A stretch of 64,000 nucleotides of DNA, taken from NCBI GenBank assembly GCA_963727445.1, contig CAVSGI010000021.1, positions 32,001-96,000 on the forward strand, in the 5' to 3' direction. The notes beneath the pieces were generated by a model. That model did not search any database, had not been told where the DNA came from, and was given only the letters and a program-made list of their open reading frames with translations. Source of the DNA: an uncultured delta proteobacterium (GTDB lineage: Bacteria > Myxococcota_A > Polyangia > Polyangiales > B10-G4). Positions 1-64,000 of the stretch are shown here, piece by piece. Position 1 is the stretch's first letter. Every line of letters starts with the position of its first letter. The position numbers were made by a program, and so were the translations under genes.

Positions 1-1435
1 AGTTCTCGTTGAAGAGAACCCACGCGACGATGCTCGGGTGGCTCGCGTCGCGCTCCATCGCGCGTCGGATCATCGTCTCGACGTTGGCCCGCCCCGCGAA
101 CCCCTCTTCGTTGTTCGTCTGGATGTCGAGGCTTGGCATGTCGTACACGACGAGCATCCCGAGCTCGTCGGCGAGGCGATACTTGATCGGCTCGTCGATC
201 TTCACGTGCAGGCGAATGCAGTCGAACCCGAAGGATCGCGCGAGCTCGAGGTCGGCGCGGATACGCTCTTCGCTCGGCGCGGTGTACACGCCGTCCGGAT
301 GGTATGACTGGTCGAGCACGCAGCGGAGGTACCGGGGCCGATCGTTCACCCACACCGCCGAGTACTGCGAGAGCGGGTCGGTCGTGTCGGCCGGCGAATG
401 GCCCGGCATCCAGTCGGTGCGCACCGTGACCATCCCGAAGTACGTGTGGACGACATCCGCGACACCGTCCGACCCCGTGGTGACGATGTCGAGATCGTAG
501 AGCCTCGGGTCGTCCGTATCCCAGAGCACCACGCTATCGAGCGGCACGGCGATCTCGTCGTTTCCGTCGCCCGTGACCATCCCGCTCGCACGGCCGACGA
601 CCTCCCCGTCGAGACGTGCCTCCATCTCCACTTGCGCAGGCTCCCCGTTGGTCGTGGGACGTACGATCACCTGTCCGTCCGCGGGCTGCGGCACGACGCG
701 CAGGGAGGCGAGGTACGCTGCTGGCCTTTCCTCGAGGTAGACCGTCTGCCAGATCCCGCTCGTTCGAGTGTACCAGGGGCCACCCTGCTTTCCGACGGGC
801 TGCTCGCGGTCGGCGAGCTCGGTGCGGTCCTCGACGCGGAGGACGATTTCGACGCGCTCGCCAGCCGGCACGAATGGCGAAAGAGCGACCGCGAAGGGAT
901 CGTATCCGCCCTCGTGGTCGAGCGCGTGGGCGCCGTTCACCCACACGCTGGTCCGAAAGTCGACCGCGCCGAAGACGACCCACCAGTCGAGCCCTTCATC
1001 CACGGGGAGGGGATCCGGGATCCGCAGTCGGTACCACGCGACACCCCGATAGGTGCTCGCGATCAGTGCCTCGCCCACGTAGTACGGCTGCGTGTGCGGC
1101 GGAACCAGGCCGGAGAGCGGTGACTCCCACGCGTACGGCACCTGGATTCGATCGGTGAACACTTCGTCGTGTCCCGCATCGAACCATCGCTCCTCCATTC
1201 CCACGTCGCTTCGGTCATAGGCGAACTCCCAGACCGTGTTCAGGTTGACGAAGGTGTCGCGCTGCAAGTCGGGGCGTGGATGCTCGGGTCGCACGATGGG
1301 CGCGAGCGGCGGCCATTCGGTGGGACCGGCGTCGGGCGCGCCGTCGGGCACACCGGCATCGTCCCCGCACGCGGCGACGAAGAGGAGAGCCCAGAGGATC
1401 TGGCACGGGCTTCGACGCCGGTAGCGGGAGAGCAC
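1..1435 (-). CDS. Glycoside hydrolase family 2 lipoprotein (beta-galactosidase/glucuronidase-like), 3' end runs off the window
   Basis: Absent from the ORF track because no stop falls in the window. Manual translation of both ends, in the same frame: lipobox LFVAAC, PEHPRPDLQR..VNLNTVWEF (GH2 N-terminus), and RDASHPSIVAWVLFNE (GH2 acid/base motif) at the left edge. GTG start at 1435 is tentative. Confidence 0.85.
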   Translation of the reverse strand, partial: MLSRYRRRSPCQILWALLFVAACGDDAGVPDGAPDAGPTEWPPLAPIVRPEHPRPDLQRDTFVNLNTVWEFAYDRSDVGMEERWFDAGHDEVFTDRIQVPYAWESPLSGLVPPHTQPYYVGEALIASTYRGVAWYRLRIPDPLPVDEGLDWWVVFGAVDFRTSVWVNGAHALDHEGGYDPFAVALSPFVPAGERVEIVLRVEDRTELADREQPVGKQGGPWYTRTSGIWQTVYLEERPAAYLASLRVVPQPADGQVIVRPTTNGEPAQVEMEARLDGEVVGRASGMVTGDGNDEIAVPLDSVVLWDTDDPRLYDLDIVTTGSDGVADVVHTYFGMVTVRTDWMPGHSPADTTDPLSQYSAVWVNDRPRYLRCVLDQSYHPDGVYTAPSEERIRADLELARSFGFDCIRLHVKIDEPIKYRLADELGMLVVYDMPSLDIQTNNEEGFAGRANVETMIRRAMERDASHPSIVAWVLFNEN

Positions 1436-1509
1436 AGCGACCGAGGGTAGCGTATGCTCGGCGCGCGGGCTCACCGGACGCCCGAGTTTCCGAGGCGGCG
1501 TCTGAAGTG

Positions 1510-1678
1510 CGACCGCGGACACGGGAATGGAGCTCATCGGCATCGAGGCGGCGCTCTCAACGGCCCGGTGAACGTCCGGATCGTGAGACCTCAGGGGAAG
1601 TCCGACGACTCGGACTCTGAGTTCGTCTCACACTCCGGAGCGAGCGGCTCTTCGGGCACCACGCCGTGTCGCGCGTCG
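1510..1678. ncRNA. Candidate structured RNA or long imperfect hairpin
   Basis: Nested complementary blocks: AGTCCGA/TCGGACT, CTCAG/CTGAG, GTGAGAC/GTCTCAC, TCCGGA/TCCGGA, GCCCG/CGGGC, GACACGG/CCGTGTC. Lies in the intergenic gap between arsC and GH2. Confidence 0.35.
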
Positions 1679-1695
1679 AGGAGCCGGGGCCCGTC

Positions 1696-2040
1696 TCAGA
1701 GAATCTCCAGCACCGCCTCCGTCGGCCGTCCGATGCGCGCGCCCTTCTTCGTGATCACGACCGGTCGCTCGAGGAGCCGCGGATTGTTGGCCAGCACCTT
1801 CACCAACTTCGCGCCTTTCAGCTTCGCGACCCCGAGCTCCTCGTAGAGCGCTTCCTTCTTGCGCACCAATCCCATCGCATCGGAGAGGCCGAGCTTCTTC
1901 ACCACCGCCTCGATCTCGGCGGCGGACGGGGGATCGTCCAGGTACTTACGCACGTTCGGTGATAGCCCACGCTCCTGGAGGAGCGCGAGCGCCTGTCGCG
2001 ACTTCGAACACTGGGGGTTGTGCCAGATGACGATGGTCAT
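1696..2040 (-). CDS. arsC: Arsenate reductase (glutaredoxin-type, ArsC family)
   Basis: HNPQCSKSR catalytic motif, NPRLLERPVV..ARIGRP, 114 aa. Confidence 0.9.
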   Translation of the reverse strand: MTIVIWHNPQCSKSRQALALLQERGLSPNVRKYLDDPPSAAEIEAVVKKLGLSDAMGLVRKKEALYEELGVAKLKGAKLVKVLANNPRLLERPVVITKKGARIGRPTEAVLEIL

Positions 2041-2081
2041 GGCGGCCTTCTAGCACGTACTCCTCCGAGATAGGATGCGCC

Positions 2082-2600
2082 ATGGCCTCGAAGGACCCTC
2101 TGGAAGCGCTGCGCGCGGGAGCCCGCGCATAGCTCGCCGGCGCGCGTGGAATCACCGTGGACCTCGAACGGGCGCGAGCACACTTCGAATCGTTCATTCG
2201 CGTCGCGCGCGGGGGCCTCATGGACGGCGGCGACGGCGTCGTCGTCGAGCTGACGAGCGGTCTCGAAGGCGATGCGCTCCGTGCCGTCCAGTCCTGGCTC
2301 CAGGACGAGCCCTTCCGCCGCGTCGCGCGACGCGCCGACGACGCGCTGGGGAGTAGGCGTGTTCGACGGGCAGCTTCGAGATCCTCGATCTCGCGCAGGC
2401 AGCGTGAAGGCGACGGGTTCGGCGGGGGGCGGTTGGCCATCGCCGGCTTCTTCGGTCGGAGAGGCTACCGAGCGCGAAACCAACCAGGGGAAGCACCGAC
2501 GAGGCTGATCGGTCGACGATACGCGCACCCGGTTGCGCCCTCACTTGGGCCGGTCACGCTCCCCCTCTTCCTTGGTCCCGAAGTCGCCGCGCGTGTCATG
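2082..2600 (+). pseudogene. Hypothetical protein interrupted by an in-frame TAG; 3' end uncertain
   Basis: ATG 2082 (preceded by TAGGAT) is in frame with ORF 2157; TAG at 2130-2132; protein-like up to about 2350. Confidence 0.35.
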
Positions 2601-2625
2601 AACGACCTCGACGACCGAAGCGAGA

Positions 2626-3936
2626 TCACGGCGAGGAGCAGCGACTGTTCGGGCAGTCGTTGCGCGTCGTCAGGCAGGTCGTGCCGGTGTTCTCGCCCCC
2701 GACGCACGTGCCGTTCAGATCGTCGCGCCAGTCGACCGAGAACGGGATGCGCATCCATGCGCTCCCATCGTAGAGGTAGTAATAGCCCTCGTCGGTCGTG
2801 TAGATGACCTCGTCGCCCGTGCGGTAGGCCGCGAGAACCGATGTGGGTCGGGTCGGGTCGGGCGTGTTCCCGCTGGTGTCCCAGCGCGCGAAGCGGAGGG
2901 TCGTCTCGGTCACGTGCTGCGGAGTCGCCCAACCACTACGTGGAAGGTAGTCGTAGACGATGCCCTCTCTGTCGATCAACGTGACCTCTTCTCCATCGCG
3001 GAAGCCGACTCGTATCGCTGCCGGGTCGGGCGGTGCGTCGACGTCGACCCAAGTGGCGGTCGCGTCACCGCTCTCCCAAAGGCTGGTCGCGATGACGTAG
3101 CGATAGAAGCGCCCGCTCCGATCGAGGAAGGTGATGTCATCGGGGCCGCGGTAAGCGGCCGTGAGCTGATCGATGGCGCTCGGGTCGGGGCTCCCCGTGT
3201 CCCCACCAACCCACGCCTGCGCGCCCAGCGAAGTGTCGGTGAGGAAGCCTGGCGGTAGCCAGCCGTCTGGGTAACGGTAGAAGTAGAAGGACGCGTCCGA
3301 GAACACGAAGAGGACGTCGTCGCCCTGCCGGTAGGCCAGGGAGAGCGCAGCCTGCTTGGATAGCGGTGGCGCGTTGTCGTCACCAGGCGGAACCTCGCAA
3401 CGGCCGAGGGGACACGCCTGCTGGCAACCATCGGCCGGTCGCCGCGGTGGGGAGCCATCCTCGCACATCGCCAAAACGCCCGCGTCGACCCCGCCGTCGA
3501 CCGTGGACCCGGCGTCGACTCCTGCATCGACTTCTGGCATCGGGTCGCGGCCGATGACGACCGTCACGGTCACGGGTCCGTCGACCTCGACGCGAACGAT
3601 CCGGCTCGCGATGATCGAGCCGTCGTCCTTCGCGAGCTGCGTCCGAATCGAATACGTCTCCGCGCTCGAAACGGTGTAACTGGCGACGCGGCGCCCCGTG
3701 AGGAATTCGACGTCCTCCGACGCGGCGAAGGTCCTCTGATCGCCGAACTCGACCGCATCTGGTACGGCGATGCCGATCCGCACCTCCGTGAAGTCCTCTC
3801 CAGGTGTGTAGTCGGTAACGAGCTCGACGGCGATCACCCGATCGCCGTCACAGCCAAGCGCGAAGAGAATACACGCGGTGAGCGCAGAGGCAGCAGCTCC
3901 CCCGAGCCCACCGTGCTCGATCCTTCCGTTCGGCAT
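2626..3936 (-). CDS. Lipoprotein with four hemopexin-like repeats
   Basis: Lipobox LFALGC, DAG linker, four repeats resembling YRxGD(D/E)VxFxxxxGxFYxY; start reassigned to ATG 3936. Confidence 0.7.
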   Translation of the reverse strand: MPNGRIEHGGLGGAAASALTACILFALGCDGDRVIAVELVTDYTPGEDFTEVRIGIAVPDAVEFGDQRTFAASEDVEFLTGRRVASYTVSSAETYSIRTQLAKDDGSIIASRIVRVEVDGPVTVTVVIGRDPMPEVDAGVDAGSTVDGGVDAGVLAMCEDGSPPRRPADGCQQACPLGRCEVPPGDDNAPPLSKQAALSLAYRQGDDVLFVFSDASFYFYRYPDGWLPPGFLTDTSLGAQAWVGGDTGSPDPSAIDQLTAAYRGPDDITFLDRSGRFYRYVIATSLWESGDATATWVDVDAPPDPAAIRVGFRDGEEVTLIDREGIVYDYLPRSGWATPQHVTETTLRFARWDTSGNTPDPTRPTSVLAAYRTGDEVIYTTDEGYYYLYDGSAWMRIPFSVDWRDDLNGTCVGGENTGTTCLTTRNDCPNSRCSSP

Positions 3937-3989
3937 CTCACCACTCAGGATACCCCGACCAGAGGCGGCGCGCCGAGGGGATATCGCAA

Positions 3990-4610
3990 CCAGGTCGGCG
4001 TCGACCAAGAGACACCGGCGCTTCGAGGTAGCACGTGCCCGCGCTGCCAGAGCCCGCTCGAGCCTGGCGACCTTCGGTGCGCGATCTGTAGCCTCCCGAT
4101 CGCCGCTCCCGCGTCCGTCGCCGCGCGCGAGACCGTCGAGGTGCTTCGTTGCGACGGCTGCGGTGCCGCCGTCGAGTGTCGCTCGGCTTCTTCCGGCCGT
4201 CCGACCTCGCACGGCGGCGGCCGCGCACGCGGCCCCGCCGGGGGTCACGGCCGAGCGCTTCGACGTCCAGCGGTCCGCCGCGCGCGCGAAGATCGCCGCC
4301 GCCATTCGTGGCGTCGCAGGCGCGCGAGGCGAAGCGCTACATCCCGGGCTCCCAGTACCGGAACCTCGAGGTCGACGTCTTGCTCCGGCGCCTCGTCACC
4401 CGCCGCTGCGCATTCCCCGTATACGTCCTCGCCTATCGTTACCGCGGCGACCTCTACCGGGCCGTCATCAACGGCCAAGACGCGCGCGTCGTGCACGGCC
4501 GCGCGCCCTGGTCCATCGCGAAGATCGCGCTCGTCGCTGGCGCCGCGCTCCTCGCCGTGGGCTTCATCCTGGCGCTCGTCGTCCTCTTCGTCGCGCTCGG
4601 CGCGCGCTGA
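3990..4610 (+). pseudogene. Zinc-ribbon membrane protein, frameshifted and possibly internally deleted
   Basis: CPRC..CAIC..CDGC in one frame; LGFFRPSDL..PVYVLAYRYRGDLYRAVINGQ..RAPWS plus a C-terminal TM helix in another; shift near 4180; start approximate. Confidence 0.6.
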
Positions 4611-4707
4611 GTGAAGCGGCTCCAAGAGAGCGGAGCCCGTTTGTGTTGGCTCATCGATGGCGCAAAGGCGGCTCCCCATGAAGCCCCCAGCAGCGTAGAC
4701 TCGGCCG

Positions 4708-5675
4708 ATGGCTCCGTACCTCATGGTCTTCTGGATGATGCTCGCTGCGTGCGGCGGAGCACCCGAGACGCCTCCGACGTCGAGCCAACAGGTAGCCGAA
4801 GAAGACCAAGCCACGCTCCCACCGCCCGCCCAGCCAGCTTGGAGCCTCGACTCCGAACGAGTCCGCGCACTCCCCTCCGATGTGGAGCTCGTCGTCCGCT
4901 TGCACCCGAGGGTGTTGCGAGGGACCAGCTTCGAGAACCCGGCGTTCGATCAACTGCCCCTTCCGCGAGATGGCGAGCAGGGCGCCGTCGTCAATGAGCT
5001 GCTCGCGAACACCGACACGCTGGTGATCGGCTTTGCGGCCGAGCTCTTCGCCGCTTCGTTCGAGGGTACGCTCAGCGGCATCTTCGACCGAATCCTCTCG
5101 CTCGATCCCGAGCGCGGAGGCATGGAACTCTCGGGCGAGCCGGGGCAGCGCCGGTTGACCTCGGCTTCGGCGCTGCTCGCCGAGGACGGACCGCAAACGC
5201 TCCGGGTCTATATGCCTTCGCAGGTGGCGACGACCGGCGGGGCCGTTCCGCCGGCGATAGACACCCCGGAGCTGCGGGCGCTGCACGCATCCCTCCCCCC
5301 CTCGAGGGGGAGCGCGCAGCAGCCGTCGAGCTCGTCGCCGCGCCGACGTTCGGACCGTTGCAAGGCGCCGCCGCATCCGTGCGACTGGCGATCCACCCGG
5401 TGGACCGCGACGCCCACCTGGACGCGATCTTCGCCTATGCGGACGAGACGCGCGCGATCGAGATCGGCGACCAGCTGCGGGAAGTCTGGGGAATGATCGC
5501 GGAGGAGATGCCGGAGAACTTCGACGGCGACAGTCTTGCCGTTCGCACGGAGGGCCGCCGCGTGATCATGCACGGACGCATCGTCGCGATGGTCGACGAT
5601 CCCGGCGTGAACCAACGCGTCCTCATGGCCCTCATGATGAGCGTCGCGACCCGACTCGGCGGCCAAGGATTCTGA
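4708..5675 (+). CDS. Hypothetical lipoprotein, frameshift in C-run near 5295-5301
   Basis: Lipobox MLAAC; ORF 4708 joins the frame of ORF 5358-5675 across a C7 tract. Confidence 0.65.
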
Positions 5676-5858
5676 TTGCGGCGCCGTCGAACGGGAGCGA
5701 TGAGCTCGGCGCGTGAGACGTGACTGGTCAGCGCTTCCATCCGCTGACGCTGGTGCCGCGCGAGTTTCGACTGCGCAAGTGAGTCCTGCTTTGATGGGCC
5801 GGACGTAGAGCGGAGGCCGTTTGAGCCCGGCCGGAGGGTGGTGCGGTAGCATGCGGCG

Positions 5859-7007
5859 ATGCCTCGTGTTCTCATCCTCGTCGTCTCGTCGGTGGCCTTG
5901 TCGTCGGCCTGCGACTCTTCAAAAGACCCCCGCCCCCCCGCCCGTCCGCCCGCGGAAGGCTCCACCCTCGATGACCTCGGCGACGACCTCGACCTCGACG
6001 AGCTGGACGAACCCGATGAGACGCCCACTGTCGCGGATCCCGCCGCCAGCGTGGTCGCGAGCTGCATGCTGACGACCGCGGGGATCTGCTACGACGGTGT
6101 CGACGCCCCAGGCTTCCTCTTTCGGTCCGCCACGGCATGCCCTGGCACGCCCTCGGAGGATCCCTGCCCCGACGAAGGCCGCGGGCATGGCTGCATCCTC
6201 TCCGACGGGGTTCAGGCGATGCATCAGTACGGCATCAGTGACGATGACTTCCAGCAGAGATGCGAGACGAGCGGGGGTCACCTCGTGGACGCGAGCCCGC
6301 GCTTCTATCCCACCACCGACCGCGAGGCGGTCCAGAACGCGATGCGCGGCGAAGCGGCGAACGCCGAGGTCGACGAGGTGCGGCATCCGAGCGCGAGCGA
6401 ACGACCTCTCGTCGAGTGGCTCCTCGCTCAGGGGCGCGCTATTCCCGGGCGTGTGATATCGGAGGAGCTCGATGTGGTGCGGCCGTCCCTTCGGGCGGGT
6501 GCCCGGAACTTCGGCGACATGAAAGCGGCCGAGCTCCGCGCGCGTTTCACCTCCGAGCCTCGTGACACCACCGAACCGGTGTTGCTCCTGGCGATGGTCG
6601 CCTTCTCGGCCGACGAGATCCTCTATCGGGCGCCCGCCGTGCTCGCCAGGGACGCGGAGCTCACCTCTTCCCCTCTGCCGCGCCGAGCACCGGCTCCCTT
6701 TCGGGCGTGGGTCGACCACTTGCGCGCGCAGATCCTCGGGCATGCGTGCGAGCTACCGCTCCCGAAGGACACCGACGCCGCGCGGCTCGGGGCCGAATGG
6801 GACGTACCGAGCGTCGGCTGGCTCGAGTCCGGCCAGAGGCTCGACCGCGAGTGCGCGCACACGGCGCGGCGCCTGCGCGACAGTCGTGTCGAGGCGCGCT
6901 TCGCCATCACCCTCTGGGGCGACGGGGAGCCGGGACGCTACCTGCGCGCCCCCTTCGACGTCGACGAAGAGGGCGAGATCTCCTGGCAGCCCGTCGATGG
7001 GATCTGA
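5859..7007 (+). CDS. Hypothetical lipoprotein
   Basis: Signal peptide ending LSSAC, acidic linker, Cys-rich segment, 382 aa. Confidence 0.7.
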   Translation: MPRVLILVVSSVALSSACDSSKDPRPPARPPAEGSTLDDLGDDLDLDELDEPDETPTVADPAASVVASCMLTTAGICYDGVDAPGFLFRSATACPGTPSEDPCPDEGRGHGCILSDGVQAMHQYGISDDDFQQRCETSGGHLVDASPRFYPTTDREAVQNAMRGEAANAEVDEVRHPSASERPLVEWLLAQGRAIPGRVISEELDVVRPSLRAGARNFGDMKAAELRARFTSEPRDTTEPVLLLAMVAFSADEILYRAPAVLARDAELTSSPLPRRAPAPFRAWVDHLRAQILGHACELPLPKDTDAARLGAEWDVPSVGWLESGQRLDRECAHTARRLRDSRVEARFAITLWGDGEPGRYLRAPFDVDEEGEISWQPVDGI

Positions 7008-7079
7008 CCCGACGAGATGGGCCGACGCCCGGGGGAAGGTGACGGCTCCGGCAAGGCGGGGCGGGAAAGGTGGCGAGTA

Positions 7080-7730
7080 TTGGGAAACGTAGCGGACATC
7101 GAGGCGCGCAACTGGGACTCGGTCCTCGAAGGGTTGGAGTCGCTGTCGAAGGATGATGTGCCGTTCATCGAGGCGGTGATCGCGGCCCGAGACGAATTCG
7201 AGAGCGCAGACAACGCGGGACGGTTGGCGGTGACCGCCCTCGAGGGTGCGGCCCGGTACGGGGTGAGCGTCAGTGAAGCGGTCGCCCTCAGCCTGGCGGG
7301 CTTGGTTCACGAGAGATCGGAAGACGCCGATGGATTCACCCGGGGATTTGCGGCTGCTCTGAGGCTCTTTCCCGAATCGGACTCCGCCCTCGACGCGATC
7401 ATTGGGGAGGCCTGGAACAGCAACTACGTCTGCGAAGACGCCATCGAGGGCGGAGCGCAGCGGGCCGAGGACCCCGAGCGCAAACGCCTCCTCGAGTCTT
7501 GCGCGCTCCTCGTCGGCTTCCACACGATGCAGTCGATGCCCCGGAAGTCCGCTCTCAACATGCTCCTACGGAACATCGAGCTCGTGACGAAGCGCGTTCC
7601 CGACTTCGGTGTCACTGACCTCGAGCAGGGCCAGGCGCGAATCGCCACGGTGAACGAGCTGACGACGCTCACGGAATCGGAGTGGGCGGACATTCGGGCG
7701 CTCTTCGAGCTCCTCGGGGAGGCCTCCTAG
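7080..7730 (+). CDS. Hypothetical alpha-helical protein
   Basis: Protein-like composition in ORF 7017-7730; probable TTG start at 7080. Confidence 0.6.
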   Translation: MGNVADIEARNWDSVLEGLESLSKDDVPFIEAVIAARDEFESADNAGRLAVTALEGAARYGVSVSEAVALSLAGLVHERSEDADGFTRGFAAALRLFPESDSALDAIIGEAWNSNYVCEDAIEGGAQRAEDPERKRLLESCALLVGFHTMQSMPRKSALNMLLRNIELVTKRVPDFGVTDLEQGQARIATVNELTTLTESEWADIRALFELLGEAS

Positions 7731-7741
7731 GCACTAACACC

Positions 7742-7960
7742 ATGCTCGAGGCATCGACGAGATCGATTGGGCGAACCTCGAGGACGCCTACGGACCCACG
7801 GTCGAGATGCCAGCGCGGCTTCGCGCGCTCGCCTCCGGGAGCGACGGATGGGAAGAGGCGCTCGACCAGCTCTACGCAGGGATCTTCCATCAGGATCGTA
7901 CTACCCGTCCCGCGGGTAGCGAACCGCCGGCCGCCGGCGGCGCGCTTCCTTCCTGCCCCG
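7742..7960 (+). pseudogene. N-terminal remnant of a HEAT-repeat-type protein
   Basis: Allowing two single-G deletions it reads MLE(G)IDEIDWANLEDAYGPTVEMPARLRALASGSDGWEEALDQLYAGIFHQ(G)SYYP, the DWxxLxxAYG..HQG N-terminus; cut off by the convergent gene. Confidence 0.6.
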
Positions 7961-7961
7961 C

Positions 7962-9347
7962 TTAGAGAAGGCAAGACCCATCGACGCACCGACTCTCCCC
8001 GGGACATGCGAAGTGAATTGGGGAGCCGGGCGTGCAAGGCAGGTCCACTCCAGACGAGTCGGAGTAGACCCCTTCCGCGGGGCAGCAGAGCTCGATCGTA
8101 TTGCCGTTGCACGTCGGTGTGGACGGGCACGCGCCTTCGCTCGCGCACACGGCTCGGCCAGCGACGACTTCGCACGAGTTGCCGTATAGGCTGCAATAGG
8201 CGGCGGAAGGTATGGGGTGGCTGCAGTCGATGGCGCGCCCGGAATCGCAGAAACCGTCGGTGCTCACACACTCGACATCCGGCGCGCAGAGTGTGTCTCC
8301 GACGTCGACCTGTGCGCAGCGAAGTCCGTCGCCGCAAGGCAGGAGAGTCAAATTGCACTCACAGCGGTCGGCGCCGTAGCAGACGTATCTGCATTCTCGT
8401 TCGGCCCCCGAGGGGTCGCACGCGGGGACGAAAGTGTCGCGTTGGCACCGGGCGGACGACATTTCGTCTGGTCCGACGTATCCCGCGGTACGACGCCCCT
8501 CTAGTGTGCACGCGGTCGTCTCGACGCACGTCGAGCCACTCTCCAAGGGGGCGACGCGCACGGCACCCAGCGGTGTGCAGTTGAACACCACATCGCCGCT
8601 GCAAAATTCGTCACCGACATCGCATGGGATGTCCGCGACGCATTGCCCCTCCATGCATCGGTCGTCCCCTTCGCACTCCGTCGCTACGAGGTACCCGTCG
8701 GCGGACCCCGCGTTATACGGGAGAGCCGAATCCCCGAGCCGTGAATGCCCGAGCGGTTCGCATTGCGCCGCTCGCGTTGGGGACTGACAGCTGAGCGCCA
8801 GCTCGCCATCCGGTTCCCAATAAGAACCAGCGCTCACGTACGTGCACGCTGGCGTCGCATCCACCACGCACTGCGCCCACACGTACTCCACCTCGGGAAT
8901 CGAAACGCCCGGCCGCGGAGAATGCCCGAGCTGGGTGACGATGCCTTCCACACACACGTCATCAAAAAGGCACGGCTCGAGCGTCATGCGCGCGGTAGCT
9001 GGGTCGCACACCAACGCCCCCTCCTCCACGCAACGACCGGGCGTCGGCGGCTCATCGGGGGATAGCGTAGCGGGCGTACAGGGGTCGCCGGCCGACGGGC
9101 CCGCGTCCGCGTCTGCGCCCGCGTCTGCGCCTGCGTCTGCGTCTGCGCCCACGTCTGCGCCCGCGTCCCCCCCACCATCCGCACCAATTCCGCACACGCA
9201 AGCCTCGAACACACGGGCTCGACAGACTTGAGTTCCCGGCGTGTCAGACCCCGGGCAGGGGCAGGACACGACCCGCCCTTCGACACATTCCTCCGACGAG
9301 CAGGAGACGACGAGAGCCAGTAGCGAAGAAACGAGCACCCAGCGCAT
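7962..9347 (-). CDS. Cysteine-rich lipoprotein
   Basis: LVVSC lipobox, ADAG linker, very high Cys content, 461 aa. Confidence 0.8.
   Translation of the reverse strand: MRWVLVSSLLALVVSCSSEECVEGRVVSCPCPGSDTPGTQVCRARVFEACVCGIGADGGGDAGADVGADADAGADAGADADAGPSAGDPCTPATLSPDEPPTPGRCVEEGALVCDPATARMTLEPCLFDDVCVEGIVTQLGHSPRPGVSIPEVEYVWAQCVVDATPACTYVSAGSYWEPDGELALSCQSPTRAAQCEPLGHSRLGDSALPYNAGSADGYLVATECEGDDRCMEGQCVADIPCDVGDEFCSGDVVFNCTPLGAVRVAPLESGSTCVETTACTLEGRRTAGYVGPDEMSSARCQRDTFVPACDPSGAERECRYVCYGADRCECNLTLLPCGDGLRCAQVDVGDTLCAPDVECVSTDGFCDSGRAIDCSHPIPSAAYCSLYGNSCEVVAGRAVCASEGACPSTPTCNGNTIELCCPAEGVYSDSSGVDLPCTPGSPIHFACPGESRCVDGSCLL
9100..9166. repeat. Short tandem repeats encoding the ADAG linker
   Basis: Recurrent cgtctgcg(cc) units. 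Confidence 0.7.
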
Positions 9348-9464
9348 GCGAACATGGTGCGCCGCCTGTTCCGATCATTCAAAGAGGCGAGCGCTCGCCT
9401 CGCGGTCCCGGTGGTAGATTCGTCCCTACGTGCGATGACCCCGGAGGCTCAGGCGGCGCGACAG

Positions 9465-10514
9465 TCAATCCACCGTCGCACCGAGCTCGGCAGTCGTGCC
9501 ATCCAGCTCCACCGTCGCGGTGATGCATGCGCACACACCCATCACGCTGATCAGGTCGGCTTGCTCGTAGGCGATCGACGCGAGGGTGGTCGTCCAGATC
9601 TCGGCGACGTATCCGTCGAGGTCGGCGACGAGCTGGGCGATCTCGAGCGCGCCGCCCAGGGCTCCATTGGAGACGCCGTCGACCCCGACTTCGACGCGGA
9701 GCCTGGCGCCGTAGATCGTCAGGGGCGCGATGACGTCCTCCGGTGGGACGGATATGGCGACCGCTGCGTCCAGGGCGCTCGCCGTCAGCGTTCCGCCGTT
9801 CAACGTGCCATCCAGGAAGCGCACCCGTGGGGTCATGCGGTCCGCGAGGAGCCAGTCCGACAGAACGTCGAAGGTCTGCCCGGGCTCATAACGTCCGTCG
9901 GCGCTGAGCGCGGGCGCAGCCACACCCGTGGGCAGGGCACCGAAGACCAGGCTCACCTGAACGCAGTCGTCGTCCACGAGATCGTCGACGTCCTCAAGTA
10001 CGAGGAGCGGAATGAGCTGGCCAGCGGTGATGTTGCTCGTGAAGCTGTCCGCAAAGTTGTCGTCGAGGCCCGCTTCGACGATGGCCACGTTGATCTGGGA
10101 GTCGATGCCCGGCACGGACTCGGGCGGCGGTGAGGTCAGGTCCTGCCTGAAGCAGGTGTCTGCGTCCGAGACGTCGCTGACCCGATCGTCGAGGTCGAAG
10201 CCGAACAAGGTGCCCTCCGCTGTTGGGCGCGCGAGCCTCATCCCGTCGAGCACGAAGACGTAGGTCGCACCTGCGCCGCTCGGCTCACAGCTGGGAACGG
10301 AGTCGGGATCGAGCGCGGGATCCGGGAACATGCACCGTGGCGAGATGGGCTGAGCCGGCGGAGCGTCGACTCTTCCGTCACTCGCCCCATCGATGGCGGC
10401 GTCCATCGCCGCATCGGGCCCGACGTCCGCCGCAACACCATCGTCGCCACAGCCGACGATCAACGTGACTGCGAGCACCGACGATGACGCCGCGATTTGG
10501 CGAAGAAAGCTCAT
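9465..10514 (-). CDS. Hypothetical myxobacterial lipoprotein
   Basis: LIVGC lipobox, GFDLDDRVSD..GIDSQ motif; begins 4 nt after the stop of the upstream beta-helix gene. Confidence 0.8.
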   Translation of the reverse strand: MSFLRQIAASSSVLAVTLIVGCGDDGVAADVGPDAAMDAAIDGASDGRVDAPPAQPISPRCMFPDPALDPDSVPSCEPSGAGATYVFVLDGMRLARPTAEGTLFGFDLDDRVSDVSDADTCFRQDLTSPPPESVPGIDSQINVAIVEAGLDDNFADSFTSNITAGQLIPLLVLEDVDDLVDDDCVQVSLVFGALPTGVAAPALSADGRYEPGQTFDVLSDWLLADRMTPRVRFLDGTLNGGTLTASALDAAVAISVPPEDVIAPLTIYGARLRVEVGVDGVSNGALGGALEIAQLVADLDGYVAEIWTTTLASIAYEQADLISVMGVCACITATVELDGTTAELGATVD

Positions 10515-10518
10515 GCAA

Positions 10519-12642
10519 TCAATCCATGATACGAGGCGCGGCCTCTGGAACGGGCAGCGAGGTCGAGTCGAGGTTCTGTCCGTTGCCCTGGTAGTCGACG
10601 TCGCGGTTGATCTGGGAGACGTCGAAGGGGCTGGCCTGAACGCACGCCCCGATCAACGAGCCACTCACGTTTCCGTGACGTAGCGATAGGTCCGAGTCGG
10701 GTCCGACCATCACGCCGCAGAGGAATGCGTCGTGTGCGAAGAAACCGTCCACTTCCAGCACCCCCCGGTTGAACGCCCCCAGCCCGATCCCGAACGGCGT
10801 CTCGGCACAGTCCGTCTCGGCGCAGCGTTGAGGTGAAACGCCGGAAAGGGCCAGGCCGCGGACGGTGGCGTGCGCGTCCTCGCCAACGTAGAGCCCGACG
10901 TACTTGTTGCGCTCGACGGTGAGGCGCGTGGCGTCGAGGGAGCCGCCACTGATGCTCAGCCCACCGCCAAAGGCGCCGCCGAGATCGTTACTCGCGGTGT
11001 CGCGCACGACCACGTCTTCGAGGAAGAGTCTGGAGTCGAAGCCGTCGACGCTCAACCCGGCCTCGACGTTGCGCTCGATGAGTCCGCGGGTGATCCGAGC
11101 GGTAGAGGCGAACGTCAGGTGAAGTCCATGCCCGCCCACGGACGTGCCCTCGCGACTGACCGTGTCGCGGATGACGACGTCCTCGAGGGTCAGGTCGCTG
11201 AGGGAGTCTGCCACTACCCCCGCATAGTGATTGTCTTCGAGCAGGACGCGCCGGATGGTCGTGACGGTCTGGACGTCGACCCGAACGCCGAACCCGCCCT
11301 CCAACGACCCAGCCTCGCCGTGGGTGCCACGGATCACGAGGTCCTCGACGTCGGCCGTGGCGGTCAACGACACACGCAACCCAGCGCAACGGTTGCCGAC
11401 GAGCTCGGCGCGACGAAGCGTCAGGTGCGCACCCTCCGTGACGCGGACACCCATTCCCTGCCGCTGATCGTTCCGCCGCGCATGGGTCCCGCGAACCAGC
11501 AGGTCTTCGGCCTCGACGCTGCCGGCGTCCTCAGCCTCGATGCCGAACTGCGGCGCACCGAGGATCGCTACCCGGCGCGCGATGACGGTGCCGTCGGATT
11601 GTGCGTGAAGCCCGCCAGTGTCGCTTCCGTCGGCAGGGACGCCCAAGACCGTCAGGTCCTCGACATCGAGCGTCGAATCCGCACCTTCGACCGTTGCCCC
11701 GCGCCCGGCGAGGTCGATGACCATCGCGCCCTGGATGCTCACGTGGGCCGTCGATTCGCAGGGGAGCTCGCAGACGGAGACCCCCGCGTTCGTGAGCTCG
11801 GCGAAGGTCAGATCCTCTCCCGAGACACGTCCGCCGCGAACCTCGAGGGCGGCCGGAGGCGCGGTTTCGTCTCCCGTGGGCGCGCCTCCCGAGAAGCGCA
11901 CACGCGAGAAGGACGCGTTTCCGGCATGAATGACCGACCCGCCTTCCAGCCGGGAGTCGGAGACGGCGAGAGTCCCGGCGCTGGAGATCGCGTGAGGGTC
12001 GTTTCCCGGTACGGCAGCTACTGCGTGAGTGAAGATCAGATCGCCACCGCTCCCGAGATCGATGGCAGCGTCACCACCCGACGAAGTCACGGTGAGCGCC
12101 TCGAGGCGCACCGGACCCCCTTCGACCACCACCGATCCTTCGATGGACGTCTCGCTGACGCATCCACCCACCAAGGCCACCTCGGTGGTGATGGGCGCGG
12201 AGGGGGCGGCGTGGGCACCGCGGCCCAGCACCACGTGGGACGCACCGCTCGCGAGCGCCTCGTCGATGCTGCCGAAGGGTGTGCTCTCGGCGCCGTCGCC
12301 GGTGCCGCCGACGGACACGTAGACCGCGCCTTCGGGTTGATCCGGTGGGAACGCCTCGCTCGGACACGTCGCGATGGTCAGGCAGCCCACACCCGGGACG
12401 AGAGCTTCGTCCGGAGCGCAGGTTGGCGCCGCGCCCGCCCACCCTGCGCAGTACTCGTATCCATCCTCCGTCGTCTCGACGACCCAGCCCTCGCGACAGG
12501 TGACCATTCGCGGCGCCGGTGGCATCGGCTCGGCCACCGCACCCAGCGTCGTCATCGTGCCGCCGTCGGACGGTGGTGGCGGCTCTTCCTCTCCGCCGCA
12601 AGCCGTGATGACACAGGTGGCAGCGACCAGGAAGCGAAGCAC
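10519..12642 (-). CDS. Right-handed parallel beta-helix repeat lipoprotein
   Basis: VITAC lipobox; VYVSVGGTGDGAESTPFGSIDEAL; repeated EDLVIRGT..GxGV..LxRxxLxxN units, 707 aa. Confidence 0.85.
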   Translation of the reverse strand: MLRFLVAATCVITACGGEEEPPPPSDGGTMTTLGAVAEPMPPAPRMVTCREGWVVETTEDGYEYCAGWAGAAPTCAPDEALVPGVGCLTIATCPSEAFPPDQPEGAVYVSVGGTGDGAESTPFGSIDEALASGASHVVLGRGAHAAPSAPITTEVALVGGCVSETSIEGSVVVEGGPVRLEALTVTSSGGDAAIDLGSGGDLIFTHAVAAVPGNDPHAISSAGTLAVSDSRLEGGSVIHAGNASFSRVRFSGGAPTGDETAPPAALEVRGGRVSGEDLTFAELTNAGVSVCELPCESTAHVSIQGAMVIDLAGRGATVEGADSTLDVEDLTVLGVPADGSDTGGLHAQSDGTVIARRVAILGAPQFGIEAEDAGSVEAEDLLVRGTHARRNDQRQGMGVRVTEGAHLTLRRAELVGNRCAGLRVSLTATADVEDLVIRGTHGEAGSLEGGFGVRVDVQTVTTIRRVLLEDNHYAGVVADSLSDLTLEDVVIRDTVSREGTSVGGHGLHLTFASTARITRGLIERNVEAGLSVDGFDSRLFLEDVVVRDTASNDLGGAFGGGLSISGGSLDATRLTVERNKYVGLYVGEDAHATVRGLALSGVSPQRCAETDCAETPFGIGLGAFNRGVLEVDGFFAHDAFLCGVMVGPDSDLSLRHGNVSGSLIGACVQASPFDVSQINRDVDYQGNGQNLDSTSLPVPEAAPRIMD

Positions 12643-12744
12643 GGTTCCATCCTACCACGTCATCCGAGCCGCCTGCGCGCGCCTGGCCGCCACTGATCGT
12701 GTCTCGAACTCCGGCCCGTCAGGTGCGTGCTAGCATTCTCCCAG

Positions 12745-13719
12745 ATGCGTCTCTGGCTCGCATGCGCCATCCTCGTACCGGCCTTCGTCGCGTGCGGTGA
12801 CGACGGCGGTGGTGCCTTCGATTCGTCGCTCGGTGACGCGACGCCGGTCGACGGTGCCATGGGCGATGCCTCCGATGCTTCCTCGACCGACGCCGGGGAT
12901 TCGTCGCCGATGGCCGACGCCTCGGCCGATGCGGCACCCACCGACGCGTCCACGCTCTCCAGCGGCGCGTTCCGGTTCCTCACCTACAACGTCGCGGGCC
13001 TTCCCGACGCCATCTCCGGGAGCGACCCGGCGGTGAACACACCGATGATGAGTCCGTTGCTCAACGCCTACGACATCGTCGTGGTCCAGGAGGACTTCAG
13101 CTACCACGCCGAGCTCATCAGCGCCGCGACCCACCCATACATCTCGGGTCCTTCGACCGCACCGACCGGGCTCACCTTCGGCGACGGGCTGGGGCGACTC
13201 TCGATGGTGCCCTTCACAGGCGAGATGCGTGAGCGGTGGGACGAATGCAACGGCATCTTCGGGAGTGGCACCGATTGCCTCGCGGCCAAGGGATTCTCCG
13301 TGGCCCGCCACCAGATTGCGTCGGGTGTCGAGGTCCACGTCTACGATCTCCACATGGACGCGGGTCGCGGGAGCGACGACTACGCGGCTCGTGAAGCCCA
13401 GAGCGCCCAGCTTCGCGCTTTCATGGCAGCCAACTCGCCGACTGCGGCGGTGATCGTCGCCGGCGACACGAACATGAAGGCGGAGGACGAGCCGCTCGTG
13501 CTCGAGCTCCTCGCGATGGGCCCACTCGAGGATGCGTGCCGCACGCTCGCCTGCCCCCAGCCGGAGCTCCACGACCGCGTGATGTATCGAAGTGGCGGGG
13601 GGATCGAGCTCACCCCGACCCTGTGGCAGCTCGATGCCCGTTTCGTCGACGCGTCGGGCGAGCCTCTCTCCGATCACTTCGCCGTCGGCGTCGACTTCGA
13701 GTGGCGCCGCACCGACTGA
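12745..13719 (+). CDS. Endonuclease/exonuclease/phosphatase (EEP) family lipoprotein
   Basis: TYNVAG, VQEDF, AGDTN, DRVMYR and SDH motifs; lipobox FVAC. Confidence 0.88.
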   Translation: MRLWLACAILVPAFVACGDDGGGAFDSSLGDATPVDGAMGDASDASSTDAGDSSPMADASADAAPTDASTLSSGAFRFLTYNVAGLPDAISGSDPAVNTPMMSPLLNAYDIVVVQEDFSYHAELISAATHPYISGPSTAPTGLTFGDGLGRLSMVPFTGEMRERWDECNGIFGSGTDCLAAKGFSVARHQIASGVEVHVYDLHMDAGRGSDDYAAREAQSAQLRAFMAANSPTAAVIVAGDTNMKAEDEPLVLELLAMGPLEDACRTLACPQPELHDRVMYRSGGGIELTPTLWQLDARFVDASGEPLSDHFAVGVDFEWRRTD

Positions 13720-13786
13720 GCTCGACGGGCTAATAGAACGTGATCGTCGACGAGACGCTCTCTCGACCCCGGGGGCAGCGGTCCGC

Positions 13787-14845
13787 CTACGGCGTGTGGA
13801 CGTGGCCCCAACGCTTCATGTCTTCGACGGCATCACGAAGTGTTTCGTCGAGCGGGCGGAAATCCAAGCCAAGCTCGCGCTTCGCCTTGCTCGCGTCGGT
13901 CTCGAGGCGGCGCCCTACGTGGGTGCGGACGAAGTCGCCAGCGCCCTTCTTCTCGGTGTAGGAGGCGAGCTTGGTGATCGCCCGTCCGAGCTTCCCGGTG
14001 AGGGCCAGCTTGGGATAGCGATGCTTCCGGTACCCGAGCGAGCGCAGACGATCGATCAGCTCGCGCATCGAGAGCGTGCCAGCGGCGAGGAGGTAGCGCC
14101 CCGATGCCTCGGGCTTCTCCATGGCGAGGACGTGTGCTTCGGCGACGTCGCGGACGTCGACGAACGCCCAGCCCAGCTCCACGACGGCAGGGAACTTTCC
14201 CTCCATCAGTTGGCAGATCACCTCGTTCGAGGTGTTGAGCACGTCGTTGTAAGCGGGACCGCAGACGAGGAAAGGGTTGATGGCGACCAGATCGAAACCC
14301 GGTGCCTCCGACTCGACGAAGTCCCAGGCGGCCCGCTCGGCGCACACTTTCGAGAAGTAGTAGGCATTGCGGTCGAGGGAGGACTTGTCGTTCCAGTCCT
14401 CTTCGGTGAAACGGTGGCCCTCGATGGGCTCGTCGGTTATCGCCGCGCCCGAAGACGTGAGGACGACGCGCTTCACGGTGCCCGCCGACTGGCAGGAGCG
14501 GAGCACGTTGAGCGTCCCCTTCACAGCGGGGTCGACGAGGTCGCGCTGGGGGTCCTTCACGTCGATGACGTATGGGCTCGCGGTGTGCATCACCGCGTCG
14601 CAGCCAGCCACGGCCTCGTCGTAGGAGCCATCCACCAGGAGGTCGCCTCCCACCAGCGTGAGGCGGCCTTCCTCGTCGAGGTCAGTCAGGTAGCCGTATC
14701 GCTCGGCGTCGTCCGGCTTGCGCACGGTCCCCCGCACCTCGTAGCCGCGCTCGAGGAGCGTCCGTACGATGTGCGAGGCGACGAAGCCGGAGGCCCCTGT
14801 GACACAGACGCGTTTGAACTTCTCGTCCCCGCTCATGGGGCCCAT
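13787..14845 (-). CDS. NAD-dependent epimerase/dehydratase (DFR/aldehyde reductase-like SDR)
   Basis: VTGASGFVAS, HTASP, VLTSS, YYFSK (YxxxK), FVDVRDVAEAH; start may be 14836. Confidence 0.92.
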   Translation of the reverse strand: MGPMSGDEKFKRVCVTGASGFVASHIVRTLLERGYEVRGTVRKPDDAERYGYLTDLDEEGRLTLVGGDLLVDGSYDEAVAGCDAVMHTASPYVIDVKDPQRDLVDPAVKGTLNVLRSCQSAGTVKRVVLTSSGAAITDEPIEGHRFTEEDWNDKSSLDRNAYYFSKVCAERAAWDFVESEAPGFDLVAINPFLVCGPAYNDVLNTSNEVICQLMEGKFPAVVELGWAFVDVRDVAEAHVLAMEKPEASGRYLLAAGTLSMRELIDRLRSLGYRKHRYPKLALTGKLGRAITKLASYTEKKGAGDFVRTHVGRRLETDASKAKRELGLDFRPLDETLRDAVEDMKRWGHVHTP

Positions 14846-14970
14846 GATGGGGCAGGGAAGCCGAGGCTTTCAACCAACCAAGCGGGGCCCATGCCCGAGC
14901 CTCCGACCTGATTCCAACCGTCGCAGAGCGACTTGGTCACATGCAGGGCATCCTGCTACGACGCCTCCAT

Positions 14971-15945
14971 ATGCTGAAGACCCTCCTCGAGAGATTCCGA
15001 GCGCTGCGCGCCCCGGGCCCCTACGAAGGTCAGTGGATCCACCATCATCCCGCGACTACGCATGCCTTCCACATCGTGATTGGCGTCATGACCCACGGCG
15101 ACGAGGTGGGGCCGCTTCCAGCCGCACTGCGGCTCATGGAGGAGCTGGCCGACGGAACCACGCGATACGGTGGCGCGGTCACGCTGACCATCGGCAATCC
15201 CGAGGCCGGGCTGCAGGGCCAGCGCTTTCTGGAGGACGACCTCAACCGCGTCTTCCTCGATGGGCCACCCAGCCACGAAAGACGGCGTGCGCGAGAGATG
15301 ATGGCCGCCCTCGACGATGGCCATCTCTTCATCGACCTTCACCAGACCGCGCTGCCGAGCCTCGCCGCGTTCTGGACGCTCCCGTGGTCGGAGACGGCGT
15401 GGCATTGGATTCGTATCGCCGGCGAAGGCGATCTCTGGACCACTCGTGCGCCCGGCGCGGCGTTCGCGGAGGGCCGGCGCTGCGGCGACGAGTACATGCG
15501 CAACCGTGGGCTGCCGGGGCTGACGCTCGAGCTCGGCCAGAAGGGGTTCACAGAGGAGAGCGAGGCCCGCGCGTACTCGGTCATGACGCGCATCCTCGCC
15601 GCGGCCGACAACATCGCCCGTGGCGCCGACCTCGCCGCCCTCGCAGCGGAGCGGCCTGACGCCCGCTTCTTGTTGAGCGCCCACAAAGAGCCCTTTGGCG
15701 ACCCCGCCCGCGCGCTGCGCCCGGGGCTCCGAAACTTCCAACCGGTCGAAGCCGGCCAGGAGCTTCAGGATCCCGCTGGCGACGGACCTAAGGTCATCGC
15801 GCCCAAAGAAGGCCTGCTGCTCTTCCCGCAGTACCCGCCACGCGACCCCGACGGCGTCGCCCTCGCGCCGGTGCCGACGGACCTCTTTCACATCGTGCAA
15901 GATGCGCCCGAGCATCCGAGGACGCTCTTCGCGGATCAGGGATGA
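14971..15945 (+). CDS. Succinylglutamate desuccinylase/aspartoacylase (M14-like) family protein
   Basis: THGDE, GNPEA..RFLEDDLNRVF, DLHQT, TLELG. Confidence 0.88.
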   Translation: MLKTLLERFRALRAPGPYEGQWIHHHPATTHAFHIVIGVMTHGDEVGPLPAALRLMEELADGTTRYGGAVTLTIGNPEAGLQGQRFLEDDLNRVFLDGPPSHERRRAREMMAALDDGHLFIDLHQTALPSLAAFWTLPWSETAWHWIRIAGEGDLWTTRAPGAAFAEGRRCGDEYMRNRGLPGLTLELGQKGFTEESEARAYSVMTRILAAADNIARGADLAALAAERPDARFLLSAHKEPFGDPARALRPGLRNFQPVEAGQELQDPAGDGPKVIAPKEGLLLFPQYPPRDPDGVALAPVPTDLFHIVQDAPEHPRTLFADQG

Positions 15946-16147
15946 TGAGCACCCCCTGGTCGAGCAGCTCGGAGACGACCTCCCAGCCTGCCTCGTCTTC
16001 GAATCGCGCCGCCACCTCGGCATCCACCACCTCCTCGAGGGTGGCCGCGCAGCTCAGGTAGAAGTGGAATGCGCCGATCTCCAGCGCGCAGCCGGGAACG
16101 ATCGACACCGACGCGTCGCCCATCGATGGCGCTGAGGCTGTCGACAC
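15936..16147 (-). pseudogene. Small ORF or gene remnant
   Basis: About 70 protein-like codons ending VSELLDQGVLII; overlaps the neighbour unless frameshifted. Confidence 0.3.
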
Positions 16148-16174
16148 CCGGCGAGGGTATTCTTGTTCGGAACC

Positions 16175-17203
16175 ATGGGTGAGCCACCGTCAGCGGAGTC
16201 TCGGGATGCGTCCGACCCGCCCGAGCAGAAGCCGCTCCGCCGCGCGGTCCTCGACGCGCTCCTCGGGCTCGTGAAGCTCTTGGGGCTCTTCGTTCCGGAG
16301 ATCGTGGTCGCGGTCCTCGGCCTGATCGTCGGTCTGGTGATCGGCATCGTCGTCGGCGTCGGCGCGACGAGCGAGCTCTTCTCCGGACCTGGGGTGTGGG
16401 CACGCGCCGGGCCGATCGCGCTCATCTTTCCGCTGTTGACCTCGCTCGGCCCACCGCTCCTCGGCGCGCTCCTCGGCCTGGTCATCCCGCCGGCGTTGAT
16501 CCTGCCGCCTCACGCGCTCGTCGTTGGCGTCATCGCGCGCCATGCATACCGCGACCGCTACGTCGTCCTCTGGTCGGTCGCCGCGACGGTGTGGATGCCG
16601 GCGCTCTTCTTCGTCGCCTACGGCGTGCGCGGGGCGCTCGGCACCGCGCTGGTGCTCTCGCCGCTCACAGCGGGCTTCGGCTTCGTCGCGGGGGCGCTGT
16701 TCGTCGCCGTCCGCGGCGTCCTCGACGGACGATCCCTCGGGCAGTTCTGGCGGAACGCGGACGGCTCCATGGTGCTGGCGATGGTGGTGCTGACCGCCTA
16801 CGGCGTGCTCGTCACGTGGCTCGTCTGCGTCCTCTTCTGTCTCCTGCCCACCGTGCCGATCGCGCTCTCGCTGGCGATCGCACTCGCCGCGCGGCTGATC
16901 GCGAAGAAGAACCACGAGGGCCTCGCGATTACGACGCTGATCATCAACACCCTGCACCTCGCGCTGCTCGTCTTCGCGATCGTGGCGATGACTCGGGAGC
17001 GGCCCCCGGCGCGTGACCGTGCTCGGCTAGGGCTGCGGCTCGTCGGGGAAGCGGATTCCGTCGTAATCGGCTGCGCGGAACGGCAGATCCAGGCGCGGCC
17101 TCCGCGCGTGTGTCTTCGCGTAGAGCGGCGGCGGGTCGCGAAAGCGGGTGGGGAAATACGCGACGTGCATGTGGACGGCCATCGCGCGCTCTTCGAAGTG
17201 TGA
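16175..17203 (+). CDS. Multi-pass membrane protein
   Basis: About 8 hydrophobic segments; the true stop is probably near 17016 because the ORF tail overlaps the convergent M23 gene. Confidence 0.7.
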   Translation: MGEPPSAESRDASDPPEQKPLRRAVLDALLGLVKLLGLFVPEIVVAVLGLIVGLVIGIVVGVGATSELFSGPGVWARAGPIALIFPLLTSLGPPLLGALLGLVIPPALILPPHALVVGVIARHAYRDRYVVLWSVAATVWMPALFFVAYGVRGALGTALVLSPLTAGFGFVAGALFVAVRGVLDGRSLGQFWRNADGSMVLAMVVLTAYGVLVTWLVCVLFCLLPTVPIALSLAIALAARLIAKKNHEGLAITTLIINTLHLALLVFAIVAMTRERPPARDRARLGLRLVGEADSVVIGCAERQIQARPPRVCLRVERRRVAKAGGEIRDVHVDGHRALFEV

Positions 17204-17995
17204 AAGCGACGACAGGTGCGCGCGGGTGTCAGGGTGAATGCACGCGTCGATCGCCGCGCCCACGGCGCGCTCGTCCCAGTCTGCCGGTGGCACTTCCTCG
17301 GCGCGCGCATCGCGGTCGCTTCCGCCATGAGGCCTCGGATCGTTGTCCGTCATCCACAGCGAGACCACGCCGTCGTGAGCGAAGGGATCGACGTAGGCGC
17401 CGTCGAGCCAAACGTTGAAATGCACGTGGGGGATTCCGAAGGGGAAGGTCACGAAGCCGTCGATGCCGCTGTAGCCGGACAGAGCGATGGGCTGACCGCG
17501 GTGCACCACGTCCCCGACCCGGACCAGTGCCCGGGCGAGGTGGTTGTAGCTAGTGGCGAGCCCCTCGCCGTGGTCGACGAAAACCTTGAGCCCGCCTCGG
17601 TTGAACTCGCTCGAGACGCGCAAGACGCGCCCCGGGGCCGCCGCGACCACCTCGGTCCCTACCGGCGTCACCAGATCGGTGCCGTTGTGGCTGTCGTAGG
17701 TGAGGCGCTTGCCGCGAAAGTCGCGCACCCGTGTGACGCGCACGCTCCACCCCTCTTCGGGAGGAGGCTGCTCGTGGTTGAAGAGGTTCGAGATCGGGAC
17801 GCGGCGGCCGTAGAGCCGCTGTCCGGCCCAGACCCGGTAGCCCGGCAGGCGGGTGAGCTGCTCGATGGCGGTGAGGTCGAACTTCGAGGGTGGCGTCGCC
17901 GGGTCTCCCCGCAGAACGACCCGCGCTTCGGCGAGGCGCTGCCAGAGCGGGCTGAGCCCGAAGATCTCGGTGACGCGGAGACGAGGGTGGGACAC
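17027..17995 (-). CDS. M23 family metallopeptidase
   Basis: YDSHNGTDL (HxxxD), YNHL, PHVHF (HxH). Confidence 0.9.
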   Translation of the reverse strand: MSHPRLRVTEIFGLSPLWQRLAEARVVLRGDPATPPSKFDLTAIEQLTRLPGYRVWAGQRLYGRRVPISNLFNHEQPPPEEGWSVRVTRVRDFRGKRLTYDSHNGTDLVTPVGTEVVAAAPGRVLRVSSEFNRGGLKVFVDHGEGLATSYNHLARALVRVGDVVHRGQPIALSGYSGIDGFVTFPFGIPHVHFNVWLDGAYVDPFAHDGVVSLWMTDNDPRPHGGSDRDARAEEVPPADWDERAVGAAIDACIHPDTRAHLSSLSHFEERAMAVHMHVAYFPTRFRDPPPLYAKTHARRPRLDLPFRAADYDGIRFPDEPQP

Positions 17996-18007
17996 GGGAT
18001 GACCCTA

Positions 18008-19742
18008 GCGCCGGTGTCGCAGGAGCGCGAGAGCGAGGACGCCGAGCGCGGCAGCGCCCGGGCCGGTCACCGCTGCAGCGACGAGAACGACGAAGTCGCC
18101 CTGCGTTCGGCTCACCGGCCCAGGGAGAACCGACCCGCTGCCCACGAGGTGGCCCGCGCGCTCGGCAGCCTCGAATCCGCGCGCGGCTCCGAAACGAGGT
18201 CGCGTCGGCCATCTCTCGCGCAGGAGCAGCGCGTGGTGTGCATCGTCCTGGCTGGCGGGGCGGAGGCGAACGCCGCCGGGCTCGAGTCGACGCTCTCGGG
18301 CGACAGCGTGCACCGCCTCGCCGATGGCTCGCACCTGATGAGCCGCTTTCATCGCGCCCGCCGCCGAAGAAGGGCCGGGGGCGTACTTCTTTCGCCACGC
18401 ACTCGTGCGCGACGCGGCCTACCTCCTGATCCCGGACGAGGAACGCCTCCTCGCCCACGCTGCTGCCGGCTCCCACCTCGAAGGGCGGGGCTGTGACGCC
18501 GCGATCGTCGCCGACCACTTCGAACGAGGCGGATCCCTCGATGCGGCGGCGCGCGCCTATCGAACGGCAGCGGAGCAGGCATTTCTGGCCAACGACCTCG
18601 AGGGCGCCAGCGAGCACGCGAAGCGCGCACTCGACTACGAGAAGGACGACGAGACCCGCGGGGCGATCGAATTGGTGGTCGCGGAGGTCGAGAGTTGGCG
18701 TGCAGGGCCTGCCGAGGCTCGCCGGGCGGCCGAACGAGCGGTAGTGCTTCTGCGACCCGGCACTGGAAGGTGGCTCACGGCGGTGGGCCTCGTCGTCACC
18801 GCCGCGGGCCAGCAGGGCGACAACGACGAAGTCGAGCGCTGGCTCGAGCGCGTGCTCGAGATCACGCCCGACCGAGGGGCCGGCGCGGAGCTCGTGATGT
18901 GTCTCTCCCGCGCCTACTCGCAGATCATCTGGGACGAGCGTCGCGCCATCGCCGAGCGTGCGCTCGCGAGGATCGAGGACGTGGCCGCGGCTGAGCCTCT
19001 GAGCGGGCACGTCCGAGCGAGAGTCCACTTCGCGCGGGCTTACGATCATCTGAGCCGCGCCGAAATGGACAGTTGCGTCGCGGAGCTGCGAAAGCGCGCG
19101 GAGCTCCACGAAGCGACCGGGTCCGAGACCGAACGGATTCACGCGGAGCTGCTCGAGTGCCTCTTCAAAGGGTTCAGCGGTCTCGCCGAGGAAGGACTCG
19201 AGGCCATGACCGGCTGCCTCGAAGACGCGGAGCGGCTTCGATCCGATTATCTCGTGGGATGGGTGCGCTTCGAGCAAGCAGGGCTCAACGCGATCATCGG
19301 CAACGTCTCCGAGAGCCGGAGGATTCTCGTAGAGGTGCCAGAAGACATGAAAGCGTCACCGCTCTTCGCCGCCGCGGTCGTCACCTGGCTCAGCTTCTAC
19401 GCGGTCATGAGCGGGGACGTCGCGGAGGTGGAGCGTCTGCTGGCGGGCATCCGCGGCCGGCGACTCAGCCCTCGCTACCAGGTGGCGGTAGGGTCGCTCG
19501 AGGCGTGGATTGCGCTGAAGCTAGGCGAGAGAGCCGAGGCGGTGAAGCACCTCGACCGCGCGGTCGCCATCATCGAGGGGACGGATCCCGTCTTCGGAGA
19601 CACCCACCTCGCGATGTGGCCAATCGTGGCCCCCCATGCGCTCTTGGTTCGCACGCCAGGTCCCGGCCATGACCAGCATTGGGAGCCGGGCCTGGGTTCC
19701 ATCAGAAGTTGGCCAACCCCCCCGCCCGGGTTTTTTAGTTGA
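18008..19742 (+). pseudogene. Relic of a kinase/AAA-ATPase-TPR protein
   Basis: RPRENRPAAHEVARAL..EQRVVCIVLA jumps straight to YFFRHALVRDAAY plus TPR-like helices; no Walker A; frameshift near 18350-18385; C-terminus degenerates near 19640. Confidence 0.65.
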
Positions 19743-19764
19743 TGCTAACGTAAGGAAAGGCTAA
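19735..19764. promoter_or_regulatory. Putative ArsR-family operator (two tandem palindromic sites)
   Basis: TTAG-N6-CTAA (19735-19748) and TAAG-N6-CTAA (19751-19764), 9 nt upstream of the ArsR start. Confidence 0.55.
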
Positions 19765-19773
19765 AACACCTGG

Positions 19774-20565
19774 GTGGAACTCGTCTTGAAGGCCCTATGT
19801 GAGGCAAAGCGCCGAGAAATACTGATGATGGTCCACAAACGGGAGCTCTCGGCGGGAGCTATCTCTGAACGCTTTCACGTCACTCGTTCGGCCATATCCC
19901 AACACCTGACGATCCTGAAGCAGGCGGGTCTCGTCGCCGAGCGGCGGCAGGGGACGCGCCGCATCTACAGCTCGATTCCCCAGGCTCTAACCGGAGTTCG
20001 TTGCTACCTCGATGCCTTCCGAGCGACCGAGCGCCTCATATCAGATGAACGAATCTCCGTGGAACGCGCGGTTCAACTCGATGCGCGACGCGAAACGATC
20101 TGGGACTTCCTGGTCGATCCAAGCCTAGCGACGCAATGGATGGGACAGAGCGCCTCTTTCGACCTCCGTGTCGGGGGGCGTTACCAGGTCGAGGTACTTC
20201 CCGGGCTTGTTGCCGCGGGAGAGTTTCTCGAGATCGATCGACCGAACCAGCTAGTTCACTCCTGGGGTTGGCGGCTGGACGGCGGTCCTGTGCCCCCAGG
20301 CTCGACCACGGTCGTCTACGAACTGCAAGACGAAGGCGAAGCGACGCACCTACGCCTCTGCCACCGCGACTTGCCCAGTCTAGCCACTGCTGGCTCGCAC
20401 TCGCGCGGCTGGGCGCACTATCTGCCGCGGCTCGCCGCCGCGGCCAGCGGCGAGCCGAGCCCAGATCCGTGGGTCTCAGACCCGGCGCAAATGCAACTGG
20501 AGCTGCAGCCGACATCGGGAACTTCGACGGCATTCGCTGTCCAGCAGAATGGAGAAAGAGAATGA
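19774..20565 (+). CDS. ArsR/SmtB HTH regulator fused to an SRPBCC/AHA1 domain
   Basis: KRREIL..SAGAIS..SAISQHLTILKQAGLV..RQG HTH, then IWDFLVDP..WMG..GEFLEIDRPNQLVHSWGW..GWAHYL. Confidence 0.9.
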   Translation: MELVLKALCEAKRREILMMVHKRELSAGAISERFHVTRSAISQHLTILKQAGLVAERRQGTRRIYSSIPQALTGVRCYLDAFRATERLISDERISVERAVQLDARRETIWDFLVDPSLATQWMGQSASFDLRVGGRYQVEVLPGLVAAGEFLEIDRPNQLVHSWGWRLDGGPVPPGSTTVVYELQDEGEATHLRLCHRDLPSLATAGSHSRGWAHYLPRLAAAASGEPSPDPWVSDPAQMQLELQPTSGTSTAFAVQQNGERE

Positions 20566-20927
20566 CGCCCAAAGAGGTCCTCCAAGCGTACTTCGACACC
20601 CTCTCGAAGCGCGGCGAGTGGCAACGCTTCTTCGCCGACGATATCGTCTTCACCAGCCACGCCAGTCAGGGCAAACGAGTTCGGGGAAAGGACGCATGCT
20701 TGGAAGCCACGCGGGGCTTCTATTCGATGATCGAAAGCGTCGACCTCCAGGAGCTCTTCGTCGATGGTGAACGTGCGTGTGCGCTAACGCGATACCACCT
20801 GCGGCCACCGCACGGCGAGTCATTCAGCTCCGACGTCGCCGAGGTTTTCACGGTCTCAGCCGACAAAATCGGCTCGTTCCAAATCTACTTCGACAGCGCG
20901 CCATATCCCTCGCCGGTGGGGAAATGA
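20562..20927 (+). CDS. SnoaL/NTF2-like protein
   Basis: MTPKEVLQAYFD..FFADDIVF..IYFDSA; ATGA overlap with upstream gene. Confidence 0.85.
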   Translation: MTPKEVLQAYFDTLSKRGEWQRFFADDIVFTSHASQGKRVRGKDACLEATRGFYSMIESVDLQELFVDGERACALTRYHLRPPHGESFSSDVAEVFTVSADKIGSFQIYFDSAPYPSPVGK

Positions 20928-21256
20928 GCTTCGATGCCAGGCTCGCAACGAGAGTCCGTGAGATGCTGGCAGATGTCGACGACAGCGTCGTGGAGAAGAA
21001 GATGTTTGGCGGCCTCTGCTTCATGGTAGGTGGAAAAATGTGCTGCGGCGTCCTCGGGGATGATCTGATCGTCCGCGTGGGGCCTCAGCAGTACGAAGAA
21101 GCGCTGGCAAAGCCGCACGCGCGGGCCTTCGACTTCACGGGTCGGGTATCAAGAGGAATGGTCTACGTCGGCCCCACGGGAACCCGAAATGGCGCCGCCC
21201 TGCGTCACTGGATCGGCAGGGGCTTGGCGCTCGTCCAATCGGTCTCAGACAAGTGA
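20924..21256 (+). CDS. TfoX/Sxy N-terminal domain protein
   Basis: EKKMFGGLCFMVGGKMCCGV..FDFTGR..GMVYV; ATGA overlap. Confidence 0.88.
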   Translation: MSFDARLATRVREMLADVDDSVVEKKMFGGLCFMVGGKMCCGVLGDDLIVRVGPQQYEEALAKPHARAFDFTGRVSRGMVYVGPTGTRNGAALRHWIGRGLALVQSVSDK

Positions 21257-21393
21257 GCACTCCGTTCCGACGAGCCGTTGTGTAGACCGTTGGCTGGCAA
21301 GTTTCGAGCTGACCGGGCGACTCGGCGGCGCACACATCCTGCGGGCGTTGCGTGTGGGTCGACACCGGTACGTCCCGACGGTACACGTCGGCG

Positions 21394-22053
21394 ATGGAGA
21401 TCTATCTCGTGCGTCACGGGCAGAGCATCGCGAACGTGGACCCTTCGGTCTACGCGACCACCGCCGACCATGCAGTGCCATTGTCGGAGCTCGGCAGAGA
21501 GCAGGCGCGGGAGGCCGGTGAGTTCCTGCGCGAGCGCTTCGCCTCGCGTGGCTACCAGGACCGACGGGTGCGCCTGTGGACGAGCCCCTACCTCCGAACG
21601 CGCGAGACCGCGGACGGAATCGCCACAGCCTGTGGCTCCCTCATCACGGATCGGCGTGAGGACATCCTGCTCTGCGAGCAGCAGTTCGGGCTCTTCGACG
21701 GGGTACCGGACGCGGATCTCCCCCGACTCTTTCCGCAAGAGCACGCGCACTACCAGAAGCACGAGCGCCACGAGGGGCGATTCTGGGCGCGCATGCCCCT
21801 CGGGGAGTCGCGCTTCGACGTCGCACTTCGGATTCGACTCTTCTTCGGGACGATTCAACGCGACGCCGAAAAGAACGATCTGCACACGGTGGTGGTGGTC
21901 TGCCATGGAGTGACCCTCCGCGCGTTCGTGATGAGCTGGCTCCATCTCACGCCGGAGTGGTTCGAGGACGAGCCCAACCCGGCGAACTGCGCCATCCGAT
22001 TGATCGAGGACAACGTAGATGGGGGATACGTGCACCGATCCGGGCTCGCGTGA
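21394..22053 (+). CDS. Histidine phosphatase (phosphoglycerate mutase family)
   Basis: LVRHGQS, SPYLRTRET, GESRFDV, VCHG. Confidence 0.92.
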   Translation: MEIYLVRHGQSIANVDPSVYATTADHAVPLSELGREQAREAGEFLRERFASRGYQDRRVRLWTSPYLRTRETADGIATACGSLITDRREDILLCEQQFGLFDGVPDADLPRLFPQEHAHYQKHERHEGRFWARMPLGESRFDVALRIRLFFGTIQRDAEKNDLHTVVVVCHGVTLRAFVMSWLHLTPEWFEDEPNPANCAIRLIEDNVDGGYVHRSGLA

Positions 22054-22248
22054 CGCGCTCCGAAGGTGGGCGGTGAACGACGGGCCTGAGCGAGCGCCTT
22101 CTCAGGTTTCCAGCCTCCACGGAAGCCAACGCTTTCAGGAGCTCGTCGCTCGACAGGAAGAAGCCGCTGCAACGAGCGTGCCCCATTCGCCACCGGACCC
22201 GTTGGCCCAGTCCGTGCTCCTCGGGTTCAGTGCAGAAGGCTCACCATC

Positions 22249-22668
22249 ATGAACGAAACCATCTATTCCCCACGCCGCACCGTGCTCCGTCGCGCTGTTC
22301 GCTTCGCATGCCTGCTCGACGTCGAAGGCGTCGGCCTCGTCGAGGGCGTCGCAACCGACCTGTCGCTTCATGGGCTGTGGATCGCCGTCCAGGAGCCGCT
22401 CGAAGTCGGGGTGCTGGTGACGGCCCGCGTCGTTCTTCCCCGGACCGGACACGTGATCCACATCGCGGGGGAGATTGCACGCGTCGACGCGACTCCCTTC
22501 GGGTTCGGTATGGGCGTGCGTTTTCGGCACATCCCCTCTTCGGACATGGTGGCGCTCGACGCTGTGCTGCGTGGCCTTCCGCCGAGGCTGCCCGGCGACC
22601 GCCGCGCAACGCTGGTGGAGCGGGTCGTCGACGTCGGCGATGGCGACGAAGACGTGGTCTTCGGCTGA
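22249..22668 (+). CDS. PilZ domain protein
   Basis: RRTVLRR and DLSLHG (RxxxR and DxSxxG), GMGVRF. Confidence 0.8.
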   Translation: MNETIYSPRRTVLRRAVRFACLLDVEGVGLVEGVATDLSLHGLWIAVQEPLEVGVLVTARVVLPRTGHVIHIAGEIARVDATPFGFGMGVRFRHIPSSDMVALDAVLRGLPPRLPGDRRATLVERVVDVGDGDEDVVFG

Positions 22669-22848
22669 GCGACGAGCTCAGCTCAGCGGGGAACTTCCCA
22701 CGGCTGCTGTGGAATCTTTCGCGTTCGCTCGCGAAGTCGACAGCGACCGTTCACGGCGACGAGGGCTCACGACGAGCAGTTGCGACCCGCAACGCCGGTG
22801 GTCTGCTTCATGCAACCCCACGTCACCGAGACCTGAAAGGGGTGTGAG

Positions 22849-23109
22849 ATGTCGATTGTCGCGTGGATAGTCTTGGGTATCGGCTCGGGGTTCATCGCCA
22901 GCATGCTGGTGGGAGGTGGCGGAAAGGGACTCGCCATCGACTTGGTGCTGGGCGTGGTCGGTGCGTTCGTGGGAGGCCTGGCCTTTCATCTCATCGGTCA
23001 GGTTGGAGTGACGGGCTTCAACCTCTGGAGCGTCTTCGTGGCGGTCATGGGTTCGGTCCTCGTATTGCTCGCCTATCACGCGCTTGCGGGGCGACCCGCG
23101 CGCACCTGA
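22849..23109 (+). CDS. GlsB/YeaQ/YmgE (transglycosylase-associated) membrane protein
   Basis: WIVLGIGSGFIAS..LGVVGAFVGG..GVTGFNLWS; RBS aagggg. Confidence 0.92.
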   Translation: MSIVAWIVLGIGSGFIASMLVGGGGKGLAIDLVLGVVGAFVGGLAFHLIGQVGVTGFNLWSVFVAVMGSVLVLLAYHALAGRPART

Positions 23110-23143
23110 GCGATCTCCCCATCGACGGCCGCGAGCGCACGTC

Positions 23144-23171
23144 GAAATTTCCCCTGCCGTGGGGGAATTTC
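23144..23171. other. Inverted repeat (terminator-like hairpin or binding site)
   Basis: GAAATTTCCCC-N6-GGGGGAATTTC downstream of the GlsB-family gene. Confidence 0.45.
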
Positions 23172-23295
23172 TTCCGCCGTCGGCACGCAGACGGGTCGGC
23201 AGCGACGTGGGTGATCTGGAATCGCTTCGTCTTGCCGTCCGAACCCGCCGCGTCGGTCCCGGGCACGGTGCGTGCAGCGGTCGGGTGGTGACGCC

Positions 23296-23751
23296 ATGCA
23301 CATCCCCTCCCTCCCCCAGCCAGCATCCAAACCCGCCCCGCTCACGAAGTATCGGCCGCACATCGTCGTAGCGGAGGACGATCGGGAGCTGCGGAGCCTC
23401 CTCTCGGACGTCCTCACCGCCGACGGTTACGCGGTCGTGGCGGTGGGCAGCGGCCTCGCGCTCCTCGAGGAGCTCCGCGTCGCTCGCATGAACGAAGCGC
23501 CGCCGGCGCTCTTGATCTCGGACATACGAATACCCGCTCCCAGTGGGCTCGCCGTCCTGCGCACGCTGCGGGCCTGGGGTTGGATGATTCCCGCGATCGT
23601 CTTGAGTGGATTCGCCGACGAAGCCACCCGATTGGAGGCCATGAGAGCGGGCGCTACCTGCTTGCTCCGCAAGCCTTTCGACCTCGACGACCTGCGTGCC
23701 GCAGTCCTGCTCCTGCTACCACCGGCCGCTCCCTTCTTGTCTGCTCGCTGA
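23296..23751 (+). CDS. Single-domain response regulator
   Basis: VAEDD, LISDIRIP (phospho-Asp), LSGF, LRKPF. Confidence 0.9.
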   Translation: MHIPSLPQPASKPAPLTKYRPHIVVAEDDRELRSLLSDVLTADGYAVVAVGSGLALLEELRVARMNEAPPALLISDIRIPAPSGLAVLRTLRAWGWMIPAIVLSGFADEATRLEAMRAGATCLLRKPFDLDDLRAAVLLLLPPAAPFLSAR

Positions 23752-23793
23752 CGCGGGCGGAGATCGAAGGCGTGGAGCGCGTGCCTGAGAGGC

Positions 23794-24768
23794 TCAACCT
23801 CTCGCCGGCTCGAAGAAGCGCAGCGATGCTGGGTCCATGAAGGCGACGATCTCCGCGATCCGATCGCCGGCGAGCGTCAGGACGTGAACGCCCAGGAGGG
23901 CGCCGTCGGGGCCGCGGATCGCGACGGAGGGCGCGGCGTTGGCGCGCGTGGGCTCGGCGGTGAAGCGACCCGCCGCGTCCGGCGTGAGGACGTAGCGTCC
24001 GAGCCACTCGCCGATGTCGTCTCGGCCCTCGTACCAGGAGGGGACGGGCGGCATGGAGAGCTGGGCGTCGTCGCGCAAGAGCTGGACGAGCGTGCCCACG
24101 TCGGCGCTCACGAAGGCGCTCACGTAGGCGCGCACCACATCCATCTCGGCGGATCCCGCTGGCTCCGGGGGTGGCGCGCTGCCCAGCGTCGCGCGCGCGC
24201 GTTGCAGGAGGCTGTTCACCGCGGGGACCGACGTCTCGAGGAGCGCCGCGATCTCCGTGGCGCTCGATCCGACGACGTCTTTCAACAGCAGCGCGGCGCG
24301 CTGCTTCGGGGGCAGGCGCTGGAGCGCCTGCAAAAAAGCGAAGCCCACGGTCTGCCGCTGCGACAGCGCCGCGTCGGGCAATGCCGTCTCCGTGGGAAGG
24401 AGCGCGTCAGGGTATGGCTCGAGCCAGAGCACTTCGGTCGAAGGCGGCGCCGCGGGCGCGTCTGGCCGAGCGGAGGGACCGAGCGCGACGGGCAGCGTCC
24501 GCGACTTCTCGCGCCGCAGGGTGTCGAGGGCCGCGTTGGTCGCGATGCGGTAGATCCAGCCGCGAAACGACGAGCGCTCTTCGAAGCGGCCGAGGCCCTT
24601 CCACGCGCGCAGCATCGCTTCTTGGACGATGTCTTCCGCCTCCGACACCGATCCGCACATCCTGTAGCAGTGGGCGAGGAGGCCGCGGCGGTGGGGATCG
24701 ACGAGGTGCCGAAATGCCGCCTCGTCCCCCGCACGCGCCGCCTCCAAGCTCGTCTGCTCCGCGCTCAC
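23794..24768 (-). CDS. ECF RNA polymerase sigma factor with SnoaL-like C-terminal extension (SigG-like)
   Basis: HCYRMCGSVSEAEDIVQE, WIYRIATN, WLEPYPD, LPPKQRAALLL, SMPPVPSWYEG; GTG start 24768. Confidence 0.92.
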   Translation of the reverse strand: MSAEQTSLEAARAGDEAAFRHLVDPHRRGLLAHCYRMCGSVSEAEDIVQEAMLRAWKGLGRFEERSSFRGWIYRIATNAALDTLRREKSRTLPVALGPSARPDAPAAPPSTEVLWLEPYPDALLPTETALPDAALSQRQTVGFAFLQALQRLPPKQRAALLLKDVVGSSATEIAALLETSVPAVNSLLQRARATLGSAPPPEPAGSAEMDVVRAYVSAFVSADVGTLVQLLRDDAQLSMPPVPSWYEGRDDIGEWLGRYVLTPDAAGRFTAEPTRANAAPSVAIRGPDGALLGVHVLTLAGDRIAEIVAFMDPASLRFFEPARG

Positions 24769-24857
24769 GACCCGACCCTGGGCCCCGCCGAGCGGAGTGT
24801 CAACATGCCGAATTTGGGGACCTTTTCGCAATCTCCACGACAAAGTACACCATGGAC

Positions 24858-24884
24858 CGATGAGTTTCGCCGGCCACGCTCGTC
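24858..24884 (+). promoter_or_regulatory. Putative SigG-type ECF promoter for the MAPEG-SRPBCC operon
   Basis: CGATGA-N18-GTC in the divergent intergenic gap. Confidence 0.55.
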
Positions 24885-24920
24885 TTCGATGATGAGCACC
24901 CCACGAAAAGGAGCCCACGG

Positions 24921-25373
24921 ATGAACCCGCTCACCGACAACCCCGCCATGCAGCTCTACTTCGCGTCCACGGTCGTGTTGGGCCTGAACCTGCTGGTCCT
25001 CGCCAACAACACCGCGCTCTCGCGCGCGAAGGCAACCGAGGTCGTCAACCCGGAGGACAAGAAGCTCAACCCCAAGGCCGACGTGGTCTTCGAGGGCGGT
25101 AACGATCTCACGTTCCGCTACCGCCGAGCCCATCGAAACGCCCTCGAGAACATCCCGCTCTTCCTGATCACGGGCTACCTGCTCGCCCTGACGCCCATCC
25201 CCTTCGCCGCTCTGGCAACCCTGTTCGGGATCTTCGTCGCCGCCCGAATCAGTCACAGCATCTGCTATCTGAAAGGCCTGCAGCCATTCCGCACGGCGAG
25301 CTTCGCCATCGGCGCCCTCGTGCAGCTCGGCATGCTGGGCTACCTCGGCTATCAGGTCGCGATCAGCGTTTGA
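24921..25373 (+). CDS. MAPEG family protein (microsomal GST-like)
   Basis: NPED, RYRRAHRNALENIP, ARISHS; RBS aaggag. Confidence 0.92.
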   Translation: MNPLTDNPAMQLYFASTVVLGLNLLVLANNTALSRAKATEVVNPEDKKLNPKADVVFEGGNDLTFRYRRAHRNALENIPLFLITGYLLALTPIPFAALATLFGIFVAARISHSICYLKGLQPFRTASFAIGALVQLGMLGYLGYQVAISV

Positions 25374-25385
25374 GAGGAGGCGGAT

Positions 25386-25796
25386 ATGAGTGAAGAAGAC
25401 ACCATCGAGATGAGCTGGATCGTCGCGGCCCCGGCCGACGAGGTCTACGACTGCTGGCTGAGCAGCGACGGACATGCGGCCATGACCGGCGGCGCCGCCG
25501 AGGTCGACGGAAGCGAGGGCGGTAGGTTCACCGCGTGGGACGGCTACATCGAGGGCGCGACGGAGAAGCTCGAGCCGAAGCGTAGGATCGTTCAGACGTG
25601 GCGCACGGCGGAGTTCGCCGACGACGCGCCCGACTCCCGCATCGACGTGCGGCTGCGCGAGCACGAGGGCCAGACTCAGGTCATGTTGCGCCAGACGGGC
25701 CTCCGCCCCGGCGACGGCGCCAAGTACACGACCGGTTGGTACGAACACTACCTACAGCCGATGGTCGCGTACTTCGCCGAGGAGAAAGACGGCTGA
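25386..25796 (+). CDS. SRPBCC/AHA1 domain protein
   Basis: VYDCWL..HAAMTGG..FTAWDGYIEG..IVQTWR..GWYEHY; RBS gaggagg. Confidence 0.9.
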   Translation: MSEEDTIEMSWIVAAPADEVYDCWLSSDGHAAMTGGAAEVDGSEGGRFTAWDGYIEGATEKLEPKRRIVQTWRTAEFADDAPDSRIDVRLREHEGQTQVMLRQTGLRPGDGAKYTTGWYEHYLQPMVAYFAEEKDG

Positions 25797-25928
25797 GTCG
25801 CGCGTTGGCTCCGAGCGAGAGGAAGAGCTGGCTTTGATCCGGGAGGAGCCCGTGCTGCCACGACCGACTCAGACCTTCCTTTCCTATGGGCCAAGACCCC
25901 TTCAGTGGTATCCCGGTACCCAGGAACC

Positions 25929-27062
25929 ATGCCTGAGTACGCCCTGTTCGAGGGTCTGACCGAGGAGCAGCGCCAGGTCGTCCAGTCACTCTTGTCGCGT
26001 CGCAGCGTCGAGGCGGGGGACGTGGTGATTCAGGAAGGGGATCCGGGTGATGCGCTCTACCTCGTCGAGGAGGGGGAGCTCGAGGTCTTCAAAGAAAACG
26101 AAGGCAGCGAGGAGCTTCGGCTCACGACGCTCGAGCCCGGAGACGAGTTCGGGAGCGTGGCCCTGTTGAGCGACGAGCCGCGATCTGCGTCCGTCCGGGC
26201 GCTCACCCCGACGACGCTGCTCGCGCTGACCATCGGCGATCTGCGGGAGCTGTCACGCGAGGCGATCGACAGCCCCTACGTGGTTCTGTTGAAGAACCTG
26301 CTCACGAATCAGAACGCCAACCTCCGGCGCAGCTCGGAGACGGTGGTGGCGCACTTCGAGGCGAAGCTGAAGGAGGCTCAGCGCGGACTGGCGATGGGCT
26401 CCTTCCTCGGGTTCCTCATCCTGACGATGTGCGTCTACGGATTCGCGCTGCGCGTCAGCGTGGAGGCGGTCTCCGCCGCCGGGGACAGCACGCCGATCAC
26501 GGTGGTGATCCTGCTCTTCTACGTCGCCTCGCTCCTGGTGTTCATGCGGCGGAGCGGATATTCCATGACCACCTTCGGGCTCACACTGAAGGGCTGGAAA
26601 CGCGCCACGCGCGAATCGCTGCTCTGGTCGTGTGCGTTCATCGCCGTGACCATCGCCGCCAAAGCCCTCGCGATCTCGGTGATCCCCGCATACCAGGGCG
26701 AGCCGCTCTTCTCTCTCGATGGCTTCTACAAGTTCTCGGCGACGGAGAACCTCGCCCTCGCCGCCACCTACGCCGCCTTCGCGCCCGCCCAGGAGCTCAT
26801 CGCCCGCGGCGCGCTGCAGAGCTCCTTTCAGGAATTTCTGCAGGGGAAATGGGTGACGGGCCGCGCTATCGTCTACTCGACGATGCTCTTCGCCACCACG
26901 CATCTTCACCTGTCCACGGCCTTTGCGATCGCTACCCTCGTCCCCAGCGTCTTCTGGGGGGTCCTCTACGCGCGACAGCGCACGCTCGTGGGCGTGTCGA
27001 TCTCGCACGTCCTCATCGGCCTCTTCGTCCTGTTCGTGCTCGGGGCGCCAGGCGGCGGATGA
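25929..27062 (+). CDS. Cyclic-nucleotide-binding domain fused to a CPBP (CAAX/Abi) intramembrane protease domain
   Basis: CNBD: VIQEGDPGDALYLVEEG..GDEFGSVALL..PRSASV; then about 7-8 TM segments with QELIARG, FATTH, SISH. Confidence 0.88.
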   Translation: MPEYALFEGLTEEQRQVVQSLLSRRSVEAGDVVIQEGDPGDALYLVEEGELEVFKENEGSEELRLTTLEPGDEFGSVALLSDEPRSASVRALTPTTLLALTIGDLRELSREAIDSPYVVLLKNLLTNQNANLRRSSETVVAHFEAKLKEAQRGLAMGSFLGFLILTMCVYGFALRVSVEAVSAAGDSTPITVVILLFYVASLLVFMRRSGYSMTTFGLTLKGWKRATRESLLWSCAFIAVTIAAKALAISVIPAYQGEPLFSLDGFYKFSATENLALAATYAAFAPAQELIARGALQSSFQEFLQGKWVTGRAIVYSTMLFATTHLHLSTAFAIATLVPSVFWGVLYARQRTLVGVSISHVLIGLFVLFVLGAPGGG

Positions 27063-30000
27063 AGATGATGGACATCGAAAGCTGGTTGGTAAGCCAGGGT
27101 CTCGCGCAGTATGCCGAGGCGTTCGTCGAAAACGACATCACCGTCGATCTCCTCCCAGAGCTGACCGACGCCGACCTGCGCGAGCTCGGCGTCGCCTCGC
27201 TGGGGCATCGCAAGCGGCTGCTCAAGGCGATCGCTGCCCTGAATGCCGCCGCCGCGTCCGCGGCGCCTGCCGCGCCTGCACCGACACCGACCGAAGCACG
27301 GCCCACGACTTCCCTCGATGAAGGGGAGCGACGCCATGCGACCGTCATGTTCTCCGATCTCACGGGCTACACGGCGCTCAACGAGGCCTTCGACCCCGAG
27401 GAGGTCGAGCAGATCATGGCGCGCATCAAGCGCGAGGCGAACGAGACCATCGAAAAGCACGGCGGTCGCGTCAATCAGTTCGTGGGGGACGAGGTGATGG
27501 CGCTCTTCGGCGTGCCCGTCTCGCGACGCGACGAAGCGGAGCGCGCCGTGCGGGCTGCGCTCGAGCTCCACGAGCGCGTGAACGTCATCGCCGCGGGGCT
27601 CGCAGACCGCCTCGGGCGGCGCCTCTCGATGCACACCGGCATCCAGAGCGGGCTCGTCGTCGCGCGTCGCAGCGACTCGCGCGCAGGCGACTACACGCTG
27701 ACTGGGGACGCGGTGAACACGGCCGCGCGCCTCCGTGGGCTCGCCGAGCCGGGCGAGGTCGTGGTCAGCTCGCAGGTCTGGCAGCAGGTCTCGGAGGCCT
27801 TCGACGCCGAGGCGGGCGAATCGGTCGAGGTGAAGGGCAAGGAGCACGCCCTCGTGCCGTGGCGGATCACCAGCGAGCGGACGATGCCGCGAGGCGGCAG
27901 GCGCGAGCTGGTCGGCCGGGTCGACGAGGTGCGGCAGTTCGAGGCGCTCGCGCAGACGTGCGCCGTGGAGGGCCGCGGCCGCGTCCTCTTCGTTCGGGGC
28001 GACCCGGGCATCGGCAAGTCCCGCCTCGTCGCCGAGCTGGTGCAGATCGCCCGCGAGCACGGGCTCTTGTGCCACCTCACCTCCGTGCTCGATTTCGGCG
28101 CACGCACGGGGCCAGCCGCGATCCAGGCGCTCGTCCAGAGCATCCTCGGCCTCGACGCCGATGCCGACGAAGGAAGCCGCGCCGAAGCGATCGCCGAGGT
28201 CGCGACGGAAGGAGAGGCGGGCGCCGAGATCGCGCCCTTTCTCTACAATCTGCTCTCCGTCACGCCGCCCCCCGAGGTCCAAGCGCTCCTGTCGGCGATG
28301 GACGGTCAGACGCGGGCGAAAGGGAGATGCGACGCGCTGCGCCACGTCGCCCGGCCGCGGCCGAAGAGCCCGACCCTGCTGCTCGTCGAGGACGTCAACT
28401 GGGCCGAGCCCGCCACCCTGAGGCAGCTCGCGACGCTCGCGGCGCTCGCGGCCGCCCACCCCATGCTCGTGATGATGACGACGCGCTTCGCCGGTGACCC
28501 GAGCGTGGGCGAGTGGCGGAGCAACCTGCACGGGCTGCCGGTGAGCAGCTTGAACCTCGGCCCTCTCCCACCGGACGACGCGCTGCGCCTCGCGGGAGCG
28601 AGCGCGTCGATGTCGGAGGCGATGCTGCGCACTTGCGTCGAGCGGGCCGAAGGCAACCCGCTCTTCCTCGAGCAGCTCGTCCTGAGCGCCAGCGAGGACC
28701 ACGCCTCGCACCTGCCGGGGTCGGTCCAGGCCCTCATTCAGGCCCGGATGGACCGCCTCGACGTCTCCGAGCGGGCCGCGCTCCAGGCGGCGGCGGTGTG
28801 GGGGCCCCGCGTGCCTCGTGAGGCCATCCGCTACCTCGTCGGCGATCCCTCCTGGGACGAGCGCGTGCTCGTCGAGCATTTCTTGATGCGGCTCGAGGGC
28901 GACGAGCTGGTGTTCAGCCACGCACTCATCCGTGACGGTGCGTACGGTGCGCTGCTCCTCGCGAAGAGGCGTGCGCTCCACCAGCGCGTGGCGGAGTGGG
29001 TCCAGGGGCAGAACGTAGCGCTCGCGGCGCAACACTACGAACGCGCGGGCGATTCGCGCGCGCCGGGCGCGTACCTGCGAGCAGCCGAAGCCCTGGCAGA
29101 GATGCTTCGACACGAAGAGGGCCTCGCCCAGGTCGAGCGTGGCCTCGCGCTCGCGGCTCCCGGCGCGGAGACCTTCGCGCTCCAGCGGCTGCGAGCCCGC
29201 CTGCTGCTCGAGACCGGTCGCGCTGCGGACTCGGTCGATGCCGCGCGGCGCGCCGTCGATGCCGCGACCACGAACGCGGAGCGGGCGTCCGGGCTCGTCG
29301 CCATCGCGGCAGCCCTGCGCATCCTGGATCGCCCCGAGGAGGGCCTCGACCGTCTCGCGGAGGCCCAGCCGCTCCTCGACGGTGCCAGCCCGGAGCTCTC
29401 GCGACTCTTCGGTCTGCGCGGAAACCTCAATTTCGTGCTCGGGCGCTGGGAGCAATGCGAAGACGCGCACGAGAACGCGCTCCGGACGGCGCGCGAGGCG
29501 GGCTCAATCGAGGCGGAGATCTTGGCTCTCAGCGGAGTCGGCGACGCGGCCTTCGGTCGGGGACGAATACGCACGGCACACGAGCACTTCATACAATGCA
29601 AGGAGCGCGCGGGCGAGCACGCGCTCTACCGAATCGAGACGACCTCCGAGGTGATGTCCGGCTGGACCTGGTTCTTCCAGATGAACATTCATCAGAGCCT
29701 GGAGTCCACGGCCGCCGGAATCGAACGCGCCCGGAAGCTGAGGCTCGCTCGGACGGAGCTGCTTGCGCACATGCAGCGCGCGCTCCTCCACGGTTGGGTT
29801 CGCGGCGATGTCGCTGCGGGGCGCGAGGAGCTCGCCCTAGCGCTCGAGAATCGCGAGCGCACTCGGGTCCCGCCGATTCCACGCCATGAACCACGTCTAC
29901 AGCGGGTTGCTGTGTATCAGGGAGGGCGACGCCGAAGAGGCGCGAGCCCTCGCCCAACAGGCCCTCGCGATGAGCGATGACGTGCTGTCGTTCATCGGGA

Positions 30001-30410
30001 TGCAGATCTACGGTCTCCTCGCGTGCGCCGGCGAGACCGTCGAGAGCCGGCGCGAGGCGCTCTCCAGCGGTGAGACGCTCTCCGCGAGGGGCGTCACCGG
30101 CATAGGCCAGCTGTTGTTTTACGACACGGCGATCGAGTCGTGCCTGATCGACGAGCGCTGGGAAGACGCGGACCACCAGGTCGCGAGCCTCGAGGCCTTC
30201 ATGGCATCCGAGCCCTTCGCGTGGGGCGAGTTCATCGCGGAGCGGGGGCGAGCGATATCGCGGGTAGGTCGCGGCGAAAACGATGGGGAGTTGGCAGCGA
30301 CGCTCCGAGCGCTCGAGGACCGAGCGAGGGAGGCGGACGACCTCATGCACGTGCCGGCGATCGAGGACGCGCTCGCGCAGATCGGCGGGGGTGAGTTCGC
30401 GCCACCATGA
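27059..30410 (+). CDS. SAM - class III adenylate/guanylate cyclase - AAA/STAND-like ATPase - TPR protein (one frameshift)
   Basis: SAM (WL..QGLAQY..LGHRKRLL), cyclase FSDLTGYT/QFVGD/GDAVNTAARL, Walker A GDPGIGKS, Walker B LLLVED, GNPLF, FSHALIRDGAY, TPR-like helices; removing one A at 29849-29850 joins ORF 29886-30410 (about 1116 aa). Confidence 0.9.
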
Positions 30411-30627
30411 CGATCACGGGCGGCTGTGGACGACGAGCCGAGGATCCGCCTCAAAGGGACCTTCGATCAGAAGGAGCGGAGCCAGCTCTCGGGCGGAAGT
30501 CGCCAACCGTTGCTGGGCCGCCTCCTCTTCAGCGCTCGCGGCGCACTTGGGGGAGGACATAAGCACAGTTAAGGCGCGACCCGTAGCGTTCGCCCGATGC
30601 CACACGCAGGGTTTGTTCATGATTTCC

Positions 30628-32353
30628 ATGCGTCTCGTCGCGAACGGTTCCGCCGCGCTCCTCTTGCTTTCATCGGGCCTCGCCGTCACTGGATGCGGCG
30701 ACCCGGCGGTAGCCGACAACGACGGAGGCGCATCCACTTCAGATGACGCGAGCGGGTGGGACGGCGCGAGCGAGGACGGTGCGCTCCCTTCGGACGGCGC
30801 CGTCGCCTCGGACGGTGGGCCGCCCGGGGATTCGTCCGTCGACGGAGGCATCGCGATGCCTGGCTACGAATCCGGTGGGCACGCCCACGACCCGCTCGGG
30901 CGGTCGAGGCGGGCCACCAATCGTGTTCTGGCCCAAGCCCGTATACGCGCATCCCGAGGTCCCATTCGAGTTCACGATGGTCGCGTACGACGAGGAGCAC
31001 GATCGACTGCGCTACTCCCTCCGTGAAGCGCCCGACGGGATGACGATCGACGCAAACGGTACCCTCCGCTGGACCCCGGACACCTCGGCCGGCGCCCACG
31101 AGTTCACCGTGGAGGTGGACGACGGTCGCGGCAATCCGGTAGCGGTGCCCGTCACGCTCACGGTGGACGCTTCGCGCTTCCTGTTCGTCGCGCCCGACGG
31201 GAGCGACGACGCAGACGGCACCATTGGGTCTCCTTTGCGTGACGTCGAGGCCGCAATGCGGGGTGTCGTCGCCCGCGGCCCGGGCAGCACGCTCTACGTT
31301 CGCGGCGGCACCTACGACATCCACTGGCAGTGGGAGCAGTCCGGTGTGGCGTCTCCATTTCGCGGGGCCACGGGAAGCCCCGACGCGCCCTTCGTCGTGC
31401 GCGGCTACCCAGGCGAAACGCCGGTTCTCGATTGCGGAGGCGATGGACATGGTCTCTGGAGCTACGGCGGAAGCTACATCTTGATGGCAGATATGGAGGT
31501 GCAGAGCGCGAGCGGACGCGGGGGTGCCCTCATCGATGGCGATCACAACGTCATGCAGAACATCACGGTGCGCGACTCCAACTGGCCGGCCGCGGCCAAC
31601 TGCACGGGCTTCTTGGTGAGGGGGGCCGAAGCGGTCTGCCACCGCTGCCGCGGATACGACAACTACGATCGCACGAGCACGCACTGGAACAGCTCGAACT
31701 TCCTGGTGTACGCCGACGGGAGCACGGAGCGGGACATGTACATTCTCGACAGCTACTCGGAGAACAGCATCGTCGGGTTCAAGATCAAGCACGCCGGCGT
31801 GGGGCGCCTCGTGCTGCATGGCTCACGCGAAGCGGACAGTAGCGACGGTTGGGGGGGCATAGACGATGGATCGACGATCCGTTTCAACACGTTCGAGCGA
31901 AACAGCACCGGCATCGCAGTCGGTATCAGCGATCCCAACGAGTCCACCGCGGGCGACATCCTCGTCGAATACAACACGGTGGTGGATGCGAACTACGCCT
32001 TCCACCTTCAGGATGGCTACGCAGCGAGCACCGGCGTCACGTTTCAGCACAACGTCCTCTCCGTCGCCGGCGAGCCGGGCGCGGGGGAGGGCGATCCGCA
32101 CTTCACGTGGGTGTGGCCGTGGCGCGACGCGCCGCCCGACGACCTCGTGAGCGGTGGACAGAGCTGCTACTTGGGGACCCGTAGCGATCAGGGCTTTCGA
32201 TTCGGTCGCACATCCATGGGGTTTTCGGATTGGCAGAGCGGGTCCCGCGATGCCGACTCGCTCTTCAGCGATCCCACCTTTTCCATGGACGGCTATGCGC
32301 TGGAAGCCGGATCCACCTGCGCGTCATTCGGGCGCGTGGGGGCCTGGGAGTGA
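30628..32353 (+). CDS. Lipoprotein with Ig/cadherin-like domain and right-handed beta-helix (pectate-lyase-like), frameshifted
   Basis: AVTGC lipobox; shift near 30860-30915; YSLREAPDGMTIDANGTLRWTP; FVAPDGSDDADGT..LYVRGGTY. Confidence 0.75.
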
Positions 32354-32437
32354 CGGTGCGGCTCGCACCGTGAGCGGCAAGCCGGGCGCCGGCTCTTCGG
32401 GTTCGCGGCTTGACCGGGCACGGTGCTAGGCTGCTGC

Positions 32438-33064
32438 GTGCACTCCGGTGAGCGGCTCAACAGCATCACGCACCTGGTTGGCGCTCACTTCGCACTGATC
32501 GGCTTCGGCGCGCTCCTGACGGTGAGCATCCAGGACGGGCGCCCGCGCATGATCATGGGCTTCGCGGTCTTCGGTGCCGCCCTGGTCCTCCTCTACACGA
32601 TGTCGACGCTCTACCACGGGCTGAATCTCCCTGCTGTGAAGCGCGTGTTCCAGAAGCTGGATCACGTCAGCATCTATCTCCTGATCGCCGGGACCTATAC
32701 GCCCTTCCTCCTGGTGTCGCTCTGGAAAGGGCGGGGCCCACTGATGCTGGTCGTCGAGTGGGGCCTCGCCGCCGTCGGGATCGCCGCCGACGTGCTCCCG
32801 AAGAAGCGCCGCACGAAGGTCGCCCTCGTGCTCTATCTCTCGATGGGATGGGTCGCGGCCCTGGACTTCGACAGCCTCCAAAGCGCTCTGTCGAACGCCG
32901 GCCTCGCCTGGCTCATCGCCGGCGGCGTCGCCTACACCGTGGGCGTCGTCTTCTACGTCCTCGACAACAAGCGGCTCTTGAAGCACGCCCATGGCATCTG
33001 GCACCTCTTCGTCCTGGCCGGCTCCGCCTGCCACTTCGTGTCGGTGATCGCCTACGTGCGCTGA
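32438..33064 (+). CDS. trhA: Hemolysin III / PAQR family membrane protein
   Basis: ERLNSITH, STLYH, KLDHVSIYLLIAGTYTPF, HGIWHLFVLAGSACH. Confidence 0.93.
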   Translation: MHSGERLNSITHLVGAHFALIGFGALLTVSIQDGRPRMIMGFAVFGAALVLLYTMSTLYHGLNLPAVKRVFQKLDHVSIYLLIAGTYTPFLLVSLWKGRGPLMLVVEWGLAAVGIAADVLPKKRRTKVALVLYLSMGWVAALDFDSLQSALSNAGLAWLIAGGVAYTVGVVFYVLDNKRLLKHAHGIWHLFVLAGSACHFVSVIAYVR

Positions 33065-33397
33065 TCCCGCGTGTTCCAGCGGCTGGGCGCTACTGGATCG
33101 GATGCAGCATCCCTGTCCACGCTGCCCGAACCGCGGTGGATCGCGTCGCCCCGACCGTGTGTTGCGGCCATCCGCGAGGCGAGCTCTTCGCGACTCTGGC
33201 CCGTGCGCATCCAACGATCAGCCACACACCACCCTGGCGCCGGGCCCCGACGAGGCGCACACGAAACGCCCTCGAGCGCACTGAGCCAGGGAACGACCAT
33301 GGGAGTGAGATGGCCGCGGCGCGCGGCCGAGTCCAGCTCAGGGGAGTTTAGGGACCGCGCGTGGCCAACACTCGGTGCCCTCCTTAGGCTCGACTTC

Positions 33398-34615
33398 ATG
33401 AGGTGTACGTGTCTTTTCGCTGCCACGATCGCTCTGTCGTTCGGCCCGTCGGGAGCGGCCGCCGAGGTGCTTGTGGACGAGACCTTCGACGACGCCGCCC
33501 TCTCCGACCGGGGCTGGTACGACGTCACCGCGGTCGACATCGCGACTGAGGGTTGCGCCGCCGGGAGCTGCCTCCGCTACCACTATGCGCCCGGCGACGT
33601 GACGCCGAGTGGCCGCGGCACGCTGCGCATCCAGTTCGCGCCGACCGAGGTCGTCTATCTCCGCTACATGACCCGCTACAGCGACGATTGGGCGTTTCGC
33701 GAGCGGTACGGGCCGCACGAGCTCTACTTCACGACGAACGAGGATGATCGCTGGGTTGGGCCTGCGGAGACGCATCTGACGGTGTACGTGGAGCACGTCG
33801 AGGGCGTCGGGCGAATCAGCGCTCAGGACACTCGAAACGTCGACCAGTCGCGGATCGGTGAGGACCTGACGGCTGCGACGGAGGCACGTGGCGTCCACGG
33901 TTGTAACGGCGACCCCGATGGCTACGGCGCGGGAGACTGCTACCGGGCCGGTGACCTCTACCGAAACGGACGCGGGCTCGGACGGACGACGGACGCGGTC
34001 TTCACCTCGGCGAGCGGTCCCCGTTTTCAAGGCGATTGGCACGAGGTGGTCGTCGAAATTCGTCTGAACACGGTCGGCGACGGAGTGACCCACGCCGACG
34101 GAGTCGCTCGCTACCTCTTCGATGGAGAGCTTCAGTTCGAGGTGGAAGACCTCGTGTTTCGGACGAGCGAGAACCGCGACATGGCCTTCGAGCAGTTTCT
34201 CATCGGCCCCTACTTTCACGATGGTGCACCGCACGCACAGGATTGGTTCGTCGACGAGCTCACCATCGCGAGCACGCCCGAGGAGGTCGGCCTCGACGCC
34301 ACGTCGCCCACACCGGCAGACCCGCCGTCCACGGCGACGAGCGACGGTGGGGCTCCGATCGCAGATGAACCCGATGCATCCGGAGAGTCCCCGAGCGGGG
34401 CTGCCGATGCAGCGATGGGCGCGGCGCCCGAAGGTGGCGCCGGACCAGAGAGCGAAGTGACCGGGGGCTGCTCGGTGTCCCCGAGTGGATCCGCGCCGCC
34501 GTGGGGAGCTCTGGCCTTCATCCTGCTCATCGCGCTGACATTTCTCCGGTCGTCCGTCGCGGCGAAGGTGACGGTGCCAGTCGACCACGCGGACGAAGTC
34601 CGCCCGACACGGTGA
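33398..34615 (+). CDS. Secreted jelly-roll (polysaccharide-lyase/LamG-like) protein with MYXO-CTERM
   Basis: Signal peptide; VYLRYMTRYS..WHEVVVEIRLNT..DGVARYLFDG..WFVDELTI; C-terminal GGCSVS plus hydrophobic helix. Confidence 0.75.
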   Translation: MRCTCLFAATIALSFGPSGAAAEVLVDETFDDAALSDRGWYDVTAVDIATEGCAAGSCLRYHYAPGDVTPSGRGTLRIQFAPTEVVYLRYMTRYSDDWAFRERYGPHELYFTTNEDDRWVGPAETHLTVYVEHVEGVGRISAQDTRNVDQSRIGEDLTAATEARGVHGCNGDPDGYGAGDCYRAGDLYRNGRGLGRTTDAVFTSASGPRFQGDWHEVVVEIRLNTVGDGVTHADGVARYLFDGELQFEVEDLVFRTSENRDMAFEQFLIGPYFHDGAPHAQDWFVDELTIASTPEEVGLDATSPTPADPPSTATSDGGAPIADEPDASGESPSGAADAAMGAAPEGGAGPESEVTGGCSVSPSGSAPPWGALAFILLIALTFLRSSVAAKVTVPVDHADEVRPTR

Positions 34616-34617
34616 CG

Positions 34618-34929
34618 ATGGCACCCTTCCCGTGGAGCTCGCGTTGGCGGAGGACACGGTCTCGAGTGCGCCGCGGCTTCGACCGCCGCAAGGGGCCACG
34701 AGTGAACCTCTCCGGCCGCGTTCGACTCGTCACACCCATGATCGATGGCTACCTCCTCGATCTCTCGGAGGATGGCGCCAGATTCATCCTCCTCGACCCG
34801 ATTCCGCTCCGCGGCGTGCTCACCGTCTCCTACGAGTTCCGAGTGACGAAAGCGGTCGCTCACTCCACGGTTCGCTGGAGGCACGTCCTGCCGGATGCGG
34901 TGATTGTGGGAGTGGCCTTCGGGCGGTAG
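34618..34929 (+). CDS. PilZ domain protein
   Basis: DRRKGPR, DLSEDG, VRW..VGVAF. Confidence 0.75.
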   Translation: MAPFPWSSRWRRTRSRVRRGFDRRKGPRVNLSGRVRLVTPMIDGYLLDLSEDGARFILLDPIPLRGVLTVSYEFRVTKAVAHSTVRWRHVLPDAVIVGVAFGR

Positions 34930-34998
34930 AGCCTCGCCGCGTTTCGTCCCCTGCCCTGCGCCGCGGTCTCCTGGAGGGCGTCCCATCGCCGAGGCGCG

Positions 34999-37110
34999 TC
35001 ACAGCGAGCACTGCATCTCGAAGGGATCCGTGAACGCGGCGTCCTGGTAGTTGTGGATGGTCGGCGAGGCGATGCGTTCGACGGGCAACGGGAAGGGGAC
35101 CCTCAGGCCGCCCCAGATATCGAAGCCCGCGCACGAGAACGTGGGCAGCTGCTCGGCCCATCGCGTCTCGAACCACGCGGCCGCGCGCTCCGGTCCGCCG
35201 TAGTACTCGACGCCTCCCGGGCCCACGAGAAGCGGCGGGAGCGGCGGCAGGCCCGCTGTCACGGGCCGGAGCACGACTGGCACGCGCAGCGCCGGGGCGC
35301 CGGCCGGGGGGACGTGCGCCTTCATGCTGGCGCCGATCCAGCGGTCGGCGGGCTGGGGCGTGACCATGATCCACGGCTGCGGGGTTCCCGACGCACTCCG
35401 GGAGACCTCGAGGTGGAGCACGGTCGCGCGAAATTCGTCGTCCGGGAGGGCCCACGGTGCGTACGACAGCCCGCGAGACTGCTTGGCCTTTGCGATCGCG
35501 CGCTCCGCGATCATGACGGCCTGCTCGATCACCTCGGGTGGAACGCCCGTCTGTGCGGCGATCTCCGCGGCCAGGTAGTCGACGCCCTCGTCCACGAGCT
35601 GGTCGAAGTCGGGTAGCGAGGGGGGCAGGCCCATGGAAGAAAGCGCCAGCTCGAGACCGAGCGCGAGGAGGGCCTTGCAGCTCGCGTCGCAGCTCACGAT
35701 GGTCGAGATCGCGTACGCCGCCAGCTCGACGACCTTGGCCTTGATCTCTTCGTAGAGGGCGGAGATGTGATTCACGGCCCACTCGATGGGGTCGGCGACG
35801 GCCTCGACGAACGCGCCGAACGCATCGCCGATGTCCTCCAGGAAGCTCGAGTGGTGATGCGACGGCGCGAGGCAGAAGCCGGTCCCGGGAAGGAGCAGCT
35901 CGTTCCAGTCGAAGATGTGGCGCATCACGAGCTGCGTGCCGAGACCGTCGAGGACCGAGTAGGTGATCGGCAGCCTGTGGGGCACGATGACCCGAAAGCA
36001 CGACCAGTTGGACGACAGAACGCTCGGGAACGGGTATTGGCCGAGGTAGCGGCTCCCGGTGGCCACGGTGGAAGGGCTCGGGTCGAGGTCGCCGGCGTCG
36101 ACGCCCGGCAGGTAGGACAGGCGCACCCAGCTCGAGGCTCCGTACATCCGCGGATCGCAGGCGCGCTCGGCCGCCTTCACGGGTACGGCGCGCACGTAGA
36201 GCGGCGCCCCGGAGAGGAGCTCGGCGCGGTGGACGCGGTCGGCCTCGGTCGCGGTGCGCGGCAGATCGGCGAGCGCGGGGCTCATGTCCACGTCGACCTC
36301 GACCCAGCCGCCGCTGCCAGGGACGACGGTCGCGCGGCTCGTCGCGACCAGGGCACGGGGGCTCGTCGCGCAGTAGTCGCCGCCGGCGAGATCCTCGGTG
36401 CGGAACTTCTCGCTCGTGACCTGCAGCTCGACGCTCTCGGCGTCGGCGACGTCGGTGCGGACGCGGAAGTGTCGCGTCATCGCACCCTCGCGCAGGTAGT
36501 CCGCGTTGCGCCAGACCACGGTTCGCCCGCGCGTCGCTTGCACTTCGACCTGCGTGTGGAGAGACACGGCGTCGAACCGCGCCATCTCGGCCCCGGCGGT
36601 GACGAGACCGTGGGGCGGGCCCCGCCAGGTGAGCCGCACGCAGTCGGGATCGTCGACGGTGACCCCGACCTGGTAGAGCGCCCCCGTCGGCAGCCCGTCG
36701 AGCTCGAACGCGAGGACGTGCGGATCGGCCGTCGCGGTCACGCGGGCGATGTCGGGCACTTCCTCTTCGTCGACGCCCGGGCCGGCAGCGGGCGGGGCGC
36801 CCCCGATGATGGGCATCGTCTCTTCGAGCAAGGAGGCCTCGAGCGCACCCAGCCTGACGGTGACAGACGCCGGGCTCGGGGTACAGCCCGCGAAGCTCAG
36901 CTCCCCCATGATCCGGCTCGGTGGCGGCGGGCCCGCGTCGATGCTCTCGCCGTCGCGGGGCGACCCGTCGGCGGCCCCGTCCAGGGGCGCGGCGTCCATG
37001 TCCCCGCTCGCGTCGCGTCCGGCCGCGTCGTCGCCGCCGCAGGCGGAGCTCGTCGCCCACGCAACGCACACCCCGATGGTCATCCACGACCGTGTTGAAC
37101 CGTGTCGCAT
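34999..37110 (-). CDS. Hypothetical secreted lipoprotein
   Basis: TSSAC plus DAA linker, 703 aa, helical segment GLPPSLPDFDQLVDEGVDYLA. Confidence 0.8.
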   Translation of the reverse strand: MRHGSTRSWMTIGVCVAWATSSACGGDDAAGRDASGDMDAAPLDGAADGSPRDGESIDAGPPPPSRIMGELSFAGCTPSPASVTVRLGALEASLLEETMPIIGGAPPAAGPGVDEEEVPDIARVTATADPHVLAFELDGLPTGALYQVGVTVDDPDCVRLTWRGPPHGLVTAGAEMARFDAVSLHTQVEVQATRGRTVVWRNADYLREGAMTRHFRVRTDVADAESVELQVTSEKFRTEDLAGGDYCATSPRALVATSRATVVPGSGGWVEVDVDMSPALADLPRTATEADRVHRAELLSGAPLYVRAVPVKAAERACDPRMYGASSWVRLSYLPGVDAGDLDPSPSTVATGSRYLGQYPFPSVLSSNWSCFRVIVPHRLPITYSVLDGLGTQLVMRHIFDWNELLLPGTGFCLAPSHHHSSFLEDIGDAFGAFVEAVADPIEWAVNHISALYEEIKAKVVELAAYAISTIVSCDASCKALLALGLELALSSMGLPPSLPDFDQLVDEGVDYLAAEIAAQTGVPPEVIEQAVMIAERAIAKAKQSRGLSYAPWALPDDEFRATVLHLEVSRSASGTPQPWIMVTPQPADRWIGASMKAHVPPAGAPALRVPVVLRPVTAGLPPLPPLLVGPGGVEYYGGPERAAAWFETRWAEQLPTFSCAGFDIWGGLRVPFPLPVERIASPTIHNYQDAAFTDPFEMQCSL

Positions 37111-37331
37111 GGCGGCGCACCCCCCCTACAGCATGAAACAAGTCCCCGACGGCGGCACGCCGTTTTCTTTCAATGGCTCGGATGAGGCGCTCTTCCTCGG
37201 GGGGATCACTCCTCCACCGCCGTCGCGAGGGCCTCCGCGCATGTCGCCGCCTCGTGGGCCTGGGTCGCGAAGGCGCCCGAGTCCAGCCATCATCGAGGGA
37301 TAGCACACACGCGAGCGGTCCCCTGGGGAGC

Positions 37332-38663
37332 TCACGTGCGCGTGAAGCGCGCTTCGCAGTACGCGCACGAGAGCTCGTCGCTCTTCGCGAGAACGACGGG
37401 AGACCCACAGCTCGGACACGGAAAGCGCGGGCGCTCCGCGTCGAGCATCTCTCCACAGTCCTCGCAGAGCGTCCGTTTGGCGCCGTCGGCGACCAGGAGC
37501 CGGCCGCCGCAGCGACCACAGGTCGAGGGGTGAAGCTCCGCCGGCGGGACCTCGACGGCCTGCCGGCGAAAACCCGATTCGTCGAGGAGCGCCTCCCGGG
37601 CGTCGGGTCGAGCCGCCTCCAGCAGAGGCGCGATCGAGTGGCCGAGGTTGATGCGAGCGAATCGCTCGGGGGTGAGCTGGTCGGGATGGAGCGCGAAGAC
37701 GCCTGCACGTTCGTAGGCGAGCGCGCGGACGTTCATGGCCTCGGCCAACGCAGCCCAATGGGCGAGCAGAGGCTCCCGCTCGCGCCGGTCCCCAGGCGTC
37801 TCGAACGCGCGCGCATTCAAGGTCTTGGCCCGCCTCAGCGCCGGGTCGCGAGCTTCGAGGAAGCAGGTCTCGACCGAGAAATCGACGATCGCCTCACGAT
37901 ACGCCGGCTCGGTGGCGCGTGGCGACCAGCTGTCCGGAAAGAGCTCCACGTCCACGCCGTAGACCCAGCGCCAGGCCTCGCGGTACGTGTCCCAATCCTC
38001 GGCCGCGAAAGAAGCGCGGATCTCGGCGCGTGCGCCGTCCACGATCGCCTGGAACACCGCGGCAGGATCGACACCGAAGAGCTCGTCCCGCGCGCGCGAC
38101 CAGTCGTAGTCGAAGAGCCTCGAACAGTAGTCACAGTAGATGTAGGCCGTGCGCGACTCGGTCACCTTGTGCGCGCCGCACTGAGGGCACCGATTCGCCC
38201 ACACGATGGAAGCCGGGGCAGGCTCTGGCAGCGCGCTCTTCTCCTTGCCGAAAGCCGCGATGGCGAGGTTCTGCTTGATGCGAAAGTACGCGCCGAGCCG
38301 GGTATCCTCCGCGAAGCGGGTCTTCCACTCGTAGCCGCGGAAGTAGTAGGCGCGCATGTCGAGCCCGAGCGCGTCGAGGCGCGGCTGGGGGTCCTGTCCC
38401 GTGCACGACAGCACGGCCAGCTCGAGGTAGTCGTCGAAGGAGAGCGGAGGTGCGTCGGCACAGATGGGGCCGAGCCGCTGCATGATGAGCGCGTCGAAGC
38501 GCCGTGAAGTCTCCGGATCGTACGCCAGGGGAGACTGCCACCGCTGCGTCAGCGCCTCGAGCTCGCTCGGGGTCGAGCCGAGCGCCGCCAGCGTTTCGCC
38601 CCGTGCCGCCTCGTCCACGCCGATCAACGCGGCATAGAGCTCGACGTAGCGCTCGAGTGACAT
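37332..38663 (-). CDS. Multi-zinc-ribbon protein with tandem N-terminal helical repeats
   Basis: CPQC/CDYC, CGRC/CEDC, CPSC/CAYC; start ATG 38663. Confidence 0.8.
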   Translation of the reverse strand: MSLERYVELYAALIGVDEAARGETLAALGSTPSELEALTQRWQSPLAYDPETSRRFDALIMQRLGPICADAPPLSFDDYLELAVLSCTGQDPQPRLDALGLDMRAYYFRGYEWKTRFAEDTRLGAYFRIKQNLAIAAFGKEKSALPEPAPASIVWANRCPQCGAHKVTESRTAYIYCDYCSRLFDYDWSRARDELFGVDPAAVFQAIVDGARAEIRASFAAEDWDTYREAWRWVYGVDVELFPDSWSPRATEPAYREAIVDFSVETCFLEARDPALRRAKTLNARAFETPGDRREREPLLAHWAALAEAMNVRALAYERAGVFALHPDQLTPERFARINLGHSIAPLLEAARPDAREALLDESGFRRQAVEVPPAELHPSTCGRCGGRLLVADGAKRTLCEDCGEMLDAERPRFPCPSCGSPVVLAKSDELSCAYCEARFTRT

Positions 38664-38680
38664 GGCGCCCACCTTACCTG

Positions 38681-39428
38681 ATGAGCCCGAACGTCCTCAT
38701 CGAATTCGGAGACGCCTACGACTAAACCGGTCGCCGACCTCCGCGGCTGTTTCGGACGCGTTGCGAAACCTTCGCGTCGAACGTTCGTCGCGATATTCTT
38801 CGGGCGGTGACCGCACCACCCGCGTATCTGACCAGCGAGCTCGTGGCAGAGGTGCTCGAAGCCGAGGACGATGTCCAGGCTGCGGCGATCATCCGCTGCA
38901 GGCGGTAGGACGAAGCAGATCCATCTGCTCGTGTTCGAGGGGACCGAGCGAGTCTGGCAGACGCTGCACCTCCGTGGCGCCACGCACCTCGTGACCCACC
39001 TCGAGCTGCGCCTGCAGCGCGCGCGCGACGAGGCAGCGCTGGTCCAGCGGTTCCCCGCCCTCCGCGGGCTCTCGTGCGAGTCGACGGACGTCGAAACGCT
39101 CCTGGCCGAGTCGCTTCCCGAGCTGCGCGCCCTGGTGGTGCGCGGGAACGTCGATCCGACGTGGCTCGTTCGCCTGGTGGAGAAACGCGCGCCGCAGCTC
39201 GAGCTCTGGGACGTGAACTTCGCCACCGAGTTCCCCTTCGCCGCGCTCGAAGCTGCGCGCGATGCCTGGTGCCACCTTCGGTACCTCGGCCTGCCCGGCC
39301 ACCTCGTCTCCGACGAAGCCCGCGCTCGCTTCGCCGACGATCCCCAGGTCGTCTTCGTCGGGCACGACCGGCGCGAGGTCATCGCCCTCGACTTCGAGAT
39401 GCACGGGTGGGCGGACACGGCGCGATGA
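38681..39428 (+). pseudogene. Leucine-rich-repeat-like protein, frameshifted 5' part
   Basis: FPALRGLS, LPELRALVV, APQLELWDV, WCHLRYLGL in ORF 38871-39428; upstream portion split over several frames. Confidence 0.55.
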
Positions 39429-39450
39429 GGGGATCGCTCCGGGTTTCCAG

Positions 39451-40017
39451 TCACCGTTCTCTGATCGTGAACGCGTTCAGCGCGTCGGGCGCCCCCCGCA
39501 TGAGATTGCCGACGACGCCGAGGAGCAAGAGGACGGCGCCCGAGAGCAACGAGGCGACCTGCACGGTCAGGTTGCCGAGACCCATTCCGACCGCTAGCCC
39601 GATGCTCCCGCCGAGCGCCCCGGTGATGAAGCCGAACTGCATGACGTGTGTGCCGCTCGCACGTGTGCGGCTGGCGTCCTCGTAGTACAGGACCAGCTCG
39701 GGGGTCTCTTCACCCGCGATGAACGATCGGGCGCGCGGCCTGCGATCCGAACCGGGCAACGACGCGGCCAGCTCATAGCGCATCCCCGCAACCAGTCGAA
39801 GCTCGCACGGCGTGGCGCACGTCTCCGCCTCGCCATCGGCCGCGCGGACCCACACCTTCAGATCCGGAACCTCGAGCGTCGCGCGAAATCGAGTCGTGGC
39901 GACAGCCCGTTCGCCCTGGGCTGCCTCGAATTGCGCGTGGACGATCGTGGGCCACGCGCTACCGACCAGGAGGACCAGCGCCATGGAGAAGTCCAATCTC
40001 GTACCGTGAATCGCCAT
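39451..40017 (-). CDS. Hypothetical exported/membrane protein (PEGA-like)
   Basis: Signal-like N-terminus, CATPC motif, two C-terminal TM helices; start uncertain. Confidence 0.6.
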   Translation of the reverse strand: MAIHGTRLDFSMALVLLVGSAWPTIVHAQFEAAQGERAVATTRFRATLEVPDLKVWVRAADGEAETCATPCELRLVAGMRYELAASLPGSDRRPRARSFIAGEETPELVLYYEDASRTRASGTHVMQFGFITGALGGSIGLAVGMGLGNLTVQVASLLSGAVLLLLGVVGNLMRGAPDALNAFTIRER

Positions 40018-40225
40018 GCGCCCGCTTCGACTGCATTCCGCATGCCCACGCGATGACGCTGGATTCACTCGCCTGCCAGGAGTCGCTGTGGCGGAACGGA
40101 TACGTCTGCGGTGGTCCGTTCACACCCTGTCTCGAGCTCGCGGTCGAGGCGGTGTATCGAGCCGCTCGGGCCCCTGGCGTGGGCGATCCTCGACATGTAC
40201 GATTGCGGCTTTCGGGGAGGCTGAC

Positions 40226-41377
40226 GTGAGCGCATTCAACGGCATCACATTGGACCGGTACGCGCAGCTCGCGGCAGTCGTTGGGGATACGCAGGATCCG
40301 GCGGAGCAGGCGCGCCTCGTCGCAGGGGAGGGTGTGGCCGCCGCCGACTGGGAGGCCGCCAAGGCGGGCTGGACCGCCAAGATGCAGGACATGAACGACA
40401 TGGGTCAGACCGCGACCCAGTACATGGCGCTCTACAACGCGTACCTCGCCGAAAGGCGCGGTGGTCAGGTCACGGTGAGCTTCGAGGACTACGCAGCGAT
40501 GAGCGCCACGCTCAAGGCGCGGGGCTTCGAGGGCATGCTGGCGTTCTATGGGATCTCCCAGGCGGACTGGACGCAGATCGCGAACCACTGGAACACGACC
40601 ATGGGGCAGGCGCCGCAGCAGTACGCGCACTTCCACGGCATGGTCGAGCAGGACTCGCAGCGCATCCTCGCGGGAGGCCAGCCTCGCCCGGCCTCGATCG
40701 GCAAGGCGAACCTCGCCACTCCGATGCCTGCGGCGGCGCACGCGCCACCCGCTGCGAACCCTGCGATGGCGGCGGGCTACGGAGCTCCGATGGCAAACCC
40801 GGCAGCGGCTGCGCAGGCCAACGCGATGGCCGCCGCGGGCCTGCCCGGCGCGATCCCCGGCATGGCGCCGGGCGCGAATCCCTACGCCCAAGCACAAGGA
40901 GCGCTGAAGTCCGCGGGCAGCAGCTTGAAGATGATGCAGATCGCGTTCGCCGCGCTTGGCGTGCTCGGCGCGCTGGTGGGAATCGTGGTCGCGATCTTCG
41001 TCAGCGTGATCGCGGGGATCATGCTCATCTTCACTGGGCTGACTTTCGCCGGCGTGGCGTACTTCTCGCTCCCCAAGTTCATGGGAATGCTCGGGAGCAG
41101 CACGGCGATGGTGAACCAGCTCAGCGCCAACCATCATCTCGCTCAGACGGGCGTGCCCGCCAAGGCGCGCATCATGTCGATCCAGCAGACCGGAACCATG
41201 GTGAACATGAACCCGCAGGTCCAATGCCTGCTGGAGGTGCAGGGCCCCCAGGGCCCCTACCAGGTACAGACGATGTCCGTGGTGCCCCAGATTCGCATCC
41301 CACAGTTCCAGCCGGGCGCGACCGTCGACGTGCGCGTCGACCCGACGAACCCCCAGGTCGTGTCGTTGGTGGTCTAG
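40226..41377 (+). CDS. Membrane protein: two N-terminal helical repeats (DUF6620-like), Pro/Ala linker, 2 TM, DUF3592-like C-terminus
   Basis: RBS ggggagg plus GTG; ITLDRYA..WEAAKAGW and VSFEDYA..WTQIANHW; GVPAKARI..QTGTMVNMNP..VRVDPTNP. Confidence 0.8.
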   Translation: MSAFNGITLDRYAQLAAVVGDTQDPAEQARLVAGEGVAAADWEAAKAGWTAKMQDMNDMGQTATQYMALYNAYLAERRGGQVTVSFEDYAAMSATLKARGFEGMLAFYGISQADWTQIANHWNTTMGQAPQQYAHFHGMVEQDSQRILAGGQPRPASIGKANLATPMPAAAHAPPAANPAMAAGYGAPMANPAAAAQANAMAAAGLPGAIPGMAPGANPYAQAQGALKSAGSSLKMMQIAFAALGVLGALVGIVVAIFVSVIAGIMLIFTGLTFAGVAYFSLPKFMGMLGSSTAMVNQLSANHHLAQTGVPAKARIMSIQQTGTMVNMNPQVQCLLEVQGPQGPYQVQTMSVVPQIRIPQFQPGATVDVRVDPTNPQVVSLVV

Positions 41378-41392
41378 CAGTACCCTGGCGGG

Positions 41393-41827
41393 ATGACCCA
41401 AGGCTATCGAGAGAGCGCGAACGAGGACCGGTCCATCCTGGTCACGGCGTTCGCGGGCAAGTTGTTCGGCCTCCATCGGGACGATGGTTGCATTGCCTGG
41501 ACGCGCTTGCTGGGGGGCGGCCACGAGGTCGAGATCCTGATCGACTGCGGCCGTGTGTACGCGACGCAGGGCCGCGAGGTGCACTGTGTCGACTATGAGA
41601 CTGGCGAGCTCGTCTGGGAGGTGAAGATGCCCAACGCGTACGAGGGTCGTCCCACCATGGTCGTCGAGCGTGATCATCTCTTCGTCGGCAGCGCCGGCGA
41701 GGTCAGCTGTCTGTCGCTGCAGGGCGAGGTTGTCTGGACCCAGCACTTCGTGAACATGGGCATCGGCGCCGTCGCCCTCGGCTTCCCAGGCAACGTCCGG
41801 CAAGCCGCCGACTGGGGAGGCAAATAG
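41393..41827 (+). CDS. Small PQQ-like beta-propeller repeat protein
   Basis: LFGLHRDDGCIAW, VHCVDYETGELVW, VSCLSLQGEVVW. Confidence 0.85.
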   Translation: MTQGYRESANEDRSILVTAFAGKLFGLHRDDGCIAWTRLLGGGHEVEILIDCGRVYATQGREVHCVDYETGELVWEVKMPNAYEGRPTMVVERDHLFVGSAGEVSCLSLQGEVVWTQHFVNMGIGAVALGFPGNVRQAADWGGK

Positions 41828-41902
41828 GCGTGGGATCTCAAAATCTGCTGATCGCCATCGGGGGGAGATCGATCGCCGAAGGCGTTCGAGCGAGGATGGA
41901 GA

Positions 41903-42460
41903 TCACTCGAGGGGGCGAATCGTGGCGCAGATGTTCTCGATGCACTGAGCGACGTCCGCGTCCTCCACGTGATCGGCGTGACGGCACATGAAGTACTGCT
42001 CGCCGAAAGTTCGGAACGTGGCGGTGCTCAAACCGCCCCCGATGCTCTCGCCCAAGCGTGCACGGGCGTTCCATCCGTCGTCGACCACCTCTCGGGTGAT
42101 CACCTCGCCCCCGCCGAGCGTGGAGTCCTCGATGTAGGTGTCCAGCTCCTGGGGCCGAGGGACCTGCACGACGGCCACCACGCACCCCGGCGTTCCCGTC
42201 GTGATGTGGAAAGCGGGCATGGGCGTGCTCGTGGGCAGGTCGTGCGCTTCGATGCGGCTGCCCGCAGGCAGCTCGAGGGAAACCGGCAGGTTGCCCACTG
42301 GCAGGCGTGAGACGGCGGGTGCGGCTTCGGGTGTGGGCGCCGGGGGCGGCGTGGGAGGAGGCGCTGGAGGCACCGGCACCGCCTCGGCAGGAGAAGTCGT
42401 GTCGTCACACCCCCCAGACCCGATCGCCAGGAGGGCAATGATGGCCGCCATCCTCATCAT
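41903..42460 (-). CDS. Hypothetical lipoprotein
   Basis: AIIALLAIGSGGC, Pro-rich linker. Confidence 0.7.
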   Translation of the reverse strand: MMRMAAIIALLAIGSGGCDDTTSPAEAVPVPPAPPPTPPPAPTPEAAPAVSRLPVGNLPVSLELPAGSRIEAHDLPTSTPMPAFHITTGTPGCVVAVVQVPRPQELDTYIEDSTLGGGEVITREVVDDGWNARARLGESIGGGLSTATFRTFGEQYFMCRHADHVEDADVAQCIENICATIRPLE

Positions 42461-42658
42461 GGCTACGGGTTCCCACAGATCGGCCTCGAAGGGCAACACC
42501 GAATCACACCCGGCGCCCTGCATCCTGTAGCTCCTCCGCCGCATCGGCGACGCGCGCGCGCCTCGGCATCCATCAGGCTCACGACGACGCCGGTCGAGGC
42601 CAGGGTGGCACGGGCGACTTGGACGCGAGGGAGCGACGCCATGTTTGCCACACCGGGC

Positions 42659-43501
42659 TCAACGCGTGCGGATGGACGCTCGATCGGCGCCGTTTCGCCC
42701 CAGGGCGAGGGCTCCGCGCTCGGCTGCGAAGCGAAGGGCGTCCACGAGGGGCCGGCCTTCGGCGAGCCCCCAGGTGAGGGCCGCCGCAAACGAGTCCCCT
42801 GCGCCATACGAGTCGGCGGGTGGATCGGCGAGCGGCACCGCGGCGAAGCGACCGCGCTCCCCCGTCGCTGTCTCGTAGCGTCCGCCGTCGGCGCCTTCCG
42901 TCTCGACCACCGCGAGCGGTCGAGGTTCGAGGTCTCCGGGCGAGTAGGCCTCGCCGGCGTCGCGCGCGCTGCGGACGAGGACATCGACTTGGACGCGCGC
43001 CTCACGGAGAACGCCGAGCGCGCGGGCGGTGGCAACGAGGACGCGGGCGCGTCTCGCCTGGCGCACCGCCTCGGCGTCGCCCTTGCAGAAGTAGACGGCG
43101 TCGGCTTCGTCGAGCTGGTTCCAAGCGAGCGCATCCGCGCCGCGTGGGGCGAGGGGCGGCGCGAGAACGGTGATCGTTCGTTCGCCCTCCTGGTCATCCA
43201 AGAGCGTGAACACGCGCGGATGCGGCGCCTCACGCTCGGCCGCGAACAGGGCGTGGCCTCGCGCGTCGAGCGCCGCGCGGACGGAGCGCCCGACCGGGTC
43301 GCCACCGATCGCGGTGAAGAACATCGCGTCATCTTGCTCGGCGGAGAGCCGCGCCATCTCCGCCGCCGCCACGGCCCCGCCTCCGGCGGCCTCGTCCCAG
43401 CTCACCCGAGCGCGCGCGATCTCGCCCGCCTCGGGCACTCGGTCGACGCGCGCGAACGTCACCCATTCGACGTGCCCCACGACCGCGCCTCTCACCGACA
43501 T
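42659..43501 (-). CDS. PfkB/ribokinase family carbohydrate kinase
   Basis: AGGGAVAA, GERTI, DSYGAGDSFAAAL. Confidence 0.92.
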   Translation of the reverse strand: MSVRGAVVGHVEWVTFARVDRVPEAGEIARARVSWDEAAGGGAVAAAEMARLSAEQDDAMFFTAIGGDPVGRSVRAALDARGHALFAAEREAPHPRVFTLLDDQEGERTITVLAPPLAPRGADALAWNQLDEADAVYFCKGDAEAVRQARRARVLVATARALGVLREARVQVDVLVRSARDAGEAYSPGDLEPRPLAVVETEGADGGRYETATGERGRFAAVPLADPPADSYGAGDSFAAALTWGLAEGRPLVDALRFAAERGALALGRNGADRASIRTR

Positions 43502-43609
43502 GGACCTCATCTATCACGATCTGCACGTCGATCCTCAGGTTCACGACCGGTGCCCGCTCGCGACCGCCCGCCAGGAACGGGTCGCGAAGATGGCAATCGC
43601 CCACAGCGA

Positions 43610-44236
43610 TCAGCGCAGGGTTCCAGCGTGGGCGCCCGCGAGGACCGTTCGGACCGCGGCGCGCAGCCACGCCACGTCGAGCGGACGCGAGGCGCTGCGG
43701 GAATCGACGATGGCACGAACGAAGTCCAGGACGCGCTGCGCATCGGTTCCTTCGGGCAGCTCGCCTCGATCGATGGCGCGGGTGACCATCCGCTTCCACT
43801 CGTCGCTGCGCTCCTTCACCACCTGGGCGATGATCGCTTCGACCTCGGGGTCGTGTCGCTCTTCGAGGAGCCGGGCCCACGCGCGACCCTGTCGCTTCCG
43901 ACCGAATTCGAAGCGCCGGGTGAACGCCTCGACCAGATCGCCCTCGAGTGTTCCGGTATCGGGCAGCGGGCTCTCGCGAAGGGGCGTCCGCATCCGAGTC
44001 ACTAGCGCCGCGACCAGCGCCCTGCGATTCGGCCAGCGTCGGTAGATCGTCGTCTTGTTGACGCCGGCCCGAGACGCGACCGCCTCCATTCGAAAGCGGC
44101 CGTAGCCCGAGCGCCCGAGCTCGACGAGGGCGGCATCGAGTGCGCGGCGGACTACCTCATCGCTCCGGCCCCCCAAGATCCCTCGGGTGCGGCGCGAAGC
44201 CTCGAGAGAGCGTCCCACGGACTCGGACGCTACCAT
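43610..44236 (-). CDS. TetR/AcrR family transcriptional regulator
   Basis: VASRAGVNKTTIYRRWP HTH, PDTGTLEGDL. Confidence 0.92.
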   Translation of the reverse strand: MVASESVGRSLEASRRTRGILGGRSDEVVRRALDAALVELGRSGYGRFRMEAVASRAGVNKTTIYRRWPNRRALVAALVTRMRTPLRESPLPDTGTLEGDLVEAFTRRFEFGRKRQGRAWARLLEERHDPEVEAIIAQVVKERSDEWKRMVTRAIDRGELPEGTDAQRVLDFVRAIVDSRSASRPLDVAWLRAAVRTVLAGAHAGTLR

Positions 44237-44247
44237 CGCGTCGACCG

Positions 44248-44317
44248 AGATGGCAACTAGTTGTTGCCATCTGGTCCGGAGCCGCGCTAGCGTGTGATCT
44301 GGCAACCCGACGTTGCC
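44248..44317. promoter_or_regulatory. Two putative TetR operators, GGCAAC-N5-GTTGCC
   Basis: AGATGGCAAC-N5-GTTGCCATCT (44248-44272, perfect 10-bp arms) and GGCAAC-N5-GTTGCC (44301-44317) between divergent genes. Confidence 0.8.
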
Positions 44318-44331
44318 TTTGGGGAGGCTCG

Positions 44332-44655
44332 ATGCGCTGGGATCACGTTGCGGCAACCTTCTTCGGCGGCGTCTTCCTCGCGAACTTCGTCCCCCACCTC
44401 GTCGCCGGCGTGTCGGGCCGCGACTTCCCCACCCCGTTCGCAAAGCCGCCGTTCCGTGGGCTCTCGACCCCTGTCGTGAACGTCCTCTGGAGTTTGATCA
44501 ATCTGACGGTCGCCTACGCCCTGCTCATCGTCGTCGGGCACCTGGAGCTGCTCGACGTCGGTCGCGTCGGCGTTGCGGCGAGCGGTTTCGGCCTCGCATC
44601 TCTCTTCATCGCGCGCTCGGTCACCAAGCTTCGGGGTCTGGCCCGGATCCGCTGA
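44332..44655 (+). CDS. Small membrane protein
   Basis: RBS ggggagg; FLANFVPHLVAGVSG..FPTPFAKPP..NVLWS; about 3 TM. Confidence 0.8.
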   Translation: MRWDHVAATFFGGVFLANFVPHLVAGVSGRDFPTPFAKPPFRGLSTPVVNVLWSLINLTVAYALLIVVGHLELLDVGRVGVAASGFGLASLFIARSVTKLRGLARIR

Positions 44656-44714
44656 TGCGAGAACCGGCGCTCTGGCCCTCCGCTCGCCGGCGGAGGACCA
44701 GAGCCTCTGACGCG

Positions 44715-45503
44715 CTATTGCGCGTGCGCCATCATGGCCTCGAGCGCGGCTTGATCCGGTCCGACGAAGGGATCGGCCGTGGGGACGGATCGCAGCGTCG
44801 AAATCATGCGCTCCAGTAGCGTGCCCGGAGCCGCGGGGAGGTGGCTGCTGAGTATGAGCCTCGGGTCGAGGTGGCCGACCCGGTCCAGCGTGTCGGCAAA
44901 CCTTGCCGCATCCGCGCCATGGAGCCACGGCGCGTCGATGGTCGCCCAACGGGTCTGACCGCTCCGCAGCACCTCCTCGCCCAGCTCCGCGGCGTCATCG
45001 GGTACGGCGTCGAGCAACGCACCGAAGCTATCGGAGCTGAACAGCGCCTTGGACTTGCTGTCGAAGAAGCCGACGGTGGCGGGGTTGTCGAAGGTCGGCG
45101 GCCGAAGCGCGTGGAGCGTGCGTTCCCCGACCTCGAGCCGCTGGCCGGGGTTGATGAGAAAGACGCGCTCCATCGGCAGCGGCGACACCAGGCCCAACAT
45201 GCCAACGCCGAGGAACGTGGTGGCGACTCGGAGATGGTCGTTGTCACCGAGCAGTTGCGCCAGCGCGCCGGTGTGATCCGGATCGGGATGGGTCAGCCAG
45301 ATCCACTCGAGATCAGCGGGATCGATGACCGAGCGGAGCGCGGTCATGAACGAATCCCGCATCACGCCCGCGCCCGTGTCCACCAGGATCGGTTGCGAAC
45401 CGTGGAGCACGAAGGCGTTGATCGGGACGAAACCGAGTCCGGGGATCGGGAAGGCGGTTGTCAGCACGTCGATGTCGGGTGCGGCCTTGTACGTGGTGAT
45501 CAT
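44715..45503 (-). CDS. Metallo-beta-lactamase fold protein (FprA/ODP-like)
   Basis: NAFVL..LVDTG, THPDPDH, LFSSDSFG, LSSH; overlaps upstream stop. Confidence 0.88.
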   Translation of the reverse strand: MITTYKAAPDIDVLTTAFPIPGLGFVPINAFVLHGSQPILVDTGAGVMRDSFMTALRSVIDPADLEWIWLTHPDPDHTGALAQLLGDNDHLRVATTFLGVGMLGLVSPLPMERVFLINPGQRLEVGERTLHALRPPTFDNPATVGFFDSKSKALFSSDSFGALLDAVPDDAAELGEEVLRSGQTRWATIDAPWLHGADAARFADTLDRVGHLDPRLILSSHLPAAPGTLLERMISTLRSVPTADPFVGPDQAALEAMMAHAQ

Positions 45504-45925
45504 CACGAATTCCCTTCCGCGTCCTGGCTCGCCAGCGCCTCGACGATGGTCGCCGTGTCGGTGTATTCGTGGAACTCGACGACCTTGCCGCGCCGAAGTC
45601 CGAACACGTGGACCCAATCGACTTCGTACGCTCGTTTGGTTTCGCGCGCCTTCATCCGCTCCGTGCCGAAGACGATGACCTGGTTCCCGCTCACCACCCA
45701 GTGTTGCGGGACGAATTGATCGACTTCGACGTGTGAGCCGACGGCCTGGAAGAATCCGGCCACGGCCTCCCGCCCCGAACGCTTCCCGCCCCAGGGGATG
45801 TCCCGCGGGCGGGGGTGCTGCCACTCGACATCTTCACTCAGGAGGGCGAGCACGGCCTCCAGATCCTGGCGCCCAAAGGCTGCATAGAGCGCTTCGACGA
45901 CTTGCGTGTTGTTTGTCTCGTCCAT
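45503..45925 (-). CDS. SnoaL/NTF2-like protein
   Basis: LYAAFGRQD..SEDVEW..WVHVF..EYTDTA. Confidence 0.88.
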   Translation of the reverse strand: MDETNNTQVVEALYAAFGRQDLEAVLALLSEDVEWQHPRPRDIPWGGKRSGREAVAGFFQAVGSHVEVDQFVPQHWVVSGNQVIVFGTERMKARETKRAYEVDWVHVFGLRRGKVVEFHEYTDTATIVEALASQDAEGNS

Positions 45926-45936
45926 GCTTCTGAACC

Positions 45937-46341
45937 TCAGCCCGGGAGCCCGTTGAAGCAGTCGCACATCACCGAGACGACACCATCCTCGTGACGCTTG
46001 TAGACCGTCAGATACGTGCCACCCACCGGGCCGCCCGCGGATCCGTCACGCGGCGCCATGGTCGCCGTCCACGCACCGTGCTCGACGATGACGTCTCCGG
46101 ACTGGTCGCTGGGCCCGGGCGTCAGCTCGAACCCTTCGAAGCGAACGGCCTCGAAAGCCTTCGAGAACCAGCCCCGGATCGCATCGTGTCCAATCAGCGC
46201 TGGTGCACCGGGCGGCAGGAACGTGCCCTGGCTCGCGAAGATGCCCACCGCCCCCTCGATGTCGCCACGGTTGACGGCTTCGATGTGCCGCGCACGCACC
46301 GCCGACACCAGAGCGCTCGTAGAATTATCGTTCGATTTCAT
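45937..46341 (-). CDS. SnoaL/DUF4440 (YybH-like) protein
   Basis: AVNRGD..PPGAPALIGHDAIR..GTYLTVYKR. Confidence 0.85.
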   Translation of the reverse strand: MKSNDNSTSALVSAVRARHIEAVNRGDIEGAVGIFASQGTFLPPGAPALIGHDAIRGWFSKAFEAVRFEGFELTPGPSDQSGDVIVEHGAWTATMAPRDGSAGGPVGGTYLTVYKRHEDGVVSVMCDCFNGLPG

Positions 46342-46435
46342 GAAGTTTCCTTTCGGCTAGGGGCGCGTGGGCGCCCGAATCGCTTCGATCACTCCGACCA
46401 TAGGCGGTCCAGCAACAAGCCGGTAGACTAGGAAA

Positions 46436-47356
46436 ATGACATTGGGTGGTCCGAAAACAGACCACATCTCGAAGCTCTCGTGGGACGACCTTCGGGTGGC
46501 CTTGGCCCTTGGCCGGGCCGGCTCGGTCCGCGCCGCGTCGCGGCTGCTCGGCGTCAGCCATTCGACGATCTTGCGGCGCCTCGAATCCCTCGAGAGCTCG
46601 ACGGACACCAAGCTCTTCGAACGGGGTCCAACGGGCTGGGAGATGACGGCGGCCGGACAGGACGTGTTCGACAGCGCCGGTGAGCTCGAAGCCATCGTGC
46701 TCGGTCTCGAGCGGCGCGTCGAGGGACGCGACCTTCGCCTGGCGGGTCCGGTGCGCGTGGCCTTGCCCGAGCCGCTCCTTCCAGCGATTTTGCCAGACCT
46801 GCTCCGCTTCTCTGCCGAGCACCCCGACATCGAGCTCACGACGACCGTGAGCGATACCTACGTCGACCTCTCACTTCGTGAAGCAGACATAGCGCTTCGC
46901 GTCGCCATCGAACCATCGCCGACCCTCTTCGGCCGACGCGTCGCCATGACCGCGTGCGCGGTCTACGGGACGAACCGATACATCGAGGGCAGGTCGGTCC
47001 GTGATATCGAAAAGCTCGACTGGGTAGGGCTCCCGATCGAATCGAACGCACACTTCGCCCAGTGGATGAACCGGAACGTGCCGGACGCGCGGGTGGCGCT
47101 CCGTGTCGACGCGGAGTCATCCGTACGGGAAGCCGTCGAGGCCAACGCCGGCGTCGCCATCGTGCCATGCGTGGTCGCCAACATCCGTGGGTATCGCTTG
47201 GTCAGGAGGTTGCCCGAGCTCGACGCCCCGCTGTGGGTTCTCACCCATCAGGACCTTCGCAGCCAAGCGCGCTTGCGCGCTTGCCGGGATTTTCTCACGG
47301 CGGCGATCGCAGACAAGCGCCACCTGTTCGTGGGCCAGGCCGCACCACCTGGCTGA
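46436..47356 (+). CDS. LysR family transcriptional regulator
   Basis: WDDLR..GSVRAASRLLGVSHSTILRRL..LFER; DLSLREADIALR; divergent from the SnoaL-SnoaL-MBL operon. Confidence 0.93.
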   Translation: MTLGGPKTDHISKLSWDDLRVALALGRAGSVRAASRLLGVSHSTILRRLESLESSTDTKLFERGPTGWEMTAAGQDVFDSAGELEAIVLGLERRVEGRDLRLAGPVRVALPEPLLPAILPDLLRFSAEHPDIELTTTVSDTYVDLSLREADIALRVAIEPSPTLFGRRVAMTACAVYGTNRYIEGRSVRDIEKLDWVGLPIESNAHFAQWMNRNVPDARVALRVDAESSVREAVEANAGVAIVPCVVANIRGYRLVRRLPELDAPLWVLTHQDLRSQARLRACRDFLTAAIADKRHLFVGQAAPPG

Positions 47357-47397
47357 AGCACTCGAGGAGCCGGCGGAACGTCAGTCTCGATCTGTTC

Positions 47398-48381
47398 TCA
47401 TCGCTCGGTGCGTATGCCCATCTCACCCAGCGCACGGAAGTAGGGTACGAGCTGATCGGGGCCGTTGCCGTAGAGATAGATGGCCAACGCGCCCTCCGCG
47501 ACTCCCTCCCGCGTGCATGCTGCGGCGCGAGCCGCGCTCACGTGGTTGGTTGCCACGCTGAACGAGTTCATCGAGATCTCGAACCCGAGCCTCTGTCGCG
47601 AGACCTCTCGACCATCGAACTCGCGCAGACGGCTCCGCACCGCTCGGCGGAAGTAGCTCGCTCCTCGAAGGCACGCGCCCTGAATCTGCGCCAGCTCGTA
47701 GTCCATGTTCGAGGCGCGGGTGATGTTGCCGTCGTCGACGGTGCGCCCGGCCCAGGCCGGGCAGAAGCCGGCCTGCTTTCCGAGGGCAGCGATGGAGCGC
47801 GAGTAGCGGCGAAGCCGATCGATCGACCACGAGAGCGTGTGCGAATCGACGGCGGCTCCCTCCCAGTCGACCACGATCCCGCTGATGTCGGGGCCGGTGC
47901 GGAGCGCACGGTCCATCTCGTCGGGATAGGCGATGAAGTGAACCCGGTTGCACGGAAACATCTGCTGAATCCGTTGCACGTGAGTCGAGCGCCGCTCAAT
48001 CATGAAGATGTCTCGGGGCCGCAGGAACCCGCGGATCTCCTCCAGATGCATGACCTCCGCCGCGGCTTGTGCCTCGCGCTCGCTCACGTGAATGACGAAG
48101 GTGACCCCCTCCGGGCTCAGAACGCTGGGGTCCTCCGGACACGCCACCGAAGTCGCGGCGTCGTTCGCGTCCGCCTCGATCGGGGTGGCGGCGTCGAAGG
48201 AAGCCCTCGGCTCCGCCGCGTCGATCGTCTCTGCTGCGTCGCGGATCTCGGCGACGCCGGAATCGTCGCTCGGCATCGCGCCGCCGTCGTCCATCGGCGC
48301 AGCGCACCCGAGCAGCATCACCGCCCCGAAAAGCGCGGAATCGAACCATCCGTGACGGAAGCGGTGGAGGGTCTTCTTCAT
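47398..48381 (-). CDS. Hypothetical lipoprotein, possible glycoside-hydrolase-like TIM barrel
   Basis: MLLGC lipobox; ISGIVVDWEG. Confidence 0.75.
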   Translation of the reverse strand: MKKTLHRFRHGWFDSALFGAVMLLGCAAPMDDGGAMPSDDSGVAEIRDAAETIDAAEPRASFDAATPIEADANDAATSVACPEDPSVLSPEGVTFVIHVSEREAQAAAEVMHLEEIRGFLRPRDIFMIERRSTHVQRIQQMFPCNRVHFIAYPDEMDRALRTGPDISGIVVDWEGAAVDSHTLSWSIDRLRRYSRSIAALGKQAGFCPAWAGRTVDDGNITRASNMDYELAQIQGACLRGASYFRRAVRSRLREFDGREVSRQRLGFEISMNSFSVATNHVSAARAAACTREGVAEGALAIYLYGNGPDQLVPYFRALGEMGIRTER

Positions 48382-48565
48382 CCACGGGCGTTAGTGCAAC
48401 TCCCGTTCCCCCACGCTTCCTGGGCCTTTCGGCGACGGTGAGCGATCCCTTGTGCAGAACCCGCGCAACGCGGCGGGGAGTCGTGACCTCGTCAGGCCAT
48501 CCGGCCCCCACGAAGCTCCCCAACGGTGAGGAGCGTCGCCGGCGAACGGGGCGTTCGCCGCCCGA

Positions 48566-49222
48566 TCACCCACAGCTTCGAAACTTGAGCAGGACACCCA
48601 GGGCCATGTTGATCACGGAGATCGCCATCGCGGCCGTGCTGAGCCCATGCCCCTTGAGCCGTCCGCCGGACATTTCGATGTCCCGCATCGCCTTGATCGC
48701 GATCGGCAGCCCGATGAGCGGGCAGAGAAACGCGAAGACGAGGGCCGCGACGGCCATCCCCGACGTCCGCGCGGGCGTGTTGCGGACCTGCCCGGCGAGC
48801 GCGATCTGCTCCGCCATCAAGGGCGGGGGCGCGGCGAAGCCGGCGGGCGTTTCCGGCGTCGGCGCAGCCGAGCCGCCTCCCGCCGTTCCGGTGGCCGACG
48901 CCCGCACGAGCATCCCGCGATCGAAGAAGGTTCCGTGCTCGGAGCACCTCAGGACCGCGACGCCGTTGACGTTCGCGCGCGCGAGCGACGCTCCGCAGGT
49001 CGAGCAGACCGCGGCGCTCGACGTGTCGGGCTCCGAGGATGCGTTGCCGGCGATGCTCATCAGCATCTCAATCGTCTTCGGCGTGAGCCCACCGGCCGCT
49101 GCCTCCACCGACGCGGGGTCGAGCCAGACCCCGCCGCAACGCGAACACGCGTTCAAGACGACGTCCGGCGCCCGAGAGACGGTGAGCGGAGCTCGGCAAC
49201 GCGGACACTGGTGATCCGACAC
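48566..49222 (-). CDS. Double TFIIB-type zinc ribbon plus DUF4190-like membrane domain
   Basis: CPRC..CSRCGGVWLD, CSTC..CSEHGTFFD, TSGMAVAALVF..GHGLSTAA. Confidence 0.85.
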   Translation of the reverse strand: MSDHQCPRCRAPLTVSRAPDVVLNACSRCGGVWLDPASVEAAAGGLTPKTIEMLMSIAGNASSEPDTSSAAVCSTCGASLARANVNGVAVLRCSEHGTFFDRGMLVRASATGTAGGGSAAPTPETPAGFAAPPPLMAEQIALAGQVRNTPARTSGMAVAALVFAFLCPLIGLPIAIKAMRDIEMSGGRLKGHGLSTAAMAISVINMALGVLLKFRSCG

Positions 49223-49388
49223 GCGACTACCCTACTACATCGAAGGGGGAGGTCGGTCTCCGGCGATTGACGGACGGGCGCCGCTCGTACGCTTCTTCGA
49301 CGTCGAGCACGCTGCACACTGCAAGGCTGCGCTTGCGTCCCGTGTCCACGACTTCGGACCCCCGGTCTCGCGATGCTAGGCTGTCTTC

Positions 49389-50753
49389 ATGCCTCGCTTC
49401 AGCTCAGCGATGCTTCTGGTATCGCTCTTTACGTGTTTGGCTTGTGACGACGACGAGCCGCTCCCGCCCGTGATGGCCCCCGACGCCGGCCCCGGGACAC
49501 TGATCCTCGTCGAGAACCCGGCAAATCTCCTCTCCTTCACCGCCGAGTGGCAGACCGAAGAGGCCATCCCGACGCGGATCGAAGTGACGTGCGAGGAGGG
49601 CTACCTCGAGAGCTACGAGGACGCCGAACCCAAGACGGATCACTCGGTGTTCGTCATGGGCTTGATCGCCGAGACCCAGTGTGAGGTGACCGTCGCGGCT
49701 TCGAGTGACGGAGCGACCACCTTCGTGCAGTCCTTCGACGTCGGACCGATTCCCAGCGGCTTCCCGCGGCCGGAGCTCACCGAGATGGTCGAAGGCGAAC
49801 TTCAGCCCGGGTGGACGCTCCTCGACCTCAACGACGGTGCCGACCTCACCGATCCGATGAAGGTGGCGCTCTTCGATGAGCAGGGCCGGTACCGTTGGTA
49901 CTACGAGATCCCCGTTCCGCGGGCCGGCCAGGACAACCGGGTCGCCATCATCGACGAGGGCGTCCTGGTGGGCGCGCGAGGTACTGACGTTCCTCGCATC
50001 GTCGATTGGCAGGGGAGCATCCTTTGGGAAGGCAGCTTCGGGATGCATCACGACATCCGCATCGATCCGCTCGATGATCAGCGCCTTCTCTACCTGACGC
50101 CCTACGCAGGGTGTCCCGGTGACATCTTCGAAGAGGCCCGCATGGGGGTCTGGGACCGGCGGACGGAGTCCCAAGTCGACGACTGGGCGCTCTGCGACCA
50201 CTACACGCCCACGACGAACGTCGCGGGCTGGGCACACTTGAACGCGATCGAGCTCTTCCCCGGAGATCCGAACGCGATCCTGCTCTCATCGCGCGACCAG
50301 AGCATGCTCGTGAAATTCCGTCGCGACACGGGCGAGATCGTCTGGAAGCTGGGTCCCGACCGCGACTTCGCGATGAGCGACGCAGACCGCTTCTACCACC
50401 AGCACGCGCCGGAGATTCAGCCCGATGGCCACATCCTTCTCTACGACAACGGGCTCCGCGACGATCGCGAGTGGAGCCGGCTCGTCGAGATCGCGTATGA
50501 CGAGGCCACCATGACCGCAGAGGTCGTCTGGGATTTCCGTCCGTCACCGGACATCTTCACGAACGTCTGGGGCGACGCTGATCGACTCGAAAACGGCAAC
50601 ACGCTCGGCACCTTCGGGCTTCGCAGCGGCGCGCAGATCATCGAAGTGACCAACGACGAGTCGGTCGTGTGGCGACTCGTGATGCCGGATGGATGGGGCG
50701 TCTACCGCTCCGACCGCGAGCCGATCCCGCCGCTCATCCGCTCTCTCGACTGA
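49389..50753 (+). CDS. Arylsulfate sulfotransferase (ASST) family lipoprotein
   Basis: TCLAC lipobox; HHD, WAHLN, SSRDQS, HQHA, YDNG, GDADRLENGN, YRS. Confidence 0.88.
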   Translation: MPRFSSAMLLVSLFTCLACDDDEPLPPVMAPDAGPGTLILVENPANLLSFTAEWQTEEAIPTRIEVTCEEGYLESYEDAEPKTDHSVFVMGLIAETQCEVTVAASSDGATTFVQSFDVGPIPSGFPRPELTEMVEGELQPGWTLLDLNDGADLTDPMKVALFDEQGRYRWYYEIPVPRAGQDNRVAIIDEGVLVGARGTDVPRIVDWQGSILWEGSFGMHHDIRIDPLDDQRLLYLTPYAGCPGDIFEEARMGVWDRRTESQVDDWALCDHYTPTTNVAGWAHLNAIELFPGDPNAILLSSRDQSMLVKFRRDTGEIVWKLGPDRDFAMSDADRFYHQHAPEIQPDGHILLYDNGLRDDREWSRLVEIAYDEATMTAEVVWDFRPSPDIFTNVWGDADRLENGNTLGTFGLRSGAQIIEVTNDESVVWRLVMPDGWGVYRSDREPIPPLIRSLD

Positions 50754-50770
50754 ACGCTTTCCCACCGCGC

Positions 50771-50799
50771 TTGACCACGCGATCACCGCGCGGCATAAA
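50771..50799 (+). promoter_or_regulatory. Possible sigma70-type promoter
   Basis: TTGACC-N17-CATAAA upstream of the second ASST gene. Confidence 0.35.
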
Positions 50800-50844
50800 A
50801 ACGTATCGACTCGTGTCGATCTTTTCTTCGTACGGGGGCCCTTT

Positions 50845-52443
50845 TTGAAATCCGTTCTGCGCGAATGCTCTGCAATCGCGATCCTCATCGCATCCGTCTC
50901 GCTCACCGGTTGTGGCGATGACGAGATGATGTCGGACGCCGCTCCAGATGGCGGCGGCGATGCAACCCCGGATGGCAGCCCGGACGGGATGACCGATGCC
51001 GCGCCGATGGCACCGACGATCACGCGAATCGAGATCATCGAGAACCCCAACAACGGGCTCAGCGCCACGATCGAGGTCGAAACGGACATCCCGACGACCG
51101 CCGTCGCCAGCATCAACTCGCCGACCATGCGCGATCTGCCGTTCACGTCGCCGCTCGGCACGTCCCACCAGATCCCGGTGCTCGGCATGCGCGCGGAGCA
51201 GGAGTACGGGTTCCTGGTCACGGTCGAGAGCGAAGACATGCTGACGGCCGAGGACGACACCCTCACCTATTCGTCGCCAGCGCTACCGGACGACTTCCCG
51301 CCCCTCACGACCACCGTCGGCGATTCGACGATGGTCTCTCCCGGTGTGACCGTGTTCAACGTCTTTCGATGGACCCCGACCGTGGACCCCGCATACGGAT
51401 ACCTCATCGGCATCGACGAGGAGGGAGAGGTCGTCTGGTACTACCGGACGGATCACCGCATCGAAGACATGCGCCGCCTTTCCAACGGCAACCTGGTCTA
51501 CGTTCGCCCGGAGGACGCGTACCTCGAGATCGACATGATGGGCAACGTCGTGAACACGGTGCTCGCCGAGGACGTTCCCACCGACAGCTTCCATCACGAG
51601 CTCTACGAGCTCAGCGGTGGGGGCTTCGTGGTCTTGAGCACGGAGCTCATGACGATTGGCGGATACGAAGACGGCACCGTCAGCTACGACGTGGTCGGAG
51701 ACGTCGTCGTCGAGCTCGACGCGTCGGGAGCCTTCGTCAACAGCGCGAGCTTGTTCGACGTGCTCGACCCGCACCGCATGCGCCTCGGCTTCGACTCTCC
51801 CTTCTGGAACCAGCGCTACGAGTCCGTCAGCTCCGGCACCAAGGACTGGACCCACTCCAACGCGGTGATCTACGACGAACGCGACGACACCTTCATCGTC
51901 TCGGTTCGGCATCAGGACTGGCTCGTCAAGCTCCGGCGCGATACCGGCGAGATGGTGTGGAAATTCGGCTACGAGGGTGACTTCTCGATCGTCGGCACGG
52001 GTGACTACATGTTCCACATGCACGGGCCCGAGCTCGAGGCCGACGGAAACCTGCTGATGTACGACAACGGAAACGGCCGGGAGGGCCTGAGCGCGGGCGA
52101 GTTCTTCACGCGCGTGGTCGAGTTCGAGCTCGACGAGACGTCGATGACCGCGATGCAGGTCTGGGAGTATCGGGGCACCTCCGACTACTCGTCCCCGTTC
52201 GTGGGAGACGCCGACCGACTCGAGAACGGCAACGTGTTGATCACCGACGGTGGCCTCGTCGCCGATCCTGCGGCGCCGGTCGGCGCGCCCGACAATCAGA
52301 AGTCGGCGCGGGTCGTCGAGGTCACGCACGAGGAGATGCCCCAGGTGGTGTGGTCGGCGGAGGTTCACGATGACGCGACCACCGACCCCGTCGGATACAC
52401 GATTTACCGTTCGGAGCGCCTCGGCAGTCTTTATGCGGAATGA
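50845..52443 (+). CDS. Arylsulfate sulfotransferase (ASST) family lipoprotein
   Basis: SLTGC lipobox; FHHE, DWTHSN, SVRHQD, HMHG, YDNG, GDADRLENGN; TTG start tentative. Confidence 0.9.
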   Translation: MKSVLRECSAIAILIASVSLTGCGDDEMMSDAAPDGGGDATPDGSPDGMTDAAPMAPTITRIEIIENPNNGLSATIEVETDIPTTAVASINSPTMRDLPFTSPLGTSHQIPVLGMRAEQEYGFLVTVESEDMLTAEDDTLTYSSPALPDDFPPLTTTVGDSTMVSPGVTVFNVFRWTPTVDPAYGYLIGIDEEGEVVWYYRTDHRIEDMRRLSNGNLVYVRPEDAYLEIDMMGNVVNTVLAEDVPTDSFHHELYELSGGGFVVLSTELMTIGGYEDGTVSYDVVGDVVVELDASGAFVNSASLFDVLDPHRMRLGFDSPFWNQRYESVSSGTKDWTHSNAVIYDERDDTFIVSVRHQDWLVKLRRDTGEMVWKFGYEGDFSIVGTGDYMFHMHGPELEADGNLLMYDNGNGREGLSAGEFFTRVVEFELDETSMTAMQVWEYRGTSDYSSPFVGDADRLENGNVLITDGGLVADPAAPVGAPDNQKSARVVEVTHEEMPQVVWSAEVHDDATTDPVGYTIYRSERLGSLYAE

Positions 52444-53566
52444 CATCACATACATCCTGATCCCTTCGATCGCTCTGGGACTCGCGTTCGTGGCCTGTGG
52501 TGGCGACGACGTGGCGCCAGCGGACGCGAGCACGGACGGATCGCCGGACGCGGCTGCAGATGCGACCCCGCCGGAGGTGCTCGACTATCGCGTGACGCTG
52601 CAGGGGCCTCCAGTCGTATCGCTCGAGGTCAACGCCGCCGACGCAGAGGCCATCCTTCCGTCGCTCACCGAGCTCGAAGCGACAATCCGGGGTGAGGACG
52701 ACGTGACGGCGCCGGAGGACCTGGTGGTGGAGTTCGTCGACGCGGAGGGCATGGCGTTCACTCCGTCGGATCAGACTTTTCGCAACGGCTTGCATCGGAT
52801 CACGACGAGCGTGGAGCCCGGACAAGTGGTGCGCGCGCGCGTGACGGATGCCGCAGGGAACAGCGCCACCAGCGACTTTCAGCTGCGGATCCCGACGCTG
52901 ACAGAAGCCCTCGCGCGCGACTGGGAGCTTCGATTCTTCGACACGGATCAGACGATCGTCAGCCGATGGACCACCTCCATGTCGGAGGATGGGACCTGGG
53001 CAGAGAGCCGGGAAGATACCGGCCGCGATCTCGGAGGCACGTTCACGGTCGACGGCTCGGGGATCGTCATGGAGGTGCGCTCGTCGATGGGCGGCACCGC
53101 ACCCGAGGATTCGGACTCCTCGACGGTGGAGGAGCGCACCACCGCCGAGCTCTACGTCGACGAGAACTTCTTGGCTGTCGCGCCCTACACGCGCACGGAG
53201 ATGAGCGCGGGCGGCATGACGGGCACCTGGGAGAATCACCGTAGCATCGAGCGCCCCATCTCCGGCGCTCTCGCCCTGGCAGAAGAGCGTGCGATCACGC
53301 TGACGCTCGGTGACGACGGGACCTTCACGGAGACCGTCACGGTGACCGACCACACATCGGGCTCACCGGTCATGACCGAGACCACGCGCTCCGGCACCTG
53401 GGAGGTCGTCGCGAACGAAAACTACTCCGAGGCGGTGGCCGACTTTCTCGCCTTCACCACCGACATGCGAGATGGGATGGCCGTGGATCCGCCCGAAGAA
53501 GAGCTCGTCGCGCATAAGGAGCAGCGTGGATTTCTGCTCCTGGCGCCGCGCCTCGCGGCAGACTGA
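52433..53566 (+). CDS. Hypothetical beta-rich lipoprotein
   Basis: AFVAC lipobox; overlaps ASST stop; GTW/DGTF lipocalin-like strands. Confidence 0.8.
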   Translation: MRNDITYILIPSIALGLAFVACGGDDVAPADASTDGSPDAAADATPPEVLDYRVTLQGPPVVSLEVNAADAEAILPSLTELEATIRGEDDVTAPEDLVVEFVDAEGMAFTPSDQTFRNGLHRITTSVEPGQVVRARVTDAAGNSATSDFQLRIPTLTEALARDWELRFFDTDQTIVSRWTTSMSEDGTWAESREDTGRDLGGTFTVDGSGIVMEVRSSMGGTAPEDSDSSTVEERTTAELYVDENFLAVAPYTRTEMSAGGMTGTWENHRSIERPISGALALAEERAITLTLGDDGTFTETVTVTDHTSGSPVMTETTRSGTWEVVANENYSEAVADFLAFTTDMRDGMAVDPPEEELVAHKEQRGFLLLAPRLAAD

Positions 53567-53610
53567 TCAGGCACTAAACCCGTCGCCGATCGAATCCACG
53601 ACGCCCTCGC

Positions 53611-55698
53611 TCAGTGCTCCTCGTCGCCGGGTTCGTTGGGTGCCGGCGCGGCCGGTGCCGTGTCCAGCGCCATCTCGCCGACGCTCGGACGCGGCGGGGG
53701 CTCGGCCGCGTCGGCAGCACGGGACATCGCAACTTCCATCGCAGCCATCGCCGGGCGGGGCCGATGACTTCGCCGCCTGGGCTCGGGCTGCGGCGCGGGG
53801 GGCGGTGTGATCTCCTCGGCTTCGCCGGCCGCCCCCGGCGCCTCCTCCGAGCTCGCGTCGACCGAGGCGTCCGCTGGGGCTTGCTGCTCGGGAGGCGGGG
53901 GAGGTTCCGCCACGGGGGCCGGCGCAACTGGCCGTAGCGCCGCGGCCACGATCGTCGTCGCGCCCGGCGTGACTTCGACCGTACGCACCAGCTCCTCGTA
54001 GCCCTCCGCGCTCACCTCGACCTCGTGCGCGCCCGGCTCCAGCCCGCCGATCACGGGGCCCGTCCGCGACCCATCGACTGTCACGACGAACGGTACGTCG
54101 ATCTGGGCGTCGATCTCGATTCGTCCCGTGGCAGAGCGGCCGAGCGGTCCGAAATAGACGGCAGCCCCCACGATCGCGGCACCGATGATCACCGCAGCCC
54201 CGACCACCAGGCCCGAGCTTCGCGCAGGATGGGCGGGGGGCGGCGGCGAGTCGGTCGGTCGCGACGCGCTCGGCGTTTGCTCCGGCTCCGCCTCGGTCGG
54301 CTCGAGCGTCTGCTCTGCCTCGACGCTCGGTGCATCGGTCGCCTCCACGCTCGCGTGCTCGACCGGGATCTCGGCGTCGGCCTCGGAGTCTCGCACGTCG
54401 GTTCCGAACGCCACCCACAGCTCCTCGAGATCGACGCCGGGCCTGTCGTCCACCTCGGTCGGGGCCATGCCAAAGCTGTCCGCGTCCTTCGACGCGCTCG
54501 GGGAAAGCGGCGCGTAGGGCATCGTCTGGTCGAAGCGCTCGGGAAGCTCGACGTCGATGTCGACCGAGTAGAACACCTCGGTGCCCTCGCGCGGCGCGTC
54601 CTCGCTCGGCGCGTGGTTCGCGTCCGATCCATCGTAGGGACGGATCGGGGCTCCGCGGATGGTCGACGCATCGCCGTCGACTGCTGGCTGCGTTGATTGC
54701 TCTGGCCCGACGTGAGAGAGGACGCGAGTCTGAGCGTCGCGGATACGCGCGAACCGACTCCGAAGCCAGCTCGCGAGCGCGACCGGGCCGCCCCCTCCGA
54801 GCGCGTCGCACACCTTTCTGAGCGCGGCCGCCATCTCCCCGGCGTTCTGAAACCGATCCTCCGGTGCCAGCGCGAGGCCCTTGTCGAGCACCGCCGCGAG
54901 AGATGCGGGCACGTCGTCACGGACCTCGCGGATCTTCGGGATCTGCGGATCCTGCGCTCGCTGCAGAGCATACAGGTAGGATTCTTCACGCTCGAACGCC
55001 TCGCGGCCCGCGAGAAGCTCCCAGAGGCAGATGCTCGCCGCGTAGGTGTCACAGCTCCGGTCGATGCGGTCACCGCGCGCCTGCTCGGGGCTCATGTAAT
55101 GAACCTTGCCCTTGAGCGTTCCTGCTCGGGTGGCGGCCGTCTGGAGCGCCGTCTTCGCGATGCCGAAGTCGACGACCTTCACCGATCCATCGAAGGCGAC
55201 CATCAGGTTGTGGGGAGAGATGTCGCGGTGGATCAGGTTCAGCGGCTTGCCCGTCGCGTCGGTGGTCGCATGGGCGTAGGCGAGCGCCTCGCAGACCTGC
55301 TCGATGATCCACACCGAGAGCACCATCGGGATGCGCTCGCCCTTCTTGTCGAGCGCCAGCTGGACCCTGCGAAGGTCGAGGCCACGCACCAGCTCCATCG
55401 CGATGTAGTAGAGCCCGCCGTGTTGGCCATACTCGAAGCTTCGCGCGATGTTGGGGTGGTCGAGGCTGGCGATGACCTTTGCCTCGTCGACGAACATCGC
55501 CACGAACTCGGGCTTGCAGGCGTCGGCGGGCAGCATGCGCTTCAAGGCGAAGAGCGCGGGCAGGTTGGAAGGCCCGCGAGGCTGCGCCGCCCACAACTCC
55601 GCCATGCCCCCCGTGCCGAGGCGCGACAACAACACGAAACGCCCGTAGGCCTCGGGCTCGTCCGTTGCCAGGGAGGCCATGGTCACAGATTGCCGCAT
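53611..55698 (-). CDS. Membrane Ser/Thr protein kinase with PEGA domain
   Basis: LGTGGMA, ALKR, HRDISPHN, DFGIAK, YMSPEQ; TM helix; PEGA-like segment; start may be 55680. Confidence 0.93.
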   Translation of the reverse strand: MRQSVTMASLATDEPEAYGRFVLLSRLGTGGMAELWAAQPRGPSNLPALFALKRMLPADACKPEFVAMFVDEAKVIASLDHPNIARSFEYGQHGGLYYIAMELVRGLDLRRVQLALDKKGERIPMVLSVWIIEQVCEALAYAHATTDATGKPLNLIHRDISPHNLMVAFDGSVKVVDFGIAKTALQTAATRAGTLKGKVHYMSPEQARGDRIDRSCDTYAASICLWELLAGREAFEREESYLYALQRAQDPQIPKIREVRDDVPASLAAVLDKGLALAPEDRFQNAGEMAAALRKVCDALGGGGPVALASWLRSRFARIRDAQTRVLSHVGPEQSTQPAVDGDASTIRGAPIRPYDGSDANHAPSEDAPREGTEVFYSVDIDVELPERFDQTMPYAPLSPSASKDADSFGMAPTEVDDRPGVDLEELWVAFGTDVRDSEADAEIPVEHASVEATDAPSVEAEQTLEPTEAEPEQTPSASRPTDSPPPPAHPARSSGLVVGAAVIIGAAIVGAAVYFGPLGRSATGRIEIDAQIDVPFVVTVDGSRTGPVIGGLEPGAHEVEVSAEGYEELVRTVEVTPGATTIVAAALRPVAPAPVAEPPPPPEQQAPADASVDASSEEAPGAAGEAEEITPPPAPQPEPRRRSHRPRPAMAAMEVAMSRAADAAEPPPRPSVGEMALDTAPAAPAPNEPGDEEH

Positions 55699-55755
55699 GG
55701 CCGCTGCCCGGCCAACTACCTGCGCCTGTTTCTGGGTTCCGAGCCGAGCGAGTCG

Positions 55756-56811
55756 TCAGCGCACGAGGGGCGCGATCGCGTCGTACCAGCGCGCCGCGAT
55801 GGCCTGGTAGCCGCTCTCGTTCGGGTGCAGACGGTCGGAGGAGAGGTCGGGTGATTCGCCGTCGGACGTGATCCGGATCGCACTGTAGGTGTTGACCAGG
55901 CGGACGTTGCGACCCACCTCGCGGTGCGCGCGCACGATGGAGGTGACCGCATGGTTGAACGGGATGACGCCGTCGCGGTTGTTCGTACCGACGAGGTTCG
56001 GCGTGACCAGGCCGACGACGACCAGGCTCTTGCTCGGCAGCGCGGTGAGAAGCTCGTCGAGGAGATAGGAAAAGCGCAACGCCGCCCCTTCGCGGATCCC
56101 GCTCCCAGCGCGCACATCGTTGGCTCCGACCATCAGGAGCACGATGTGCGGCATCACGTGAGCGCCTCCGGGCGCGTCGGTCACGCGCGAGAGGAAGTTC
56201 CCGATGCTCCCCGGGCATTCGGTGTCTTCCCGCGCGCGGAACGCGTTGATGTCCCAGCCGGGATGGCCATCGTGTTGCCCGATCTCCGGAACCCCTCTGG
56301 AGTCGCAGTAGGCCGGCCGGATCGGCGGATCGCGGCTGGGCGGGATCTGACACCGGCCGCTGAAGCCTGGACACGCGCCCACGTAGGCGAAGGTCTTGCC
56401 TGCGTCGAGGAGCGAGCGGCGGAGATACCTCCGATACCCGCCGCTCGAGATATGACCGTCCGGCGTCGCGCGCATCCCGAAGGTGATCGAGTCTCCCATC
56501 GCCAGGATCCGGCACGGCTCCGGCAGCGCGGGACAGGGTCCATCGACCTCGCCCGGCTCGGACAACGATTCATCGGGACCGTCTGCCGGCGCGCCCCCGC
56601 TCGACGGCTCGCCGCCGCTCGACGGCTCGCCGGCGGACGACGACCCCTCGCCCGACTCTGCGAAGCGCGACTCGTCCGGGGCGGACCCGGCATCGGAGGA
56701 CGGGTCGCCTCCGCCGACGACCGCGTCCTCTTCGAAGCCTCCGTCCGAGACCTCCGGCAGCGTGGTCGGGGTGGCGCAGGCGACTGCGAGCAGGAGAAGC
56801 CCGACCGCCAT
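55756..56811 (-). CDS. SGNH/GDSL hydrolase lipoprotein (CE3-like)
   Basis: GDSITFG, GGYR, HDGHPG, GAND, DRLHPN; LAVAC lipobox. Confidence 0.9.
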   Translation of the reverse strand: MAVGLLLLAVACATPTTLPEVSDGGFEEDAVVGGGDPSSDAGSAPDESRFAESGEGSSSAGEPSSGGEPSSGGAPADGPDESLSEPGEVDGPCPALPEPCRILAMGDSITFGMRATPDGHISSGGYRRYLRRSLLDAGKTFAYVGACPGFSGRCQIPPSRDPPIRPAYCDSRGVPEIGQHDGHPGWDINAFRAREDTECPGSIGNFLSRVTDAPGGAHVMPHIVLLMVGANDVRAGSGIREGAALRFSYLLDELLTALPSKSLVVVGLVTPNLVGTNNRDGVIPFNHAVTSIVRAHREVGRNVRLVNTYSAIRITSDGESPDLSSDRLHPNESGYQAIAARWYDAIAPLVR

Positions 56812-57062
56812 CACTCGGCATAGCGTGAATCGGGGCCTCGTGAGAAGCAGTGGTCGAATCTCGCGCATCGTCAGAACCTCCAGCGTTCAGCGCGGGGTTT
56901 CGCAACTATCGCGCCGGACCCGTTTCCCCGGCGTTCCCGGCGTCCTGCGCGAGGGTTGTGCAAGCGTGGCACTACCCGTCGGGGCGAGCCGACCCCAGCA
57001 AGGACGAGCCCATGCGCGGCGACCGCGCTCGATGGCGATCACACCTCCTCTCTGCACCAAGG

Positions 57063-57645
57063 CTAACGTGAGTGGATCGACTCGCCGCGCTCGCACATCG
57101 CGACGAACTTCGCGACGCGGCGCGCGCGCGTGTCCGCGCGCTTCGCCTCTTGGAGACGGTAGAGGATTGCGTAGCGGTTCTGCGAGCTCAGCGTGGCGAA
57201 GAAGGCGCGGGCCTTCGGACACTCGTCGAGCGCCGCGCGGAGATCGTCCGGCACGGTCGCTGTCGCGTGCGAGTCGTAGGCCTTCTCCCACTGCCCATTC
57301 GCCTTGGCCTGCGCGATCGCTGCGAGCCCGGCCGGCATCATCCGGCCCGCCTCGATCAGCGCCGTGACCTTGGCCACGTTCCTCTTCGACCACCGGCTCC
57401 GCGGACCCCGCGGCGTGAAGCGCTGCAGCGAGTAGTCCGCGTCGAACGCCCGCTTCTGACTGTCGATCCAACCAAACCGAAGCGCCTCTTCGAGCGCCTC
57501 CGCATACGACGGGCCGCGCTTACCGCTCCGCTTCTTCGGGATCTTCGAGCCAGATCCCCGCGCTCTTCGCGTGCTGCTTCTCGAGCCACGCGCCGAATGC
57601 CGCCGCCGAAGCGAATCCTCGCACCGGTAATTCGTCCTTCGCCAT
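57063..57645 (-). CDS. YdeI/OmpD-associated family protein, one frameshift
   Basis: FASAAAFGAWL..GIWL, then (extra G near 57546) KIPKK..ALRFGWIDS..FTPR..WSKRN..VPDDL. Confidence 0.88.
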
Positions 57646-57970
57646 CGGGCGAGGATACATCGACGGTTGGCAGGAGATGACAACGGGAAGTGAGATCAGT
57701 TCGTCGAGCGTCGACGTGCCGCCGATGTCGATGTCGCACCCACCGCGGGTGTCGCCTGGCACGCACACGCCTTCACCCGCGTAGGTAGCGCCGCCGTCCG
57801 TCGAGCCGCCGTCCATCGTGCCGCTCGCTCGCGCCGCCGTCGCTCGCGCCGCCTCCATCGCTACGGATGTGGCAAAGCACCACCACGACCAATCGACGCC
57901 AATCTAACATGCATCGCGGCACCCGGGAACGCGCCTCTTGCTCGGGGGCGGTGCTGGTAGCATGTGGTGG

Positions 57971-60223
57971 ATGTCTCGACGCTCCCGCTCCGCGCCTGTC
58001 TTCTCTCCGTTCCTGTTCACGTTCTTCGCGGCCGCGCTCGCAAGCATCGGTGGTTGCGACTGCGGCGGCACGGCGGAGACGCAGTGCGTGTCGTCCACCG
58101 AATGCGCGACCGGCGAGACCTGCGTCGACGGTGTCTGCACGCCCGAGGCCGACGGGTCGACGCGCGACGGCGCGCCCGACGGAACGCCGCGCGTCGACGC
58201 CGGACCGACGACCTTCGTGATCGACCCCGCAGACCCCGTGATCGACGCCGACGGGACGCCCACGTCGGTTACGCTCTCGGCGCTCCTCGACGGCGTGGCG
58301 GTGCCGGAGGCGGCGTGGCTCGTCGACGACGTGGTGATCGGAACCATCGGCTCTGGCGGCGTGTACACCGCGAACGGTTTGGTGGCGGGAGTCGCGACGG
58401 TGACCGCCCGTTATGGCGACCTCGAGGCGACTACGACGGTGACCGTGCACGTGAACGCGAGCGTGAACTCGGCGGGGTTGTCGACCGCGGACATGGACGC
58501 GCTCCGAGCTGGCGGAACCGACGATGCAGCCTTCGAACTGCTCTACCCCTACGATGCGACCGTCTTCCCGCGTGGGCTCCCGTCGCCGCTCTTTCAGCTC
58601 GCAGGTGGCGGCGCTGACGCAGCGCGCATCAAGGTCGACATCGAGCGCGTCGACTTCCACTACGAAGTCTTCGTGGCCGGCGGTACGCCGCTCCAGGTCG
58701 CGCTCCCCGAGGACGCGTGGGCGGGCGCGGCGTCGAGCGCGGGCGCAACCGACGACGTCGCGGTCGGCGTGACGCAAGATCCGCGGAGGCGCGGTCACCG
58801 GGCCGGCAACCGAGACGCTCCACATCGCGCCCGGCCAGATCGCCGGCAGCATCTACTACAACTCGTACAACTCGCATCTCGCGAGCGGGGGCGCGATCCT
58901 TCGAGTGCCGCTCGGCGGAACGGCCGAGGTCGTCCAGGCCGGGTGCACGGTGTGCCACTCCGTCAGCGCGCAGGGCAATCGGATCGCGACCGGGCTCAAC
59001 TGGAGCGGCAACGATGACGGTCACGGGGACGGGCAACCCGATTCAGAGCGGCACGCTCGACCTCGACGTGGCTGGCGCGGCGACCGCGCGCTGGACGGAT
59101 GGCGACGGGCGCCGGTACTCGTTCGGTGCGTTGACGCCCGACGGCGCGCGGATGATCTCGAACGCCGTCCCGCCCGACAACCGCATCCGAGGCCTCTCGG
59201 GGACGATGCCATCGCGCATGTGGGACACGTCGACCGGCGACGAGATCCCGGCGCCGAGCTTCACCGACGTCGTCAGCTACGCGGTCACCCCGCAGTTCGC
59301 GCCGGACGCGACGGCGCTCGCGTTCAGCTGGTTCTCGTCGGGCGGCGCGGACAACGGGCGCGTGCTCGCCGTCATGTCGTACGACGGCACGTCGTCTCCA
59401 CCGCTCTTCGGTGCGCCACGGCGCGTGGTGACGGTCACCGACACGTCACACATCGCGGGCTGGCCGAGCTTCACGCCCGACGGTCTCGCAGTCGTGTACG
59501 AGGAGAGCACGGCGTTCGACACGTCGCTGATGGGCGGCGTCGGCAACCCGAACCGGCCGGTGTCGTCGGACCTGCGCCTCGTCGATCTGTCGAGCTGCGA
59601 CGGGTCGGCAGAGGCGTGTGCGGTGTCCACGCTCGACGTGTTGAACGGGTATGCTTCGGGCGCGTTCTACCCGCCCTACGGCGAAGCCGAGGAGGCGCAT
59701 TCGAACTACGAGCCCACCGTCCTGCCCATCGCGATCGGCGGGTATTACTGGGTCGTGTTCACGAGCCGCCGCTGCTATGGCAACACGCTCGCGCCCGGCG
59801 GCACGGTGGCCGGCGGCGACGACCGGTGGGGCTACCAAGCGAGCGACGGTGGCGAGCACCCGAGCGTGCGAAAGAAGCTCTGGATCGCCGCGATCGACAT
59901 CACCGGCGGCCCGGGCACCGATCGCAGCCACCCACCGTTCTATCTGCCCGGCCAAGAGCTCGAGTCGGGCAACATGCGCGGTTTCGCGGCGCTCGATCCA
60001 TGCAAGCCGGATGGGGACTCGTGCGCGTCGGCGGCCGAGTGCTGCGGTGGCTTCTGCCGCGCGACCGAGCCCGAGGGTGGCGGGGAGCCCGAGCTTGCTC
60101 TGCGTGCCACCGCCGCCGGGGTGCTCCGAGGAGCTCGAAGCGTGCACGACGGACGCGGACTGCTGTGGCGTGTCGATGGGCACGCGCTGCATCAACAATC
60201 ACTGCGCCCAAACGCTGATCTGA
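57971..60223 (+). CDS. Large myxobacterial TolB-like beta-propeller lipoprotein, three frameshifts
   Basis: GGCDCG lipobox; LYPYDATVFPRGL; IYYNSY; GCTVCH; GGYYWVVFTSRR; KKLWIAAID..SHPPFYLPGQ; Cys-rich tail; shifts near 58780, 59020, 60095. Confidence 0.8.
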
Positions 60224-61323
60224 TGGCCCGGCTCGACCGTCACGTTCCGGCCGTCCTCCTCTTCGAGGTCGTGCTGGCTCTCTCGGGGTGTGGGCGTGTC
60301 GACTTCGATCATCTCGACACCGGGTCGGGATATCGGCCCGACGCGGGCGACGCGGACGCCCGGCGCGACGGAGATGTCGACGCCGATGTGGGTCCTGATC
60401 CCGACGCCAGCCCGGCCGATGCGAGCGAGCCCGATGCGAGCGAGCCCGATGCGAGCGAGCCCGATGGAGCCATGATGGACGCGAGCGGGCCCGATACAGG
60501 CGCGATGGACGCGGGTGCCACCGACTCCGCCATGCCGGATAGCGGCTCGTCGGGTTGTGTCCCGGGCAGCGTGCCGTTCACGACGGATGACGTGTTCGTT
60601 CTTCCAGCGGGATGCACGACGTTCACCGTGCGCGCCGAGGGCGGCGGCGGCGCCGGGTCGGGCGGAAACTCCCGCACCAACGCGGTCGGCGCACCTGGTG
60701 GTGCCGGCGGCCTGGCGATCAAGTCCTTCGCCGGTCAGGTTCCCGGAACGTCATTCGACATCGTCATCGGTCGCGGTGGAACGTGCGAATCGAGGTCCTC
60801 GACGGCGGGCGGCTACCTCGGTGGCGGCGGCGGACGAGCGAGCGGCTCGGGCGACGGTCAGGACGGCGGCGGCACCGGACCGGGCGGCGTCGGAGCGCCG
60901 GCTTCGGGTACGGGCTCGCAGCCTGGCGGTGATGGAGGTCATGGCTACTGGGGCGGCGGCGGTGGTGGCGGTGGTGGCGACGTGATCGTTGGCAACAGCG
61001 CTGGCGGCGCGACGACCTTCAGGCTCGGGGCCGCCGATCTCGTGATAGCGGGTGGCGGGGGTGCCTCCGGCGCGGGCGATCAGGACGGTGACCGCGCCGG
61101 CGCCGGCGGGGCTGCGTGCGACGGTTACAACGGAGCGGACGGCGCGACCGGCGCGGGGTCGAGGTCGGGAGCTGGTGGCGGGGGTGGCGCCTGCTACTGC
61201 GAGGGCGGCTGCGACGTTACGCCCACGAGCGGCGGGGGCCTCGCCGGAATGGGAAGCAGCCGAAGCTCCTGCAGCGCGATCCACCAAGGCGCCGACGGTC
61301 GCGTCGTCGTGTCGTACCCCTGA
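60223..61323 (+). CDS. Glycine-rich lipoprotein
   Basis: TGATG overlap; LSGCGRVDFD; PDASE linker; GGGG-rich domain ending GADGRVVVSY. Confidence 0.8.
   Translation: MARLDRHVPAVLLFEVVLALSGCGRVDFDHLDTGSGYRPDAGDADARRDGDVDADVGPDPDASPADASEPDASEPDASEPDGAMMDASGPDTGAMDAGATDSAMPDSGSSGCVPGSVPFTTDDVFVLPAGCTTFTVRAEGGGGAGSGGNSRTNAVGAPGGAGGLAIKSFAGQVPGTSFDIVIGRGGTCESRSSTAGGYLGGGGGRASGSGDGQDGGGTGPGGVGAPASGTGSQPGGDGGHGYWGGGGGGGGGDVIVGNSAGGATTFRLGAADLVIAGGGGASGAGDQDGDRAGAGGAACDGYNGADGATGAGSRSGAGGGGGACYCEGGCDVTPTSGGGLAGMGSSRSSCSAIHQGADGRVVVSYP
60416..60466. repeat. 15-bp tandem repeat, about 3.4 copies
   Basis: ccgatgcgagcgagc x3 plus ccgatg; encodes DASEP. Confidence 0.9.
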
Positions 61324-61338
61324 GGGTAGGGGAACAGT

Positions 61339-62169
61339 TCAGCGATACTCGACGACGAGCCGGACCGCGTCGCTCGCGGCCCCGGTGCTCTCGTAGTCGG
61401 AGCCGTCGGTTCCGAGCGTGATGAGGACCAGGCCGTAGTTCGGCGCGCCGTCGACCCAGCTCTGGACGAGGGCAGTGACGTCGACGCTCACCGCACCCAG
61501 GGCGGTCACGTAGCTCGCGACGGCGCTGGGATCCATCGAAGGGCGTGTGTCCCACGTGACCGAGCCGGTCCACGCGGAGGTGACCGTGTGCACCTCGACG
61601 TCGGCGCCGATGTCGAAGCAGGTGAGCTCGAGGGTCGCCGACACGATCTCCGTTCCCGACGCGAGGCCCGGGTCGGCCGGTTGGATGTAGGTCTCGTACG
61701 CGATCGGATCGGTGTCGACCAGCAGGACGTCACCATCGGCGAAGGAGACCGTTGGCATCGAGTTGTCGACGTACGTGTCGACGAGGATCGGAACGACGGT
61801 CGTCGTCACGCCCACGTCCGCGGGTCCGGTGTCGAGCGGACCCGTGTCGGCCGGGCCCGTGTCGGCCGGACCCGTGTCGCCTGGACCGACGTCGCTTCCG
61901 CCGTCTTCGAGTCCACCGTCTTCGAGCCCACCGTCGCCCGGGCTCGCGTCCATCGCCGCGTCGGCGTCGGCGCTGGTGTCGGCAGCGGTGTCGGGGGCCG
62001 TTCCAGAGTCGACGGCCCTCGAGACGCAGGTGTTCGTCACCGTGTCGCAGCGGTAGCCCTCCACGCACGGACACGTCTTGCCCTCCAGGTCGAGCTCCCC
62101 GACCGAGCACGCGCACATCAGGAGAACCCCGACGAGGGCTGCAGAATCGCATGAGCACGGCGCCAGCAT
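61339..62169 (-). CDS. Lipoprotein with DNRLRE/CBM96-like C-terminal domain
   Basis: LMCAC; CPCVEGYRC; DTYVD..IVSATLEL..VTWDTRP..DVTALVQSWVDG.NYG; start uncertain. Confidence 0.8.
   Translation of the reverse strand: MLAPCSCDSAALVGVLLMCACSVGELDLEGKTCPCVEGYRCDTVTNTCVSRAVDSGTAPDTAADTSADADAAMDASPGDGGLEDGGLEDGGSDVGPGDTGPADTGPADTGPLDTGPADVGVTTTVVPILVDTYVDNSMPTVSFADGDVLLVDTDPIAYETYIQPADPGLASGTEIVSATLELTCFDIGADVEVHTVTSAWTGSVTWDTRPSMDPSAVASYVTALGAVSVDVTALVQSWVDGAPNYGLVLITLGTDGSDYESTGAASDAVRLVVEYR
61841..61879. repeat. 15-bp tandem repeat (DTGPA linker)
   Basis: cccgtgtcggccgg(g/a), about 2.6 copies. Confidence 0.8.
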
Positions 62170-62251
62170 AACACTGGCTCGCAACTGGGGCGGCTGCGAC
62201 CGTCGGCTGCACCCTCCTACATCCCCTTCGTGGCTGACGCGGCGGCTGCGC

Positions 62252-63034
62252 TCAGTCGAGTCCCGCGAGCTTCAGGTGGTAGGCAGCGGGGATCGTGTCG
62301 GTCACGTAGTAGGCGTCGACGGTCAGACCGACCTTGCGAGCAAGCGCCGCGGCGAAGGCCATTTTTGCCCCTGCGTTGGCCATCGTGATGCCGCCGGAGG
62401 GCGTGCCGAAACGGGCGCGCATCCCACGCAGGTACGCGCGAGCGGCGGCGTCGCTCCATCCGAGGGCCTTGCACGGATCGATGGAAGCGCCTTCGGGCGG
62501 CACGCGCATGTACATCGCGTTGATCGCGTCGGCGACCGACTGGCCTTCGAACTCGATGTGGCCCTGCGCGGCCAAACGCCGCGTGAATCTGCGCCCGCGC
62601 CCGAAGGTGACGCGGAGCTTCCGTTCGAACACATCAGCCGCGACTCGCTCATGAGGGTAGAAATGCTCGATGAACCGCGGGCGCGGCTCGCCGGTGTAGT
62701 AGTCGAAGCGACTGATGTACTCGTCGAGCATGCCGAGGACCTCGGCGTGGCGCGGCGAAATGCGCGCGGCGGTGCTCGGATCGCAGCCGAGCGTCTCAGC
62801 GAGCTCGTCGAGGGTCTGCACCGGCGGGCGGTCGTTGGCGAGACCCGGCGCTCGTATCGCAGGCACGTCAATCGCTTCCAACGCCTCTTCCGTCGTCCGG
62901 TCCGGCGCCGCTTCGCCCTCTTCCTCGTGCTCGTCCTCGGCGGGCTGCTCCGGCTCGGCCGGCCGGCTCGGTTCCGCGCTCGATGAGCAGGCGACGACCA
63001 CGACGCCGATGACGACGAGCTGTCTGAGGTTCAT
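62252..63034 (-). CDS. Hypothetical lipoprotein
   Basis: VVVVAC lipobox, acidic linker, 260 aa. Confidence 0.75.
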   Translation of the reverse strand: MNLRQLVVIGVVVVACSSSAEPSRPAEPEQPAEDEHEEEGEAAPDRTTEEALEAIDVPAIRAPGLANDRPPVQTLDELAETLGCDPSTAARISPRHAEVLGMLDEYISRFDYYTGEPRPRFIEHFYPHERVAADVFERKLRVTFGRGRRFTRRLAAQGHIEFEGQSVADAINAMYMRVPPEGASIDPCKALGWSDAAARAYLRGMRARFGTPSGGITMANAGAKMAFAAALARKVGLTVDAYYVTDTIPAAYHLKLAGLD

Positions 63035-63140
63035 GGCCCTGGTTCCATCGCCTCTTCGGCCTTCTGCTCTCCGAGCCGCTGATGCGTGTCGCTCATGGTC
63101 TCGAGGATAGCTCGCTCCAGAGCATTCGCGAGTTGCGCGC

Positions 63141-63702
63141 TCACATCCGGATGCCGATCGCGACCCCTACTGAGCCTCGACCGACCACTGGCGTCACCGC
63201 GACGTCGGGCGCAGCTGTCTCGGATGGGGCGTCGTCCATGTGGCGAAGGAGCTCGATCAACAGCAGCGTGAGGCCGGTGAGCTGCATGACCCCCGACGTG
63301 ATGAGCCACGCGTCCCAGAGATTGTCTCCGCCGTCCCTCGGCTCGAGCGCGAGCTGAATCCACGGGCCTGCGAGTGGAGCGCCGGCCGCCAGGCGGAAGT
63401 CGTCCCACCGTCCGTCCGCGCGACAGGGGGCCCCATCGGGCGTGGTGCGGAATCTCGGGTGGGCACAGGCCGGCGAAGGCGCTGGCAAACAGGTTCGCGC
63501 CCCACCCGGCGACCAGAAGACCCACACCGACGCCGACCTGCGTCCAGTTGCGCCGAGACTGGTCGCGGCGACCACGGCCGGAGGTCACGTGGACGGATCC
63601 GTCGTCGCCGATATCCATGGTGACGCCGTCATCCGCAGCGACTCGGGGCGGCGCACCGAGTGTAGTGACCGCGAGGAATACGAGGAGCAAACCCATTCTC
63701 AT
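63141..63702 (-). CDS. Hypothetical exported/membrane protein, frameshifted near 63460
   Basis: Signal peptide and TM in ORF 63031-63702, continuing as PLAGPWIQL..GVMQLTG..VTPVVG in the frame ending at 63141. Confidence 0.7.
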
Positions 63703-64000
63703 CGTGTCGGGCGCAAAGCAATGGTCGTGCCCGGCGAAAGTTCACTGCAACGAGGGATCCACGCGCCACGCCGCGTCTCCCGCTCGGCACACTGTGACTG
63801 GACGACCACGTGACGGGGACGCGCGAGAGCCGTCCCCAGCCCGTCGCTCAGGAAGGCGCGCCCCAGGGGCTCGCCGGGGGCGGACCCGCGGCAGGCTTCG
63901 AAATGGCGCCAGCTGAGGAGGCGATGGTCTCGATGCCATTCATGTCGTTGCTGACGACCACGTGGCTGCCGTCACGCATCTTCAGATCGACGCGCACGTC

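Follow-up and report, generated by a model that had tools for sequence, protein, structure and literature searches.

To our knowledge, no function is known for most bacterial CPBP proteins, and the CPBP regulators studied to date are controlled by their abundance and not by a ligand. Non-catalytic regulators of the CPBP/Abi type have been documented, namely SpdC, LnsB, Abx1, CflP, and SpbR (available parts of PMC5854430, PMC7387801, PMC13559823, and PMC13692083). In Rce1, the first Glu of the active site is described as catalytic and the Asn as the oxyanion residue (available parts of PMC5874806 and PMC13692083).

This paper describes a gene (P0001) that fuses a cyclic-nucleotide-binding domain (CNBD) to a CPBP membrane domain, and the class III cyclase gene (P0002) that adjoins it in a wetland myxobacterium, both located in a window of 64,000 nucleotides, i.e., the whole stretch of DNA that was analysed (Table 1). 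What is conserved as a unit is the effector family of P0001, and the pairing with P0002 is a local feature of a single lineage; the best reading of the data is that the family effector repeatedly moves next to a cyclase. A family with a built-in cNMP, receiver, or FHA switch provides a direct handle on CPBP function, and the P0001 family is a candidate cAMP effector in cyclase-rich Myxococcota, Cytophagales, and Betaproteobacteria.

Table 1. Features of the P0001-P0002 locus (window coordinates)
Feature	Position	Strand	Remarks
CNBD-CPBP fusion gene P0001	25929..27062	+	377 aa; Pfam domains; AlphaFold2 mean pLDDT 89.8
Cyclic-nucleotide-binding domain of P0001 (residues 24-109)	25998..26255	+	Pfam and structure match
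Unbroken 66-residue helix (residues 116-181), from CNBD C-helix to first membrane helix	26274..26471	+	Predicted; secondary structure of the model
CPBP/Rce1-fold membrane domain of P0001	26382..27059	+	Seven long helices in model; motifs and structure match
SAM - class III cyclase - STAND-type ATPase - TPR gene P0002	27059..29980	+	As assembled, 973 aa
Additional base that contigs of close relatives lack	29849	+	Frameshift
C-terminal TPR part of cyclase gene, second frame	29850..30410	+	

The initial annotation had recognized a CNBD-CPBP fusion and a SAM-cyclase-AAA-TPR gene, and both are present by Pfam analysis, the TPR_12 match in P0002 being weak and under its cut-off. The same holds for the gene spacing it gave: the stop codon of P0001 overlaps the cyclase start in an ATGA at 27059-27062, 132 nt separate P0001 from the AHSA1 gene upstream, and about 210-217 nt lie between the cyclase gene and the next start. 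Homologues of P0002 align from Met3, which makes a start two codons further on possible. The GC content of the pair is that of the window, and a promoter and terminator scan, uninformative for this organism, returned no sigma-70 sites and no terminators between or after the two genes. The frameshift noted in the cyclase gene could be placed near 29849, at a base that is missing in one relative's contig from each of the runs X1 and X2, the two of four runs with usable cover at this place. The last ~40 residues of assembled P0002 are out of frame. The second-frame part shares 40-42% identity with residues 930-1114 of intact homologues of 1114-1116 aa, and the frameshift probably reflects a mistake in the assembly or a lesion private to the strain. 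Moreover, contigs of X1 (26680-28461) and X2 (26192-27390), ~95% identical, bridge the gene junction, and the adjacency is therefore no assembly chimera.

P0001 is present as a single copy in the source genome. Its sensor domain matches cNMP_binding (E 5.5e-23; PF00027 81.2 bits versus a cut-off of 27.5) and was modelled as a CRP-like fold (4ev0, Z 20.0, rmsd 1.7, 135 residues aligned). The consensus of the CRP-type phosphate-binding cassette is G-E...R-S/T-A; the cassette of P0001 retains Gly75 and Arg85-Ser-Ala and has Ser76 at the position where 104 of 126 aligned relatives have Glu, a replacement that is shared by the close clade of P0001. Given the long C-helix of the model, the protein is expected to be a putative homodimer.

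The membrane part of P0001 matches Rce1-like at residues 277-363 (E 1.2e-10; PF02517 41.9 bits versus a cut-off of 22.4). Its model is closest to SpdC (6u0o, Z 17.0, rmsd 3.7, 211 aligned) and Rce1 (4cad, Z 16.2, rmsd 2.8, 200 aligned), followed by a match at Z 8.1. Foldseek yielded no match at E 0.001, its top five rows being Rce1 and SpdC; the PDB contained no sequence match to the C-terminal 127 aa; and the ESM Atlas contained generic Rce1-like clusters only. APH-1, which carries a QE-type motif, was not among the structural matches listed. The motifs in P0001 are QExxxR (Q288, E289, R293), FxxxH (H325), and HxxxG (H360, G364), the counterparts in CPBP proteases being EExxxR, FxxxH, and HxxxN. 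Gln occupies the position of the catalytic Glu in all 51 homologues of the first search and in 29 of 29 matches of a pattern-free search, two of which are the window gene itself, and Gly occupies the oxyanion Asn position in 149 of 150 distant profile matches. Of the 11 further CPBPs that the source genome encodes, 10 have EE in the same register; several EE-type CPBPs of this genome deviate at the Asn position of HxxxN as well, so that loss of the Asn weighs less than loss of the first Glu. Because both of these residues are replaced throughout the family, P0001 is, to judge from its motifs, probably no glutamic protease, and the earlier designation as a membrane protease is not supported. 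In the databases, family members are labelled 'CAAX protease', a name that looks mistaken, or 'CRP-like'. P0001 also misses the NCBIfam cut-offs of the myxosortases (MrtX 33.4 versus 180; Mrt_core 24.4 versus 100).

The altered site is itself strictly conserved, with Q288, E289, R293, Q297, H325, G344, and H360 invariant in 150 of the 150 profile matches, K245 and Y281 each retained in 147, and F321 in 145. Such strict invariance is equally compatible with an enzyme and with a scaffold. It is an argument for the unlikely reading that, with the wiring otherwise as in the favoured reading given below, the QE-type bundle has enzymatic activity of an altered kind, such as acyl-lipid hydrolysis or acyl transfer, perhaps involving a metal at E289, H325, H327, and H360, and gated by cNMP, phosphorylation (REC), or a phosphopeptide (FHA). 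Acyl-lipid neighbours recur in unrelated lineages (PlsC, fatty-acid desaturase, CNBD-patatin, acyl-CoA ligase, enoyl-CoA hydratase, thioesterase, PfaD, and DevBCA exporters), and a KS-AT-FabA-PlsC synthase lies beside the family gene in Azospirillum lipoferum 4B. However, acyl-lipid genes, scored with a family list that was picked after the data were seen, made up 12 of 167 near versus 7 of 136 far genes (Fisher p 0.63, not significant), 9 of 84 immediate neighbours versus the same 7 of 136 (p 0.18), and were found near versus far in 10 versus 5 of 42 lineages (p 0.25). Enrichment of lipid genes near the family was thus rejected as not significant in the near/far comparison. Furthermore, Pfam identified no acyl-lipid enzyme among the window neighbours, except for a MAPEG and a HlyIII protein. 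The structure of Rce1 can be cited on both sides, since a lipid-binding gap sits between TM2 and TM4, whereas E141 faces away from the cavity (available part of PMC5874806).

The P0001 family comprises about 900 clusters, which are mostly CNBD-fused and sometimes REC- or FHA-fused. A CNBD was detected in 123 of 150 profile matches, and other members carry REC (P0258), FHA (P0317, L094), or two CNBDs (P0014), as expected for a regulated output domain. The family was found in 24 of 401 phylum genomes, all 24 of which contain a cyclase, in 35 of 401 order genomes, and in 2 of 72,556 plasmid records; no relative was found in the viral contigs searched. Cultured carriers are Variovorax species and A. 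lipoferum 4B. The 160 loci that were compared represent the best 80 of 178 plus the best 80 of 183, selected on the QE pattern. Some of the records are duplicate or clonal; because they repeat L064 and L077, L085 and L087 were omitted from the tree. No published description was found in the literature searched, and CAAX proteins are not mentioned in the available part of PMC7159879. The family is apparently undescribed, but Pei et al. 2011 may list the CNBD-CPBP architecture, which leaves its novelty unproven.

P0002 is an ordinary 'class 3 adenylate cyclase/TPR repeat protein' (SAM/zinc-ribbon - cyclase - AAA - TPR), for which 706 matches at E 1e-100 were obtained among 8000 candidates (best identity 61%), and it differs from other proteins of this layout only in the adjoining CNBD-CPBP gene. 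Its domains match SAM (E 1.4e-16), Guanylate_cyc (E 1.3e-21), and AAA_16 (E 4.1e-16), and Walker A and Walker B are retained. D100 and D144, the two metal-binding Asp residues of class III cyclases, are present in 118 of 119 homologues (one gap), and N220 and R224, the transition-state Asn and Arg, in all 119. At the base-selecting positions P0002 has Gln140 (118/119 homologues) and Thr215 (119/119), the criterion for adenylyl specificity being Lys plus Asp/Thr; the adenine-selecting pair is given as K497/D566 in the available part of 10.64898/2026.08.12.744502. With Ser for the cassette Glu in P0001 and Gln for the base-selecting Lys in P0002, cAMP is not assured as the messenger. The source genome encodes seven cyclases besides P0002.

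Linkage of the family to cyclases is modest. Among 183 family loci, 25 have a cyclase within 7 kb and 158 have none in the available flank, many of these flanks being short; a cyclase directly adjoins in 10, all from two lineages besides the window. At the level of lineages, 4 of 42 representatives are cyclase-linked versus a background of 2.1% (p 0.011), and p becomes 0.086 with a background of 4%, which cyclase-rich carriers, for example G440 and G441, approach. The 42 representatives were obtained by excluding 17 of 59 clusters with flanks under 4 kb, and neighbour genes were taken from a simple gene caller and cut to 500 aa, with some genes missed. At least one cyclase-linked member occurs in 6 of the 59 clusters. 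The linked cyclases, most of which carry the Lys of adenylyl cyclases, display five different architectures besides that of the window, and two genomes, G443 and G447, have no PF00211 match other than the linked cyclase. No cyclase was detected within about 7 kb of the family gene in 23 phylum-mates, within 1.5 kb in 27 order loci (four from the same genomes as the phylum-mate set), or beside the closest relatives with flanks (L001, L128-L134; 38-53% identity). In the reverse test, none of 8 close P0002 homologues (38-61% identity) had a CNBD-CPBP partner within 1.5 kb. Other CNBD genes were nearby in 3 of 42 representatives versus a background of 2.7% (p 0.10, not significant), and no single partner gene is kept across lineages.

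The two-gene system of the initial annotation, if obligate, is rejected on these counts (10/183, 0/23, 0/27, and 0/8), and the refuting outcome that the initial annotation named, homologues rarely adjacent, largely applies to the pair as a unit. What remains of the proposed writer-reader pairing are intact cyclase motifs, a CRP-like CNBD fold, and linkage above background in several lineages, but not a fixed pair. The adjacency in the window could also be incidental, two independently mobile and uncoupled signalling genes having met in one narrow lineage. We consider this unlikely. The reverse test agrees with it, as do the origin of the named close P0002 homologues in Betaproteobacteria, the loss of the cassette Glu in the P0001 clade, and G401, a genome of the same genus (86% complete) that has no match to the DNA of either gene or to the membrane domain. 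In contrast, the ATGA coupling, the retention of the junction in relatives at ~95% identity, and a random background of 1.6% in the source genome argue against it. Moreover, in the neighbouring clade (L011, L018, L022, L156), the family gene is followed immediately, in the same orientation, by a gene for a different cyclase-ATPase (30% identical).

A Pycsar-like anti-phage role, in which the STAND-TPR part would sense a phage protein, the cyclase would make a cNMP, and the membrane protein would kill or arrest the cell, is very improbable. The writer-reader layout and the patchy distribution in phylum and order genomes are in keeping with it, and at the domain level the P0002 cyclase matches the PycC profile (E 5.5e-21) and the P0001 CNBD matches PycTIR (7.3e-7). 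However, the PycC scores are no higher than that of the generic cyclase model of Pfam and equal it, PycTIR matches at the CNBD level only, and no PycTM profile matched. With PADLOC at E 1e-20, none of the 11 window neighbours gave a match, and 6 did among the 135 family neighbours scanned (of 167 near genes); each of the six is a generic domain of the ABC, kinase, methyltransferase, or deaminase type. The scarcity on plasmids, the GC content of the pair, and the usual lack of a cyclase beside the effector also speak against defence. Location in a defence island is rejected in view of the PADLOC and Pfam scans of neighbours and the empty viral search, and the defence role suggested earlier is left with neither phage copies nor defence neighbours.

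We tentatively favour, with confidence just short of even, that P0001 is a cAMP-switched, non-proteolytic membrane regulator that would be fed locally by the adjoining STAND cyclase. The ATPase-TPR part would switch on the P0002 cyclase, its product would be cAMP, and binding of cAMP would move the C-helix and hence the first membrane helix. By analogy with the non-catalytic CPBPs SpdC, LnsB, CflP, and Abx1, the shifted bundle may then bind or release a partner membrane protein or a lipid of the conserved cavity. A more far-reaching reading, which we regard as distinctly unlikely, holds that QE-type CPBPs constitute an as yet unrecognised signalling-output class of about 900 bacterial protein clusters, an Rce1-fold intramembrane enzyme or lipid gate that would be the first second-messenger-gated CPBP and act on membrane acyl lipids, the window pair being a self-contained module that may use a non-standard nucleotide. 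The site in that enzyme or lipid-gate reading is the invariant Q-E-R-Q/H/H/K/Y, with cNMP, REC, or FHA as allosteric inputs. Under the favoured reading of a cAMP-switched regulator, the effector family would in most genomes read cAMP from cyclases encoded elsewhere.

P0001 shares its fold with SpdC, its top structural match, and with LnsB, Abx1, CflP, and SpbR, and it resembles CflP in the replacement of the catalytic Glu (available part of PMC13692083). The available parts of the reports describe no cytoplasmic sensor for these five regulators, whereas the P0001 family has a fused CNBD, REC, or FHA; likewise, the motifs of LnsB and SpdC are described there as degenerate, whereas the altered site of the P0001 family is invariant across about 900 clusters. 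Compared with Rce1 and MrtX (PMC5874806, PMC11980579), the fold, the second Glu, the Arg, and both His residues are in register, but the E140 equivalent is Gln and the N231 equivalent is Gly. As in Pycsar/Pucsar, in the available part of 10.64898/2026.08.12.744502, a class III cyclase adjoins a CNBD effector with a membrane part; unlike those systems, the effector is neither TIR nor the 3TM PycTM but has a CPBP fold, the cyclase is a 1,100-aa SAM-STAND-TPR protein, and obligate pairing and a defence context are lacking. Finally, the sensor-helix-output design is that of CNBD-patatin (NTE-like) and CNBD-MscS proteins, genes of which type lie beside family members in L002, L006, and L174, with a CPBP bundle as the output of P0001 instead.

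The gene calls and domain matches agreed with the two-gene layout, the domains and the ATGA overlap given in the initial annotation (see table), and the fusion-cyclase junction was bridged by contigs ~95% identical to the window. As cyclase homologues align from the third codon of the window gene, its start may lie 6 nt downstream. The cyclase gene contains a frameshift near 29849, with a second frame 40-42% identical to residues 930-1114 of intact homologues, and one base fewer was found near 29849 in one contig from each of two wetland sequencing runs. The source genome (9.47 Mb, 85.6% complete) contains the fusion once and gives 8 matches to class III cyclases; in the tree, the named neighbours of its order-mates, two of which also appear as loci L064 and L077, are Polyangiaceae, which makes a myxobacterium of the Polyangiales the probable source. 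The tail of the secreted protein encoded at 33071-34615 resembles a MYXO-CTERM motif.

Features of the window and of related loci (L, loci compared; G, genomes)
Feature	Location	Description
CNBD-CPBP fusion	window 25929-27062	377 aa; cNMP-binding domain residues 24-109, Rce1-like domain residues 277-363
Cyclase gene	window 27059 onward	SAM, class III cyclase, AAA_16, TPR; ATGA overlap with stop of fusion at 27059-27062
Gene after cyclase	window 30619-32353	begins like a signal peptide, followed by Ig and beta-helix domains; apparently divided between two frames around 30850-30920, probably the second indel in 1 kb
ATPase/TPR-like region	window 16175-19742	no Pfam matches; may be another frameshifted large gene
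Secreted protein	window 33071-34615	C-terminal end GGCSVS..., then hydrophobic tail
CPBP with LE motif	G000:C15 near 51527	may be the myxosortase
DevBCA-type exporters	L001:10533-11861, L002:3513-4856, L011:13063-14385, L134:3349-4470	
KS-AT-4xFabA-PlsC synthase	L218:7666-14445	2,260 aa; Azospirillum lipoferum 4B plasmid AZO_p1; convergent with family member
Tandem cyclase-ATPase-cyclase-ATPase	L011:8150-12991, L018:8156-12985	1,610 aa
Two REC-cyclase copies	G446:C1 268022 and 278753	identical scores, ~10.7 kb apart, one each side of family gene
Linked REC- or PAS-cyclase	Cytophagales and Binatia	
Linked tandem cyclase-ATPase	L011, L018, L022, L156	
Linked kinase-ATPase-GAF-cyclase	L016	with metallo-beta-lactamase-fold gene
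Linked FHA-cyclase	L182	
Linked lone cyclase	L006	

The AlphaFold2 model of the fusion (mean pLDDT 89.8) comprises a CRP-like domain, an unbroken helix (residues 116-181) and a helical bundle. In structure comparison the N-terminal part matched Thermus CAP (Z 20.0, rmsd 1.7, 135 aligned), and the bundle, which modelled alone reached a pLDDT of 94.2, matched SpdC (Z 17.0, rmsd 3.7, 211 aligned) and Rce1 (Z 16.2, rmsd 2.8, 200 aligned); the next-ranked structure reached Z 8.1. Rce1 activates water by E140 and H173 and forms its oxyanion hole from H227 and N231 (PMC5874806), and the motifs of CPBPs are EExxxR, with its first Glu catalytic, FxxxH and HxxxB (PMC13692083). The fusion reads QExxxR, FxxxH and HxxxG, a register that is secure because, of the genome's 11 other CPBPs, 10 show EE at these columns; it shares the Rce1 fold but has Gln for the catalytic Glu and Gly for the oxyanion Asn. 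Gln occupied the catalytic position in 51/51 homologues of the first search and in 29/29 matches of a genome search run without a pattern, two of which were to the window gene itself. In the best 150 profile matches Q288, E289, R293, Q297, H325, G344 and H360 were invariant, and G364 (149/150, the oxyanion position), K245 and Y281 (147/150 each) nearly so. Because these replacements are family-wide, it is unlikely that the protein works as a glutamic protease, and the initial designation as a membrane protease is not supported. The altered site, as these alignments indicate, is under strong selection; that the bundle is an enzyme of changed chemistry seems unlikely to us.

Among sequences clustered at 50% identity, the membrane-domain profile retrieved 900 clusters at E 1e-30 and 1,619 at E 1e-10. 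A CNBD was present in 123 of the best 150 matches, many of the remaining 27 being truncated; P0014 has two, a few members apparently stand alone, and the same QE-type domain is joined to a receiver domain in P0258 and to FHA in P0317 and L094. One domain with interchangeable inputs is typical of signalling outputs. In P0054 the domain is fused to an unassigned domain. A point of caution is that the cassette Glu, present in 104/126 relatives, is Ser, Ala, Gly or Leu in the window copy and its close clade. No NCBIfam model reached cut-off for the CNBD-CPBP protein.

The architecture of the window cyclase is common, and by its sequence the protein is an unremarkable member (of 8000 candidates, 706 matched at E 1e-100, the best with 61% identity). 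Conservation across 119 homologues extends to D100, D144, N220, R224 and both Walker motifs, A and B, and the enzyme is probably active. In place of the base-selecting Lys, every homologue covering the column has Gln, the second position being Thr; cAMP is the likely product.

Conservation of the pair was assessed in 183 loci (80 genome, 80 metagenome and 23 phylum loci), of which the first two sets were the best 80/178 and best 80/183, chosen by QE pattern. A cyclase lay in the flank of 25/183 loci and was directly adjacent in only 10 (7 on the same strand), representing two lineages. After clustering at 58% identity, 6/59 clusters had at least one cyclase-linked member; among representatives whose flanks reached at least 4 kb, 4/42 were linked, against a background of 2.1% calculated from 213 cyclases in 23 genomes (p 0.011; the window's genome alone gives 1.6%), or p 0.086 at an assumed 4%. 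Linkage changed state at least 7 times in a tree of 102 rows. Genomes G443 (L016) and G447 (L033) have no cyclase match besides the linked gene, and G444 has one other; the adenylyl-type Lys is present in most of the linked cyclases. Yet no cyclase was found within ~7 kb of the family gene in 23 phylum-mates, all of which have cyclases, within 1.5 kb at 27 order loci, or in the flanks of the closest relatives (L001, L128-L134); conversely, 0/8 close cyclase homologues had a CNBD-CPBP partner within 1.5 kb, and the same-genus genome G401 (86% complete) had no match for the DNA of either gene or for the membrane domain. The linkage is thus genuine, though loose: the proposed pairing holds as an association above background and fails as a fixed pair. 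That the adjacency is incidental we regard as rather improbable.

In the tandem protein of L011 and L018, cyclase 1 keeps Asn/Arg and cyclase 2 keeps Lys and both Asp, without Asn/Arg; these complementary residues suggest an intramolecular heterodimer. The G446 copies represent a tandem duplication or an assembly repeat. Cytophagales (L007, L010, L015, L020 and others) share a cluster of hybrid histidine kinase, REC/PAS-adenylyl cyclase, PD40-OmpA protein, CNBD-CPBP and a 500-545 aa protein lacking Pfam or NCBIfam matches.

A cyclase abutting a CNBD-bearing membrane protein could also constitute a Pycsar-like defence system. PADLOC matched 0/11 window neighbours and 6/135 family neighbours, all generic domains; Pfam revealed no integrase or defence family among the window proteins scanned, viral contigs held no relative, and two plasmid records did. 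The two-gene defence idea is weak, and a Pycsar-like role appears very improbable.

Acyl-lipid genes turn up repeatedly next to family members from unrelated lineages (PlsC, desaturase, CNBD-patatin, acyl-CoA ligase, enoyl-CoA hydratase, thioesterase, PfaD, KS-AT-FabA-PlsC synthase and DevBCA exporters), without significant enrichment (12/167 near versus 7/136 far genes, p 0.63); the association is a lead, not a result. The exporter ATPase is fused to GAF in L001, L002, L011, L018 and L130 and to a CNBD in L134, near CNBD-patatin, cyclases and PfaD/NMO genes, possibly forming a cNMP-controlled lipid export module. In L034 and 16 other loci (mostly Variovorax and Rubrivivax) an upstream MFS transporter is translationally coupled to the family gene; these loci also carry a divergent PlsC-type acyltransferase. 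Azospirillum lipoferum 4B is a cultured host of a family member.

Anatomy, fold, motif changes, intact cyclase motifs and loose linkage are direct observations, and alongside them we tentatively propose, at somewhat below even chance, that the CNBD-CPBP protein is a cAMP-switched, non-proteolytic membrane regulator. The STAND part would activate the cyclase, the cAMP formed would bind the CNBD, and the signal would pass down the long helix into the bundle, which would control a partner protein or lipid. The worthwhile finding is the effector family rather than the two-gene pair; a full-text literature search, with subscription journals and the superfamily survey of Pei et al. 2011 outside its scope, found no publication on a CNBD-CPBP fusion or combining CPBP or CAAX with a cyclic-nucleotide term. 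SpdC binds WalK and other kinases (PMC5854430), LnsB is the partner of an acyltransferase and has dispensable motifs (PMC7387801, PMC13559823), and CflP, in which Val replaces the catalytic Glu, tunes CovS (PMC13692083); these proteins provide precedent for the proposed final step, in which the bundle controls a partner.
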